64,000 bases of DNA from an uncultured Planctomycetota bacterium (GTDB lineage Bacteria; Planctomycetota; Planctomycetia; Isosphaerales; Isosphaeraceae): assembly GCA_963737655.1 (NCBI GenBank), contig CAVTTN010000002.1, positions 2,240,001 through 2,304,000 of the forward strand. Reading direction: 5' to 3'. Below the pieces are notes generated by a model that made no database searches, was not told the origin of the DNA, and saw only the letters and a program-made list of their open reading frames with translations. The translations under genes and the position numbers were made by a program. This document shows, in pieces, positions 1-64,000 of the stretch; within the stretch, counting starts at the first letter, position 1; each line of letters opens with the position of its first letter.

Positions 1-3000
1 AACGCGACGAAGAAGTCGATGGGCAAGGATCGCGAAAGCTCATCGAGCAGGATCGCGCCGACCGCCTTGGGCCGGGCGATTTCGAGGAGATCCTCGGCCG
101 AAAGGGCGACGGTCGGCCCCGGCCGGACGAGGCCCGCCGCATGAACGATCCCCCGAATCGGCGGAAGGGTCCTTGCGAGTTCGGAGAAGAGGCGACCCAT
201 CGCGTCGCGGTCGGCGCAGTCGGCCGGGGCGATCATGACCGTCACGCCGATGGCTTCCAGCTCGCGGACCCTGGCGACGGCCGGATGATCGGCCATCGCA
301 TCCCAGAGCGACCGATCGGGCAGCCCGCGACGGCCGACCAGCACCAACCGCTTGGCCCCGCGATCGGCCAGCCTCCGGGCGACCTTCAATCCCAGGGCAC
401 CGAGACCGCCGGTGATCAGATACGTCCCGTCGGGCCGGAGCGCGGGGACCGCATCGCCGGTCGAGGTCCGCATGAGCCGGGCCACCGACCTCCGGCCGTC
501 TCGGAAGGCAATCTGGTCTTCCCCGTCGGGATGAGTGATCTCTTCAAGGATCGCGGCGGAATCCAGCGAATCCGGGTCCGCGTCGATCAAACCGCCCCAC
601 ACTTGAGGGAATTCCAACGCGATCGATCGACCCAGGCCCCAGAGGGGCACGCCGGCGATCGTCGGCGATTCCGATCCGATCGGCTGTGCGCCGTGAGTCA
701 CGATCCAGAGCCTTGGGGGAGAGGGGCGATCGGTCGACGCCAGGCGCCGGATCAGGTCGAGCAGGCGGTTGCCCTGGCGATGATAAGACGCCTCGAAATC
801 CTCAACCTCCCCGGCAGGGTCGGCCAGGAGGATCACGGCCCGGCAGCCTGCGAGGTCCATCTCCGAGGGCCGATCCTCGCCGATGAATGCCTCGCACGAG
901 GCCCCTCGGGCGCGAAGCCCTCGGGCCAGCGATTCGAGGGCCTCTCCACTCACTCCGGCCGAGATCACCCATCGGCCTTCGAGGAGGGAGGTTCCGTTGC
1001 GGCTGGCCCGTTCTTTGGAGGTCCAGGTGAGTTCATAGACGAGGGAAGAAACGTCCGGCGCGGGGGCGACGGCTTCTGGGACGAGCTTCCGGGTCGGCGG
1101 CGTCTCGATCCAGAACCGCTCATGCTTCCACGGGTAGCGCGGCAGCCGGACGAATCGGTCCGACGGGTTCACCCTCGCCCATTCGGGCCGGAATCCCTTC
1201 CGGTAGAGGGCGCCGAGCGAGTCGAGGAGGGCGGCGCGGCCGTCCTTTCCGCGACGGATCGAGCCGAGGGCCTCGCCTTCTCGTCCGAGCTTCCGCAACG
1301 TCTGCTCGATCGATCCGACCAGGACCGGCCTCGGGCCGATTTCGAGGAAGACGCGGTGATCGGATCCCGCCAGCGCTTCCACCGCGTCCGAGAACCGCAC
1401 CGGTTCGCGGAGGTTTCGGGCCCAGTACGTCGCGTCGAGAGTCCGGCCGTCGATCTCGCGGCCGGTGACGGTCGAGATCATCGGGATGGACGTCTCGCGG
1501 GCGGAGATCGCGCCCAGGGCCTCGGCCAGCACCTTGGCGACCGGGTCCATCCGCGGGCTGTGGAAGGCGAAATCGACGTCGAGCATCCGGGCGAATACCT
1601 GGCGCTCGCCCAGGGCTGCGACCACCTCGCCCACGGCCGACGAATCGCCCGAGAGCGTGAACGACCGAGGGCCATTCCTCGCCGCGACGAACAGGCGATC
1701 CTCGCGACCCCGCAGGACCTCGTCGACCCCGGCCTCGTCCAGATCGACGGCCGCCGTCCGCCCCCGCCCGGCGACCCTGGCCAGCAGAGCCCCGCGAAGA
1801 CGGACGATCCGGCAGGCGTCTTCCAGCCCGATCGCTCCCGAGACGTGCGCCGCCGAGACCTCTCCCAGGCTATGCCCCGTGACCGAATCGGGCACGATCC
1901 CCCACGATTTCCACAGGGAGGCCAGGCCGACCTGGATCGCGAAATGGACCGGCTGGGCGATCGACGAATCGGACAGGTCGGCGTCTTCGTCGGCGATGGC
2001 GTCGAGGACCGACGGGCCGTCGTCGGCCCGGAAGACCGCGTCGCATCGTTCGATCGTGGCGCGGAACACGGGCTCAACCAGGAGGTCGCGGCCGGCCCCG
2101 GCCCACAGGGCGCCCTGGCCCGAGAAGACGATGGCCAATCGAGGCGGGCCCGACGGCCTCGCCTTCTCCACCTTCGGGCCCGTCCCATCCAGGAACGCGG
2201 AGAGTGCCGCGATCGCCTTCGTCCGGTCGTCGACGACGATCGCCAATCGGTGATCGTGATGCCCTCGTCTCGCGCCGGCCGTGGCGGCGATCGCGGCGAG
2301 CGATCCATTCTCGGTCGCCGAAGTCAATAAATCCCGATAGGAACGGGCCAGAGAGAGTAAGGAGTCCGGGTCTCGGGCCGAGATCGGCAGGAGGACGGCC
2401 CGTCCGTCGGCCGGCGTGTCGGTCGCCGTGCGATCGGGTGAGGATTGGACGATCATGTGGGCATTCGTCCCGCCGAATCCGAACGCACTGACCCCGGCGG
2501 TCCGGGGGCGTCCGGGATCGGGCCAGGATTCGGCCTCACGAGCCACTCGGATCGGCAAGCGGTCGAATGGGATGAGGGGGTTCGGGGTCTCCAGGTGGAG
2601 GCTCGGCGGGATCATCCCGCGATTCACGGACAAAGCGGTTTTGATGAGTCCGGCCACTCCGGCGGCGGCTTCGAGGTGGCCGAAATTCGTCTTCACCGAG
2701 CCGATGGGGCAGGGGGAGTTCCGGCCCAGCCCCAGGGCGTTTCCCAGGGCGAGGGCCTCGATCGGGTCGCCCAGGAGGGTGCCGGTCCCGTGGGCCTCGA
2801 CGTAGCCGATCGCGTCGGGTTCGAGGCCGGATCGCCTCAGGGCCTCGCCGATCGCGGCTTCCTGAGCCTTGCCGTTGGGGGCGGTCAGGCCGTTGGATCG
2901 GCCGTCCTGGTTCACGGCCGAGCCGAGGATCGTGGCGACGATCGGGTCGCCGTCCCGGAGGGCGTCGGAGTGCCGTTTCAGGACGACGATCCCCGCCCCT

Positions 3001-5644
3001 TCGCCCCGGGAGTAGCCGTCGGCCGAGGCGTCGAATGCCTTGCACCGGCCGTCGGGCGAGAGGAAGCCGGCTCGCGAGAACTGCGCGGTGAGTTCGGCCG
3101 AGAGTATGAGGTTCGCCCCTCCGGCTAGGCACATCGAGCTCTCGCCCCGCCTGAGGCTCTCGCAGGCGAGGTGGACGGCCACCAAGGACGACGAGCAGGC
3201 CGAATCGACGGCCAGGCTCGGCCCTCGGAAGTCGAACGCGAAGGAGATCCGGTTCGACGCGATGCTCGCCGCATTGCCTGTCAGCGCGTGGGCGTCGGCC
3301 GTTCCGGGCGCATCGCGGATCAAGGCGCCGTAATCGTTCGTCGAGAGGCCGACGAAGACACCCACGGCCGAACCGGCGAGCCTCTCGGGAGCCTGTCCGG
3401 CGTCTTCGAGCGCCTCCCAGGCCACTTCGAGGAGGATTCGTTGCTGGGGGTCCATCCGCTCGGCCTCGCGAGGGGCGATGCCGAAGAACGCGGCGTCGAA
3501 CTCGTCCACGCGGTCGAGAAAACCGCCCCGGCGAGGGGTCGCAGGGTCCGAATCGCGGGAATTCCGCTCGCTGGAGGTGTCTCGACCCTCGATCAGGAGA
3601 TCCCAGAACGCCTCCGGGCCGCTCGCGCCGGGGAACCGGCAGCCGATTCCCAGAATGGCAATGGGCTCGGTGGTTGGGGCCGGGATTTCCCGCAACGGCT
3701 CCGCGTCCTCTCCAGAGAGGAACCGCGAGAGGGCCTCGATGGTGGGATATTCATAGATGAGCGTCGGCGAGAGCGATCGGCCAAGCCGCGTTTCCAGCTC
3801 CCCGGCCAGCTCGACCGCCCGTAGCGACCCAAGGCCGAACCGAGAGAACGGCGCCCGGACGTCGATGTCGGCCGGATCGATCCCCAGGGGCCCCGCGAGC
3901 TTCCCTGCCAGCCAGCCCGCGATCTCGCCGGCCGTCGTCCGCGGGATCTGATGCCCATGGGAACCGTTCTTCGACGCTTCAAGAACCGATCCCTCCGGGC
4001 GGGTCCAGCGGGCCGCTTCGTCCAATGTCCCGGCCACGAACGCGGCTCGGCAGGCGAGCCGGCGGACCTTGCCGCTCGATGTCCTCGGCAAGCTCATCGG
4101 CCGGATCAGGACGACGGCCGAGAGATCGATGTCATGCTCCTCGGCCACGGACTGGCGGAGCGCTCGCAGAACCCCCGGAGCATCCTCGCCGCGCCGGGAC
4201 CGCTCGACCTCGGCGACGATCACGACCTGCTCGCCAGCCTCGTCGAGCGCGAACGCCGCCGCCCCGTCCGGATTCAGGGCGGGACTGCTGTCGGAGGCCG
4301 TTCGTTCGAGGTCTTGGGGATAAACGTTCCGGCCCCGGACGATGATGAGGTCCTTCCGCCGGCCGGTCACGAACAGCTCCCCCTCGCGGAGGAACCCGAG
4401 GTCTCCGGTTCGGAGGTAGGTTTCCTCGCCTCCGCCGACGATCCTCGCCTCGAATCCCTCGGCTTGACCCCAGTAGCCCTTCGCCACGCTCGGGCCCGAG
4501 ACCCAGATTTCGCCTTCGTCGGCCTCCGATCGCGGCCGGAGCGTCTCGGGATCCACGATCTGGAGCGAAAACCCCGGGGCGGCCGGCCCGCTTGAGGCGA
4601 TCGGCCGTCCGGCCCGTTCGATGACCGTTGGCGCTCCGCCGGAGACCATCAACGTGGCCTCGGCCAGTCCGTAGCAGGCCAGGAACGCGTCGCGACGGAA
4701 CCCGCGGGGCGCGAACGCGGCGGCGAATCGATCGAGCGTGTCGGCCCGGATCGGCTCGGCGCCGTTGAAGGCGACTTCCCAGGAGGAAAGGTCGAGCTCG
4801 GCCCTCTGCGCCTCGGGGATCTTTCGGCGCAGAGGTCATAGGCGAAGTTCGGGCCCCCGCTGATGGTGGCGCGATCGCGGGAGATCGCCTGGAGCCATCT
4901 CAACGGCCGTTGAAGGAACGCCGCCGGGGCGATCAGGGTGCTCGTTCCCCCACAATAGATCGTCTGCAACACGCCGCCGATCAGGCCCATGTCGTGATGG
5001 AGAGGCAGCCAGAAGACCCCCCGGCTCTCGCGATGGGAGCGGAACCGCCCCTGGATCGTCTTCGAGTTGTGGACGAGGTTCCCGTGAGAGACCATCACGC
5101 CCCTGGGTTCGCTGGTCGAGCCCGAGGTGAACTGAAGGAAGGCCAGGTCGTCGGGCGAGAGGGCCGGGGCGATCCACGAATCGGCCTTCGCGAGATCGAG
5201 GGCGTCGGTGGCGATTCGGGGGATCTCGGCGATCTCGGGTATCGGCTCGGCGAGGAGGGCGGAGGTCGTGAGCACGACCCGCGGAGCCACGGCCTCGATG
5301 ATCGCCCGGAGCCGGGGGGATGGCCGATTCGGCCTCGGAGGCACCGCCGGGACGACCACGACGCCCGCATACAAGCCGCCGAAGAACGCCGATACGAACT
5401 CCAGACCCGGCGGGAAGACGAGCAACGCACGCTCGCCGGCCATCCCTCGATCGCGAAGGACGGCCGCCAGGGCCCGGGCCCGTCGGTCGAGTCCGCCGAA
5501 GGTCAGGGCCTCGGGCCGGTCGCCGTCGGTCTCGGCCCGGAAGGCCAGGACGGGGCGGTCCGGGTCGCGATCGGCCCATCTTCGCAGGATCGCGACGAAC
5601 TCTCTCGGCCCGTCGCTCGGGTCGTCGGTGGGGTCCGTGCTCAT
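1..5644 (-). CDS. Type I PKS loading/extension protein, FAAL-ACP-KS-AT-KR; runs off the left edge; 1-nt frameshift near 4823
   Basis: Manual minus-strand translation. [50 protein letters not shown] (~4070). [14 protein letters not shown] (~3830). KS: DSACSSS (~3200), EAHGTGT (~2790), KTNFGHLE (~2690). AT: FSGQG (~2120), GHSLGE (~1870), VDFAFHS (~1565), LPRYPW (~1140). [13 protein letters not shown] (~415), IVHAAG (~140). One added base at GCCGAAAGATC restores [18 protein letters not shown]. Confidence 0.93.
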
Positions 5645-5645
5645 C

Positions 5646-5861
5646 TCAGGCCGAGTCGCCCCCGCGGTCCCGGAGCGAGAGCGGCCTCATGTCGGTCCAC
5701 GTCTCCTCCACAAACGCCAGGCACTCTTCGCGGGTCCCGCTCCGACCCGCCCCAGTCCAGCCGGGCGGTTCATCCGCCTCGGAGGGCCAGAGCGCGTATT
5801 GCCCCTCGCCGTTGACGACGACTTTCAGGACCCGGGCGCCCTCGACAGTTTCTCGGCTCAT
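5646..5861 (-). CDS. mbtH: MbtH-like NRPS adenylation-domain chaperone
   Basis: VVVNGEGQYALWP...PPGW...CLAFVEETWTDMRPLSL matches the MbtH signature with three Trp; lies 1 nt upstream of the PKS start. Confidence 0.95.
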   Translation of the reverse strand: MSRETVEGARVLKVVVNGEGQYALWPSEADEPPGWTGAGRSGTREECLAFVEETWTDMRPLSLRDRGGDSA

Positions 5862-6247
5862 TGACCGTCACCTTCACAATCGGGGAGGCATCCTCGGGCG
5901 GAGGAGCAGGCTGGCGGAAGATCCCGGCGCGGAGCCAGCGACCGGCAAGCAAGTTCCGGTCCGACTCCTTGAGACCGTTCGGAACCAAGCGACGGCCTCG
6001 CACCGCCGTGCCCTCGCCCGAAAGGTCTGTATCTACTCTATAGTTGGGCAGGCAAGTGCAGGGCAGGCAGGAGAAACCTGGCCACTCCGTCTGGATCTCC
6101 TCGCGGCGAGACGCCGACAAGTCGTCCGTGAGCCGGTCCGGGCCCGATTCCTTCGAGGCGGAATGAGTTCGAGGGGTCGTTGCTCCGCGGGTGCGCCCGC
6201 AAACTCGCATGCAGGTCGCACATCTTCCCTGTCCGTTCTGTCCTGCC

Positions 6248-6310
6248 ACCCTACTGACGACGGGCCCAGCCTGTCAAGTTCTCCCCCAATTGACATTCCC
6301 CGCGATGTCA
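6248..6310. promoter_or_regulatory. Back-to-back TTGACA elements with a TGACAT-N8-ATGTCA inverted repeat, between the divergent mbtH-PKS and permease genes
   Basis: TTGACA on the minus strand at 6277-6272 and on the plus strand at 6290-6295; palindrome arms at 6291-6296 and 6305-6310; the candidate -10 boxes are weak. Confidence 0.35.
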
Positions 6311-6631
6311 CTCTAGGGGGCTTCCGTTAGCGGTGCCAGATCGCTCGGCGCGCCCGCGATGAGGGCTAGGTCCTAAAATTTTCGGACGTGGCCTTGGCAT
6401 CCACGAAGGAAATCGTTTAGGGTGGCACCATACGGCGTCCACCGATGTATTCTGGAATAGCTCTCCGAAGCAGAAAACCACGCAATTCGGCCTTGTCGAG
6501 CACGTCCGAAAACCGGGAATCGAGGACGAATCGTTCTCCGCGAAGCCAATCGCTTGATCGCAAGCGGTTTCGACGCATTCAAGGTCGTCTAACTAGACGC
6601 GAAGGGTCGCACCGGCCCGGGAGGCACGACC

Positions 6632-8513
6632 ATGGCGGGGCGTTCCTTGTTCGGCCCGGTGTTCGCTTTCGAGAGCCTGACCATCCCCAGGCGCTGGCAG
6701 CTCTTCGCGGGGCGGGCCCTGTTCATCTCCGCCCTGCTCGTGGTGATGTCGCTTCTGTGGTGGCCTTTGGACCGTCTTGACGAGCAGGTTGGCCTTCAAC
6801 AGTTGGCGGAGATCGGGCAGGAATTCTTCCGGTCGCTGCTGTACGTCCAGATGGCGGTGGTCCTCCTGACGGCCCCGGCGGCGACGGTCGGGGCGATCTG
6901 CGTGGACAAGGTCCGGGGGACGCTGTTCCACGTCTTCACGACCGACCTGACCGACCGCGAAATCGTCCTGGGGAAGCTCGGCCCTCGGCTCCTTTCGATC
7001 ATCTCGCTGATCGCGTGTTCGGCCCCGGTGCTGTCGATCGGCGGGCTGCTGGGAGGGATCCCGTATGAGGCGATCGTGGCCCTCTTCCTCGTCTCGCTGG
7101 GGGTCGCGGCCCTGGGATGCTCCCTGGGCCTGCTGTTCTCGGCCTGGGCCCGAAAGCCGAGCCGGGCCCTGATCGCGGCGTACCTCGTCCTCGGCCTGTG
7201 GACGCTCGTGGCGCCGGCTTACATCGATTTCGACCGATCGTCCCCCGGTTCCGTGTCGCCCGAGGTTCTCCGGTTCCTGAGGCTGACAAACCCCTTCCTC
7301 GCCCCTCGGGCCTTGCTCGATCAGCCCGGACGCGTGAGCTTGCTTGCCCCCCTGGCCCTGATGCTAGGCCTATCGGGGCTGTCCGCCGCCATCGTGGGAT
7401 GGGTCGTCTGTTCGCTTCGCAAGGTGGTGATCCGTCAAGCCGATCGCCGGGCCAGGCCGAAGAAGATCGGGGCCCCAGGCAAGCTCGTGATGCTCCTACC
7501 GGCCCCTCCGCTGGACAGCAATCCCATCCTCTGGCGGGAGTGGCACCGGAAGCGCCGAACACTGTGGGTCGGCCGGGCGTGGACCGTCTATGCCGTCTTG
7601 GCCCTGCTGGCCAGCGGCACGGCCATCTTCGCCTACTTCGACAATCCCTCCGGCATTGGCCCGGACACTCTGGCCGGGGCTATCAACGGCTTGAACGTGG
7701 CGATCGGCCTTCTCCTTCTGATGATCTCGGCCACGACCGCCCTGGCCGAGGAGCGCGATCGCGGCAGCCTCGACGTCGTCCTGACCACGCCCTTGCCTTC
7801 GAGGACGATCCTCTGGGGCAAGTGGTGGGGCACATTCGCCATGGTCCCCCGGATGGCAATCCTGCCGATCTGGGTCGGTGCCGCGCTGGCGATGGTCACC
7901 GGCGATCTCGGCGCCTTCCTCCTGATGGTCGGAATGATCCTCGCCTGTTCGGCCTCCGTCGTGAGCCTGGGCCTCCTTCTCGCGACCTGGGTCCCGAGGC
8001 TCTCTCGGGCGATCCTCCTCGGGGTCCTCCTCTATGTCCTGGGGTCGATCGGGCTGATCTTCATCCATGGCCTCTATTCGAGCCAGGCGACCCGCTCGTC
8101 GAATTTCACCTCCCAGGCCGTCTGGCAGATTTCCGGCCCGTCGAGCGTGGTCCGCGTCCAGGCGGGCAGAGGCCGATTCTCGGGCGGCACCGTCGTGTGG
8201 AGCCCGGCCGGGCGGCGGCAGGACGGCCCCCCGGACGTCGACTGGCTCCTGCTCGCCGGCCCGTACCATGGGATTGCCGAGACGACCCGATGGGCGGGGC
8301 GGCGTCCGAGGGCGATGGAACAGCTTCGACTGGCCGGGCCCGGAGCCGAGGACCTACCGGGTCGGCGAGGGCGTGGCGCCGGAAGCCGCCGTCTTCTGGA
8401 TCGTGGCCCACCTCGCTGCCTCGATCCTCTTCCTGTTCGCGACCCTGACGACGTTCGACCGCTGCCTCGGCCGGGTCCGCTCCCGAAGGCCGAGCCGCCC
8501 CCGGACGACATGA
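6632..8513 (+). CDS. ABC-2-type permease with two membrane domains; frameshift near 8310
   Basis: Two repeats of the ABC-2 motif (AICVDKVRGTLFHVFTTDLTDREIVLGK and ALAEERDRGSLDVVLTTPLPSRTILWGK). The last TM helix and the TFDRCLGRV end lie in the 8067..8513 frame. Confidence 0.8.
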
Positions 8514-8571
8514 GACGACCCGGGCGAACGTCCCGAATCCGCCGCTCTCGTCCCGAATTAAGACGGCTCGG

Positions 8572-10071
8572 TCAGTCCCCGGTGGTCCCGGCCGTGGCTA
8601 CTTCCATGATCGCCTCCTCGGTCCACTCCGAGACGGGCCTAGCCGGGCTGAGGACTCCCCGACTCATCACCGCGATCCGGTCGCAGACGCCCAGGAGCTC
8701 CGGCAGGTACGAGCTGACCATCAGGACCGCCTTCCCTCGGCCCGCCAACTCGCCGATCATCCGATAGACCTCCGCCTTCGAGCCCACGTCGATCCCGCGG
8801 GTCGGCTCGTCCAGAAGGAGGACATCGGCCTCCTGATGAAGCAACCGGGCAATCGCCACCTTCTGCTGGTTCCCTCCCGAGAGTTCCCCAACGGCCTGGG
8901 AGACGCCTCTGGCCTGGACTCGCAACGCCGCCATCCATCTTGAGGCCTCCCTGCGCCTTGTTCGAAGGTCCAGCCAGCCCCAAGACGAATACGGGGCGAG
9001 TCGCGAATAGGTGAGGTTGTCCTCGATCGACCTGGCCAGCGCCAGCCCTTCTCCCTTACGGTCCTCGCTGAGCAGCCCCAAACCCTGGCCGATCCGCCCT
9101 CGGGGTGTCCCGCTCCCCGACGTCATCCCTCGGACCATGACTTGTCCCGCCCGAACCGGGTCGAGACCGAAAACCGCCCGCAACATCTCCGTCCGGCCCG
9201 CGCCGACCAGCCCGGCGATCCCGAGCACTTCCCCCCGTCTCAGGGTCAGGTCGGCCCGACGAGGCAAAGGGGAGCCGGCCAGCCCGCCGAGCTCCAGGAT
9301 CGGCTCGCCCGGCGTTCTCGGCGATTTCGGAAACAACTCCGTGAGCTCGCGACCCACCATCGCCGTGATGATGGAAGCCAGAGACGTCCTCGCCATCGGC
9401 CCGCTCGCCACCGATCGGCCATCGCGGAGGACCGTGAACCTCTGCGATAAACGCCCAACCTCTTCCAAGAAGTGGCTGATGTAAACGATCGCCAGGCCCC
9501 GAGAACGAAGACGATCGATGACCTCGAACAGCCGAAGCGCATCCTTTTCGGTCAACGAGCTGGTGGGTTCGTCAAAGACGATCACCCGAGCGTCGGAAAC
9601 CAGCGACCTCGCCACCTCGACGAGTTGCTGCGCCCCCACGCTGAGCTCTCCGGCCTTCATGTCCGGCCGGATGTCGGGATGTTCGAGGAGGTCGAGCGCC
9701 TCGGTCACCCTCCGCCGATGCTCCCTCCGGTCGATGACGCCGAACCGCGATCGCTCGCGGCCGAGCATCACGTTGGCCTCGACCGTCAGATGAGGGGCGA
9801 CGGTCAATTCCTGGTAAATCATGGCCACGCCGAGCCGCCGGGCCTCTCTCGGGCCGCTCGGGGCATACGCGGCGCCCTCCAGGGTCATCGTTCCCGAATC
9901 CGGCCGATGGGCCCCGCTGAGCACCTTCATCAACGTGCTCTTGCCTGCCCCGTTCTCGCCGATCAGCGCATGGACTTCCCCCGCGAAAAGGTCCAGATCG
10001 ACCCCATCCAGGGCCCGGCCCACGCCGAAGCTCTTGCGGACCCCTTTCATCACCAGCCGAGGCCCATTCAT
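8572..10071 (-). CDS. Sugar (CUT2) ABC transporter ATP-binding protein, RbsA/MglA-like
   Basis: GENGAGKST, VFDEPT, YISH, LSGGNQQK, LLDEPTRGIDVG; two tandem ABC domains in 499 aa. Confidence 0.95.
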   Translation of the reverse strand: MNGPRLVMKGVRKSFGVGRALDGVDLDLFAGEVHALIGENGAGKSTLMKVLSGAHRPDSGTMTLEGAAYAPSGPREARRLGVAMIYQELTVAPHLTVEANVMLGRERSRFGVIDRREHRRRVTEALDLLEHPDIRPDMKAGELSVGAQQLVEVARSLVSDARVIVFDEPTSSLTEKDALRLFEVIDRLRSRGLAIVYISHFLEEVGRLSQRFTVLRDGRSVASGPMARTSLASIITAMVGRELTELFPKSPRTPGEPILELGGLAGSPLPRRADLTLRRGEVLGIAGLVGAGRTEMLRAVFGLDPVRAGQVMVRGMTSGSGTPRGRIGQGLGLLSEDRKGEGLALARSIEDNLTYSRLAPYSSWGWLDLRTRRREASRWMAALRVQARGVSQAVGELSGGNQQKVAIARLLHQEADVLLLDEPTRGIDVGSKAEVYRMIGELAGRGKAVLMVSSYLPELLGVCDRIAVMSRGVLSPARPVSEWTEEAIMEVATAGTTGD

Positions 10072-11102
10072 CGCTTCGCCAGGATCCCGGCCTCCCTGAG
10101 CGCCCGGAGCATCCCCGACGTCGCCGACTCGTTCGAGCAGAATACGCCGTCGATCTGCCCCCGATACCGGTTTACCAGGCTCTGAGCCGTCTTCTGGGCC
10201 GAATCGGAGGTCGCCCCCGCGTATTGATTGTTCGAGAGATAGGTGATCCCCGGATACTTCGCGATCGTGTCCTCGAACCCCTTCTCCCGCTGCTCGGTGC
10301 TCTCCGAGCCGACGGCATATCGCATCATGATGATCTTCCCTTGGCCGTCCAGGAGCTTCGCGAGCCTCTCGGCGGCCAGGCTGCCTCCGCGATAGTTATC
10401 GGTGGCCACGTAGCTGACGATCTTCGACGAGTTCAGCCCCGAATCGATGATGACCGCCGGGATGCCCGCCTCGATCGCCTTCTCCACCGGAGCCACAAGG
10501 GCCGTCGCGTCCAGAGGCGCCAGAACGATCCCATCCACCTGAGCTGCCACGGCGTTTTGCACGAGCTTGATCTGCTCCGTCCGGTCGTCCTCCTTCTGCG
10601 GACCCTGCCAGACGATCTCGACGTTACCCAGCCCCTCGGCCGCCTTCAGGGCCCCGGCGTGGATCGTCTTCCAGTGCTCGTGGGTCGTCCCCTTGGGGAT
10701 CACCATCACTCGCCACTTCTTCGCCTTGCTGCCGGAAAGCGACGAATCGGCCGAATGTGGGACCTTCGGCGGGTTCAGGAGCGGCGCGATCTCCGCCGAG
10801 GTCATGTTCTCGGACGTGACCAGCAGCTCTCCCGTCGAGATCTTCGACTCGACGGCCTTCTTTTCCAGGGCATGGACGAGCGTCGTGACCGCCACTTGCC
10901 CCATCTTGTAAGGGTTCTGCACCACGATCCCCTGGAGCTGACCCTGGCGAAGGGCCTCGATCAGTGGAGGACTCGCATCGAACCCAACGAACTTCACCGC
11001 CCGAGGGGCCGGCTCCGGAGCCGACGTCGAACCTCCACATCCGGCTAGCACGACGAGACACCAAACCCAGGGACGACGCACGTTCGCCCTCCAGTCCGGC
11101 AA
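10068..11102 (-). CDS. RbsB/LacI-type sugar-binding lipoprotein, circularly permuted
   Basis: Lipobox LVVLAGC; VIPKGTTHEHWKTIHAGA, DGIVLAPLD, SYVATDNYRGG, VKFVGFD and VVQNPYKMG motifs. Its stop overlaps the ATPase start (ATGA). TTG start is uncertain. Confidence 0.9.
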   Translation of the reverse strand: MPDWRANVRRPWVWCLVVLAGCGGSTSAPEPAPRAVKFVGFDASPPLIEALRQGQLQGIVVQNPYKMGQVAVTTLVHALEKKAVESKISTGELLVTSENMTSAEIAPLLNPPKVPHSADSSLSGSKAKKWRVMVIPKGTTHEHWKTIHAGALKAAEGLGNVEIVWQGPQKEDDRTEQIKLVQNAVAAQVDGIVLAPLDATALVAPVEKAIEAGIPAVIIDSGLNSSKIVSYVATDNYRGGSLAAERLAKLLDGQGKIIMMRYAVGSESTEQREKGFEDTIAKYPGITYLSNNQYAGATSDSAQKTAQSLVNRYRGQIDGVFCSNESATSGMLRALREAGILAKR

Positions 11103-11231
11103 AGTTGGGATCGTAAAGTCAGGGAAGGGGCCTCATCGTAGAGATGCGGACTCGGGCCCGTCAACGAGCTGCTCCGACACCCATCCCCCATGAACCCCTC
11201 ACCCAATCTCCACTTTTTCCGAGCCAGCCGC

Positions 11232-11259
11232 TTGACCTGGCCGATTCTCCGGGTATCAT
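11232..11259 (+). promoter_or_regulatory. sigma70-type rRNA operon promoter
   Basis: TTGACC-N16-TATCAT about 420 nt upstream of the 16S; a 16-bp spacer is typical of rrn promoters. Confidence 0.7.
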
Positions 11260-11415
11260 GACTCTCGCCGACGACGAAACGAACGCTTCGACGACGGCAA
11301 GCACGACGCGACGATCACCCGGGTTTCGAACCGGATCGGTTCTGGCGACGTACTTCACAGGCCGGGGTGACGAGCCTCTCACAAGGGCGAGTCAACCCGG
11401 CCACTGGCGTCCGGT

Positions 11416-11445
11416 CTCTTTGACAATTCGGCCGATCGCGAGATC
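11416..11445 (+). promoter_or_regulatory. rrn leader boxA-like element and 5' arm of the 16S processing stalk
   Basis: CTCTTTGACAATT is followed by CGGCCGATCGCGAGATC, which is complementary to GATCTTGCGATCGGCCGCATTG at 13331-13352. Confidence 0.75.
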
Positions 11446-11680
11446 GAATGACAAGCTCGAAGAGCTTGTGGACCCGTGAGGGAAGCCGGCGTGGGCCGCG
11501 CATCCGCCGGGGGCGTTTGGAATCACCTCTTCGGGGGCGATCCGGGCGTACCGGGGGGCGGTCAGCACGCCCCGGCCTCTCGAGAGAGAGTCCGGAGCGA
11601 CCATCAGCACATCCTCGACCCATCGAGGAGCGACGGGGCGACTCCTCCTTCGCGAGAGGGAGGGGGCTACCCCGGAGCAC

Positions 11681-13204
<1,524 letters not shown>

Positions 13205-13461
13205 TAAGGACGATCGACCTCGGCCCGGGATCCTCGGATCTCGGTGACCGCATCGGCCCGCCCCTCCTCCTGCGGTGAGGGCGAGGCCTACGCCGGCTCC
13301 CCCCGCGGGTCCACGCGGAACGGACAGAGAGATCTTGCGATCGGCCGCATTGCGACCCCGTCTGCCCCTCCGGGCGCGGGCCGCGGCATCCCTCCCCGAG
13401 CGGGGGCGTGCCCCGGCCCCTGGCCGGCGGCCAGGCGTGCCGAGGAGGAATCCTCGGCCCG

Positions 13462-13495
13462 GCTTTTTGACAATTTGGCGTCGGTGACGAGACGA
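13462..13495 (+). promoter_or_regulatory. Spacer boxA-like element and 5' arm of the 23S processing stalk
   Basis: GCTTTTTGACAATTT followed by GGCGTCGGTGACGAGACG, which pairs with CGCCTCGTCACCGACGCG at 16671-16688. Confidence 0.75.
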
Positions 13496-13722
13496 GACGA
13501 AGATTCGTCCGCCCCGGGATCGATCGGCCTCGGCCGAGGAATTCTGGGGCGGGACAGGGTCTAGGACAGGATAGGTTTCATCTCCTTGGATGCGACCCGC
13601 CCGGCCGCGAGGCCGCGCGGGGATCGTTACTCAGCGCCCCGTGGAGCGTCGCGAGACGCGCGGCGGGGCGGGGACATGCGACCATTCGTCGGCAGGCGCC
13701 GGAGACGGCGTCGGGTCGGCGT

Positions 13723-16523
<2,801 letters not shown>

Positions 16524-16731
16524 CCCCGACCCGCCGCCGCACGCCCCCCCAAAGGGCATGCGACGCGCCGGGCCGATCCGGTGGCCCAGGTCCCCGAGCA
16601 AAGATGGTAACGATCGCCGCATCCGGCGAGATGACGCCGTCCTGCCACGACCCATGCCGAATCGAATCGACGCCTCGTCACCGACGCGAGATTGCCGCGA
16701 CCCGCGGGGCCCGACCGCCCCCGGGCCGCGT

Positions 16732-16841
16732 TCCCGGCGACCAGACCGGCGGGGCCACACCCGTTCCCATCCCGAACACGGCCGTTAAGCCCGCCGGGCC
16801 CATGATAGTGCCCAAGGCGCGAAAGTCGGTGATCGCCGGGA
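16732..16841 (+). rRNA. rrf: 5S rRNA (short, ~110 nt)
   Basis: TCCCGGCGA...CACCCGTTCCCATCCCGAACACGG...TCGCCGGGA; short 5S rRNAs are characteristic of planctomycetes. Confidence 0.95.
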
Positions 16842-16850
16842 TCCCCCAAC

Positions 16851-16895
16851 ACGCCCGCCCCGGAGACGAGACCCGTCTCCGGGGCGGGCGTCTCT
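16851..16895 (+). terminator. rrn operon terminator hairpin
   Basis: Perfect 18-bp stem ACGCCCGCCCCGGAGACG/CGTCTCCGGGGCGGGCGT with a 5-nt loop; weak U-tract. Confidence 0.75.
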
Positions 16896-17198
16896 ACGCG
16901 CCTCGAGCGATGACGCCGGAGGATGGGTGATTGCGGAGGTTCTTCGCCTGAAGGCCGAGCGGGTCCGCCTCGCCGGAGATCACGCAGGGGTTGGGGATCG
17001 GGCGGACGTCGGTGACTGGGCGGATTGCTGTTGGACCGGCCGGGACCGGGGGAGGGCTGGGAATGCGTCCCGGCCCTACTCGTTCGGAGTGGCCCGGGGA
17101 CCGTGCAGGGCGGTCCCCGGCACCAACGTGTCCATCGGTCGCGACATTTTCCGGAGGTGCTTTACCATACGCCTACAGTCGCGGCTCGCTCTTGAACC

Positions 17199-18279
17199 TT
17201 ACTTGTCGCCGTCTTTTTGGGCGGCCTTCTTGTAGGTCTCGAGGCGGTCCTTCATGTCGGGGTCGGCGTTCTCGCCGGAGAGCTTGACGGCCCGTTCTTG
17301 GGCTTCGAGGGCCTTCTTGGCGTCGCCCGAGTCGTAGTATGCCTTGGCGAGAGTGTCGGCGATCGCGCCGTTCTTGCCTTCGGAGAGATCGTCAGCGCGC
17401 TTGGCAGCTTTCAGAGCGAGACTCAACGAGCTTGGGGTCGCGCTTGCCAGCGGCGGGATCGACGATCAGCCAGGCGACGTTGTTCAGGGCGTCGGCGTTG
17501 TCCTTGAAGGTGTCCTCGACGAGCTTCTTGCCAGTCTCGACGATCTTGTCGATGTCGGTACCCTTGCGGACCAGGAGCATGTACTTCTGGAGTCCGAGCA
17601 TGGGAGCGAGGCTTGGCTCGTCGGCCATGATCTCGTCCATGGCCTTGAGCAGGGCGTCGGGGCCTCGCTGCTGGGCGGCGATCAGCCTCTGCTGGAGGAG
17701 CATCATCTTCTGCTCGCGGGCCTTCTCTTCCTTGGCCTCGGCGATGGCCGCCTTGATGTCGAACGAGCCGTCGGCGACCTTGGCCAGGACCTTATCCATG
17801 TTCATCGGGTGGCCGATCCAGACGATCTTGCCCTCGCCGTTGACGATGAACGCGGCGGGGATGCCATTCTGCTCGGCGGCGGCCATCCAGTTCTTGGACA
17901 TCTTGCCCTCACCGCCGCCGGAAACGTCGTCCAGCGCGACGGCGTAATCCATCTTGTCGCCCATCTCCTTGACGAACGGCTTGACGGCGTCCTGGTCCTG
18001 CTCGGAGACGCTCACGCCGATGAACTTGATGTCCTTGTACTTCTTCTGGAGCTCGGTGAGGTGGGGGATCGAGGTCTTGCACGGGCCGCACCAGGTGGCC
18101 CAGAATTCCACGACGTAGACCTTCCCCTTCTCGAACGCCTTGACGGGTTCGCCCTTGACGAATTCCTTGACCTCGATCTTTGGGGCGGGGTCGCCGATTT
18201 TCAATTCCTGGGCCCGGGCCAGGGCGGGCGAAGCGGCGATCAGGACGATGGCCAGACGGGATGCGAGGGTCTTCGTCAC
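17199..18279 (-). CDS. Exported TlpA/redoxin-family thiol-disulfide oxidoreductase with a TPR-like C-terminus; frameshift at ~17421
   Basis: Signal peptide, VVEFWATWCGPC, GIPAAFIV. ALNNVAWLIVD continues into LALKAAKRA...ADTLAKAYY (17199..17426 frame) if one base is removed. Confidence 0.88.
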
Positions 18280-18490
18280 GGAAGCGGCCTCCTAGGGTGA
18301 GTTGAAGGTGATTCGAGAGCCTGTGGGGGATTGTACGGCGGCGGCTGTGGCGGCCACAAGCGGTGGGATCGTGGGACCGAATCCGGAGCATGTTTGGTGC
18401 AATTCATGCACCCCCCGGGGGATTGCTTCGGCGAATGGGTTGTGGCACCCTGGCGGCCCTGGCATGGGTTCGGGCGAGGAGAGGGTGTCG

Positions 18491-19939
18491 ATGGCCGTCC
18501 CGTTGAGCGCTGTGGAGGCGAGCGTGGTCCCGAGACGGGCGGCGTGGGGGCTTTGCTGGCTCCTGTTCGCCTCGACGGCTCTGTGTTACATGGATCGCCA
18601 GGCCGTGGCCCTGGTCAGCGTCGATATCAAGGCGGAATTCCGGCTGGATGATCGAGGCTATGGCTGGGTCGTGGCCGCGTTCGGGATGGCCTACGCGTTG
18701 TTCCAGGTTCCCGCGGGGTTCCTGGCCGACTCTCGGGACGTCCGCGGGACCTATGCCCTGGCCGTGGCGGGGTGGTCGATGGCCGGGATCGCCGCGGCGT
18801 TCTCGCCGAGCCTGGGCGTCTTGCTCGGCCTCCGGGCGATGCTGGGCGTGGGGGAAGGGTTCAACTGGCCTTGCGCCTTGAGGGTGACCGGCCGCATTTT
18901 GCCTCCGGCCGACCGGGGACTGGGCAACGGGATTTTCAACTCGGGGGCGGCCGTTGGGGCGGTCCTCACGCCGTTGATCGTTCCGGTTTTGGCGGCTCGC
19001 TGGGGCTGGCGAGCAGCATTCGTCGTCGTCGGGTCGTCCGGGTTCGTGTGGACTCTGGTTTGGCTGGCGATCACCCGGAGGATGGCCCGGGAGACGTTCG
19101 CGCCGGAGGTGCCGTCGGGCGGCTCGTCGCCGATGCCTCGCCGGTCCGCGATCTCGGCGCTTGTTCTGGTCGCGATCGCCTCGGCGACGGCCTTGACCGG
19201 GCTGAAAGTGGGTCTTCCGGCATTGTGGTGGGCGGTGGCAATGCTGGTGATCGGGCCCCTCGTGATCGCCCGGGGGCTTCCCGAGTCGCCGAAGGGGCCG
19301 GGCTGGCTTGCCTCTCTCGGACGGATCGTCCGGCTTCGGCGGTTCTGGACCCTGGCCGTGGTCTCGATCTCGATCAATGTCTGCTGGCATTTCCTGGCGA
19401 ACTGGATCGGCAACTTTTTTCAGGAAGAGAGGAGCCTGGGCCTCCTCCGGGGAGGGGCTGTCAGCGCCTTGCCGTTCCTGGCGGCCGACGCGGGGAACCT
19501 CCTGGGCGGCGGCCTCTCGCGGAGGCTGACGAACGGGAGCCGAAGCCCGATGGCGGCGCGGTTCCTAGTGATGGGCGGGGGGGCGGCGCTGATCGCCTCG
19601 GGGTCGGGCGTCGGTTTGTTGCATCGGGACGCGGCGATCGTGGCGTTGTTGATGGTCATGGCCCTGGGGGCGGCGTCGTTCATGGCGAATTACTTCGCGC
19701 TTTGCCAGGAAGTGGACGCGGCGAGGACGGGGCTGGTCGTCGGATATCTCGGGTCTCTGGGCAACCTGTTCGCGGCTGGGTTCCAGCCGATCGCCGGGCA
19801 TCTCAAAGACGTGACCGGCGGTCTCGGAGTGAGCTTCGCGATTGTGGGCCTGCTGCCGATTATTGGCATGGTCGCGCTGGCGGCGGGGTGGGGTCGGGAT
19901 CGACCCGAAGGCCGCGGGCTCGCGAGCGATCTGGGGTAG
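18491..19939 (+). CDS. MFS transporter (ExuT/hexuronate-like)
   Basis: LCYMDRQ, GFLAD, RAMLGVGEGFNWP, GIFNSGAAVGA; many TM helices. Confidence 0.88.
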   Translation: MAVPLSAVEASVVPRRAAWGLCWLLFASTALCYMDRQAVALVSVDIKAEFRLDDRGYGWVVAAFGMAYALFQVPAGFLADSRDVRGTYALAVAGWSMAGIAAAFSPSLGVLLGLRAMLGVGEGFNWPCALRVTGRILPPADRGLGNGIFNSGAAVGAVLTPLIVPVLAARWGWRAAFVVVGSSGFVWTLVWLAITRRMARETFAPEVPSGGSSPMPRRSAISALVLVAIASATALTGLKVGLPALWWAVAMLVIGPLVIARGLPESPKGPGWLASLGRIVRLRRFWTLAVVSISINVCWHFLANWIGNFFQEERSLGLLRGGAVSALPFLAADAGNLLGGGLSRRLTNGSRSPMAARFLVMGGGAALIASGSGVGLLHRDAAIVALLMVMALGAASFMANYFALCQEVDAARTGLVVGYLGSLGNLFAAGFQPIAGHLKDVTGGLGVSFAIVGLLPIIGMVALAAGWGRDRPEGRGLASDLG

Positions 19940-20064
19940 ACGAGACGGGGCGACCCTGGCATAATCCGCGCCTCATCTCGTCTCGGGGGCGTTCGCCCGT
20001 CCGTCCGCAACCGGAATCCCCGTCCGACCCGATCGCGGGGCGCCTGGCCCGCAAGGAAAACGCG

Positions 20065-20322
20065 ATGAACGGTCGTCGCCCGCTGATGGCCGCCGTCTTG
20101 TTGAGCTCGTCGATCCTGACGTTCGCCGGATGCGAGTGCCTGGGGGGGCGGTGCGGCCTCCGAGGGCAGAAGGAGCCGCCCGTGATGGCGGATTCCGGCC
20201 CCGTCGAAGGCAAGATCGAAGGGACCCAGGCCGTCGAGAAGCCCCAGAGGGCCGCCTGGAGTTCCGACGCCGCCGAGGTCGAGAAGGGCCTCATGAACCG
20301 GGAGGTCAAACCGACCTGGTAG
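20065..20322 (+). CDS. Small putative lipoprotein (85 aa)
   Basis: AAGGA RBS; MNGRRPLMAAVLLSSSILTFAGC lipobox; GC3-biased codons. Confidence 0.65.
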   Translation: MNGRRPLMAAVLLSSSILTFAGCECLGGRCGLRGQKEPPVMADSGPVEGKIEGTQAVEKPQRAAWSSDAAEVEKGLMNREVKPTW

Positions 20323-20410
20323 CCGGGCTTTCGGCAAGGGGCCCTTCGGATCTGGGGACGGGCATCGGGCGACCCCGTCGGAGCGAGTCCCCAAGTCCGA
20401 ACGCCCGGTC

Positions 20411-21397
20411 TCACCCCCGGCCGTCTTTTTCGAGGCGGATCGGCGGCAGGCCGACGATGTCGTACGTCGCCGAGGCGATGCCGATCCCGGCGCCGTCCAG
20501 GCTTCGGAGGATCTCGCGACTCATGGCGTCCTTCAACTCGCGGATACCCCGGTCCTCGGCGATGAACCGAACGGTCAGCTCCAGCCAGTTGTCCGTGAGG
20601 CGATAGTAGACCCTGGGCCTCATCTCGGCGGTCTTGAGGAAGTAGCGCCTTTGCATCTCATGGAGTGATTCCTCGCTGAGTTCCTCGATGCGGACGGTGT
20701 GGTGCTCGGCCGCCCCCTGGAGGATCGCCTCGGCCTTCTGACGGTCGGCCGAATAGGGGATCGGCAGGACGAGCTCTTCCCAGATGTAGGGGAAATCCCT
20801 CGTGTAATTGTACACGGGTTCATCAAAAATCTTGGAATTGGAGACGGTGACGATCCGGCCGGAGTATTGCCGGCCCTGGACCCACATGGCCGGGTCGGCC
20901 TTCTGGACCGCCGGCGGCTGGCCCATCTCCATGATGGTCGTCTGGAGGAAGCCCAGGGCGATCACGTCGCCGCGGACCCCTCCCATCGTGATCCGGTCGC
21001 CGACGTTGAACGTCTGCCCCCGGAGGATCACGAAGTAACCGGCGATCGCCGTGACGACCCGTTGCAAGGCGAACGCCAGGCCGGCCGAGACCAGCCCCAG
21101 AGCGGTGGTCAGTCGCGTCGGGTCGTCGAACCAGATCGAGACCATCCCCAGGAACATCACCACGGCCAGGGCGAGCCGGACTCCCTGACGGGTCCAGAAC
21201 TGGATGCGGACGTCCTCGCGGCCCCTCAGCAACAGCCGGACCATCGCCTGGACGGCCAGGTTCAGGAGCAGGACCAGGCCGATGAAGCCGAGGGTCAACA
21301 GGAGCTTCAGCCCGTTGTCGGCCGTCACGCCGACGAGCTTCACGCCGAAGACCTCGACGGCCCGGTTCGGCCCGACGAGCCGGAACATATGACCCAT
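20411..21397 (-). CDS. MscS-family mechanosensitive channel
   Basis: GLAFALQ, FNVGDRITMGGVRGDV, IVTVSNSKIF...VYNYT; start overlaps the upstream stop (TGATG). Confidence 0.92.
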   Translation of the reverse strand: MGHMFRLVGPNRAVEVFGVKLVGVTADNGLKLLLTLGFIGLVLLLNLAVQAMVRLLLRGREDVRIQFWTRQGVRLALAVVMFLGMVSIWFDDPTRLTTALGLVSAGLAFALQRVVTAIAGYFVILRGQTFNVGDRITMGGVRGDVIALGFLQTTIMEMGQPPAVQKADPAMWVQGRQYSGRIVTVSNSKIFDEPVYNYTRDFPYIWEELVLPIPYSADRQKAEAILQGAAEHHTVRIEELSEESLHEMQRRYFLKTAEMRPRVYYRLTDNWLELTVRFIAEDRGIRELKDAMSREILRSLDGAGIGIASATYDIVGLPPIRLEKDGRG

Positions 21398-22653
21398 CAG
21401 CGGAGACCCTCCTCGACGATCGCGGGATCGGCGGACTCACTGGCGTCCAGGCCCGAACCGTGGGCCGGGCCGGAGTCTCGCCTCCTCCGGGCGAGCCACT
21501 GCGCCACGACCACGTCGGTCGAAGAATGCGCCAGGATCGACCCGGCGATGCACAGCGCGACCAGGTGGAACAGTCGGTCCGCCTCGGACCAGGCGATCTT
21601 CTCTGCCTTCGCATCGTTCAGGATCAACAGGCCGAAGACCACCGAGGCGAACCCCTTGGGTCCGAACCATGCGGCCGTGGCGCGTTCCCGCCAGTCCAGA
21701 GGGCTCCTCACCAGGGAGATCCACAGCGCCACCGGACGCACCGCCGCCAGCACGAGCAATGCGAAGACGTACCCCGAGAGCGGGATTTCGCCGAGGAATC
21801 TCGGCGAGATCAACGCGCCGAAGACGAGCAAGGCGGCGAGCTTCAGGAGCTCGGCCACGAGCTCGCCGAACCGGTGGAATGACTCCCGGACCTCGGGCCC
21901 GACCGTTGCCACCGTGATTCCTCCGGCGAACCCGGCGAGGAATTCATTGCCGTGGGCGATCTTCGAGGTCGCCAGCACGAGAAGCCCGATCGAAAACGCA
22001 TTCAATGGTTGATATGTTGCGTGGGCCGAGAAGAACCGGCTCTGGCCCAGGCGGATCGCCGCCCAGGGGATGGTCACGCCGATCCCGATGCCCAACGCGA
22101 TCTCGCCCAGGATCGTCCCGAGCGAGAACCGGCCCGATCCGACCACCGCGAGCATCGCCAGGACGATCGGGAGCGCCAGCCCGTCATTGAGGCCGCTCTC
22201 GACGTTCAGCAGGTGGCGGAGCCTCGATGGGACTTCCTTCCGGCCGACGATGGCCGAGGCGAAGACCGGGTCGGTCGGGCTCAGCACAGCCCCGATCAGG
22301 AACGACTCGGCCCACGGCAGGCCGACGACCCACCGGGCCAGCAACGCCGTGCCGAGCAGCGTGAGCGGTAGCCCGAACAACAAGGCGCGGCCCGGCAGAT
22401 TCCAGGCGGAGGTCAGGTCCTTCAACCCGACCTTCATCCCATCGGTGAAGAGCACGCTGAACAGGGCAAGCTCGGCCAGTCCCGCGACCATCGGGTCATC
22501 GGGCCTCGGCGAGACCACGCCGAGCCAGCATTCGCCCGAGAGGACGCCGGCCCCCAGGAACAGGACGGCCGTGGAGAGGACCGTCCGATCGGCGAGGTCC
22601 GAGATCAGGACGGCGGCCTGGAGGGTCAGAGCGAAGACGAGGACGGCCGTCAT
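21397..22653 (-). CDS. Cation:proton antiporter (CPA1/NhaP family)
   Basis: LSPTDPV, LNVESGLNDG, WFGPKG motifs. Confidence 0.92.
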   Translation of the reverse strand: MTAVLVFALTLQAAVLISDLADRTVLSTAVLFLGAGVLSGECWLGVVSPRPDDPMVAGLAELALFSVLFTDGMKVGLKDLTSAWNLPGRALLFGLPLTLLGTALLARWVVGLPWAESFLIGAVLSPTDPVFASAIVGRKEVPSRLRHLLNVESGLNDGLALPIVLAMLAVVGSGRFSLGTILGEIALGIGIGVTIPWAAIRLGQSRFFSAHATYQPLNAFSIGLLVLATSKIAHGNEFLAGFAGGITVATVGPEVRESFHRFGELVAELLKLAALLVFGALISPRFLGEIPLSGYVFALLVLAAVRPVALWISLVRSPLDWRERATAAWFGPKGFASVVFGLLILNDAKAEKIAWSEADRLFHLVALCIAGSILAHSSTDVVVAQWLARRRRDSGPAHGSGLDASESADPAIVEEGLR

Positions 22654-24010
22654 CCGTGAGCCTCCCTCGGCCCGGGGGCGTCGGCCTCGCCGTCGAGCCG
22701 GTGGATGGCCTCGCTCAAGCGGCCCTCGGCATCCAGGCGGTCCAGGGGGGCGTCCAGAGCGTCCCGGCCGCCTCGTTCGATCGCCTCGACCTGGCGGCGG
22801 AGGGCCTCGCGAAAATTCGGGTCGCTGGTGTGCGCGCCACGGCGGCGATCGTCTCCAAGAGGCGGAGGGTGACCGCCACGTCTCCCCGGGCGGCCTGGCG
22901 GACCTGATGGAACGCCGCGCCGACGATCCCGGGGATCGTCGAGGCCTCGACGACGATACGGAGCCGCCCTTCCTCGTCGAATCGATAGGGAGACGGCACG
23001 GCTCTCTGGGCCAGGGCGCACAGGGATGCCCCGAGCCGGTCCACGCACGCGATCGCCGTGAACGGGTCGTTCACCCCGGGCGAGAGCGCCCGGACGGCCA
23101 CTTCCACGAGCTGATCGATGGCGAATTCCACGTCCTGGGCCAGAGACCTCCTCGGGCCGAAGTAGAACGCGCCCCGGACCGCATGCACCATCTCGTCATC
23201 GACGTGTTCGCCCGGCCAGGCGCGGGCGAGCTCGTCGCCCCGGAAGAAGAACTTCCCGGGCCTCCGGCTGACCCGGAGGACCAGGTCATGTTCCTTCGCC
23301 AGGGCGAGCAGGCGGTCGAGGTCGATGGCCTGGAGGTAGTCGCTGACCGGGGCTGAGATCGGCGCCGAGTCGTCCTCGAACCGCACCGGGAGCCTCGGCT
23401 CGACCGGCTTCTCGACCGGAGGCCCCTGGCCAAGGCATTCCGGGTAGAGCCGATCAATCGCCCGGTGCAAATCCCGGCTGACCGACGCGATCACGTTTTC
23501 GGCCTGGATCGACTCGGCCGCATGATGGAAGAAAAAAATCAGCACGCCAAGACTGACCATCGCCAGCAAGAGCCCCACCGTCACCGAGATATGAGGGACG
23601 AATTGCTCCCCCTCCGTCCCGTTGACCGTCCTCAGGACGAGCAGGCAATAGGTGAAGGTGGAGATGAACGTGCCGATGGCGATCTGGTTGACGCTGTCCC
23701 TCATGAAGTTGCGGAGGAGTCTCGGGCCGAACTGCGACGAGGCGAGTTGCAATGCCACGACCGTGATCGAGAACGTCACGCTGGCGATCGTCATCATCGA
23801 GCCGGCGACCGTGGAGAGCAGCGCCCGCGACCCCTCCGGCCCCCGGGTGAAGGTCCATCCCAGGGTGGCGACCCAGTTGATCTCAGGCGTGGCCCTGTCC
23901 AGGTGAATCATCGCCAGGGACAGCACCGCAGCCGAGGCGACCATCAGCGACGGGAGGAACCAAAAGCTCGTCCTCAGGGCGTCCCACTTGCTCTCTAGCC
24001 ACAATCGCAT
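22650..24010 (-). CDS. DUF2254-family membrane protein; frameshift near 22835
   Basis: SFWFLP, LQLASSQFGPRLLRNF, RALSPGVNDPFTA. The C-terminus in the 22650 frame ends in an ATGA overlap with the antiporter start. Confidence 0.85.
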
Positions 24011-24222
24011 CGCGAAGAGTCCCCTCCCGGGGGGTTTGAAGGCCCGTCCCGTCATTTCGAAGGGATGACGCAACGGCCCAGCGTCGCGGCGACTCGGCAG
24101 CCCCGACTCGTCTGGGCCAGCAGCTTTCGCGCCGCAGGACCCTGGCGATGCCTCGCCAGCCCGGGTATTTATCGGAGAGTAATCCGAGACGCATCTCCCT
24201 TCGAGCCCACGGCCTCCGAACG

Positions 24223-24648
24223 ATGAACGGGTCCGACACTCCTCCTCCCCGGCCGACCCAGCTCCGCGCCTGGATGTCCCGCTTGCTCGGAGATCGCGGC
24301 GAGCGAGAGGCGGCTCGCTACCTCCGGCGCAAGGGGATGCGAATCCTCGCCCGGGGGGTCCGCTCGCCGGTCGGCGAGATTGACCTGGTGGCCCGGGACC
24401 GCGACACGCTCGTCTTCGTCGAGGTCAAGACCCGGCGTCGAGGCGTCCCGGCCGAGGCCGTGACCCCGGAGAAGCAGCGGCGCATCTCCCTGACCGCCCT
24501 CCACTTCCTCCGCAAACATTTCGCGATGGAGGTCCGGGCCCGATTCGACATCGTCGCCATCGTCTGGCCCGACGACCGCTCCTCTCCGACCGTCGAGCAT
24601 GAAGAAAATGCCTTCGAGGCCGTCGGTCGCTACCAGATGTTCCGATAA
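24223..24648 (+). CDS. yraN: YraN/UPF0102 putative endonuclease
   Basis: LGDRGEREAARYL, GEIDLVA, LVFVEVKTR, RFDIVAI; start uncertain. Confidence 0.92.
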   Translation: MNGSDTPPPRPTQLRAWMSRLLGDRGEREAARYLRRKGMRILARGVRSPVGEIDLVARDRDTLVFVEVKTRRRGVPAEAVTPEKQRRISLTALHFLRKHFAMEVRARFDIVAIVWPDDRSSPTVEHEENAFEAVGRYQMFR

Positions 24649-24928
24649 CGGCCCCGACCAACGGAAGAGCTCTGCCGATCCGGGACGTCCCGTGCGCATC
24701 GAGCTGCAAGCCTGGCCGTTTGAATTCTGACAATGCGTAAGCTGGGAAGACCGGGCGGCGGATCGACGACGATCTCGGCTCCTCGGGACGGGTGAAGCCG
24801 GATCCGGCATCGACATTGCAGTGATCGGGGCCGACTTCACCGGCGGTCGAGGCGATGCGGATTGTCTCGCCGCCGGTCATGGATCGGCCCGGATCGGGAG
24901 TCGATCGCAAGCAATGGAGGAAATGATC

Positions 24929-25843
24929 ATGAGAAATTGGAATCGAACTTCCCTGGCGGCCGGAATCGTCCTGGCGACCGCCGGGCTGGCGACGGCCCAG
25001 GTGGCGGTTCAGCCGGCGACGGCCCCCGTGGCCGCCCGGCCCGCCGTCGAGCTCAGGCCGGGCGACCTGCCCGGACCGATTGACAACCTCCAGGATTTGC
25101 AAGACACCGGCAAGATGCTCTTCAAGCTCGCCGACACGAACAACGACGGCCTGGTCTCGCAGAAAGAGGCCGTCGATGCGGGCAACCTGCTCGTCGGCGG
25201 CTTCTTCTTCCGAGCCGACCAGAACGGCGACGGCACCCTCAGCCCCGAGGAGGCGAAGCAGGCCCGAGAGGCCCTCTTCGCCCAGCAACCGCTGCTCCGT
25301 TACGTGCTGAACAAGGGCAAGGCCGCCGCGACCGCCTCGGGCGCCAACGCCAACGCGACCAACCCCGGCCAGGCCATCATGAGCCTGCTCGATACCAACA
25401 ACGACAAGCAGATTCAGGCGACCGAGCTCCGCCAGGCCGTCCAGACGACCGTCCAGGGCGTGTTCGCCACGGCCGACACCAACCGAGACGGCCAGCTCAG
25501 CCCCACCGAGATCAACGCCGCCATGGTCGGCATGGCGCGGACCGCCGCCCAGGCCGCCTTCCAGCAGGCCGACGCCGACCACAACGGCCAGCTCAGCCGC
25601 GAGGAGTTCGACAAGGCGATCATCGAGCCGGCCAACATGGTCTTCGCCGTCCTCGACGCCAACGGAGACGGCCAGATCACCGAACAGGAAGCCCAGCAAG
25701 CGCGCCAGATCGTCGCCTCGCAACTCCGCAACCTGATGATGCCCGACGCCCCTAACTCCGCCCGCAACCTGCTCCGCACCGGGGCCACCCCCGACCAGGT
25801 CGCCCCGATCCCCGCCGTCCCCATCCCGGCCCCTCGCCGGTAA
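24929..25843 (+). CDS. Secreted protein with six EF-hand loops
   Basis: GGAGG RBS and signal peptide; loops DTNNDGLVSQKE, DQNGDGTLSPEE, DTNNDKQIQATE, DTNRDGQLSPTE, DADHNGQLSREE, DANGDGQITEQE. Confidence 0.88.
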   Translation: MRNWNRTSLAAGIVLATAGLATAQVAVQPATAPVAARPAVELRPGDLPGPIDNLQDLQDTGKMLFKLADTNNDGLVSQKEAVDAGNLLVGGFFFRADQNGDGTLSPEEAKQAREALFAQQPLLRYVLNKGKAAATASGANANATNPGQAIMSLLDTNNDKQIQATELRQAVQTTVQGVFATADTNRDGQLSPTEINAAMVGMARTAAQAAFQQADADHNGQLSREEFDKAIIEPANMVFAVLDANGDGQITEQEAQQARQIVASQLRNLMMPDAPNSARNLLRTGATPDQVAPIPAVPIPAPRR

Positions 25844-25849
25844 GCGGTT

Positions 25850-25902
25850 GAGGGAATGGGACCGCCAGGGCGCCAGGTTCGCCCTGGCGGTCCCATTCCC
25901 TC
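25850..25902. terminator. Perfect 23-bp hairpin between convergent genes (probable bidirectional terminator)
   Basis: GAGGGAATGGGACCGCCAGGGCG-ccaggtt-CGCCCTGGCGGTCCCATTCCCTC. Confidence 0.7.
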
Positions 25903-25912
25903 GGTCGATCCC

Positions 25913-26914
25913 TCAAATCGCCGCCAGGATCGCATCCAGGACGCGCATCTGGGCCAGGCCATCCTCGGCCGGCTCGACGAGCTTGCCGTCGGCGACACTC
26001 CGGGCAAAGGCATCCACCATCGCCGCGTACTGGTTCCGGCCGTCGAAAATGATCGTCTCGGGCCCTTTCGGCTCGGCGCCCTGGGAGAGGCTCTCGGGGG
26101 CCGCGTTGATGTCTCGCGAAAGGATCGCCGCGGGCCGGTCGGGAGGCAGGTACGCATCGGGGACAACGATCGATCCCTTGGTGCCGACCAGCTCATACAC
26201 GCATCGGAACGGCTGTTCAAAGCTGCAATCAATCGATGCGACCACGTCCCCCGGGAACCGGAAAGCGATCGCCATCGAGAGGTCCACGCCCGAAGGCCCG
26301 ACGTGCGCCGTCGCGCGGACCCGATCCGGCTCGGACCCCGCGAACAGCCTCGCCGTATTCACGCCGTAGCAGCCCACGTCCCAGAGGGCGCCGCCCCCCC
26401 GGCTCCGATCGAGCCGCCAGTCGTTCATGTCAATCGGGAACGAGAATGACGACCGGACGAGCCGGAGGTCGCCGATCGTCCCCTCCTGGACCATCTTGAG
26501 GACGTCCAGGGTCCGGGGCTGGTGTCGCCACATGAACGCCTCCATCAGGAGGACGCCGCGGGACCGGCAATGCTCGACCATCGCCAGGGCATCGGCGGAA
26601 TGAAGGGCCAGCGGCTTCTCGCACAGGACGTGCTTGCCGGCGTCCGCCGCGCGGAAGACCCACTCCCGGTGCATCTCGTTCGGCAGGGGGATGTACACGG
26701 CCTGGACGTCGGGATCGGCGACCACGGCCTCATAGGAACCATGAGCGTTCGGCACGTCGAACTCTCTGGCCCACTCGCGGGCCGTCTCCGCGTTCCGGCT
26801 CCCCAGGGCGACCAGCCGGCTCCCCGACGAACCGGCGATCCCCGGAACCAACCCCCGGCGGGTGATCCGGGCACAGCCCAGGATGCCCCAATTCAGCGTG
26901 GCGGACTTGCTCAT
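25913..26914 (-). CDS. Gfo/Idh/MocA oxidoreductase
   Basis: WGILGCARI, GKHVLCEKP, EAFMWRHQP, GGALWDVGCY. Confidence 0.93.
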   Translation of the reverse strand: MSKSATLNWGILGCARITRRGLVPGIAGSSGSRLVALGSRNAETAREWAREFDVPNAHGSYEAVVADPDVQAVYIPLPNEMHREWVFRAADAGKHVLCEKPLALHSADALAMVEHCRSRGVLLMEAFMWRHQPRTLDVLKMVQEGTIGDLRLVRSSFSFPIDMNDWRLDRSRGGGALWDVGCYGVNTARLFAGSEPDRVRATAHVGPSGVDLSMAIAFRFPGDVVASIDCSFEQPFRCVYELVGTKGSIVVPDAYLPPDRPAAILSRDINAAPESLSQGAEPKGPETIIFDGRNQYAAMVDAFARSVADGKLVEPAEDGLAQMRVLDAILAAI

Positions 26915-27175
26915 GATGGCGCTCCTGGCTCGAAGGAGTTGTCAGTTGGGGAGTTGTCTGAGGCCCGTGGTCGGCGACGAAGGGTCGCTTCGACCCTGCG
27001 AGTAGGAACGCCGTCTTCGACGCTCCGCGTCATCATCGGCCGGGCGTTGCGAGGAGCTCATCGGGTGTCGGCGTCAAGGTTTCGTCCGGCTCGCGGTGCG
27101 TGCGAGACGGTATTCTCGCGCGGAGCGTCGAAACGAGTCGTCCATGCCGAACAGGGACCCCCGAGATCTGCCCGT

Positions 27176-28123
27176 TCAGTACGATGGCTTGTACTGATCC
27201 ACGTTTTTCTTGGAAATCACAGGCAACGGGGTAATCACATCTTTGGTTGGAGGCTTCGCCGCGAGGAGGTCGGCGGCGGCTTTGACGGCCAAACGGCCCT
27301 GTTCGTCGGCGTCTTGCAAGATCGTGGCCGTCATCGTGCCGCCCCGGATGGCCTCGAACGCGCCCTTCGTCCCATTGAACCCGAAGACGGCCACGTCCTT
27401 CCAACCGGCCTCGCGGGCGACCTCGGCGGCAGGGAGCGCGAGTTCGTCGGCCTGAGCCACGATCGCCCGGATCGCCCCCGGCGAGAACCGGCGGACCAGG
27501 CCCGTCATCGTTTCTTTGGCCTTGTCTTCCTGGAAGTTCGTGTACTGATCCGCCGCGATCTGGATTTCGGGATGCGAATCGATCGCCTCATGCAGGCCCT
27601 TGCTCCGGCTGACCTGCGGGCTCGAACCGGGCGTGCCCTGGAGGTACACAATCTTGCCGCCCGAAGGCCCGAGGACCCTGAGGAGTTCCTCGCCCTGCTC
27701 CTTGCCGCCGAGGGCGTCGTCGGCCCCGACGTAGGCGACGACTTCGCCGCCGTTCACCCGACGGTTCAGGGTGATGACCGGCACCTTCGCCCGGTTCGCT
27801 TCCTCGACGGCCACCACCAGCGCGTTCTCGTCGCGAGGGCAAAGGATCAGCACATCAATCCCCGCATTCAACAGGGCCTTGACCTGCACCAGTTGCTTCT
27901 GGTCGTCGTCCTGGCCGTCGCGGACGTCGATCGCCAGGCCCAATCGCTGGGCCTCGGCCTTCAGGCCGTCGCGTTGCGAGACGAAAAACGGATGAGAGAA
28001 CATCGGCAGGACCGCGCCGATCTTCTTCGGCTTCGGTCCCTTCGGCACGGTCCCTCCCGAGCAGCCGAGGGCCGCGACCATCAGCAAACTCAGGGCGATC
28101 CGGCGGGGCAGGGTGCGGGGCAT
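27176..28123 (-). CDS. RbsB-type sugar-binding lipoprotein (canonical segment order)
   Basis: Lipobox ALGC; SHPFF, VPVITLNR, YVGADD, VFGFNG, ATILQD. Confidence 0.92.
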   Translation of the reverse strand: MPRTLPRRIALSLLMVAALGCSGGTVPKGPKPKKIGAVLPMFSHPFFVSQRDGLKAEAQRLGLAIDVRDGQDDDQKQLVQVKALLNAGIDVLILCPRDENALVVAVEEANRAKVPVITLNRRVNGGEVVAYVGADDALGGKEQGEELLRVLGPSGGKIVYLQGTPGSSPQVSRSKGLHEAIDSHPEIQIAADQYTNFQEDKAKETMTGLVRRFSPGAIRAIVAQADELALPAAEVAREAGWKDVAVFGFNGTKGAFEAIRGGTMTATILQDADEQGRLAVKAAADLLAAKPPTKDVITPLPVISKKNVDQYKPSY

Positions 28124-28164
28124 GGTTCGGCTCGACCTGTGAGGACGTTTTGGGAGAGGACTCG

Positions 28165-29121
28165 CTACGAACGCCGGGCCAGGGCGTCGGCCGCCGCGAA
28201 CGTGAGGATCACGGCGCCTACGGCCAGGCTCCGGTACTCGTCGGGGAACCCGCTGATCGTCAGGTAAAGCCCCAGGGCCTGCAAGAGGAGGCAGCCCAGC
28301 GCCGCGCCGATCACACTGCCCGAGCCTCCTTGAAGCGATACCCCGCCGACGACGCATGCGGCGATCGAATCCAGCTCATAATTTTGTCCGACATCCGGCT
28401 TGGCCACGCGGTAATAGGCGAGGTACATGACCGCCGCCAGCCCCGCGGCCATCCCCGACAGGCCGAAGGCGACGACGCGGAGCCGGATCGTCGGCAGGCC
28501 CGAGAGCCTCGCCGCCCGGACGTTCCCGCCCACCGCATAAAGGTGCCGGCCGAACACGGAGAAGCGCAGGACGACCCACGCCGCCGCCGCCACCGCGAGG
28601 AACAACGCTCCGAGGAAGGTCACGCGAAGCCCGCCGACTTCCGCCCCCGCATTGAGCCCCACGAACCCGAACACGCGCTCGATCGGCAGCCCGCCGAGGA
28701 CCGCGAACGCCGCCCCTCGGTAGATGAGCTGCGTGCTCAATGTCGTCACGAACGGATTCGTGTTCACGGCGGCGACAAAGAATCCGTTGATCGAGCCCAG
28801 GACGAACCCCACCGCGAGGGCCGCCGGCCCCGCGGCCCACGGCGACACGCCCTTCGTCGCCGCAAGCCACGCCGCCACGGCCGCCGAGAGGGTCACGATC
28901 CGCCCTTGAGACAGGTCGAAACCGCCCCCGATCAGGACGAATGCCTGCCCGACCGCCATCACGCCGACGACGCTCCCCAGCAGGAGGACGTCGGAGACGA
29001 CCCCCGGCTTGAGGAACCCCGGAGTCCAGGCGATCGCCGCGATCCCGACGGCCGCCAAAGCCAGCCTCGGCAGAGACCGGACGGCCCAGCGGATTCGTGA
29101 TCGACCGGAAGGCATGCTCAT
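28165..29121 (-). CDS. Sugar ABC permease, RbsC-like
   Basis: VLIGGGFDLS, NPFVTTL, FGRHLYAVGGNVRAARLSG, YELDSIAACVVGG. Confidence 0.93.
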   Translation of the reverse strand: MSMPSGRSRIRWAVRSLPRLALAAVGIAAIAWTPGFLKPGVVSDVLLLGSVVGVMAVGQAFVLIGGGFDLSQGRIVTLSAAVAAWLAATKGVSPWAAGPAALAVGFVLGSINGFFVAAVNTNPFVTTLSTQLIYRGAAFAVLGGLPIERVFGFVGLNAGAEVGGLRVTFLGALFLAVAAAAWVVLRFSVFGRHLYAVGGNVRAARLSGLPTIRLRVVAFGLSGMAAGLAAVMYLAYYRVAKPDVGQNYELDSIAACVVGGVSLQGGSGSVIGAALGCLLLQALGLYLTISGFPDEYRSLAVGAVILTFAAADALARRS

Positions 29122-29128
29122 GACCCGA

Positions 29129-30382
29129 CTAATCCCTCCGCGTCGTCCCGGCCGAGGCGACCCTCTCGAAATAGTCCTTCAACTTCGGCACGCACGTCTC
29201 CAGGCTGTATTTCTCCTGGATCACGGCCCGGGCCGCCTTGCCCAGAGGGCGGTATTCGGCCGGGTCGTCCAGGACCTTCAGCGCCGTCTCGGCCAGGCGG
29301 TCGGCGTCGAACAACGGCTCGACCAGCCCGGTCTTTCCCGGTTCGATCACCTCGCGGACCGGCGGCGTGTCCGAGCCCAGGACCACGCATCCGCAGCTCA
29401 TCGCGTTGATCAGCGACCACGACAGGACGAACGGCACGGTCAAATAGAGATGCAAGTCACTCAGGCACAAAAGCTCGGCGAGGTTCTCGGGCTCGATGTG
29501 GCCGAGGTAGAGGAACCGCGATGGGTCGTTGTCGATCCGCGACTCGGCCCAGGCCTTGAAGCTGGCCTGTCCGGTGTGGAGCGCGTCCCAGCCGTAATAG
29601 ATATGTTCGGTCCCCGCGATGGCGAACACCACGTCGGGCCGGGCCCGGGCGATCCGTCGAGCGACCTTCAGGAAGATGTCGAACCCGCGGACCGACTCCA
29701 GCCCCCGGGCCACGAACGTGACCACCTTCGTGTCCGGGGGGATCGTCCGCCCGCCGATGACCCTCGGCACCTTCTTCCGAGGTCGATACAGGTGGGTGTC
29801 GATCCCGTCGAAATGCACCTCGATCTTCGAGCGGAACCGCTCGGGGAACGTGTTCCTCTGGAACTCGGTGGCCGAGTAACCGGCATCGGCGTTCACCAGC
29901 CCCATGAGGACCGGCGCGTTGATGCACTTCGGGAAGAACGGGGCCACCTCGGCCGCCGGGGGCAGGTCCACCCGGAAGGAGATGTCCGAACGCCTCTTGG
30001 CGAAGTAATATTCGCAGTAATTAATGATCGGGCAGTCCACGACCTCGGGCAGGAACGGCGTCGGCGCCCCCCGGCCGCCGTGGGCGACGACCAGGTCGGG
30101 CCGCAGGCCCGGGCGCGAGCGGATGCCCTCGAACACCGACCGGCACAGCGCGAGGAACTTGCCGTAGATCTGCGGCCAGGGCGTGGGGCGGTTGTCGCGG
30201 TCGTCGGCCGGGATCACCAGCTTGTGGATCTCCAGCCGTTCGAGCATCTCGCGGGTGGGCGTCGGGCAGGTCGAGAGGTCCTCGATCAGGAAGCTGCACC
30301 GCCACCCGTGGACCTTCGCCAACTCCAACGCCAGCCGGCCGAACTGGGCCGGGAACGCCTGGTGAATGAACAAGACATGCAT
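29129..30382 (-). CDS. GT4 glycosyltransferase (DUF3495-type N-terminus)
   Basis: MHVLFIHQAFPAQF, TFVARGLESVRGF, YLTVPFVLSWSLINAMSCG, SDTPPVREVI. Confidence 0.9.
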   Translation of the reverse strand: MHVLFIHQAFPAQFGRLALELAKVHGWRCSFLIEDLSTCPTPTREMLERLEIHKLVIPADDRDNRPTPWPQIYGKFLALCRSVFEGIRSRPGLRPDLVVAHGGRGAPTPFLPEVVDCPIINYCEYYFAKRRSDISFRVDLPPAAEVAPFFPKCINAPVLMGLVNADAGYSATEFQRNTFPERFRSKIEVHFDGIDTHLYRPRKKVPRVIGGRTIPPDTKVVTFVARGLESVRGFDIFLKVARRIARARPDVVFAIAGTEHIYYGWDALHTGQASFKAWAESRIDNDPSRFLYLGHIEPENLAELLCLSDLHLYLTVPFVLSWSLINAMSCGCVVLGSDTPPVREVIEPGKTGLVEPLFDADRLAETALKVLDDPAEYRPLGKAARAVIQEKYSLETCVPKLKDYFERVASAGTTRRD

Positions 30383-30417
30383 ATTTTCGATCTCGGTCGA
30401 GTGGATTCCAGGGCGGT

Positions 30418-31675
30418 TCAGACGACGGTCGAGGAGGCGAGTTCGAAGAGCATGTCCGCGAGCTTGGGGAGGCAGGCGTCCTGCGAGAATCGCTCGCGCA
30501 CGGCCCTCGCGGCGGCCTCGCCGACGGGCCGATAGGCGGCCGGGTCGTCCAGGACCCTCATGGCCGCCTCGAACGCCGCGTCGGGGTCGTCCGGCGCGAC
30601 GAGGAGGCCCGTCGCGTCGGGTTCGACGAAGTCGCGGACCGGCTCCGAGTCCCATGCCAGGAGGACCGATCCTGCCGACATCGCCTCCACCATCGACTTC
30701 GCCACCACGTACGGCCGACTTGGATAAACATGCAGATCGCTAATGCCCATCAACTCGGTCATCAGTGCCGGCGCAAGCAACCCCGGGGCCCAGAACCGCT
30801 CCGGGTCCGGCGGCGGGTCGTTCGCCAGGCATTCGGCCATATAATTGCGACCATGATGGCGGACGTCGAGCATCCGCGAGACCGAGCCCGCCCCCGCCGC
30901 GATGCACAGGACGTCCTCGCGGGTCTTCGCCAGCCGGTTGGCCAGGGCGAGGAAGCGCTCGAAGCCTCGAAGCCAGTCGGGGGCGTTGCTGGCGAACGTC
31001 ACGACCTTCGTCTCGGGCGGGATCGTCCGCCCGAAGAGCTGGCGGGGCCTCTCCTTCGGGCGGACGAATCGGCGGGCGTCCACGCCGTCATAAAGGACCG
31101 TGAACTCGTCTCGATACTCGTCGGGATAGAGCGAGTGCTGCCAGGGCGTGGGGACCCAGGCCGTCGAGTCGTTCTCCAGGTCGAGGAGGTCCATCGCGTT
31201 GGCGGCCCTCCTCCACAGGAAATACTCGGCGGGCATCTCGACGCCCGCCTCCCCGGCCAGGTCGTACTTGTGGGCCCGATAAAAATAGTCGAAATAATTG
31301 ACCCGAGGAATCCCCGGATACGAAACCGAGGCGAATAAATTCGAGCCCAGCCCGGCAGACCGGCCGAGGATCACATCGACGGGCCGGGGCCGTCGGGCGT
31401 CATAAACTTCCCAGCCTCCGTAGGCGTAGCAGAGTCCCCGTTCGAGCCCCTTTCGTCCAGGCGACGGACGGCTCGCGGGCGACCCCGCCGACGTTGAACT
31501 GGACCAGCTCGATCCCTCGGTTGACGGCCTCGGGCCAGAGGGCCGGGTCGTCGGTCTGATGGCAGTAGAAATGGATACGATAGCCCCGGCGACGGACCAG
31601 CCAATCGGCCACAAATCCAAGCCGGCCAGGGAAATACGGTTCTACAATGATCAGGCAGAGCGGGTCTTGGGGCAT
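30418..31675 (-). CDS. GT4 glycosyltransferase paralog; frameshift near 31450
   Basis: The N-terminal ORF (EPYFPGRLG) joins LERGLCYAYG; DLHVYPSRPYVVAKSMVEAMSAG, DSEPVRDFV. Confidence 0.85.
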
Positions 31676-31880
31676 CGGCGAAGTCGCCCGAAAAAACGAG
31701 TGCGAGAGGGCACGTCAGGGGCCGGGACGATCCCGGGCCGAAGCGGATGCGGCATCCTAGCAGATCGGAACGCGAGCGGCGACGCCCCAGCCTCGGGCAT
31801 TCGAAGGCCGACTGGCGACGGGTCGGCGGGAGTTTCCGCGGGGCCGTCCGATGCGGCACGTCGGGCTCGTGAATCGATCC

Positions 31881-33188
31881 TCAGGCCGGGGACTCGGCGG
31901 AAAGTCTGGCCAGGTCATTCCAGAAACCCGGATAGGTCTTCGCCACGCATCCCGGATCGAGGATCGTGACCCCGGGGACTCTCAGTCCCGCCAGGGCGAA
32001 CGACATGGCCATCCGGTGGTCGTCGTAGGTGGCGATTCGAGCGGGATTCAGCTTCGGCGGCGGGAAGACGATGAGGCCGTCGGGTTGCTCGTCCACCTCG
32101 GCGCCGAGCTTCCTCAGCTCGGTGGTGAGGGCGGCGATCCGGTCGGTCTCCTTGTGGCGGATGTGGCCGACGTTGCGGATTCGGGTGATCCCGTCGGCGA
32201 ACAGGGCCGTCGTGGCGAGCGTCATGACGGTGTCGCTGATTGCGTTCATGTCCACGTCCACGCCTCGGAGCCGATCCGGGCCGGTCACGGTGGTGGAATC
32301 CTTGCCTCTTTCGACCGTGCAGCCCATGAATTCCAGGACGTCGACGAACCCGAGGTCCCCCTGGATGCTCCGGGAGCCGAGCCCCTCGACCGTGACCGTC
32401 CCCCCGGTGATCGCCGCCGCCGCGAAGAAGTAGCTGGCGGCCGAGGCGTCGGGTTCGATCGCGAAATCGCGCCTCGAATACGGGGTCGGCTCGACGTTGA
32501 ACCGGCGATACCTGTGATTGGCGATCTGAACGCCGAAGGCTTCCATGACGGTCAATGTCATGTCGATGTATGGCTTCGAGACGAGCGTCCCCTCGACCTC
32601 GATCGTCGTGCTTTCCTTGGCCAGCGGCAGGGCCATCAGCAGGCCGCTGAGGAACTGGCTGGAGACGTCGCCCCGGACGATCGCGAACCCGCCGTCGAGG
32701 TGGTCGGCGCGAACCGTCACCGGCGGGCATCCGGTGCCCAGGTCGCTCCTGGCGTCGGATCCGAGGCCGTTGAGGGCCTGCAGCAGGTCGGCCACGGGGC
32801 GTTGCCGCATCCGAGGGGAGCCATCGAGGCGATACGTCCCCCGTCCGATGGCGACCATCGCGGTCAGGAATCGCAGGCTCGTCCCGGAGTTGGCCACGAA
32901 CAGGTCGGCCTCTCGGTTGGGGAACTTCCCGCCCCGACCCTCGACGCGGATCGCCGCCGAACCGGGGTCGTGGGCCACCTCCAGGCCGAGTTTGCCGAGG
33001 GAATCGACCATCACGCGGGTGTCGTCGCTGTCCAGGGCCCCCGAGAGGCTGCTCGGGCCATTGGCCATCGCGGCCAGGACCAGGGCGCGATTGGTGATCG
33101 ACTTCGATCCCGGAGGCCGGACCCGGGCCGTCGGCGGATTGGTCAAGGGGCGGATTTCGAGCTCGGGCGGATAGTCGGGCATGGGCAT
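31881..33188 (-). CDS. aroA: EPSP synthase
   Basis: PGSKSITNRAL, NSGTSLRF, SSQFLS, RHKETDR, TYDDHRMAM, CVAKTYPGF. Confidence 0.97.
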   Translation of the reverse strand: MPMPDYPPELEIRPLTNPPTARVRPPGSKSITNRALVLAAMANGPSSLSGALDSDDTRVMVDSLGKLGLEVAHDPGSAAIRVEGRGGKFPNREADLFVANSGTSLRFLTAMVAIGRGTYRLDGSPRMRQRPVADLLQALNGLGSDARSDLGTGCPPVTVRADHLDGGFAIVRGDVSSQFLSGLLMALPLAKESTTIEVEGTLVSKPYIDMTLTVMEAFGVQIANHRYRRFNVEPTPYSRRDFAIEPDASAASYFFAAAAITGGTVTVEGLGSRSIQGDLGFVDVLEFMGCTVERGKDSTTVTGPDRLRGVDVDMNAISDTVMTLATTALFADGITRIRNVGHIRHKETDRIAALTTELRKLGAEVDEQPDGLIVFPPPKLNPARIATYDDHRMAMSFALAGLRVPGVTILDPGCVAKTYPGFWNDLARLSAESPA

Positions 33189-33203
33189 CCCGTGATCGCG
33201 GGT

Positions 33204-33488
33204 TCAGGAAAGGGTCGAGAGGACGTCCTCGGGCGTCATCCCCTCGATCAGGAATCGCTTGTCTCGCGACGTTTCCCCCGACAATAGCGAGATTTGCGAC
33301 CGCTTGCACCCCAGGGCGCCAGCCAGGACCCCGACGATCGCCTCGTTCGCCTTGCCCCGCTCCGGGGCGGCCGTCACGGCGACCCGCAAGGCCCCGTTCC
33401 GCTCCCCCAGGACGCCCGACTGCCTGGCTCCGGGCTGGGCCTTGACCGTCAGGACACAACCCCGGTCGTGGCCGGTGATTGCGATCAC
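33204..33488 (-). CDS. yggU: DUF167/YggU family protein
   Basis: VKAQPGAR, VTAAPERGKANEA, SGETSRDK; GTGA overlap with the yggS stop. Confidence 0.9.
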   Translation of the reverse strand: MIAITGHDRGCVLTVKAQPGARQSGVLGERNGALRVAVTAAPERGKANEAIVGVLAGALGCKRSQISLLSGETSRDKRFLIEGMTPEDVLSTLS

Positions 33489-34195
33489 GGGGAGACCCCC
33501 TGGAACAGCGCCGAGCCGATGCGGACGAGCGTCGCGCCCTCCTCGATGGCCGCCTCGAAGTCGCCGGACATCCCCATCGAGAGCTCGGGCAAGGCCAGCC
33601 CCGTGGCCTCGCGGAGCCGATCGCGGACCGACCGGAGCAGGGCGAACGTCGGCCGGGCCTCCTCGTCGGTCGTCCCGTAGCCGGCCATCGTCATCAGGCC
33701 GAGGATCGGGATCGACCGGCAGGAGGCGAGGAGGTCCGAGTCGGCCAGGACTGATTCGGCCGACCAGCCGTGCTTGGACGCCTCGCCCGAGGCGTTGATC
33801 TGGATCAGGACGCCGGGAGGGTCGGGCGTCTCCGCCGCGCAGGCATCCAGGGATTTCAGGAGCTTCGGGGAATCGACCCCATGGATCAGGCGGACGAGTG
33901 GGAACGTCCGCCGGAGCTTGTTCCCCTGCAAATGGCCGATCAGGTGCCACCGGGCGGGGCGATCGGCGAGGGCCTCGACTTTTTCCCACAACTCCTGGGG
34001 ATAATTCTCCCCGAGATCTTCGGCGCCGAGATCAATGAGGGATCGGATCAGTTCGGGAGGGTTCCGTTTCGTGACCGCGACCAGGGTGATTTCGCCGGGG
34101 AGACGGCCGGAGCGGAGGGCGGCGTCGGCCATCCGGGCGCGGACGACGTCCAGGTTGGCCTTGAGGCGGTCGGCGAGGGCGGTTTCGGTCGGCAT
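33485..34195 (-). CDS. yggS: PLP homeostasis protein
   Basis: LVAVTK, LGENYPQE, WHLIGHLQGNK, LSMGMSGDFEAAIEEGATLVRIGS. Confidence 0.96.
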   Translation of the reverse strand: MPTETALADRLKANLDVVRARMADAALRSGRLPGEITLVAVTKRNPPELIRSLIDLGAEDLGENYPQELWEKVEALADRPARWHLIGHLQGNKLRRTFPLVRLIHGVDSPKLLKSLDACAAETPDPPGVLIQINASGEASKHGWSAESVLADSDLLASCRSIPILGLMTMAGYGTTDEEARPTFALLRSVRDRLREATGLALPELSMGMSGDFEAAIEEGATLVRIGSALFQGVSP

Positions 34196-34286
34196 GGGTC
34201 GATTCGTGCGATGGAGAAGGCAACGAGAAGGCCCGGTCGAGCGTTCGGACCGGGCATCGCTCGCCGGGCGAGGCCGACCGGCTGGG

Positions 34287-34505
34287 CTATTGCGGCTTCG
34301 CGGTGTCGGATTTCGAGGCCGGAGGGGGCGTGGGCGGAGCGATCGCGCCCTGGGCCTTCCGCTCGCCGATGGCCTGGGCCTCCTCGTCCTCGTTGACGAC
34401 CCGGGGGGCCGAGACGCCCGGGGGCGTCATGGGGACGATCTCCGGCGGCCCGCAACCCCAGAGGGTCAGGCCCGCCGCGAACAAGACACCGGTTCGGAAT
34501 CGCAT
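34287..34505 (-). CDS. Small putative lipoprotein (72 aa)
   Basis: MRFRTGVLFAAGLTLWGC lipobox followed by a Pro-rich mature part. Confidence 0.65.
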   Translation of the reverse strand: MRFRTGVLFAAGLTLWGCGPPEIVPMTPPGVSAPRVVNEDEEAQAIGERKAQGAIAPPTPPPASKSDTAKPQ

Positions 34506-34693
34506 GATCGCCTCGGCACGATGGATGAAGACGGAATCCGGACGCCCTCATTATGCGAAATCGAAGACGCCGACGGCGAGAGCACTTCCCGGAGGGTGCG
34601 CGAAGCCCGCTGGCGACTTCCGTCGGGCGAGCGGGACCACCCCTGTGTTGGTGAACTTTCGTGTGTTGCCGGAAAAAGTTCATGGCAACAAAC

Positions 34694-35383
34694 CTACATG
34701 AGCGTGAGAAGCGTGATGGCGATGTTTCCGCCGAAGCAGACGTCCACGTCGGACCCCGGGCGGCGGGCCCGGCCCTGATAGTCTCCGGAATAGTGGGCCT
34801 GGTTGCCTTCGAGTTTGTATTTCAAGGGCAGGGGGGAGGGGTCCAGCGGGCAATCGACGATCCGCGGCTCCGGGCCGCCCGGCTCGGGATGGGGGAGGTT
34901 GACGTTCCAGAACGTCCCGGGGGTCCAGGGGCGATCCAGGAGGAGCTTCAGGACGTTCGCGGCCCGGATCGCCGCCATGCCCCAGTCGATCGGCCGGCCT
35001 CGGGCGATGTAGTGCGAGATGGCGATCCCCGGGACGCCGTGGAGGACCGCCTCGCGGACCGCGGCGACCGTCCCGGAGTGGAAGACATCGGCCCCGAGGT
35101 TCCCACCCGCGTTGATCCCCGAGAGTACCCAGTCCGCCCGCTCGACCAGATGATGCAGGGCCAGGCGGACGCAATCGGCGGGCGTCCCCTCGACGGCGAA
35201 GCCCCCCGAGGGCAGGGTCCGGGAAGCGAACGGGCGCCCCGTGGTCACCGCGTGGCCGCAGCCGGATTGCGGCCCGCTCGGCGCCACGATCGTGGCCTCG
35301 CCCAGGCCGCTCGTTGCCGATTCCAGGGCGGCGAGGCCAGGAGCGTCGAAACCGTCGTCGTTGGTGAGGATCAGGCGTCTCAT
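34694..35383 (-). CDS. surE: 5'/3'-nucleotidase SurE
   Basis: LILTNDDGFDAPG, QSGCGHAVT, GTPADCV, SGINAGGNLG, SGTVAAVRE. Confidence 0.95.
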   Translation of the reverse strand: MRRLILTNDDGFDAPGLAALESATSGLGEATIVAPSGPQSGCGHAVTTGRPFASRTLPSGGFAVEGTPADCVRLALHHLVERADWVLSGINAGGNLGADVFHSGTVAAVREAVLHGVPGIAISHYIARGRPIDWGMAAIRAANVLKLLLDRPWTPGTFWNVNLPHPEPGGPEPRIVDCPLDPSPLPLKYKLEGNQAHYSGDYQGRARRPGSDVDVCFGGNIAITLLTLM

Positions 35384-35468
35384 GCGGCCTCGGGGCAAGG
35401 GATTTGGGCCGAACCGCAATCTCGGCTCCGTTCCATCTTAGGCGGCCTGCCGCGGCCCGTCCCGAGGG

Positions 35469-35497
35469 TTGACAACCCACCCCGGGGCCGTTACACT
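35469..35497 (+). promoter_or_regulatory. sigma70 promoter of tRNA-Ala
   Basis: TTGACA-N17-TACACT, ending 14 nt before the tRNA. Confidence 0.8.
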
Positions 35498-35510
35498 TCC
35501 ATTCACCAGA

Positions 35511-35586
<76 letters not shown>

Positions 35587-35747
35587 CGCGTCGGGCGGTT
35601 GTTCTTGACCGCCTCATGAGTCGACGAATTGAATTCTTGATCGTTCGCCTTTCTTCGATCGTCCCGATCACTTCCGTCCGCCCTCTCCATTCGGCCCGAT
35701 CATCGGCCCGGGCGGCTGTCCGTCACCTCTCGGGGACCGACCATCCC

Positions 35748-36045
35748 ATGGCGGAGAAATCGGCCGATTCGCCGGTGAGGATCATCGGCAGCCGGGAGCT
35801 TCACCAGAACTTGCCCGGCATCCTCCGCGAGCTGGAGAGGCCGGACGTCCGTTACGTGCTCACGGTGCACGGCAAGCCTCGCGCCGTCCTGATCGGCGCC
35901 GAGCCGTTCCTGGACCTGATCCATCAGCATAACAGCCCGAGTGAGGCCCTGGTGGGTTTGCAGCTCGAGCGCCCTGCTCGGCGGCGAGCTGAAAGCCATG
36001 TCCCTGGACGTCTTAGAGCGAGCCCTGGACCCGAAGCGGCCGTGA
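35748..36045 (+). CDS. Phd/YefM antitoxin-like protein; frameshift at ~35966
   Basis: IIGSRELHQNLPGILRELE...YVLTVHGKPRAVLI fits the Phd DNA-binding fold; removing one base gives LQLSALLGGELKAMSLDVLERALDPKRP*. Confidence 0.75.
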
Positions 36046-36157
36046 GCCGGCGATCGGGAAATGCGGCCTGGGCTTGCCGCCCCTCCTAGAATCCTGGCGA
36101 CGTCGGTTCCCACCTGATTGCGCCCGAAGAGGGGCGCCTCCACCCGAGACCCTCTTG

Positions 36158-36551
36158 ATGTCCGCTCTCCCCGCCCGTTCGGCCCGCGCTCGCCCGCCAC
36201 TGGAATGGCCGCCTCGCCTCGTACCGCCTCCATCAGAACGACGAGCATCGGGAGGCGCTGATCGAGGAGGCCGCCCGCTTCGCCGGCTTCCACCTGGAAG
36301 ACGACCTGGCCGATTCCCCGTACTGGAGCGTGGCCTCGCTGTCCCGGAGGGTGGCCGTCCTGCTGTTCCTGACCGACCGGGGCGCGGTGCTCCGCAAGAA
36401 CTGGCGGGGGCGGATGGTCTACGAGGCGACGCCGGACGCCGAGACCTGGGCCGCCGGCCAGCCTTCGCTCGCGCCCTACATGACGCCCACGCTTGAGTTG
36501 CTCGCCGCCCTCCGCCACGCCCAGGCCCGCAGGCTCGGCTCGGCCGGCTGA
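36158..36551 (+). CDS. Hypothetical protein (~130 aa); frameshift in a C-run near 36170
   Basis: Removing one C gives MSALPPVRPALARHWNGRLASYRLHQNDEHREALIEEAARFAGFHLEDDLADSPYWSVASLSRRVAVLLFLTDRG..., with strong GC3 bias. Confidence 0.6.
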
Positions 36552-36703
36552 CCGATCGGCCTGAATTCGCCTTCCCCCCTCATCCGGTCCTCGGTCCTCC
36601 CGCTTGAGTCGCCTCCCCGGCGGGGTTACGATCCCTCGCGATCGAGCCGCCGGGGCCGGCGGGGGTCCGCGCCCGGCCATCCCCGTTGCGCGAGGCCCTG
36701 TCC

Positions 36704-37375
36704 ATGCGACTCTTCCCGATCCTTGCGGCCGTGATCGCCGCGTCCGCCTCGCCCTCGATGGGCGACGTCGAGCCGGTCCGCCTCTTCAATGGCAAGGACC
36801 TCTCGGGCTGGACCGTGTTCATCCCGCACAAGGACAAATCCGACCCGAAGACCGACCCCAAGGGCGTCTTCCGCGTCGAGGACGGCGTGATCCACGTCTC
36901 GGGCGAGGAGTTCGGCGCCCTGACCACGGCCGACGAATTCGAAAACTATCGTCTGACCGTCGAGTTCCGATGGGGCGAGAGGCGCTACCCGCCCCGGGAG
37001 AACGCCAAGCGCGACTCGGGCATCCTCGTCCACTGCACCGGGCCGGACAAGATCTGGACGAAGTCGATCGAATGCCAGGTCCAGGAAGGGGATTGCGGCG
37101 ATTTCTGGCTGGTCTCGGGGACCACGATCGAGGTCGATGGCAAGCTCGAAAAGAGCTTTCGCCAGAAGACCGACGACGCCGAGAAACCCGTCGGCCAGTG
37201 GAACACGATCGAGGTGATCTGCGATGGGGACACGATCACCAACATCGTCAACGGCAAGATCGTGAACCGGGGGACCCGGGCCAGCGTGACTCGGGGACGA
37301 ATCCTCCTCCAGTCCGAGGGGGCGGAGGTCTTCTTCCGCAAGGTCGAGCTGGTCCCGGTGAAACCCTCGAAATAG
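36704..37375 (+). CDS. DUF1080 (3-keto-disaccharide hydrolase-like) exported protein
   Basis: Signal peptide, LFNGKDLSGW, FENYRLTVEFRWG, RDSGIL, GQWNTIEV, LQSEG. Confidence 0.92.
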   Translation: MRLFPILAAVIAASASPSMGDVEPVRLFNGKDLSGWTVFIPHKDKSDPKTDPKGVFRVEDGVIHVSGEEFGALTTADEFENYRLTVEFRWGERRYPPRENAKRDSGILVHCTGPDKIWTKSIECQVQEGDCGDFWLVSGTTIEVDGKLEKSFRQKTDDAEKPVGQWNTIEVICDGDTITNIVNGKIVNRGTRASVTRGRILLQSEGAEVFFRKVELVPVKPSK

Positions 37376-37389
37376 GGCGGAAGGCGTCT

Positions 37390-37417
37390 CGTAGGGTCCG
37401 CTCTCGCGGACCCTACG
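37390..37417. repeat. GTAG-type REP-like palindrome between convergent genes
   Basis: CGTAGGGTCCGC-tctc-GCGGACCCTACG, a 12-bp stem. Confidence 0.7.
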
Positions 37418-37424
37418 AAGCACG

Positions 37425-39982
37425 TCAGAATGCGTCGAGTGAGATGACTTCCCCGCCGTTGAAGGTGATGAGCGCCTTCAGGACCACGGGGTTGACCGAC
37501 TGCTTGATGAACCGCACCGACCCATCGAGGATCAGGGCGTTGAACCCGCCGGGGCTGTGGCCGCCGAGGGCGTCGAGGATCGTCCTGCGGACGTCCTCGG
37601 GCGTCATGTCCGGATTGAACGGCAGGTCGGAATCGGGTTTGGTCCAGGGGACGGCCTCCTTGGCCTCGACCACGGCGATCGTGTTCGAGGTGCCGTCGGT
37701 GATGTCGGCGATGCCCAGGCCCTTCTTGTTGGCGACCTGGAAGACGGCCCCCTTGCCGTCGAAGCCTCGATAGAAGGTCATCCCAGGCTCGGCCGCGGTG
37801 CCGGGGACGGTGTAGACCGTCGGCATCCGTTCGATCAGGGCCTTGTTGTGGGGGCTGTCCCACGGCTCATCCAGGTGGAACTCGTTGAAGAGGCCCTGCT
37901 GTTCCACGAACGGCAGGATCGCGACCCGCCAGCTGAGCAACGGCTTGCCGTCCTTGTCGCGGATCGGCCCGGGGATCGTGTTGGTGGAGCTCACCGTGTT
38001 GTGGATCGCCAGGCCGATGATCTTGAGATTGTTCACCGACTGCGCCCTCTGGGCGGCCGACCGGGACGCGGCCACGGCCGGGAGGCCCAGGGCGGCGACG
38101 ATGGGCAGGGCGGCGACCGGGTTGATGCTGGGGAACGACTCCCTCGTGACGAACGAAAGCCCCTGGTCATCGACGCTCATCGCGTACCACGACGGGAACA
38201 GGAAGGGCCGGAGGTCGTCGGGGGAGGGGACGAGCTCCGGGTCGATCGTCAGCAAGGGGGCGGCGCCGGGCCGTCCGGCTCGGACGTTGGGCATCCCGAC
38301 GACCCGGGGCATCATCGCGGAGGGTCCTCCGGTCGCGCCGGCCGAGATCATGCTGATGATCCCCGGGAGGTTCGCCAGGACTTCGGGGAGGAGCGATTCG
38401 CGGGTGTCGCTGATGGTCAGGAACGTCATCTTCCCGGGGCTCTGGCCAGGGCCTCGCCCATCGGACCGGCGATCGGGCCCGGAGGGGCGTTCTCCAGGGC
38501 GAGCGCCCTCTTCGCCACGTCGGGCGTGGTGCCGAGGATCAGGTACTTCTTGCCCAGGATCAGGGTCGGCCTCATCCCGGCCGGCAAAGGCAGGATTCCC
38601 ATCGGCATCTGGATCGAATACCCCTTCGTCGCTCCCTTCAGGGGGACGAACCCCACGCCCTTGGGGGCTTCTCCGCCATTCGCCCCGGCCAGGGCCTGGC
38701 CGATTGCCGAATTGGCCTTGACGATCAGGCTGTCGAGAGTCTCGCCGAAGGCTTTCGGGTCGCGGACCTCGACCATGAAGGTCGTCTTGGGCACCTGAAC
38801 GACCCCCTGGGCGAAGCCGATCAACGGGTTGGTCGGCAAGTTGCCCCGGGTCGGGACGGTGAAGGAGATGGCCCTCGGGCCGAGCTGCTGGAGGACGTCC
38901 TCGCGCAACCTCTTTCCGGTCCCCTGGCGGAACATCTGCATCGCCTGATCGAAGCCTTCGCGGGCCTTCGGCTCGGCGGCCGTGGCCAGGGCCAGCGCCT
39001 TGGCGAGGAAGGCGTCGGCGTCGAACGAGAACGCGGTGAACCCCTGGACGCCCGCCGGCATCGGCGGCAGATCTTTGGTCGAGAACGTGGGGCCGTCAAA
39101 CATCGCCATGATTCCTACCCTGGGCGACGGCGCCACCAATCGGGTGACGGTCACGAGGGCCTCGCCCTGGAAGCCCCAGCGGTAGTCCAGCCTCTTGATC
39201 TTGTCCAGGCCGAGCGAAGCGGCCTGGGGAGGCAGTTGCGGCAGGGCGGCCATGTCGAAATAGCCAAGCCCGATCGGCTCGAAGCCGTCGACCCTCCCGG
39301 CCAGCTCGCGACGCCCTGGGTTCTCCAGGGCGTTGGGCCGCCGGCCGTCCAGGGCGTCGATCATGGCGTCGGCCCCTTTGGGCATGACGATGCTGAAGGC
39401 CAGGTCATCCCCCTCGGACCACCACGAGAACCCCGAGCCGCTCGGGTCGGACACCACGATCACCTTGCGGTCGCCCGGCTTGGTCGCCGATTCGGCCTTC
39501 ATCGGCGCGAAGTTGGCCGCGTCGATCAACCGGGCGATCGGCGCGCGGGCCTCCCCCTTCGCGGCGCCTCGGAGGACCAGACCCACGAGGTAAGGCTTCG
39601 CCTCGCCGGCCTTGCGGTTGATCCCGAAGGCGAAGCCGGACCTCATCAGGTGGTCCACCACGGCCGTGATCTCGGCGGTCGTCGGTTTCTTCTCGTCCGG
39701 AGGGACCGAGTCGAGGAGCTTTTCCAGAAGTTCTGTGAGGGTCGCTTCCAGCAAGGCCCCGGTGGATGTCTCGTTCAGCAGGCGATAGGTCGAGCTCTTC
39801 TTCCACGCCTCGGAATGCGCGTCGAGGCCGTCGAACTCGCCGTAGGCCACCAGGTCTTCGGCGGGGAAATAGCGGGCCAGCGGGGCGGACTTCCCCGCCT
39901 TCGGCTCCTGGCCCCGGCTCGGGGCGGCGACGATCAACCCGCCCAGGGCCGCGACCGCGACCAGGCGATGCAGCTTCCTCAT
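37425..39982 (-). CDS. Exported protein with a large N-terminal domain and a C-terminal DUF1559 domain; frameshift near 38433
   Basis: Signal peptide; one added base fuses ...ALARAPG to KMTFLTISDTRES; AQRAQSVNNLKIIGLAIHN, LSWRVAILPF, DITDGTSNTI and the H-X9-DG motif HSPGGFNALILDGSVRF. Confidence 0.85.
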
Positions 39983-40064
39983 GGAGCGCTCCTTATCCGA
40001 GGGGTGCAGCAGGCAGAAGGGGCCGCGTATCCTAACCCGACCGGAATTCGTCCGCAAACACGAA

Positions 40065-42827
40065 TTATTTCGGACCCGAAGGACGCGTTGGCGTCCGAAG
40101 CTCGACCACCCGGCGCTCGGGCTTCGGATGGGTCGCCGAGATCGCCGCGCCCACCCGGACCCGGACGTCCCAAAGGGCTTCGGGCGAGAGGCGATCGTAC
40201 GCCATCCGCCCGGCGTCCTCGCCTCCGAGGAACCCCTCCGTCCCCTTCCGCTCGCCGGCCAGGCCCAGGGCCAGGCGAACCGTCTCGGCGATCGCCTCCC
40301 TCGGCAGTCCGGAGACCCTGGCCCAGAGCGTCAGGTATTCCACGTCCTGTTGCCCCCTCCGGTAGCTCTTCAGGCGGACGCTCGGCACGGGCGGCCCCCC
40401 GCTCTTCGATGGGTAGAACAGCGAAAGCTCGTCGGCCTGGTCCCAGGACTCGGCCGAGCCGATGGTCTGCCACGGCAGCACGCCATCGGCCCCGAGCGTC
40501 CAGATGTCCAGACACCAGGCCGCCGGCTGGACGTTCGATTCCTCGATCGGGTTCGAGCTCCCGTATTCCACGACCACCTGACCCGTTCGGCGTTTGCGCT
40601 CCAGGACCATCCGTCGATACGAGTGGAACGCTCCACCGACGACGTTGTAATCGAGGAGGCCGTCGAGCGAATCCCGTTGCCACTGGGGACGCGAGATGTC
40701 GCACCGAAACACCACCTTCGCCGGGCCGCCGCCCGCGGCGTTCACCCCGTCGTGAAAGGCTTGCCCAAAGTACCGCAATGCCCAGAAGTCCTGGAAACTC
40801 GCCGGCTCGTCGAGGAGCCAGGGGCTCGTCGATCGCGACCAGCCGTTCGCCTTGAAGTCGTTCTTGCCATTGAAGTAACACTGAAAGAACGTCCCGCCCC
40901 AGTCCTTGTCGTGGAAGTGCTTCGCCATCTGCCGGGCTACGTCCGTGAACTCCTCGCGATACCCCGGCTTGAACGCCTGGTCGGCCCAGTAACTCCCGTT
41001 GTAATGGGACTCGATCGCCGCCGGCCAGTTTTCGAACAGGGGCAGGTAGAAGCATTCGATCGGGACACCCTTCCTCGGCAGGTCGGCGAACGCGGAGCCG
41101 TCGAAGAGAGGGCCGAACCGGCGGTCCCACTCGGTCCAGTCCAGCGTCTTTCCGACCTTTCTCGGCGCAAATCCCTCGTGGACCTTGCCGTTGTGCGAAT
41201 AGCCGAGGCGATTGAGCACCGTCCGATGCTCATGGGCCAACCGATAATAATCGCGCTCATTCTCGGGCAGGCCATACGCGTTCATCTCGGGCAGGAAGCT
41301 GAGTGAATCGGGGAGCGTGAAGTCCCAGACCGTCAGCGAGACCGGCAATTCCAGACTCGCCCCGTCCCTTGACCGGAGCTTGAGGGTTCCTCGATGGAGG
41401 CCCGGCTTCAGTTCATGCGGAACATAGACTTCCGCATGCAAACTCGCCGATTTTCGACCTTTTTCGGGGACGTCCGCCGGCCAGTCGGTCGGCACGACCG
41501 GATCGGGCATCGGCCCTTTCTTCGATCCGACGTTCGCGAACGACGAAATTCGACCGCGAATGTTCGGGTCATCGAACTCCAGCGCCGGATTCAGCCCGGC
41601 CACCGGCCCCTTGACGACCACCTGGAACGCCGAGAACTCGTTGCGGGCGGCGAACAGGCGGATTTCCTTGGAAGTTGCGTCCCATACGTGATTTGAGGCG
41701 AGATACGAGGCGGGACGGGCCGGGATCGTTGCCCCGGAGTCGGGCGAGAGCTTGTCCAGTTCGTCCATCACGGCCATCTCGGCCGATCCAAGCCGGGGCA
41801 GCGGGGCGGAGGTCTTCGGAACCGCCGGAGGACGTCCGGGCAGCGGCGGCGGGACGATTTTGGACAGTTTCGCCACGATTCGAACGGCTTCGCCGGCGTT
41901 TCCGGCTCCGTCGACAGCTCGGATCGTCACTTCGGCCGTCCCCGAGCCCGGGATGCCGGCGATCGTCAGGCCGATCCGCTCCCCGACTCTTGAGGCCGGA
42001 GCGACTTCCGACGCCGCGATCGGCCGGCCATCGACTTCGACCCGGAAGCCGATCGTCCCCGAGCCGCCCCGATCCGGAGGTGTTTCCCAGGAAACCTCCG
42101 CGGTCCCGCTCAGCATCCCCTCGGCCGAGGATTGAACGGCCTTCGGAGCCTCCGGGGATTGCCGGTCCTCGTCGCCGAGTTCGACGGTCAGGAATGGGGC
42201 GGATGCGCGATTTTGTTCGCGACTGTAAAGAAATCGGTTGGGAAAGAGGCGGCGGTCCCATTTTTCGCCGGAACGGGCCCACTCGGTCCCGGTGTCATCG
42301 AAGAGCAGAAAGCCCTGGCTGATCCCGGCGATCCGGGCGGCGACGACTCTAGGATCGACGGAGATCGTTTGAAAGCCCTGGGCATCGGGGGACGAGGCGT
42401 CGGCCATCCCCCAGAGGTGGCCGCCTTCGCCAAACATGACCGAGCAGAGGTCGGCAGAGCCGGCCTTCCAGGGTTCATCGGGATGCTTCCGGCGGCGAAA
42501 CGTGGAGCTTCCGTTCTGCTTCTCATAGTTGGTCCCGGTTCCCTCGAACCAATCCGACGTAAACCCACCCGTCGTCACGCGTAGCAACCTCGGCTCGCCC
42601 GTCGAGCGGACGTGGAGGGTGGCGGCCTTCACGATCCGCCCTCGGAGCGGTGCGACGTCGAAATCGACGAGTGACATCTCCTGGTGGGACTTGAGTTTGA
42701 GGCGAGGCGCCCCGCCGTTGTTGCCGTCTTCCTCGGCGCCGACGCTGGAGAACCAGGTATCGCGGGTCACGTCGAGCCGGACCGGTGTCCCGGACAGGCA
42801 AGCCAGGATCATGGGCAAGACGAGCAT
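40065..42827 (-). CDS. Large multidomain protein with a C-terminal DUF4091/GH123-like region
   Basis: RLFAARNEFSAFQVV, LTVWDFTLP, WLLDEP, PSVRLKSYRRGQQDVEYL; an FN3-like segment (VSWETP...IRAVDGAGN); hydrophobic N-terminus. Confidence 0.7.
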   Translation of the reverse strand: MLVLPMILACLSGTPVRLDVTRDTWFSSVGAEEDGNNGGAPRLKLKSHQEMSLVDFDVAPLRGRIVKAATLHVRSTGEPRLLRVTTGGFTSDWFEGTGTNYEKQNGSSTFRRRKHPDEPWKAGSADLCSVMFGEGGHLWGMADASSPDAQGFQTISVDPRVVAARIAGISQGFLLFDDTGTEWARSGEKWDRRLFPNRFLYSREQNRASAPFLTVELGDEDRQSPEAPKAVQSSAEGMLSGTAEVSWETPPDRGGSGTIGFRVEVDGRPIAASEVAPASRVGERIGLTIAGIPGSGTAEVTIRAVDGAGNAGEAVRIVAKLSKIVPPPLPGRPPAVPKTSAPLPRLGSAEMAVMDELDKLSPDSGATIPARPASYLASNHVWDATSKEIRLFAARNEFSAFQVVVKGPVAGLNPALEFDDPNIRGRISSFANVGSKKGPMPDPVVPTDWPADVPEKGRKSASLHAEVYVPHELKPGLHRGTLKLRSRDGASLELPVSLTVWDFTLPDSLSFLPEMNAYGLPENERDYYRLAHEHRTVLNRLGYSHNGKVHEGFAPRKVGKTLDWTEWDRRFGPLFDGSAFADLPRKGVPIECFYLPLFENWPAAIESHYNGSYWADQAFKPGYREEFTDVARQMAKHFHDKDWGGTFFQCYFNGKNDFKANGWSRSTSPWLLDEPASFQDFWALRYFGQAFHDGVNAAGGGPAKVVFRCDISRPQWQRDSLDGLLDYNVVGGAFHSYRRMVLERKRRTGQVVVEYGSSNPIEESNVQPAAWCLDIWTLGADGVLPWQTIGSAESWDQADELSLFYPSKSGGPPVPSVRLKSYRRGQQDVEYLTLWARVSGLPREAIAETVRLALGLAGERKGTEGFLGGEDAGRMAYDRLSPEALWDVRVRVGAAISATHPKPERRVVELRTPTRPSGPK

Positions 42828-43255
42828 CGGAGTGACTCCGGAACGACGGGGCCTCGGGAGAGACCGCCCAGGGTAGCCGTTCGGGAACCCCTCGGCCACG
42901 GCCTACCGCCGATCTCTACCCCCGGGGCGGGCATCCCCCGATTGGGAGTCTGAGAATCGGTCGCCTGCCCGGTTTCCAAGCATCATTCACGATGAATGCC
43001 CGATCCGAGGCAAGATGTGGCCGATTGCGGTCGGGCCTCGAGTCGCGTAAGATGAATCGACATCGTCTCTTGGGCTGATTTGCTCCCGAGGAACCTCCGC
43101 GGTGCGGAGGTTGCGTTGAGGAATTCGATGGAGAGCCGGGGTTGAGGGGCTCTCTCCTCATCGGGAACGTCGGCGTTCGATCTGTCCGGCGGGGACCGCC
43201 CTGGGGTACTCCGCTGTCCTCTCCGCTTTTTCCTGGCCTCGGAACCGGCAGCGTC

Positions 43256-44761
43256 ATGACCACGACCGCACCGGCCTCCCTGCCCTCGCTGTTTCGCCCC
43301 TACCGCGTCTCCGGGTTCGACGAGATGTTCGCCGAGCCCGGCCTGCCCCGGGCGCATTACGCGAAGCTCTTCGAGAGGCTCGGCTCGCTCGACCCCGAGG
43401 AGATCGAGCACAGGCGAAAGGTCGCAGACCTTTCGATGAGGCACCAGGGGATCACCTTCACCGTTTACGGACGCGATCAAGGGGTCGAGCGGATCATCCC
43501 CTTCGACCCGATCCCCCGGCTGGTCTCGGCCGACGAATGGGACCGCATCGAACGCGGGCTGAAGCAGCGTGTTCGCGCCTTAAACCTTTTCTTGCGCGAT
43601 ATTTACCACGATCGGCTGATCCTCAAGGACCGCGTGGTTCCGCCCGAGCTGGTCGTCGGCGCCTCGGGGTATCGCCGCGAGGTCCTGGGCCTCCAGGTTC
43701 CCAAGGATATTTACATTCACGTCTCGGGGATCGACCTGATCCGCGACGCCGACGGCTCCTACCTGGTCCTCGAAGACAATTGCCGGACCCCCTCGGGCGT
43801 GAGCTACGTCCTGAAGAACCGGCAGGTCATGAAGCAGGTCTTCCCATTCCTGTTTCAGCCTTACGACGTCAGGCCCATTGACGACTATACTTCGGATCTG
43901 CTCGCGGTCCTCCGAAACATCGCCCCGCCGGAGTGTGATGACCCGACCGTGGCCGTCCTCACCCCGGGGCTGTACAATTCGGCCTATTATGAGCATTCAT
44001 TCCTGGCGAGAAAGATGGGCGTGGAGCTGGTCGAGGGGCGAGACCTCGTCCTCGATCGCGGTCAGATCTTCATGAGGACCACTCGGGGCCTCCAGAGGGT
44101 GGACGTCCTCTATCGCCGGGTCGATGACGACTTCCTCGATCCCCTCGCGTTCCGCCGCGAGAGCGCCCTGGGCGTGGCCGGGCTGATGGGGGCGTATCGG
44201 GCCGGCAACCTGGGCCTGGCCAACGGCGTGGGCACGGGCGTGGCCGATGACAAGGGGATCTATCCGTTCGTCCCGGCGATCATCAAATATTACCTGAATG
44301 AAGACCCGATCCTGGCGAACGTGGAAACCTTCCGTCCCCTGATCCCGTCGCACAAGCAGCACATTTTGGAGAATCTGGAAAAGCTGGTGGTGAAGTCGGT
44401 GGACGGATCGGGCGGGTACGGAATGCTGATCGGACCGGCCTCGACCGCCGAGCAGCGGGACGAGTTCCGCCGAAAGATCGAGGACAGTCCCAGGAACTAC
44501 ATCGCCCAGCCCACGATCCGCCTGAGCCAGCACCCGACGTTCATCGACGACGGGATCGAGGGCCGGCACGTCGATCTCCGGCCGTTCATCCTTTATGGGG
44601 ACGAGATCAAGGTCCTTCCCGGAGGGTTGACCCGGGTGGCCTTGCCTCGCGGCTCGCTGGTGGTGAACAGCTCGCAGGGGGGCGGGACGAAGGATACCTG
44701 GGTCCTCCGAGGGGCGCCGGTGCCCCCGTCGCCCTCGGCCGTCCCGCGAGGGGGGGCCTGA
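43256..44761 (+). CDS. Circularly permuted type-2 ATP-grasp protein (DUF404/DUF407)
   Basis: [64 protein letters not shown]. Confidence 0.95.
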
Positions 44762-44762
44762 G

Positions 44763-45722
44763 ATGCTCAGCCGGGTTGCCGAAAATCTCTACTGGACTGG
44801 GCGATACGTCGAAAGGGCGGAGACCGTCGCGAGGCTCCTGGACTCGGCATTCTTCCTCGAACTCGACGCCGCGGGCCTCGCCCTGGACGACGACGGGTCG
44901 GGGCCGGTCGAGGGCGTGCTGTCGATCCTCGGCTGCCGGACCGCGTTCGAGGCGACCGCGTCGGCCGGCGACCGGGACGCGGTCCTCCGGTTCCTCACGT
45001 TCGATCGCAAGAACTCGCAATCGATCCTGAGCATGGTCGCCCGAGCCCGGGAAAACGCCCGAGGAACCCAGGAGGCCATCCCGGCGGAGGTCTGGAGCGA
45101 GCTGAACCGGATGTTCCTCTTCCTCTCGGGCGCCAAGGCCCAACGGCGATTCGCCGAGAGCCCGTTCGAGTTCTACGGGGGGATCAAGCGCTCGTGCGTC
45201 CTCTGGGCGGGCCTGGTTGACGGAACTCTGGCCCGGGACGAAATTTACCAATTTCTTCACGCCGGCCGATACCTCGAGCGGGCCGATCAGGTGGGGCGGA
45301 TCTTGCGGGCCAAGAGTCATACGTTGATCGAGCACGAGACGGCCACGACCGGGCCGATGAGGCCGATCCAGTGGTCGAGCCTCCTGAGGAGCTGCTCGGC
45401 GTATGACTCGTACCTGCGGACGTTCCGCGAGCGGGTCGATCCCAAGGGGGTGGTCCGCTACCTCGTCCTCGACGCCGATTTCCCCCGGGCCTTGAGGTTC
45501 TGCGTGGCGAGGTGCCGCGAGGCCCTCCACGAGGTCTCCGGCGGGGACGAGGACGGGTACGGGTCCGAGGCCGAGCGGTTGTTGGGCCGCCTGGAAGGCG
45601 AGCTTCGCTATATCGACGTGGCCGAGATCTTCGATCGCGGCCTCCCCCGCTTCCTGGCGAGCGTCCAGGAGACGTGCTCTCGGGTGGGGCAGGAGTTCCA
45701 TCGGGCGTATTTCGTGGGTTGA
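44763..45722 (+). CDS. Alpha-E domain protein (DUF403)
   Basis: MLSRVAENLYWTGRYVERAE, ARENAR, GRYLERAD, FPRALRFC. Confidence 0.95.
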   Translation: MLSRVAENLYWTGRYVERAETVARLLDSAFFLELDAAGLALDDDGSGPVEGVLSILGCRTAFEATASAGDRDAVLRFLTFDRKNSQSILSMVARARENARGTQEAIPAEVWSELNRMFLFLSGAKAQRRFAESPFEFYGGIKRSCVLWAGLVDGTLARDEIYQFLHAGRYLERADQVGRILRAKSHTLIEHETATTGPMRPIQWSSLLRSCSAYDSYLRTFRERVDPKGVVRYLVLDADFPRALRFCVARCREALHEVSGGDEDGYGSEAERLLGRLEGELRYIDVAEIFDRGLPRFLASVQETCSRVGQEFHRAYFVG

Positions 45723-45807
45723 GCCGGGTTCGCGATCGGGAAGCGTGGTCGGCGGGTTGCACCCGCCCTGCTCATCGGTGGCCTTCCCACCCTTATGGGG
45801 CCTTTCG

Positions 45808-46800
45808 ATGCTTCTTCGCGTCCATCATGAGACGAAGCTGACGTACTCCGAGCCGGTCAGCGAGACGGTCCTGGAGATCCGGATGGCCCCGCCGTCGGAC
45901 GAGGACCAGACGAACCTCGGCTATCGCCTGAGGATCACGCCGAATGCGCCCGTCACGTCGTATCGCGACGGGGTGGGGAATCGCGTCGATCTGTTCAACA
46001 TCCTGACCCCGTACCAGGAGTTGACGGTCCGGGCGACCTCGATCGTCCGGACCCATCGGCGGGATGCCTCGGCCCGGCTGGCGAATTCTCCGTTCCCGGA
46101 CGTGGATTCGGCGGTGCCGCTGGATGCCCTGGAATTCCTGACGCCCAGCCGTCTGGTCAACCATTCGCCCCTCCTGGAGCAGTTCGTCTCCTCGGTCCCT
46201 CGGCCCTCGGGCGGGTTCCGGGAGGGCGTCGATTCCCTGATCGAGGCGGTCCGCGGCCGTTTGAAATACGAGAAGAAGGTCACGACGGCGAGGACCCCCG
46301 TGGGCGAGGCGCTGGCGCTGGAGCGGGGGGTCTGCCAGGACTTCGCCCACCTGTTCCTCGGCTTGGCCCGGGGGATGGGCCTGCCGGCCCGCTATGTCAG
46401 CGGGTATGTCCACGGCCTTGGCGAGCTGGCCACCCATGCGTGGTGCCAGGTCTGGGCCGGTCCGACCGGCTGGGTGGATCTGGACCCGACCCGTGGTAGC
46501 TGGGTCGGTGATGGCCACGTCGTCATCGCCGTGGGCCGCGACTTCCTGGACGTCCCGCCGAACCGGGGGGTCTGGAAAGGACGTGCTGAAGAGACGATCT
46601 CGGTGGCCGTCCAGGTGGATGCCCTCGACCGGATGCCGCCGGACTGGGGGGAATGGCCGATCCAGGGGCCCTGGTCTCCCTATGGCGCCACACTTTCTCA
46701 ATCGCAGTCGCAGTCGCAGAGGAGACGGGGCGGAGGGATCCTGGCGAGCGGATATCGTCAGCAGCAGAGCCAGCAGCAGCAGACGCCCCGCCGGTCCTGA
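45808..46800 (+). CDS. Bacterial transglutaminase-like protein with a Gln-rich C-terminal tail
   Basis: N-terminal HETKLTYSEPV; catalytic triad GVCQDFAH / ATHAW / LDPT; ARYVSGY; GRDFLDVPP. Confidence 0.93.
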   Translation: MLLRVHHETKLTYSEPVSETVLEIRMAPPSDEDQTNLGYRLRITPNAPVTSYRDGVGNRVDLFNILTPYQELTVRATSIVRTHRRDASARLANSPFPDVDSAVPLDALEFLTPSRLVNHSPLLEQFVSSVPRPSGGFREGVDSLIEAVRGRLKYEKKVTTARTPVGEALALERGVCQDFAHLFLGLARGMGLPARYVSGYVHGLGELATHAWCQVWAGPTGWVDLDPTRGSWVGDGHVVIAVGRDFLDVPPNRGVWKGRAEETISVAVQVDALDRMPPDWGEWPIQGPWSPYGATLSQSQSQSQRRRGGGILASGYRQQQSQQQQTPRRS

Positions 46801-47048
46801 ACCGCACGATCCGGGCGGGAACGAGCATCGCGGCGAGCCTCCGCCTCCAACGAACTTTTTACCCATTGCCCGCAAATCCCCCGGAATGCCCCCCGGGACG
46901 CTGAATCCTTGGGCACATCCGTCCCGGTTTCGTGCATCCCCTCATGGACGGGTTCCCGACTTACGGCGATCTGGGATTCTTTAAATCGTGACTATGGTGG
47001 GATTTGCGGCACTTCATGGAGTTTTCTTCTGGTATCTGGCTCATTCGT

Positions 47049-47057
47049 TGCTATGAT
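47049..47057 (+). promoter_or_regulatory. Possible extended -10 element upstream of the VOC gene
   Basis: TG-C-TATGAT within a locally AT-rich stretch (46975-47080). Confidence 0.35.
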
Positions 47058-47222
47058 GTCTCTCGTTGAAACGAAGGAGTTTGACGGCCAAGGAACCTGG
47101 GCCCCGCCGGTCAACCTGCCCCACTCCCCTGGACCGACCCGCCGCACGTCCGTCGCGACGACGGAACGCCCTCCCCACGCGGCTTTTCCCCCCTTTTTTT
47201 CACATTTTCGAGGACCGAATTG

Positions 47223-47642
47223 ATGACTGCGCTCGCGTCTTACCCGCGTCTGAAGACCCAGTTCCGCCGAATGGCGTCCGTCCTGTTGGTCGATCGCATC
47301 GAGCCCTGCTTGGATTTCTGGGTCGACCGCCTCGGTTTCGAGATGCGGCTCCAGGTCCAGGGCGAGGACGGGCTGGAGTTCGTCGCCCTCGGCCGAGGGG
47401 ACGCCGAAGTGATGTACCGGACGCTGGACAGCCTCCACCTCGACACCCCGGGCCTCGTCGATGGTGATCAGCACGCCCCCTGGGTCGTGATCTGCCTCGA
47501 AGTGGACGACCTGGACGAGATCCTGCCCCGGCTCGACGGGGTGGAAGTCGTCGTCCCGGTCCGTGAGACGTTCCTCGGCACCCGCGAGGTCTTCCTCCGC
47601 GAGCCCTCGGGCCGAATCCTCGCCCTGTCCTCCCGCGCCTGA
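47223..47642 (+). CDS. VOC/glyoxalase-family protein
   Basis: LDFWVDRLGFE, ICLEVDDLD, ETFLGTREVFLREPSG; GAGGA RBS. Confidence 0.85.
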   Translation: MTALASYPRLKTQFRRMASVLLVDRIEPCLDFWVDRLGFEMRLQVQGEDGLEFVALGRGDAEVMYRTLDSLHLDTPGLVDGDQHAPWVVICLEVDDLDEILPRLDGVEVVVPVRETFLGTREVFLREPSGRILALSSRA

Positions 47643-47803
47643 GCCTCCGGGCCCGAGATCCATCGTTCGAGACGGGGATGGGAAGCGCATCGGCGTTTCC
47701 CATCCCCGTCCCCTTTCCTGGGCCGATCGCTGGCCCGTCCGGTTCAGTTCGGTTAGAACGGTGCGTCCTGGGACCTTTCGCGGCGAGTCGGAGGCGACGG
47801 GCC

Positions 47804-48873
47804 ATGATCGCGATGAGGACGAGCCTTCTCCTGGTGATCCTGGCCGCGACGGCGAACGCTCAGGATGGGCCGCCGAGGCCGACCTCGGGCGACTTCACGA
47901 TCCGCGATTTTCGGTTCGCCTCGGGCGAGGTCCTGCCCGAGCTTCGGCTCCATTACCGGACGTTCGGGACGGCCGAGAGGGGTGCGGACGGCCACGTCAA
48001 GAACGCCGTCCTGATCCTCCACGGGACCACGGGCCACGGCGGGAATTTCGTCCGGCCCGAGTTCTCGGGCGAGCTGTTCGGCCCGGGGGCGCCCTGGACG
48101 CGACGAAGTTCTTCCTGATCCTGCCCGATGGGATCGGCCACGGCGATTCGAGCAAGCCGAGCGACGGCCTCCACGCGAAGTTCCCGCACTACGGCTATCG
48201 CGACATGGTGACGGCCCAGCATCGGCTGGTCACGGAAGGGTTGAAGGTCGATCATCTGCGCCTGGTCATGGGAACATCCATGGGGGGGATGCATACGTGG
48301 CTCTGGGGCGGGACCTACCCGGACTTCATGGACGCCCTGATGCCCCTGGCCTCCCTGCCGACGCAGATCTCCGGGAGGAACCGGGCCTGGAGGCGGATCA
48401 TCATCGACGCGATTCGCAACGACCCGGGCTGGGAAGGCGGCGAGTACAAGAGCCAGCCCCAGGCGTCGCGGACGGCGGCCGAGATGCTCTTCCTCATGTC
48501 GAATAACCCGGTCGAGCGGCAGAAGGAGGCCCCGACCCGCGAGGCGGCCGACCGCGTTCTCGACGCCTTCGTGGCGCGGTCGATGCGGACGATCGACGCC
48601 AACGACACCCTCTATGCCGTGGACGCCTCGACGGACTACGACCCCGGCCCGGCCCTGGAGCGGATCGCGGCCCCCCTGGTGGCGATCAACTTCGAGGATG
48701 ACCTGATCAACCCGCCCGAGCTCGGCGTCCTCGAGCGGGAAATCCGCCGCGTGCCCGGAGGCAAGGCGATGATCGTCCCCCGGAGCGACCGGACCCGCGG
48801 GCACGGGACCCACACCCTGGCGGCGGTCTGGAAAGCCGAGCTCGTCGACCTCCTGAATCGGTCGGCTCGCTGA
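47804..48873 (+). CDS. Exported alpha/beta hydrolase (MetX-like family); frameshift near 48093
   Basis: Signal peptide, LHYRTFG, LILHGTTG, then LDATKFFLILPDGIGHG, nucleophile GTSMGG, DDLINPP, GHGTH. Confidence 0.88.
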
Positions 48874-49574
48874 GCGACGACCCCGGTCGGAGGCCGACCA
48901 TCGCCTCGTCCCTCCCGACGGGGGGGCAGGCGGCCGGACGGTCGGGCCCGGCTCGACGCATGGGGATGGATCTGCCGGGCGCTAATCCTTCACGGATTGC
49001 CCGTTGCGGCCGGGACCGGGTTCGTCGCGAGGAGCTTCGCCTCGGCCCGCGCGTCGTCGTGCGCCGGCCGGATCATCGAGTTCCTTCCACCCGCCCGGCG
49101 GGTCCGGGGCCGAGGACCGCCCCCGGCCCCCGCGGCCGATCATGCCTGGGATAAAGATTCGAGAACCTTCATGAGAGGAAACGCTGGAGGCAGTCGAATC
49201 GATCGGCAATCCTTGGCTCATGAGGCCGGGATGGTGGTGGCTGGCCTGCCGTCGGTCTCGGTAGGCCAGGGCCTGCCCTACGAACTGTCAACCGCCACGC
49301 TCGAACGAAAACCGCACTTCAGCGCGACTTACGTTCCGGTCGGGAATGTTTCGTTCTTGCGACATCGGGATCCGATCGTGCGTCATCGCATGGATTGGTC
49401 CACGAAGGCCCGGGGCCTCATCGGTCTCCGATCCGTTCATGAATTCGATCTTATCCGGGCCTCATCGTCGGCTCAGGTCCGGGGGGTAGGATTCGGGGCG
49501 CCTGGCGGGGTTCGCCCGCCGGGACGGGCCTCCGGCGAGGGGTCCGAGGCCAATCCCCGGGATGGAGTCGATCC

Positions 49575-50667
49575 GTGAACGCCCCTACCTCGTCTTCTCC
49601 GCTTGCCTCGCTGTCGCGAATCCTCCATGACCATTTCTTCCGCTTGCTCCTCGCGTCTTACGCGGTCGCCGCGTTCTTCCCCGGACCCGGCCTGGCGATC
49701 CGAGATTGGGGGATTTCGTGGGGTTCGACGCGAGTCTCCTCCCCCGCCTTGATGCTGGGGTTCCTCCTGTTCAATGCCGGGCTCGGGGTCCGGGGATCGG
49801 AGACTCCGGGGGCTGGCCCGGCGTCCGGGGCCGTTGCTCGCGGGATTGGCCGCGAACCTGGCCGTGCCGATCGTCTTCATCGCGGGGGTTTCCCGCGTGA
49901 TGGGCCTCTGGCATAACCCGGAGGAGGTGCGGGTCATCCTCCTCGGGCTGGCCCTGGTGATCTCGATGCCGATCGCCGGTTCCTCCACGGCCTGGGCGCA
50001 GAACTCCGACGGCGACGTGGCGTTGAGCCTCGGCCTGGTGGTCGCCTCGACGTGCCTGAGCCCGATCGCCACGCCTCTGGCGCTCCATGCCGTCGGGTTC
50101 CTGACCTCCGGCGGACCTGCCGAGGAGATCCATGGCCTGGCGGCTCGGGGGACCGGCGGATTCCTCGCGGCGTTCGTCCTGCTCCCGGCCCTGGCGGGGA
50201 TGGTGCTCCGGGCCGTTCTGGGCGAGGCGAGGGCCGCTCGGATCCGCCCTCCCCTGAAGCTGGCCGGCTCGCTGAACTTGCTGGTCCTGTGCTTCTCGAA
50301 CGCCTCGGCGGCGCTCCCTCAGGCGATCTCCCGGCCGGACTGGGACTTCCTCGGCGCCATCCTGATCATCACGGTGGGTCTCTGCGGCCTGGCGTTCGGC
50401 ACCGGCTGGCTCCTGGGCAGGCTGCTCGGGCTGGAGGCGCCGGGACGGGCGTCCTTGATGTACGGCCTGGGGATGAACAACAACGGGACGGGCCTGGTCC
50501 TGGCCTCGATGGCCCTGGCCGGTCGGCCGGGCGTCTTGCTGCCGATCATCGTGTACAACCTGGTCCAGCAGGTGGTGGCGGGGGTCGTCGGCGCGAGGTC
50601 GAAGCCGAGGCCGAAGCCTCAGGGGGAGCCCTCGCCGAGCGGGGCCGTCCTGGCGATCGCCCGGTAG
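49575..50667 (+). CDS. Bile acid:sodium symporter (BASS) family; frameshift at ~49803
   Basis: LLFNAGLG followed by LAANLAVP, MPIAGSSTAW, GLGMNNNGTG, YNLVQQ. Confidence 0.85.
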
Positions 50668-50789
50668 ATAAGCGGGATCTTAGGATCGCTTCACCGGGGA
50701 TTCACCGGCGACCGGTACTCTGAGGCAAGCCCCGGCGGACAAACCGTCCGGGCGAGTTCGGATCTTCAGGAAGGAATGGGAGAACTCTC

Positions 50790-51278
50790 ATGAGCAAATT
50801 CGCAGGACCGATCGCCGGGGCCGCCCTGATCGCCCTGGTCGCCTCGGTGACCCTCGCTCGGGCCGACGACCAGAAAATCCCGCCCGAGAAGCTGCCGGCG
50901 GCCATCACGAAGGCCGTCAAGGCCAGGTTTCCCAGGGCCGAGATCACCTCCGGCTCGAAGGAGGTCGAGGACGGCAAGACCACCTTCGAGGTCGAGCTCA
51001 AGAGCGAGGGGGCCGAATACAGCGTCTCCCTGAAGGAAGACGGCACGATCACCGAGATCGAGAAGGAAATCGAGCCCGCGGACCTCCCCGCCGCCGTCCT
51101 CAAGGCCGTGAAGGAGAAGTACCCGACCGGCACCCTGAAGGAGGCCGAGGAGGTCACCGCCGGCGCGAAGACCACGTTCGAAGTCATGGTCAGCGTCCCG
51201 GGCAAGAAGAAGATGCGTGAGATCGCACTCGACAAGGAGGGTAAGATCCTGTCGGACGAGGAAGAGGACGAGGATTGA
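50790..51278 (+). CDS. Periplasmic PepSY-like/BLIP-like two-repeat protein
   Basis: Signal peptide; two repeats LPAAITKAVKARFP...FEVEL...DGTI and LPAAVLKAVKEKYP...FEVMV...EGKI. Confidence 0.85.
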   Translation: MSKFAGPIAGAALIALVASVTLARADDQKIPPEKLPAAITKAVKARFPRAEITSGSKEVEDGKTTFEVELKSEGAEYSVSLKEDGTITEIEKEIEPADLPAAVLKAVKEKYPTGTLKEAEEVTAGAKTTFEVMVSVPGKKKMREIALDKEGKILSDEEEDED

Positions 51279-51385
51279 CAGTCGAGGTTCGCGAGGTGAG
51301 CGGCTCCCCCTCCCTCCGCCGGTGAGGGGGGCCCCGAAGCCTCCAGCTCGGAGGACTGGCTCGAACCCGAGGAGGCCCGACCGCG

Positions 51386-52078
51386 ATGGGCATCCGCCTC
51401 CTGATCGTGGAAGACGAGGACGCGATCGCCGATTTCCTCGTCCGAGGGCTTCGCGAGGAAGGGTTCACCGTCGAACGGGCCTGCGACGGCGACGAGGCCC
51501 TCGCCGCGTTGCGATCGGGCGAGTGGGACCTCGTCGTCCTCGACTGGTGGCTCCCCGGTCCCGACGGCCTGGACGTCCTCCGCCGCTTCCGCGCCCTGGG
51601 ACGTGAGACGCCGGTCCTGTTCCTCACCGCTCGCGACGCCGTCAGCGATCGCGTGAAGGGTCTGGACTCCGGCGCCGATGATTATTTGTGCAAGCCGTTC
51701 GCCTTCGACGAATTGCTCGCCCGGGTGCGGTCCTTGACCCGCCGACGGACCGGCTCCGCGAGCACCACGATCGCGCGGGGAGACGTCAAGATCGACCTGG
51801 CCACGGCCAGGGCCGAGAGGGCGGGGAAGCCCCTGGACCTGACCGCGAAGGAGCAGTCGCTGCTCGTCTTCTTCGTCCGCCACCCGGGACAGGTGCTCTC
51901 CCGAACTCGGATTTATGAGAATGTTTGGGATGAGCGGTATGACGGCTTGTCGAATACCCTGGAAGTTCACGTGATGGAGCTTCGCAAGAAGCTGGAGGCG
52001 CTCGGCCCGAGGCTGATCCACACGGTCCGAGGCCGCGGCTACCTCTTCGGCGAGCCCCCGGGCGGGGGCGACCCATGA
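51386..52078 (+). CDS. OmpR-family response regulator (CusR/CzcR-like)
   Basis: LIVEDE, VVLDWWLP, GADDYLCKPF, HTVRGRGY. Confidence 0.96.
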   Translation: MGIRLLIVEDEDAIADFLVRGLREEGFTVERACDGDEALAALRSGEWDLVVLDWWLPGPDGLDVLRRFRALGRETPVLFLTARDAVSDRVKGLDSGADDYLCKPFAFDELLARVRSLTRRRTGSASTTIARGDVKIDLATARAERAGKPLDLTAKEQSLLVFFVRHPGQVLSRTRIYENVWDERYDGLSNTLEVHVMELRKKLEALGPRLIHTVRGRGYLFGEPPGGGDP

Positions 52079-53500
52079 CGCTCACCGGACGGGTCTCGGC
52101 GTTCTTCCTCGGGGCGTTGGGCGCGGTGCTCGTGGGGTTCTCGGGAGGGGTCTACGCGCTGGCCGCGATGGCGATCCGCCAGCAGGCCGACGAACGGCTC
52201 GGCGCGGCGCTCGCCACGCTCTCGGCGGCGGCCGAGATCTCCGAGAAGGGCGTCGAATGGGAGCCCCAGGAGCGGTTGCTCGCCCTGGGGACCGATTCGG
52301 GGCCCGAGGCCGTCCGCTGGGTCGTCCGCGGCCCTCGGGCGCGGTCGTCGATCGCTCCCCGAACTGGAATTCCAGGCGATTGCCGCCCGATTCGCCGTCG
52401 AGTCCCGAGGCGTCGCGGATCGTCGGGACCGACGGCCGGGGCTGGCGGACGAGGTCGGTCGAGCTCCGGGCCCCGAGGTCGGCTTCGAACCCTCCGCTCC
52501 GTTCCGGCGGGCCCTGGTGATCGAGGCGTTCCTGCCGATGGACCCGAGCGAGGCGACCTTGCGGCAACTGGCCCTGGCGCTGGCGGTCCTGGCCGGCTCG
52601 ACGTGGGGCGTGGCGGCCGTCCTGGGTCGATGGTTCTGTCGTCGGGCCCTCTCGCCGCTGACGAGGATGGCCGAAGCCGCGAGGCGGGCCGACATCGACG
52701 GCTCCGGCCCCCGCCTGCCGGTGCCCGACGGCGGCGACGAGCTCTCCGGACTCGGATCGGCGTTCAATGACCTGCTCGATCGCCTCCGCGAGGCGCTCGA
52801 CCGCCAGAAGCGGTTCACCGGCGACGCCTCCCACCAGATCCGCACGCCGCTGGCGGCGCTGATCGGGCAGGTCGAGGTGGCCCTCCGCCGCGAGAGGCCG
52901 CCCGAGGAATACCGCCGAGTCCTCGCCACGGTCGGCGAGCAGGCCGCGAGCCTCCGCAGGATCGTCGAGGCCCTCCTGTTCCTCGCCAGGGCCGACGCCG
53001 AAGGGGACCTCCCGGGCCGCGAAACCCTGGACCTCGCCTCGTGGGTGCCCCGACGGCTGGAAGGCCGCACCGACCGGCCCCGATCGGCCGACGTCCGGTT
53101 CGTCGATCTGGGGTCGGGCCCGGCGATCGTCTCGGCCCCGCCGGCCTTGCTGTCCCAGGTGATCGGCAATCTCGTCGAGAACGCCGAGAAGTACAGCGAC
53201 CCGGGTTCGCCGATCCTCGTCGGGCTGGAGAGGCGGGATTCTCGGGTCGTCCTGAGCGTGGAGGACCGGGGCCGCGGCATCCGTCCCGAGGACCTCCCGA
53301 GGATTTTTGACCCCTTCTTCCGCGCCGCCCCGAACCGCAGGAATGACCCCGGGGTCGGCCTCGGGCTGTCGGTGGCCCGAAGGATCGCCGAGGCCCTGGG
53401 AGGGTCGCTCTCGGCCCAGAGCCGTCCGGGGCAGGGGAGCCGGTTCGACCTGCGATTGCCGGCGGCCCCGGGTGGCGACGAGGCCCCGCGAATTCCGTGA
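52075..53500 (+). CDS. HAMP sensor histidine kinase; frameshift near 52332
   Basis: Two TM helices, HAMP (DELSGLGSAFN), H-box DASHQIRTP, NLVENAEKYS, DRGRGI, GLGLS; ATGA overlap with the regulator. Confidence 0.9.
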
Positions 53501-53592
53501 GTGGGTGATTGACTGGCACGATCGGGCCGTCTAGTCTCACGCAACGGTCAAACTTTTTTCGATCCGACTCCTCGTCGTCGAGGCTCCCTCAC

Positions 53593-54633
<1,041 letters not shown>

Positions 54634-54685
54634 GTCACCCGTCGGGCCCGCCCTCGCGGACCTCTTCGCCCCCGGAGCCCCGCCC

Positions 54686-55579
54686 GTGGCCAACCGCTAT
54701 CTCGACCCCGAGGGACTGGCCCGCGTCGGCAACATGGAGCTGGTCGCGAGGCAGGTCGTCGAGGGATTCCTCACCGGCCGCCATCGCAGCCCGTTCCACG
54801 GCTTCTCCGCCGAGTACCTCGACCATCGCGCCTACACCCCGGGGGACGAGATCCGCGCCCTCGACTGGAAGATCCTGGCGAAAACGAACAAATATTACAT
54901 CAAGCTCTTCCACGACGAGACGAACCTCCGCGCGACGATCCTCCTGGATTGCTCGAAGTCGATGGACTTCGCCGGGACCCCGGGGGGCATGACGAAGCTC
55001 CAGTGGGGCAGCTACCTGGCGGCGGCCCTGACCCATCTGATGCTCCGGCAGAACGACGCCGTGGGCCTCATCATGTTCGATACCCAGGTCCGCCATGCCC
55101 TGGGCCCCAAGGCCCGGCCCACGCAGTTTCGGCGAGTCCTCGACCTCCTCGAAGACGCCCGACCCGGAGGCGAGACGGACCTCGGGACGATCCTCCACGA
55201 GGCCGCCGAGCGGGTCCATCGTCGCGGCCTCCTGATCGTCATCAGCGACCTGATCGACGACGCCGAGCGGGTCGCCTCGGGCCTCCAGCACTTCCGCCAC
55301 GACGGCCACGAAGTGATCGTCTTCCACGTCCTGGACGACGCCGAATTGACCCTGCCGTTCGAGGGCCTCACCCGGTTCAAGGACGCCGAAGGCGCGGGCC
55401 GCGTGGTGGTCAATCCCAAGGGCCTGCGGGCCCGATACCTCGACCGGATGAAGGCGTTCCTCGATCGCGCCAAGACCGATTGCTTCGAACGCAACATCAG
55501 CTATCACCTCGCGAACACCAAAGAACCCTACGATCACTTCCTGGCCTCGTACCTGGAGAAGAGGTCGAGGCTGGGGTGA
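54686..55579 (+). CDS. DUF58 protein
   Basis: GRHRSPFHGFSAEYLDHRAYTPGD, LDWK, LLDCSKSM, ISDL. Confidence 0.95.
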   Translation: MANRYLDPEGLARVGNMELVARQVVEGFLTGRHRSPFHGFSAEYLDHRAYTPGDEIRALDWKILAKTNKYYIKLFHDETNLRATILLDCSKSMDFAGTPGGMTKLQWGSYLAAALTHLMLRQNDAVGLIMFDTQVRHALGPKARPTQFRRVLDLLEDARPGGETDLGTILHEAAERVHRRGLLIVISDLIDDAERVASGLQHFRHDGHEVIVFHVLDDAELTLPFEGLTRFKDAEGAGRVVVNPKGLRARYLDRMKAFLDRAKTDCFERNISYHLANTKEPYDHFLASYLEKRSRLG

Positions 55580-55611
55580 GGCCCGCGATCCCGGACCCCC
55601 GAGGGCCAGAG

Positions 55612-57831
55612 ATGGATTTCCTCCACTACGCCCTGCTCGGCTTCCTCCCGCTGGCGGGGCTGCCGATCCTCCTGCATCTGCTGACCCTCCATCGCCTGAG
55701 GACCGTCGAGCTGCCGACGTATCGGTTCCTGTTCGACAGCTACGTCCAGCAGCGCCGGAAGATGCAGTTCCTCGAAGCGTTGCTGGCCCTCCTACGGACG
55801 CTGTTCCTGCTCGGGCTGGTCGCGGCGTTCGCCCGTCCGGCGGCGAAGACCTGGGCGGGATTGTTCCCGGGCGGCTCGGGACGCGAGGTCGTCCTGCTCG
55901 TCGATGGCTCGGCCAGCATGAACGCGAAGGCGAAGGGGCTTTCCGCGCTCGACCGGGCCAAGGACGTGGCGCGATCGGTGGTCGCAACCCTCTCCGCCGA
56001 GGACCGCGTGGCCGTGGTGAAGGTGGCCGATCGGCCCGAGGAAGTGGCCCGCAGGTTCGTCGGCGACGGCAAGGCGGTGGTCGAGGCGATCGACGGCCTT
56101 TCTCCGGGGCCGAGCCGCGCGAACCTGTTCGCAGCGATGGCCGAGGTCTACGGCTCGACCGCCGGGCGATCGAGCCGGCCCACCGTCTACGTCCTGTCCG
56201 ATGGCCAATCCGGCTCGTGGCGAGAGCTTCGCGACCCCTCGGCGTCTCGGCTCGTGCCCGAGGGGGCGAAGATCGTCGTCGTGAACGTGGGCGAGCCGAA
56301 CCCGCCCGCGAATCGCGCCGTGATCGGCGACCCGCCCGGCAAGGCCCGGGCGGTCGTCGGCCTGCCGGTGACGCTCCGCCCTCGGGTCATCGGCGACGCG
56401 AAGGGGGACGAGGCCTCGGCGACCCTGAGCGTCTCGCTCGACGACAAGGAGGTCGCCCGCCTGCCCGTGATCCTCAAGCCGGGCGAGGCGATCGTCAAGA
56501 AAGTGGTGTACGTGCCCGAGGCATCCGGGACGTTGCGGGGCCGGTTCGAGGTCTCGGGCAAGGCCCCGGACGGCTTCCCCGACGATGATTCGTACCTGTT
56601 CACGCTCACGGTCGATCCGGCGGTCAAGGTGTTGATCGTCAACGGGAATCCATCCGCCGATCCGTTCGAGGACGAGGCGCTCTACCTGCGGACCGCGCTC
56701 TCGGCGCGATCGGGCGAGGGTTCCGGCCCGCTGGCGGCCCCCCTGAAGTCGCTGGACGTCCGCGAGACGCCCGAAGGCGGCCTGAATCCCGACTCCCTGC
56801 GCGATGCGGCGGTCGTGATCCTGGCGAATTGCGGGGGGCTGAACGCCCAGCATTTCGCCTGGCTCCGCGAATTCGTGAACGCGGGGGGCGGCCTGCTGAT
56901 CCTGCCCGGAGACCGGGTGAATCCCGACGTGTACAACACGCAGTTCTTCGCCGCGCCCGGCCCGAGCAAGGAGAAGATCACCGGCGTGACGCTCGGCCCT
57001 CCCGAGGGCGACCCGGAGAAGGCGGAGACGTTCGAGCGGCTCTCGACGGTCGATTTCGCGCACCCCGCGCTCTCGGTCTTCGACTCCCCGGACGCCCGAT
57101 ACCTCCGCTCGGCCCACTTCGGCCGGCGATTTCCCCTGAATTTCCCCGACGGCAAGCCCGTCGGCGCGTGGCCCCTGGCCGTATTCGCGTCGGGCCGCCC
57201 GGCGCTGGTCGAGAGCCGGTTCGGCTCGGGGATCGTGCTCGTGTCGGCGTTCCCGGCGAACGCGAAGTGGTCGAACCTGCCGCTCAAGCCCGAGTTCGTG
57301 CCGTTGGTCCTGAGGCTCGCCGGATATGTGCAAGGGAGGCCCGAGCTGGACGTCCCGGCGACCGTGCCCCCCGACGGTCGGGCCGAGATCGGGGTGGCCT
57401 CGGCCTGGTCGCCCGCGACCGGGACCGTGACCGACCCCGGCGGCAAGCCCTCGCCCCTGGCGTTCGAGCGCTCGAACGGCCGATGGATCGCGCCCTATGA
57501 TCGGACGGAGCATCGCGGGTACTATTCGGTGGAGGTGAAGGGCGGGAAAGTCGAGGCGCCGAAGGCGGGATCGGCGGCCTTCGCCGTGAACCTCGCGCCC
57601 GAGGAGTCGCGGTTCGCCGCGATCACCGAGGCGCAAATCCGCCAGGCCCTGCCCCGGGCCGACGTGTCGTTCGTGGACGCCTCGGCCGAGGCGCAGAGGG
57701 CCGAGGGGAAGATCGGCGAACGCAAGGAGGTCTGGCGGGGGCTCATCCTGCTCCTGTTCGGGATCATCGGCGTGGAATTCCTGCTCGCCACGCTCGGGGG
57801 TAAGGCGTCACCGTCTCCCTCGGGTGCATGA
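55612..57831 (+). CDS. BatA N-terminal + VWA + GATase-like membrane protein
   Basis: LPILLHLL...TYRFL (BatA), MIDAS DGSASM and SDGQ, VILAN...FVNAGGGLLILPG, C-terminal VWRGLILL TM helix. Confidence 0.9.
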   Translation: MDFLHYALLGFLPLAGLPILLHLLTLHRLRTVELPTYRFLFDSYVQQRRKMQFLEALLALLRTLFLLGLVAAFARPAAKTWAGLFPGGSGREVVLLVDGSASMNAKAKGLSALDRAKDVARSVVATLSAEDRVAVVKVADRPEEVARRFVGDGKAVVEAIDGLSPGPSRANLFAAMAEVYGSTAGRSSRPTVYVLSDGQSGSWRELRDPSASRLVPEGAKIVVVNVGEPNPPANRAVIGDPPGKARAVVGLPVTLRPRVIGDAKGDEASATLSVSLDDKEVARLPVILKPGEAIVKKVVYVPEASGTLRGRFEVSGKAPDGFPDDDSYLFTLTVDPAVKVLIVNGNPSADPFEDEALYLRTALSARSGEGSGPLAAPLKSLDVRETPEGGLNPDSLRDAAVVILANCGGLNAQHFAWLREFVNAGGGLLILPGDRVNPDVYNTQFFAAPGPSKEKITGVTLGPPEGDPEKAETFERLSTVDFAHPALSVFDSPDARYLRSAHFGRRFPLNFPDGKPVGAWPLAVFASGRPALVESRFGSGIVLVSAFPANAKWSNLPLKPEFVPLVLRLAGYVQGRPELDVPATVPPDGRAEIGVASAWSPATGTVTDPGGKPSPLAFERSNGRWIAPYDRTEHRGYYSVEVKGGKVEAPKAGSAAFAVNLAPEESRFAAITEAQIRQALPRADVSFVDASAEAQRAEGKIGERKEVWRGLILLLFGIIGVEFLLATLGGKASPSPSGA

Positions 57832-57929
57832 AGTGCACCGATGAGCGGAGGGCGAGGCCCGCCATCCTTTGTCGTCTCCTTCCCGGATCATTCGAAGCGA
57901 GTCGGATCGGTGCATCTCATGCACCCTAC
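57822..57929. repeat. Degenerate REPIN (two inverted GTAGGGTGCAT-type REPs)
   Basis: GGGTGCATGAAGTGCACCGAT ... ATCGGTGCATCTCATGCACCCTAC; shares GCCCGCCATCC with the copy at 61672. Confidence 0.8.
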
Positions 57930-57940
57930 GGAGGATGGCC

Positions 57941-60900
57941 ATGCTCACCGATGCGAAGCCCGAATCGCCGCCGGACGCGTCCCCGATCTTCCGGGCCGTG
58001 CGGCGGACCCGCGCCGTCTTGCGGTCGAGCTGGGTCGCCACCGGCCTGGGGCTGGTCGTCGGGCTGGGCCTCGGCACGCTCTGCGCCGTGACCTTGACGG
58101 ACCTGATGGCCCCGTTGTGGCCGTCGTTGCGGCTCGTCGGCCTGCTCGCCATCGCCGTGCCGACGGCGGTCCTCCTCGTCTGGAAGGTGCTGATCCCGCT
58201 GGTTCGCCGCCTCGGAGCCATCGCCGTGGCCCGGCGGATCGAGGCGCGACTGCCGGGGATTCATAACCGATTGGTGAGCTGCATCGACCTCTCCCGGCCC
58301 GAGAGGCGGCGCGAGCGGTCCTCCGCGTTCTATGCGAGGCTCGTCCGCGAGGCCCGCGAGCGCGTCTCGGCGTTCCGTCCGCTGTCGATCGTCGATTGGC
58401 CGAGGCTCCGGCGGTCGCTCCTGTTCGCCGCGGCCAGCGTCGCCGCGTTCTCGGCGGCGTTCGGCCTGTTCTCCGACCGCCTCCCCACGGCGATGGCCCG
58501 GATCTTCCGCCCGTTCGCCGACATCCCGCCGGCCACCGGCGTCGAATTCTCCGTGAAGCCCGGCGATGCCAGGGTGCTCCGGGGTGACGAGATCCCCTTC
58601 GAAGTCGTCGTGACGAAGGGCGAGCCCGACGACCTCCGCCTGGAGCTCCGCCGCGACGACGGCCAGGGCGGCACCCTCTGGTACGACCTCCGACGGGCCG
58701 GGCCGAGGGCCTGGTCCCTCCGCCTGGCGGGGTTCGAGGGCTCCTTCTCGTACCGAGTCCACGGCGGAGGGACGTGGAGCCGCCTCTATCACGTGAACAT
58801 CCTGGAGCGGCCGGCGATCGTCGAGCTCCACACGGTCCTCCACTACGCGCCGTATCTCGGGATGGGCGAGCCGAAGGTCGGCCCCCCCCAGGTGGCCGAC
58901 GTGACCGGGCCCGAAGGATCGGCGGTGGAGGTGGTCGTCGAGGCGAGCGGCGACGTCAGCGAGGGGGCGATCCAGTGGCTCGACCCGACGACGACGAGAG
59001 TCGCCGTCGCCGACCGGGCGGAGAGGCTCTGGCAAGGCCTGGAGTTCATCCCCGACAACGTCTCCGCCGAAGGGACCTGGCGATGGGACTTCAAGCTCCG
59101 GGCCCGGCCCAGCCATTTCGACCCGGCCCAGGGCGGGCTCCACGGCCATCACCTCTCGAACCTGCCGGCGGGCTTCCGCGTCCTGCCCGGGGAATCGTTG
59201 TTCGCCTACGTATTCATCCCGCCCGACAAGAAGCCCGACACGCTGATGCTCCAGTTCCACGACGGCCAGTCCTGGGACCATCGGGCGTTCTGGGGCGAGG
59301 ACAAGATCCCGTTCGGCACGCCGGGCTCGGCCGGGCGGCGAAGGCTCGGCCCCTTGCCCGAAAGCGGCGGCTGGGTCCGGCTGGAAGTCCCCGCGAAGCT
59401 GGTGGACATGGAGGGCAAGGACCTCCGGGGGATCGGCTTCGACGCCGTGGGAGGGGAGCCGATCTGGCACCGAGCGGGCACCGTGCCGGCGGCCCATGTC
59501 GAGAAGGCCGGGTTCGTCGTCGCCCGATCGTTCCCGATGGAGCCGACGAGCGACGGCCGATGGTCGGGCCGGTTCCCCCTGGAGAAGTCCGGGGCGTACC
59601 GGGTCGAGCTGAAGAACGAGATCGGCGCCGCCAACCGGCCGATGAAGGAAGCGAAGGTGGTGGCGATCCCGGACAATCCTCCGCAGGTCGTCCTGGAGAA
59701 GCCGGGCGCCGACCTCGTCCTCAGCGAGCCGATCAAGGTGCCCCTGGTGGTCTCCGCCTTCGACGATTTCGGCCTCGCCGGGGTGTTCGTCGCGGTGCAG
59801 AAGGGGGACTCGGGCGGGTTCGTGGGGCGGCCGATCAAGACCTACGACGCGCCGGTCCGCAACGACATCGCCGTGGCCAGCCTGGACCTCCCCTCGATGG
59901 GCCTCAAGCCGGGCGACTTCCTCCGGTATCGGGTCGAGGCGCGCGATCGCAAGGGTCAATCGGCGCAGACCAAGGAGTACGTGATCCGGATCGCCAACGA
60001 CGGCAACTCGGCCGACAGGCAGCTCGCGAACTTCGAGAAGACCCGGGAGGCCGTCGAGCAGAAGCTCGCGAAGCTGATCGACGACCAGGCGAAGGTCCGC
60101 GAACAGGTCAAGGCCCTGGCGACGAAGGCGGCCCCGCTGAAGGAGAAGATCGCGGAGTCCGCCCGGGCCGCCGATCCGAAGCCCTCGCCCGACGCCCCGC
60201 CTCCGGCCGACAAGCCGCCCGCGAACCTGGACGCCGAGACGGCGAAGGGCCTGGCGGAGGTCCGCCAGGAGATGGCCCGGATCGCCGGCCAGGAGGAGCA
60301 GAACGCGAACCTCGCCGGGCAGGTCGCCAATGACCTGAAGGCCGCCGCCGAGAACGCCGAGGGGCAGGCGATGCTGCCCCCGCAGGTCGCGGAGGCGCTC
60401 CGCGACGTCCAGACTACGTTCCAGAAGGCCGCCGCCGAGCCCTTGAAGGGCCTCACCGACGCGATGAAGGCCGGCGCCGACGCGAACCACGCCGCGCCCG
60501 ACGTCCCCGCGATGGAGGCCGCCGCCGGGCAGGTCCAGGACGCCCTGGAGGCCACCAGGGCCCGGCTCGACGCCCTCGCCCGAGCCGAGGACGCGATGAA
60601 GGACGACGCCGGCAAGGCCGTGGCCGAACTCCAGCGCGAGAAAGCCCGGCTGGAGGCGGTTCTTTCCGCCAAGGAACTTGCCGACCTGAAAGAATTCCTC
60701 GAAAAGATGCGCGAGCAGATGAAGGCGCTGGAAGGGGACCAGCAACAACTGCTCGAAGCCACCAGGACGGCGCCCGACATCCTCCTGCCCGACGTGAAGG
60801 CGAAGCAGGGCGACCTCGAGAAGAAGGCCGGCGCCGAGATCGAGAAGGCCCGCGAGGTCCGCGAGAAGGGCCTCGCCTCGAAGAAGGCCGAAGACCATGC

Positions 60901-61675
60901 CGACGCGGCCGGGGCCGACCCGGGCGAGGCCGCCGCACCCGCCGGAGGAGAAGACGCCCAGGGCGGCGACATGCCCAACGGCGAAGGCGAGCCGAAGGGC
61001 GAGGGCGAGGGCGAGGGGGAAGGCCAGCCCAAGGGCGAGGGCGACGGCCAGCCCAAGGGCGGCGAGGGGGCGCCGAAGGACGCCATGCCCGACGGGGCCG
61101 GCGAGAAGGGGAAGTCCGGCAAGTCCAAGTCCAGGGCTGGCGGCGAGCCCGACGGCCGGGACGCCCTCCGCGAACGGGGCGAGCGCACCCTCGGCGAATT
61201 GAACGAAGCCGAGGGCGGGCTGGCGGCCGACGAGGCGGCCCTGGGCCGGCTGCTCGAACAACTGAAGCAGGCGGCGGCCGACCCCGGCGGCGAGCCTCAC
61301 GACGGCCAGCCTCACGACGGCCAGGCCGATCCCTCGGCCGCGACGAACTCGGCCGAGGTCCAGCAAGCCCTGGCGATGGCCGCGAGGATGAAGGCCATGA
61401 AGAGCGGCCGGAACCGCTCGGAACCGGGCCGCGATCAGGCCCACGCCCCGCATCCTCCCGGCGCCTCCTCGACGCCTAATCTCCAGGGATCGCCCCCCGG
61501 AATCGCCTCCGAGAGCGTCCTGAACAAGCTCGACCTCAACACCCGGACCGTCCTCCTCAAGATGCCCCCGAGGGTCCGCGAAGAGATCCTCCAGGGGATG
61601 CGCGAACAGGCCCCCGAGGGCTACTCGAAGTTCATCCAGGACTACTTCCAGAGGTTGACCGAAGTCAAAAAGTAG
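57941..61675 (+). CDS. Large membrane-anchored protein (TM helices, Ig-like domains, coiled coil, acidic Gly-rich tail); DUF4175-like
   Basis: GGAGG RBS; three N-terminal TMs with ARRIEARLPGIHNRLVSCIDL; PDNPPQVV, AFDDFGL, YRVEARD; ends PEGYSKFIQDYFQRL. Confidence 0.85.
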   Translation: MLTDAKPESPPDASPIFRAVRRTRAVLRSSWVATGLGLVVGLGLGTLCAVTLTDLMAPLWPSLRLVGLLAIAVPTAVLLVWKVLIPLVRRLGAIAVARRIEARLPGIHNRLVSCIDLSRPERRRERSSAFYARLVREARERVSAFRPLSIVDWPRLRRSLLFAAASVAAFSAAFGLFSDRLPTAMARIFRPFADIPPATGVEFSVKPGDARVLRGDEIPFEVVVTKGEPDDLRLELRRDDGQGGTLWYDLRRAGPRAWSLRLAGFEGSFSYRVHGGGTWSRLYHVNILERPAIVELHTVLHYAPYLGMGEPKVGPPQVADVTGPEGSAVEVVVEASGDVSEGAIQWLDPTTTRVAVADRAERLWQGLEFIPDNVSAEGTWRWDFKLRARPSHFDPAQGGLHGHHLSNLPAGFRVLPGESLFAYVFIPPDKKPDTLMLQFHDGQSWDHRAFWGEDKIPFGTPGSAGRRRLGPLPESGGWVRLEVPAKLVDMEGKDLRGIGFDAVGGEPIWHRAGTVPAAHVEKAGFVVARSFPMEPTSDGRWSGRFPLEKSGAYRVELKNEIGAANRPMKEAKVVAIPDNPPQVVLEKPGADLVLSEPIKVPLVVSAFDDFGLAGVFVAVQKGDSGGFVGRPIKTYDAPVRNDIAVASLDLPSMGLKPGDFLRYRVEARDRKGQSAQTKEYVIRIANDGNSADRQLANFEKTREAVEQKLAKLIDDQAKVREQVKALATKAAPLKEKIAESARAADPKPSPDAPPPADKPPANLDAETAKGLAEVRQEMARIAGQEEQNANLAGQVANDLKAAAENAEGQAMLPPQVAEALRDVQTTFQKAAAEPLKGLTDAMKAGADANHAAPDVPAMEAAAGQVQDALEATRARLDALARAEDAMKDDAGKAVAELQREKARLEAVLSAKELADLKEFLEKMREQMKALEGDQQQLLEATRTAPDILLPDVKAKQGDLEKKAGAEIEKAREVREKGLASKKAEDHADAAGADPGEAAAPAGGEDAQGGDMPNGEGEPKGEGEGEGEGQPKGEGDGQPKGGEGAPKDAMPDGAGEKGKSGKSKSRAGGEPDGRDALRERGERTLGELNEAEGGLAADEAALGRLLEQLKQAAADPGGEPHDGQPHDGQADPSAATNSAEVQQALAMAARMKAMKSGRNRSEPGRDQAHAPHPPGASSTPNLQGSPPGIASESVLNKLDLNTRTVLLKMPPRVREEILQGMREQAPEGYSKFIQDYFQRLTEVKK

Positions 61676-61819
61676 GGTGCATGCAATGCACCAACACGCG
61701 GCGGGCGACGCCCGCCATCCGCGTTCTGCTTCACGTTCTCTTTGCAAGACCTGATTTGAACCCGGGATGAGGATGGCGGGCGTGGCCCGCCGCGTGTTGG
61801 TGCATTGCATGCACCCTAC
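61672..61819. repeat. REPIN: 49-bp inverted arms with 1 mismatch around a 50-nt spacer
   Basis: Arm 61672-61720 GTAGGGTGCATGCAATGCACCAACACGCGGCGGGCGACGCCCGCCATCC; its reverse complement lies at 61771-61819. Confidence 0.9.
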
Positions 61820-61830
61820 AGAGAGTTTTT

Positions 61831-64000
61831 ATGATCTCGTGGCTCCTCCAAGCAATCGGCCTCGGGGACGACTTCCTCGGGCACCTCGACCGGGTCCGCC
61901 TGGCGGCCCAGAGGCCGATGGTCCTCTGGGTCGGATTGGCCCTGTTATTGCCCCTGGCCGTGTTCATCCATCGGAGGCAGATGAGGAGCCTCGTCGGGGC
62001 GCCGAAGGCCCTGCGGGTCGCCCTCAGCCTGATCCGCGTGGCCATCCTCGCCTTGATGGTCGGCTGCCTTTCCGGTCCGTATCTGCGGCTGGATCTGACG
62101 GTGGAGAAGAAGCCGATCGTGGCGGTGCTCGTCGATCGGTCGAGGAGCATGACCTTGCCGGTCGGGCCGTTCGCGACCGACGCGGAGGCCTCGCGGTTCG
62201 CCTCGGCGTCGGGCCTCTCGCTGTCGCCGGGCCCGGGGGCGGCCGAGTCGAAGAAGGCCGTCGAGGCGATGACTCGCGGGGGCTCGCCCGCTCCTTGCTC
62301 CGCAAGGAGGCCAAGACCCTCCTCGAACCGCTGGCGAAGACGCACGACCTCCGGTTCGTCGCCTTCGACCGCGACGTCTCGACGATCGGCGCCGACCCCG
62401 CGAAACCCGAAGTCCCCGAGGCCGACGGGCCCGCCTCGTCCTCGACCCGGATCGGCGACGCGATCGCCCGGGTGATCGACGATGCGGGCGACCGGCCGAT
62501 CGCCGGCATCCTCCTGCTGAGCGACGGCCGGAACACGGCCGGGGCCTCGCCCGCCGAGGCCGCCCGCCTCGCCTCGAACGACTCCGCCCCGGTCTTCCCC
62601 GTGACCCTCGGCGGGTCGGTGCGGATGAAAGACGTGGCGATCGTGGATGTGTTCGCCCCGAACATCGTCTCGGTGGGCGACACGGTGAAGGTCGCCGTGA
62701 CGATCGAGTCCAGCGGCTTCGACGGCCGGGCCACGAAGGTGGATCTGAAGACCGATTCGGTCATCGACTCGAAGGAGATCGTCCTCCGGGGGGCCGAGCA
62801 GCAGGTCGTCGAGCTGACGTTCGCCGCGACGAAGCCCGGCTCGTTCGCCCTGACCGTCGAGGTCCCCCCGCAGCCCGAGGAGGCCGAGGTCCTGCGCTCC
62901 AACAACTCGGACGTGGCGTTCGTGAAGGTCACCGACGAAAAAATCAAGGTGCTCCTGATCGACGGCTCGCCCCGCTGGGATTTCCGGTTCCTGAAGAACG
63001 CGATGAGGCGAGACCACGGCCTCGGCGGCGCGAAGGGGTCGGCCGAGCCGGACGTCCGCGTCCTCTCCGAGATGGCCGGGGGCGCGACCGTGCCGTCGTC
63101 GCCCGAGGACCTGGCCGGCTATGACGTGGTGGTCCTGGGGGACGCGGCCCCGGGCGAGCTCGGGCCGAAGTTCCTGGAATCGCTGGGCAAGGCGGTGCGA
63201 GAGAAGGGGCTGGGGCTGATCGTCGAGGCCGGCCCCCGGCACATGCCCCACGAGTTCGACGCGGCGTTCCGCGACCTCCTGCCGGTGAAGGTCGGCACGC
63301 GATCGTCCGGGGTCGAGGCGCCGGTCTATTCGCCGTTCCGGCTGGAAGTCTCGGCCGAGGGGGGCGTCCACGAGGCCATGAGGCTGTTCGACGACCCCGG
63401 CCGGAGCGCCGAGGTCTGGGCCGGGATGCCGGCGTTCTTCTGGTGCGCCTCGGCCGATCGGCCGGCGCCGGGGGCCACGGTCCTGGCGTGGAACCCGGCG
63501 ATCCGCTCGCGGTTCGGCAAGCTGCCGCTGATCGCCCACCATGTCGCGGGCAAGGGGCGCGTCGTGTTCGTAGGGACCGATTCGACCTGGCTCTGGCGGC
63601 AGAACGTCGGCGACCGCTTCTTCTACAAGTTCTGGGGCCAGGCGGTCCGGTTCGCGGCGAAGTCTCCCGACGACGCGAAGAAGACGAGGATCGAGGCGAG
63701 GCCGGTCCGGGCCCAGCCGGGCGAGCCGGTGCGGATCGAGGTCATGGCGTTCGCCGAGGACGGCTCGCCCCGGGCCGAATCGAGGCTCCCGGCGAGCGTC
63801 CTGAGCGCCGGAGGGGCGCCCGTGGCCGTCGAGCTCGTGGCCGACCCGGCGATCCGGGGCCGATTCACCGCCACGGTCGCCCCCGAATCGCCCGGCGACT
63901 ATCGCGCGAGCTTCGACCCCGGCTCCGGTTCCGAGCCCATCGAGGCGAGGTTCCGCGTCCTGGAATCGGTCGAGGAACTCCGCCACCCCGACCCCGACGC
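61831..64000 (+). CDS. VWA + GATase-like membrane protein; frameshift near 62280; runs off the right edge
   Basis: TM helices, VLVDRSRSM; after one added G: LARSLLRKE, LLLSDGRNT, KVLLIDGSPRWDFRFLKNAMRRD, GTDSTWLWR, YKFWGQ. Confidence 0.88.

Follow-up and report, generated by a model that had tools for sequence, protein, structure and literature searches.

Substrate-binding proteins are textbook cases of ligand-induced hinge motion, and they serve as biosensor scaffolds that are often artificially permuted or domain-inserted. A natural permutant of the fold has been described in Treponema pallidum, where TpMglB-2 (Tp0684) is a type I/cluster B sugar-binding ABC lipoprotein (Brautigam et al. 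2016, PMC4990184); this was the only paper on such a protein found by our literature search, which covered sources outside the subscription journals. According to that report, its group has been proposed as 'Type Ic / Cluster Bc' ligand-binding proteins, the chain makes a fourth crossing between the lobes and still binds sugar and changes conformation, and membrane tethering is raised by the authors as a possible reason for the permutation. By the same account, TpMglB-2 belongs to an MglB-like lineage of spirochaetes and Gram-positives, and its cut leaves the first three N-lobe strands at the C-terminus and the new N-terminus in the N-lobe. In the laboratory, permuted halves of the Thermotoga maritima ribose-binding protein (RBP) have been engineered, showing that the lobes of this fold can accommodate new chain ends as well as artificial loops (Michel et al. 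2023, PMC9815098).

The protein studied here comes from another lineage than TpMglB-2 and is cut elsewhere, with its last ~80 residues placed in front and its new N-terminus in the C-lobe; the TpMglB-2 cut is absent from it. It also differs from the T. maritima halves, which are single-lobe constructs, in being natural and full-length. With the canonical RbsB-type proteins (PF13407; e.g., 4RXT, 4WUT, 5DKV and 2DRI) it shares fold, family, matches over both segments and CUT2-type ATPase and permease partners, whereas the swapped order, an additional conserved linker and an anchor on the C-lobe set it apart. Its nearest counterpart in shape is 5ER3, an ABC transporter solute-binding protein of Rhodopirellula baltica SH 1, a planctomycete too, released by structural genomics in 2015; the search just mentioned found no literature on 5ER3 or on planctomycete permutants. 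Given TpMglB-2 and 5ER3 as precedents, the rearrangement is less unprecedented than the first reading of this DNA implied.

Results

The window, i.e., the whole stretch of DNA analysed, is 64,000 nucleotides long, and on its minus strand an intact open reading frame (10068..11102, 344 aa in its maximal form with a TTG start) encodes a cluster-B (Peripla_BP_4) sugar-binding lipoprotein. The original prediction was that this gene is a natural circular permutation, with the last ~80 residues at the front and no segment lost, and both parts of it hold; every string that it quoted was found in the frame in the order claimed. The true start is likely the GTG at 11081-11079 (feature 11079..11092, minus strand), which lies 5 nt behind a GGAGG(G) at 11092-11087 and would give a 337-aa precursor starting MRRPWVW.

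Read along the minus strand, the chain begins with a signal peptide and the lipobox L-A-G-C (residues 19-22; 11037..11102), whose Gly-Cys shows almost no variation within the family. Then comes segment B (residues 34-112; 10767..11003), placed by profile, phmmer and model as the canonical C-terminal ~80 residues (profile positions 244-322). It comprises VKFVGFD as the final strand of the C-lobe, VVQNP as a strand of the N-lobe together with its helix, and then the hairpin and tail of the C-terminus, which ends in LLNPP. A linker (residues 113-123; 10734..10766), backed by conservation, model and selection, connects what used to be the C-terminus with the former N-terminus. It has a pLDDT of 82-89 in the predicted model and sits in a wider conserved stretch (residues 110-129, PPKxxHSxDxSLxGxKxKKW). 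Segment A (residues 124-340; 10083..10733), which profile, phmmer and structural alignment assign to canonical profile positions 25-242, contains the strands of the N-lobe and the greater part of the C-lobe, up to a final helix ending MLRALREAG. The residue order is LAGC, VKFVGFD...VVQNPYKMG...LLNPP, the linker, WRVMVIPKGTTHEHW, and an end at LREAGILAKR.

Comparison with canonical proteins gives this order each time. With phmmer, residues 132-337 match chain positions 7-214 of PDB entry 4rxt (i-E 5e-26) and residues 21-112 match positions 207-297 (i-E 6.9e-11), and 4wut and 5dkv are likewise matched in swapped order. In a canonical profile of 328 positions built from 61 canonical relatives, residues 34-112 correspond to 244-322 (i-E 9.8e-28) and residues 124-340 to 25-242 (i-E 3.8e-99); the two segments are complementary within one profile position, with nothing missing and nothing doubled. 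The Pfam model PF13407 reaches 207.4 bits against a gathering cut-off of 35.1, in two stretches, and aligning the segments separately to Peripla_BP_4/RbsB gives the reversed succession of matches that had been anticipated. The canonical chain, which opens with N-lobe strand 1 and follows the profile collinearly, is thus not the one seen here, and the swap far exceeds chance expectation. As a control within the window, the paralogue at 27176-28123 (minus strand) was rightly named as canonical, for it is collinear with PF13407 (residues 35-290 to profile 1-257), and against it the segments of the permuted protein align in swapped order. The closest canonical relatives are ~50-55% identical to the permuted protein in segment A.

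In sequence, 5ER3 gives a single collinear match (query 32-285 to chain 82-334) at an identity of only 18-28%. Structurally, too, it ranks first by VIA-align (model 31-284 to chain 104-358, Z 20.2, 236 aligned, rmsd 3.5), being of the same subfamily and having the same junction between old C-terminus and old N-terminus. Its cut is nevertheless another one (class III), with ~80-100 extra residues before segment B and a chain end that falls at residue ~284-285 of the window protein, ahead of the ITYLS strand. No TpMglB-2 chain stood among the matches listed, which were 60 of the 88 PDB matches.

The same order, junction, linker and termini are found in all of the best 120 homologues, at an identity of 63-77% and a coverage of 90-99% except for the protein's own record (100% and 83%). 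Among 60 other genomes of the family, 45 match the permuted protein and 36 do so with one collinear match running from residue 34 or earlier to residue 341 or later, in line with the expectation that other family members would share the junction; two of these 36 copies carry an internal stop each. Split, partial or stop-containing copies occur in nine of the 45 matching genomes, and at E<=1e-20 the remaining 15 of the 60 yield no match at all; some lineages can thus do without the gene. Of 200 genomes sampled elsewhere in the phylum, 31 match at E<=1e-50, and none of these 31 matches spans the junction, all of them beginning only at residue 88-132.

For the permuted gene as a whole, dN/dS is 0.03-0.11. 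In the least saturated pair of loci (L008/L009, dS 0.45) it is 0.17 for segment B, 0.04 for the linker and 0.07 for segment A, and on these ratios both segments and the linker are under purifying selection. Among the invariant columns are segment B's GFD and Q together with numerous segment A positions; these include cleft-type positions, which would have counterparts among the residues of E. coli RBP. The earlier view that the gene is functional gains from the constant order in the best homologues, from purifying selection and from a normal two-lobe fold in silico.

That fold is seen in an AF2 model (pLDDT 90.8, pTM 0.83), in which the protein is predicted to adopt the two-lobe alpha/beta architecture. 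VIA-align superposes model residues ~130-343 on the first ~210 residues of canonical RBP-type chains (Z ~19, rmsd ~2). The proposal that structure prediction would bear out the permutation was upheld as to the normal fold, whereas the superposition on canonical chains extended over one segment only, the structural aligners being sequential. The first three N-lobe strands (E130-135, E161-165 and E191-194 in the model) are internal, and the chain ends with the C-lobe helix 325-337. The C-terminus of the model (residue 342) aligns with T. maritima RBP residue 216, in a protein whose C-lobe spans 106 to 243 according to its description (PMC9815098), and the new first strand would hence be the last C-lobe strand. 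By homology, the lipid tether would then sit on the C-lobe rather than the N-lobe, in agreement with the suggestion that the anchor has passed to the other lobe; the further suggestion, of altered docking to the permease or hinge dynamics, is a hypothesis.

Directly downstream and in the same orientation lies the gene of a CUT2-type ABC ATPase (8572..10071, minus strand, 499 aa) with two ABC_tran domains. The ATPase start ATG overlaps the stop of the binding-protein gene as ATGA (10068..10071, minus strand); the earlier reading had called the two genes translationally coupled. The operon binding protein-ATPase-permease is found in six of nine close loci (L008-L012 and L014); L006 and L007 have no permease match within >4 kb downstream, and at L013 the sequence stops inside the ATPase. 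The source genome has an intact RbsC-type permease gene at L004:1330-2397 (G000:C2:2427396-2428463), ~176 kb from the binding-protein gene, whose product is 51-70% identical to the permeases found downstream in relatives. Double-ABC ATPase and BPD_transp_2 permease are thus both present, the first adjoining and the second unlinked in this genome and in its two closest relatives, so that the assignment to a transporter depends on orthology. Among 18 flanking ORFs of four related loci there is no conserved catabolic neighbour. In one of these four flanks a GFO/IDH/MocA oxidoreductase stands together with a DeoR-type regulator, and the other flanks contain unrelated genes.

Discussion

The product of the gene is very probably a functional substrate-binding lipoprotein serving a CUT2-type ABC importer (ribose/monosaccharide class), its chain circularly permuted once, long ago, by way of a tandem duplication. 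In such a protein the signal peptide and lipidated Cys would run straight into the last C-lobe beta-strand and the canonical C-terminal ~80 residues, the conserved linker of ~20 residues would return the chain to the canonical N-terminus, and the chain would end with the helix that normally stands just before the first strand of the moved piece. The normal three-dimensional fold and its inter-lobe cleft are predicted to be kept, with four crossings between the lobes where the canonical chain makes three. The adjoining double-ABC ATPase and the RbsC-type permease would be its partners, and a role in sugar binding and transport would follow from this homology. A single rearrangement in the ancestor of the planctomycete family, retained ever since, probably accounts for the present distribution.

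As to how it arose, an in-frame tandem duplication of the mature part may have come first, after which copy 1 would have lost its front, with the signal peptide retained, and copy 2 its back. Raw forms of this kind exist, as the same subfamily contains five double-tandem and one triple-tandem in-frame fusion, four of these six in more than one record, and the full unit plus partial unit pattern occurs in one protein (P0394) among the 403 considered. None of the tandem fusions is directly ancestral to the permuted clade in FastTree and quick IQ-TREE trees, and for the most part the copies within a fusion are closest to one another, so that these fusions are recent.

The lack of a tandem fusion at the base of the clade, together with a linker unlike those of the other classes, speaks for a real permutation made in another way, by fission and reversed re-fusion or other recombination. 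We consider this unlikely, given the recurrence of in-frame doubles and the triple in the same subfamily and the exactness of the cut, with neither gap nor overlap. Seven permuted proteins, moreover, have signal peptides that align with the one found in a canonical relative, a pattern that an in-frame deletion behind the signal peptide would produce, and an unsystematic look encountered no split two-gene forms. That the permuted protein has changed its job, with the moved anchor reflecting service as a sensor or chemoreceptor ligand-binding protein or as partner of another permease, could be argued from the unlinked permease of the source genome and from the discussion of TpMglB-2 as a possible chemoreceptor (PMC4990184). 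It seems improbable, however, as relatives retain binding protein, ATPase and permease in one operon, the gene overlaps the start of the ATPase, and the four flanks examined show no conserved neighbour of the sensor-kinase or chemotaxis kind.

Still less credit is due to a decaying fusion relic whose binding function is gone. The unlinked permease and the frameshifted or split copies of some family genomes would suit it, but the reading frame is unbroken, all three parts have a dN/dS of ~0.1, lipobox and cleft-type residues are invariant, the ATGA overlap is retained, an intact orthologous permease is encoded at another place in the genome and the structure model is confident; such a relic is highly improbable. 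Virtually no weight remains for an assembly or gene-calling artefact, i.e., for pieces of one gene or two neighbours misjoined, although the public gene call for the source genome is indeed a truncated 285-aa version (P0003). A misjoin would not recur identically in junction, linker and termini through 120 homologues from independent assemblies and in order through 36 of 60 further family genomes, nor would it come with a conserved linker under purifying selection and a kept operon. On sequence grounds, the artefact is effectively refuted; misassembly, the alternative named at the outset, can be dismissed, and the permutation taken as confirmed at that level.

The permutation by duplication and truncation favoured here may belong to a wider pattern. 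The RbsB-like subfamily shows at least four cut sites, all of them in C-lobe helix-to-strand loops, one of which was used repeatedly (AU test p 6e-7), and in all permuted forms found the anchor moved from the N-lobe to the C-lobe. It is conceivable, at somewhat short of even chances, that the subfamily is a natural hot-spot of permutation, in which all the C-lobe helix-to-strand loops (before G, H, I and J) have been used as starts, one site several times independently, and tandem fusions provide the raw material. The anchor shift would then suggest selection on permease contact or on export and folding and not neutral drift, and the window gene would be the oldest and most widespread, family-wide variant. 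If this tentative reading is true, the subfamily would offer a natural system for the evolution of topology and for the influence of chain order on hinge dynamics and docking.

A natural permutant retained over the whole history of a bacterial family, with sister lineages opened at three further loops and with tandem fusions persisting beside them, points to sites where nature tolerates new termini. It is also one of the few natural series that bear on the model of circular permutation by duplication and later truncation. With it one could ask, too, whether binding kinetics or docking respond to where the lipid tether sits or to a fourth crossing between the lobes. For annotation there is a plainer lesson, as an automatic gene call cut the protein down to 285 aa, and in domain tools it shows up as a split or partial domain.

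A circularly permuted binding protein

The ORF at 10068..11102 (minus strand) is intact and encodes 344 amino acids counted from its TTG start, with the lipobox LAGC (residues 19-22) behind a signal peptide. Its translation runs VKFVGFD...VVQNPYKMG...LLNPP, then PKVPHSADSSLSGSKAKK, then WRVMVIPKGTTHEHW, and ends in ...LREAGILAKR, in the order that the original prediction had given. That prediction held that the C-terminal segment had moved to the front of the chain with nothing lost on the way, and separate alignment of the two segments to Peripla_BP_4/RbsB-type proteins indeed returns the expected matches in swapped order. The Pfam profile PF13407 (Peripla_BP_4) scores 207 bits (cut-off 35.1), split into two stretches; on the solved structure 4rxt, residues 132-337 align to chain positions 7-214 (i-E 5e-26) and residues 21-112 to positions 207-297 (i-E 6.9e-11), and 4wut and 5dkv give a similarly swapped pattern. 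On a canonical profile of 328 positions, built from 61 canonical relatives, residues 34-112 correspond to positions 244-322 and residues 124-340 to positions 25-242; the two segments cover complementary positions, so the cut is exact, without loss or duplication. The RbsB-type lipoprotein paralogue at 27176-28123 (minus strand), which had been taken as canonical, is collinear with PF13407; against the permuted protein its segments match in swapped order, at only 27-30% identity. Its gene adjoins a BPD_transp_2 permease gene of its own (28165-29121), the two forming a minus-strand block at 27176-29121.

The more probable start is the GTG at 11081, which has GGAGG five bases 5′ of it, rather than the TTG at 11102. 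The public gene call (P0003, 10068-10925) is a 285-aa protein beginning at an internal GTG (residue 60), so that signal peptide, lipobox and first strand are all missing; judged from the homologues, the longer form is the real gene.

Conservation of the permuted order

A word-indexed search covered 5.8 billion proteins, and the permuted order is present in all of the best 120 matches as placed on the canonical profile. Apart from the window's own record, these align to the query in a single local alignment at 63-77% identity and 90-99% coverage; the named records with the permuted order are labelled Isosphaeraceae, Singulisphaera or Planctomycetota MAGs. Of the 60 further family genomes searched, 45 have a match at E<=1e-20, and in 36 of these the match is single and collinear from residue 34 or earlier to residue 341 or later (two of the 36 contain one internal stop), so that the junction looked for in other Isosphaeraceae is there. 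The remaining nine copies are split, partial or stop-containing, and the other 15 genomes, some of them incomplete, have no match at that threshold; together these suggest that the permuted gene is being lost in some lineages. The family genomes G007, G010, G011, G024, G029 and G057 carry it as two adjacent pieces or with stop codons. Of 200 genomes sampled elsewhere in the phylum, 31 match at E<=1e-50, and every one of these matches starts only at residue 88-132; across the genomes searched, the order thus looks confined to the family.

Pairwise comparisons put dN/dS at 0.03-0.11 for residues 34-340. The pair with the least saturation (dS 0.45) has values of 0.17 in the moved segment, 0.04 in the linker and 0.07 in the remaining part. 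Columns in a 42-member alignment average 69% identity, with invariant residues in both segments, a nearly invariant lipobox Gly-Cys and a linker consensus of PPKxxHSxDxSLxGxKxKKW. An artefact is effectively ruled out by the order in those 120 matches and 36 genomes, and by a linker that is conserved and so strongly constrained (dN/dS 0.04). The permuted gene is thus real, conserved and most likely functional; homologue order, family genomes and low dN/dS all uphold a natural permutation, the main interpretation of the original prediction.

Predicted structure and the lipid anchor

The AlphaFold2 model, made from the 42-member alignment, is confident (mean pLDDT 90.8, pTM 0.83, linker 82-89). 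In Foldseek and VIA-align, its residues ~130-343 fall on the first ~210 residues of numerous binding proteins for ribose, allose, xylose and arabinose, with about 210 residues aligned, Z near 19 and rmsd near 2. The top VIA-align match is 5er3, from Rhodopirellula baltica, on which model residues 31-284 lie in collinear order through the junction (236 aligned, Z 20.2, rmsd 3.5); the sequence match is likewise one stretch, query 32-285 to chain 82-334. By this collinearity, 5ER3 is a permuted relative of solved structure whose cut lies elsewhere. Its PDB entry dates from 2015; a literature search outside the subscription journals returned no paper on it, and none describing permuted planctomycete binding proteins or several cut sites.

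Natural permutation of the type I / cluster B fold is itself already known. Brautigam et al. 2016 (PMC4990184) describe the glucose-binding Treponema pallidum lipoprotein TpMglB-2 as circularly permuted, with the first three N-lobe strands at its C-terminus and a fourth hinge crossing; it still binds ligand and changes conformation, and the authors propose the names 'Type Ic / Cluster Bc' and suggest tethering as a possible cause. The window's protein belongs to another lineage than TpMglB-2, and its cut differs from that of TpMglB-2 as well as from that of 5ER3.

Model residue 342 aligns with residue 216 of the T. maritima RBP (2fn8), whose C-lobe comprises residues 106-243 according to PMC9815098, and the new first strand (model E36-41) is accordingly the last strand of the C-lobe. 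On the model, then, the lipid tether is on the C-lobe, and the proposal that the anchor now holds the other lobe stands. The chain would cross between the lobes four times, versus three in the canonical form.

Recurrent cut sites, tandem fusions and origin

Searching 1.84 billion cluster representatives with HMMER, without a profile, yielded 15,656 matches at E<=0.001; placed on the canonical profile, the best 150 of them comprise 80 canonical proteins, 11 full-length permutants, five in-frame double tandems and 54 fragments or unclassified sequences. Sorted by cut site, the permutants form four classes, each with its own distinct signal peptide and linker: class I, the window's family, is cut at profile ~243; class II (P0139, P0143) at ~216; class III (P0185 and, by alignment range, 5ER3) at ~186; and class IV (seven among the best 150 representatives, plus P0272 from a search with P0138) at ~155. 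On the model, these cuts would lie just before strands E36-41, E319-322, E286-294 and E255-261, respectively, that is, in what appear to be helix-to-strand loops of the C-lobe. Of four permuted representatives whose records were checked, P0185, P0154 and P0155 each occur in two or three, and P0139 in one. The class II protein P0143 (435 aa) has a ~95-residue insertion within its moved segment, between profile positions 292 and 292.

Whole RbsB-type binding domains also occur fused in frame behind one signal peptide (P0392, P0123, P0147, P0157, P0178, P0269), with nearly identical copies in most cases. The triple tandem P0392 (886 aa) has 12 cluster members, labelled Anaerolineaceae/Chloroflexota, one on a 5.2-Mb Anaerolineaceae contig; cluster members of the double P0269 are labelled Oscillospiraceae, two further doubles occur in more than one record and the last two are single records. 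The recurrence of permutation at specific loops across the family, alongside tandem fusions, is the part most worth pursuing.

In trees made after merging each protein's pieces by profile column (FastTree, 238 rows; quick IQ-TREE, 80 rows), class I is a single clade with support 100, nested among canonical proteins in both, class IV sits at six places, and the chain order must have switched from canonical to permuted or back at least 10 times. A tree constrained to keep the eight class IV rows in one group is worse by 455 log-likelihood units (p-AU 6e-7); the group for this test was set by cut site, and the test was chosen after the first tree had been seen. Tandem copies are mutual nearest relatives, except in P0147, which marks the fusions as recent and recurrent. 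Tandem duplication followed by truncation would produce a permuted chain, and such an origin fits the exact cut, the recurrent fusions and the similarity of the signal peptide between permuted proteins and a canonical relative; no direct ancestor of class I is found among the tandem fusions in the trees. Fission and re-fusion is a conceivable alternative origin.

Transporter partners and genomic context

The binding-protein gene and the ATPase gene downstream of it meet in an ATGA, shared by the stop codon of the first and the ATG of the second; the ATPase has 499 aa and two ABC domains. Upstream lies a complete, divergent rRNA operon (11681-16841, plus strand; 16S 11681-13203, 23S 13723-16524, 5S 16733-16841), some 580 bases away (11103-11680). 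No permease gene lies 3′ of the ATPase gene in the window's locus, nor within more than 4 kb downstream in the two closest relatives (L006, L007). Of nine close loci, six (L008-L012, L014) have binding protein, ATPase and permease in succession on one strand, and the sequence of L013 stops inside the ATPase gene. The window genome has three BPD_transp_2 permeases, one of which (G000:C2:2427396-2428463, or L004:1330-2397) is 51-70% identical to the operon permeases and ~32% to the other two, and being the closest to them it is the displaced partner, about 176 kb off. We read the permuted protein as a functioning lipoprotein that serves as receptor for a CUT2 monosaccharide importer; flanking genes are otherwise unconserved and give no pointer to the sugar.

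The displaced permease is RbsC-type, and its orthologue lies directly downstream of the ATPase in more distant relatives. A convergent 711-aa ORF (6632-8767, plus strand) has two ABC-2 membrane domains, up to about residue 480, and an Arg/Pro/Gly-rich tail that overlaps the ATPase 3′ end by 196 bases (8572-8767); this tail may be read-through of a shorter gene, or a frameshift.
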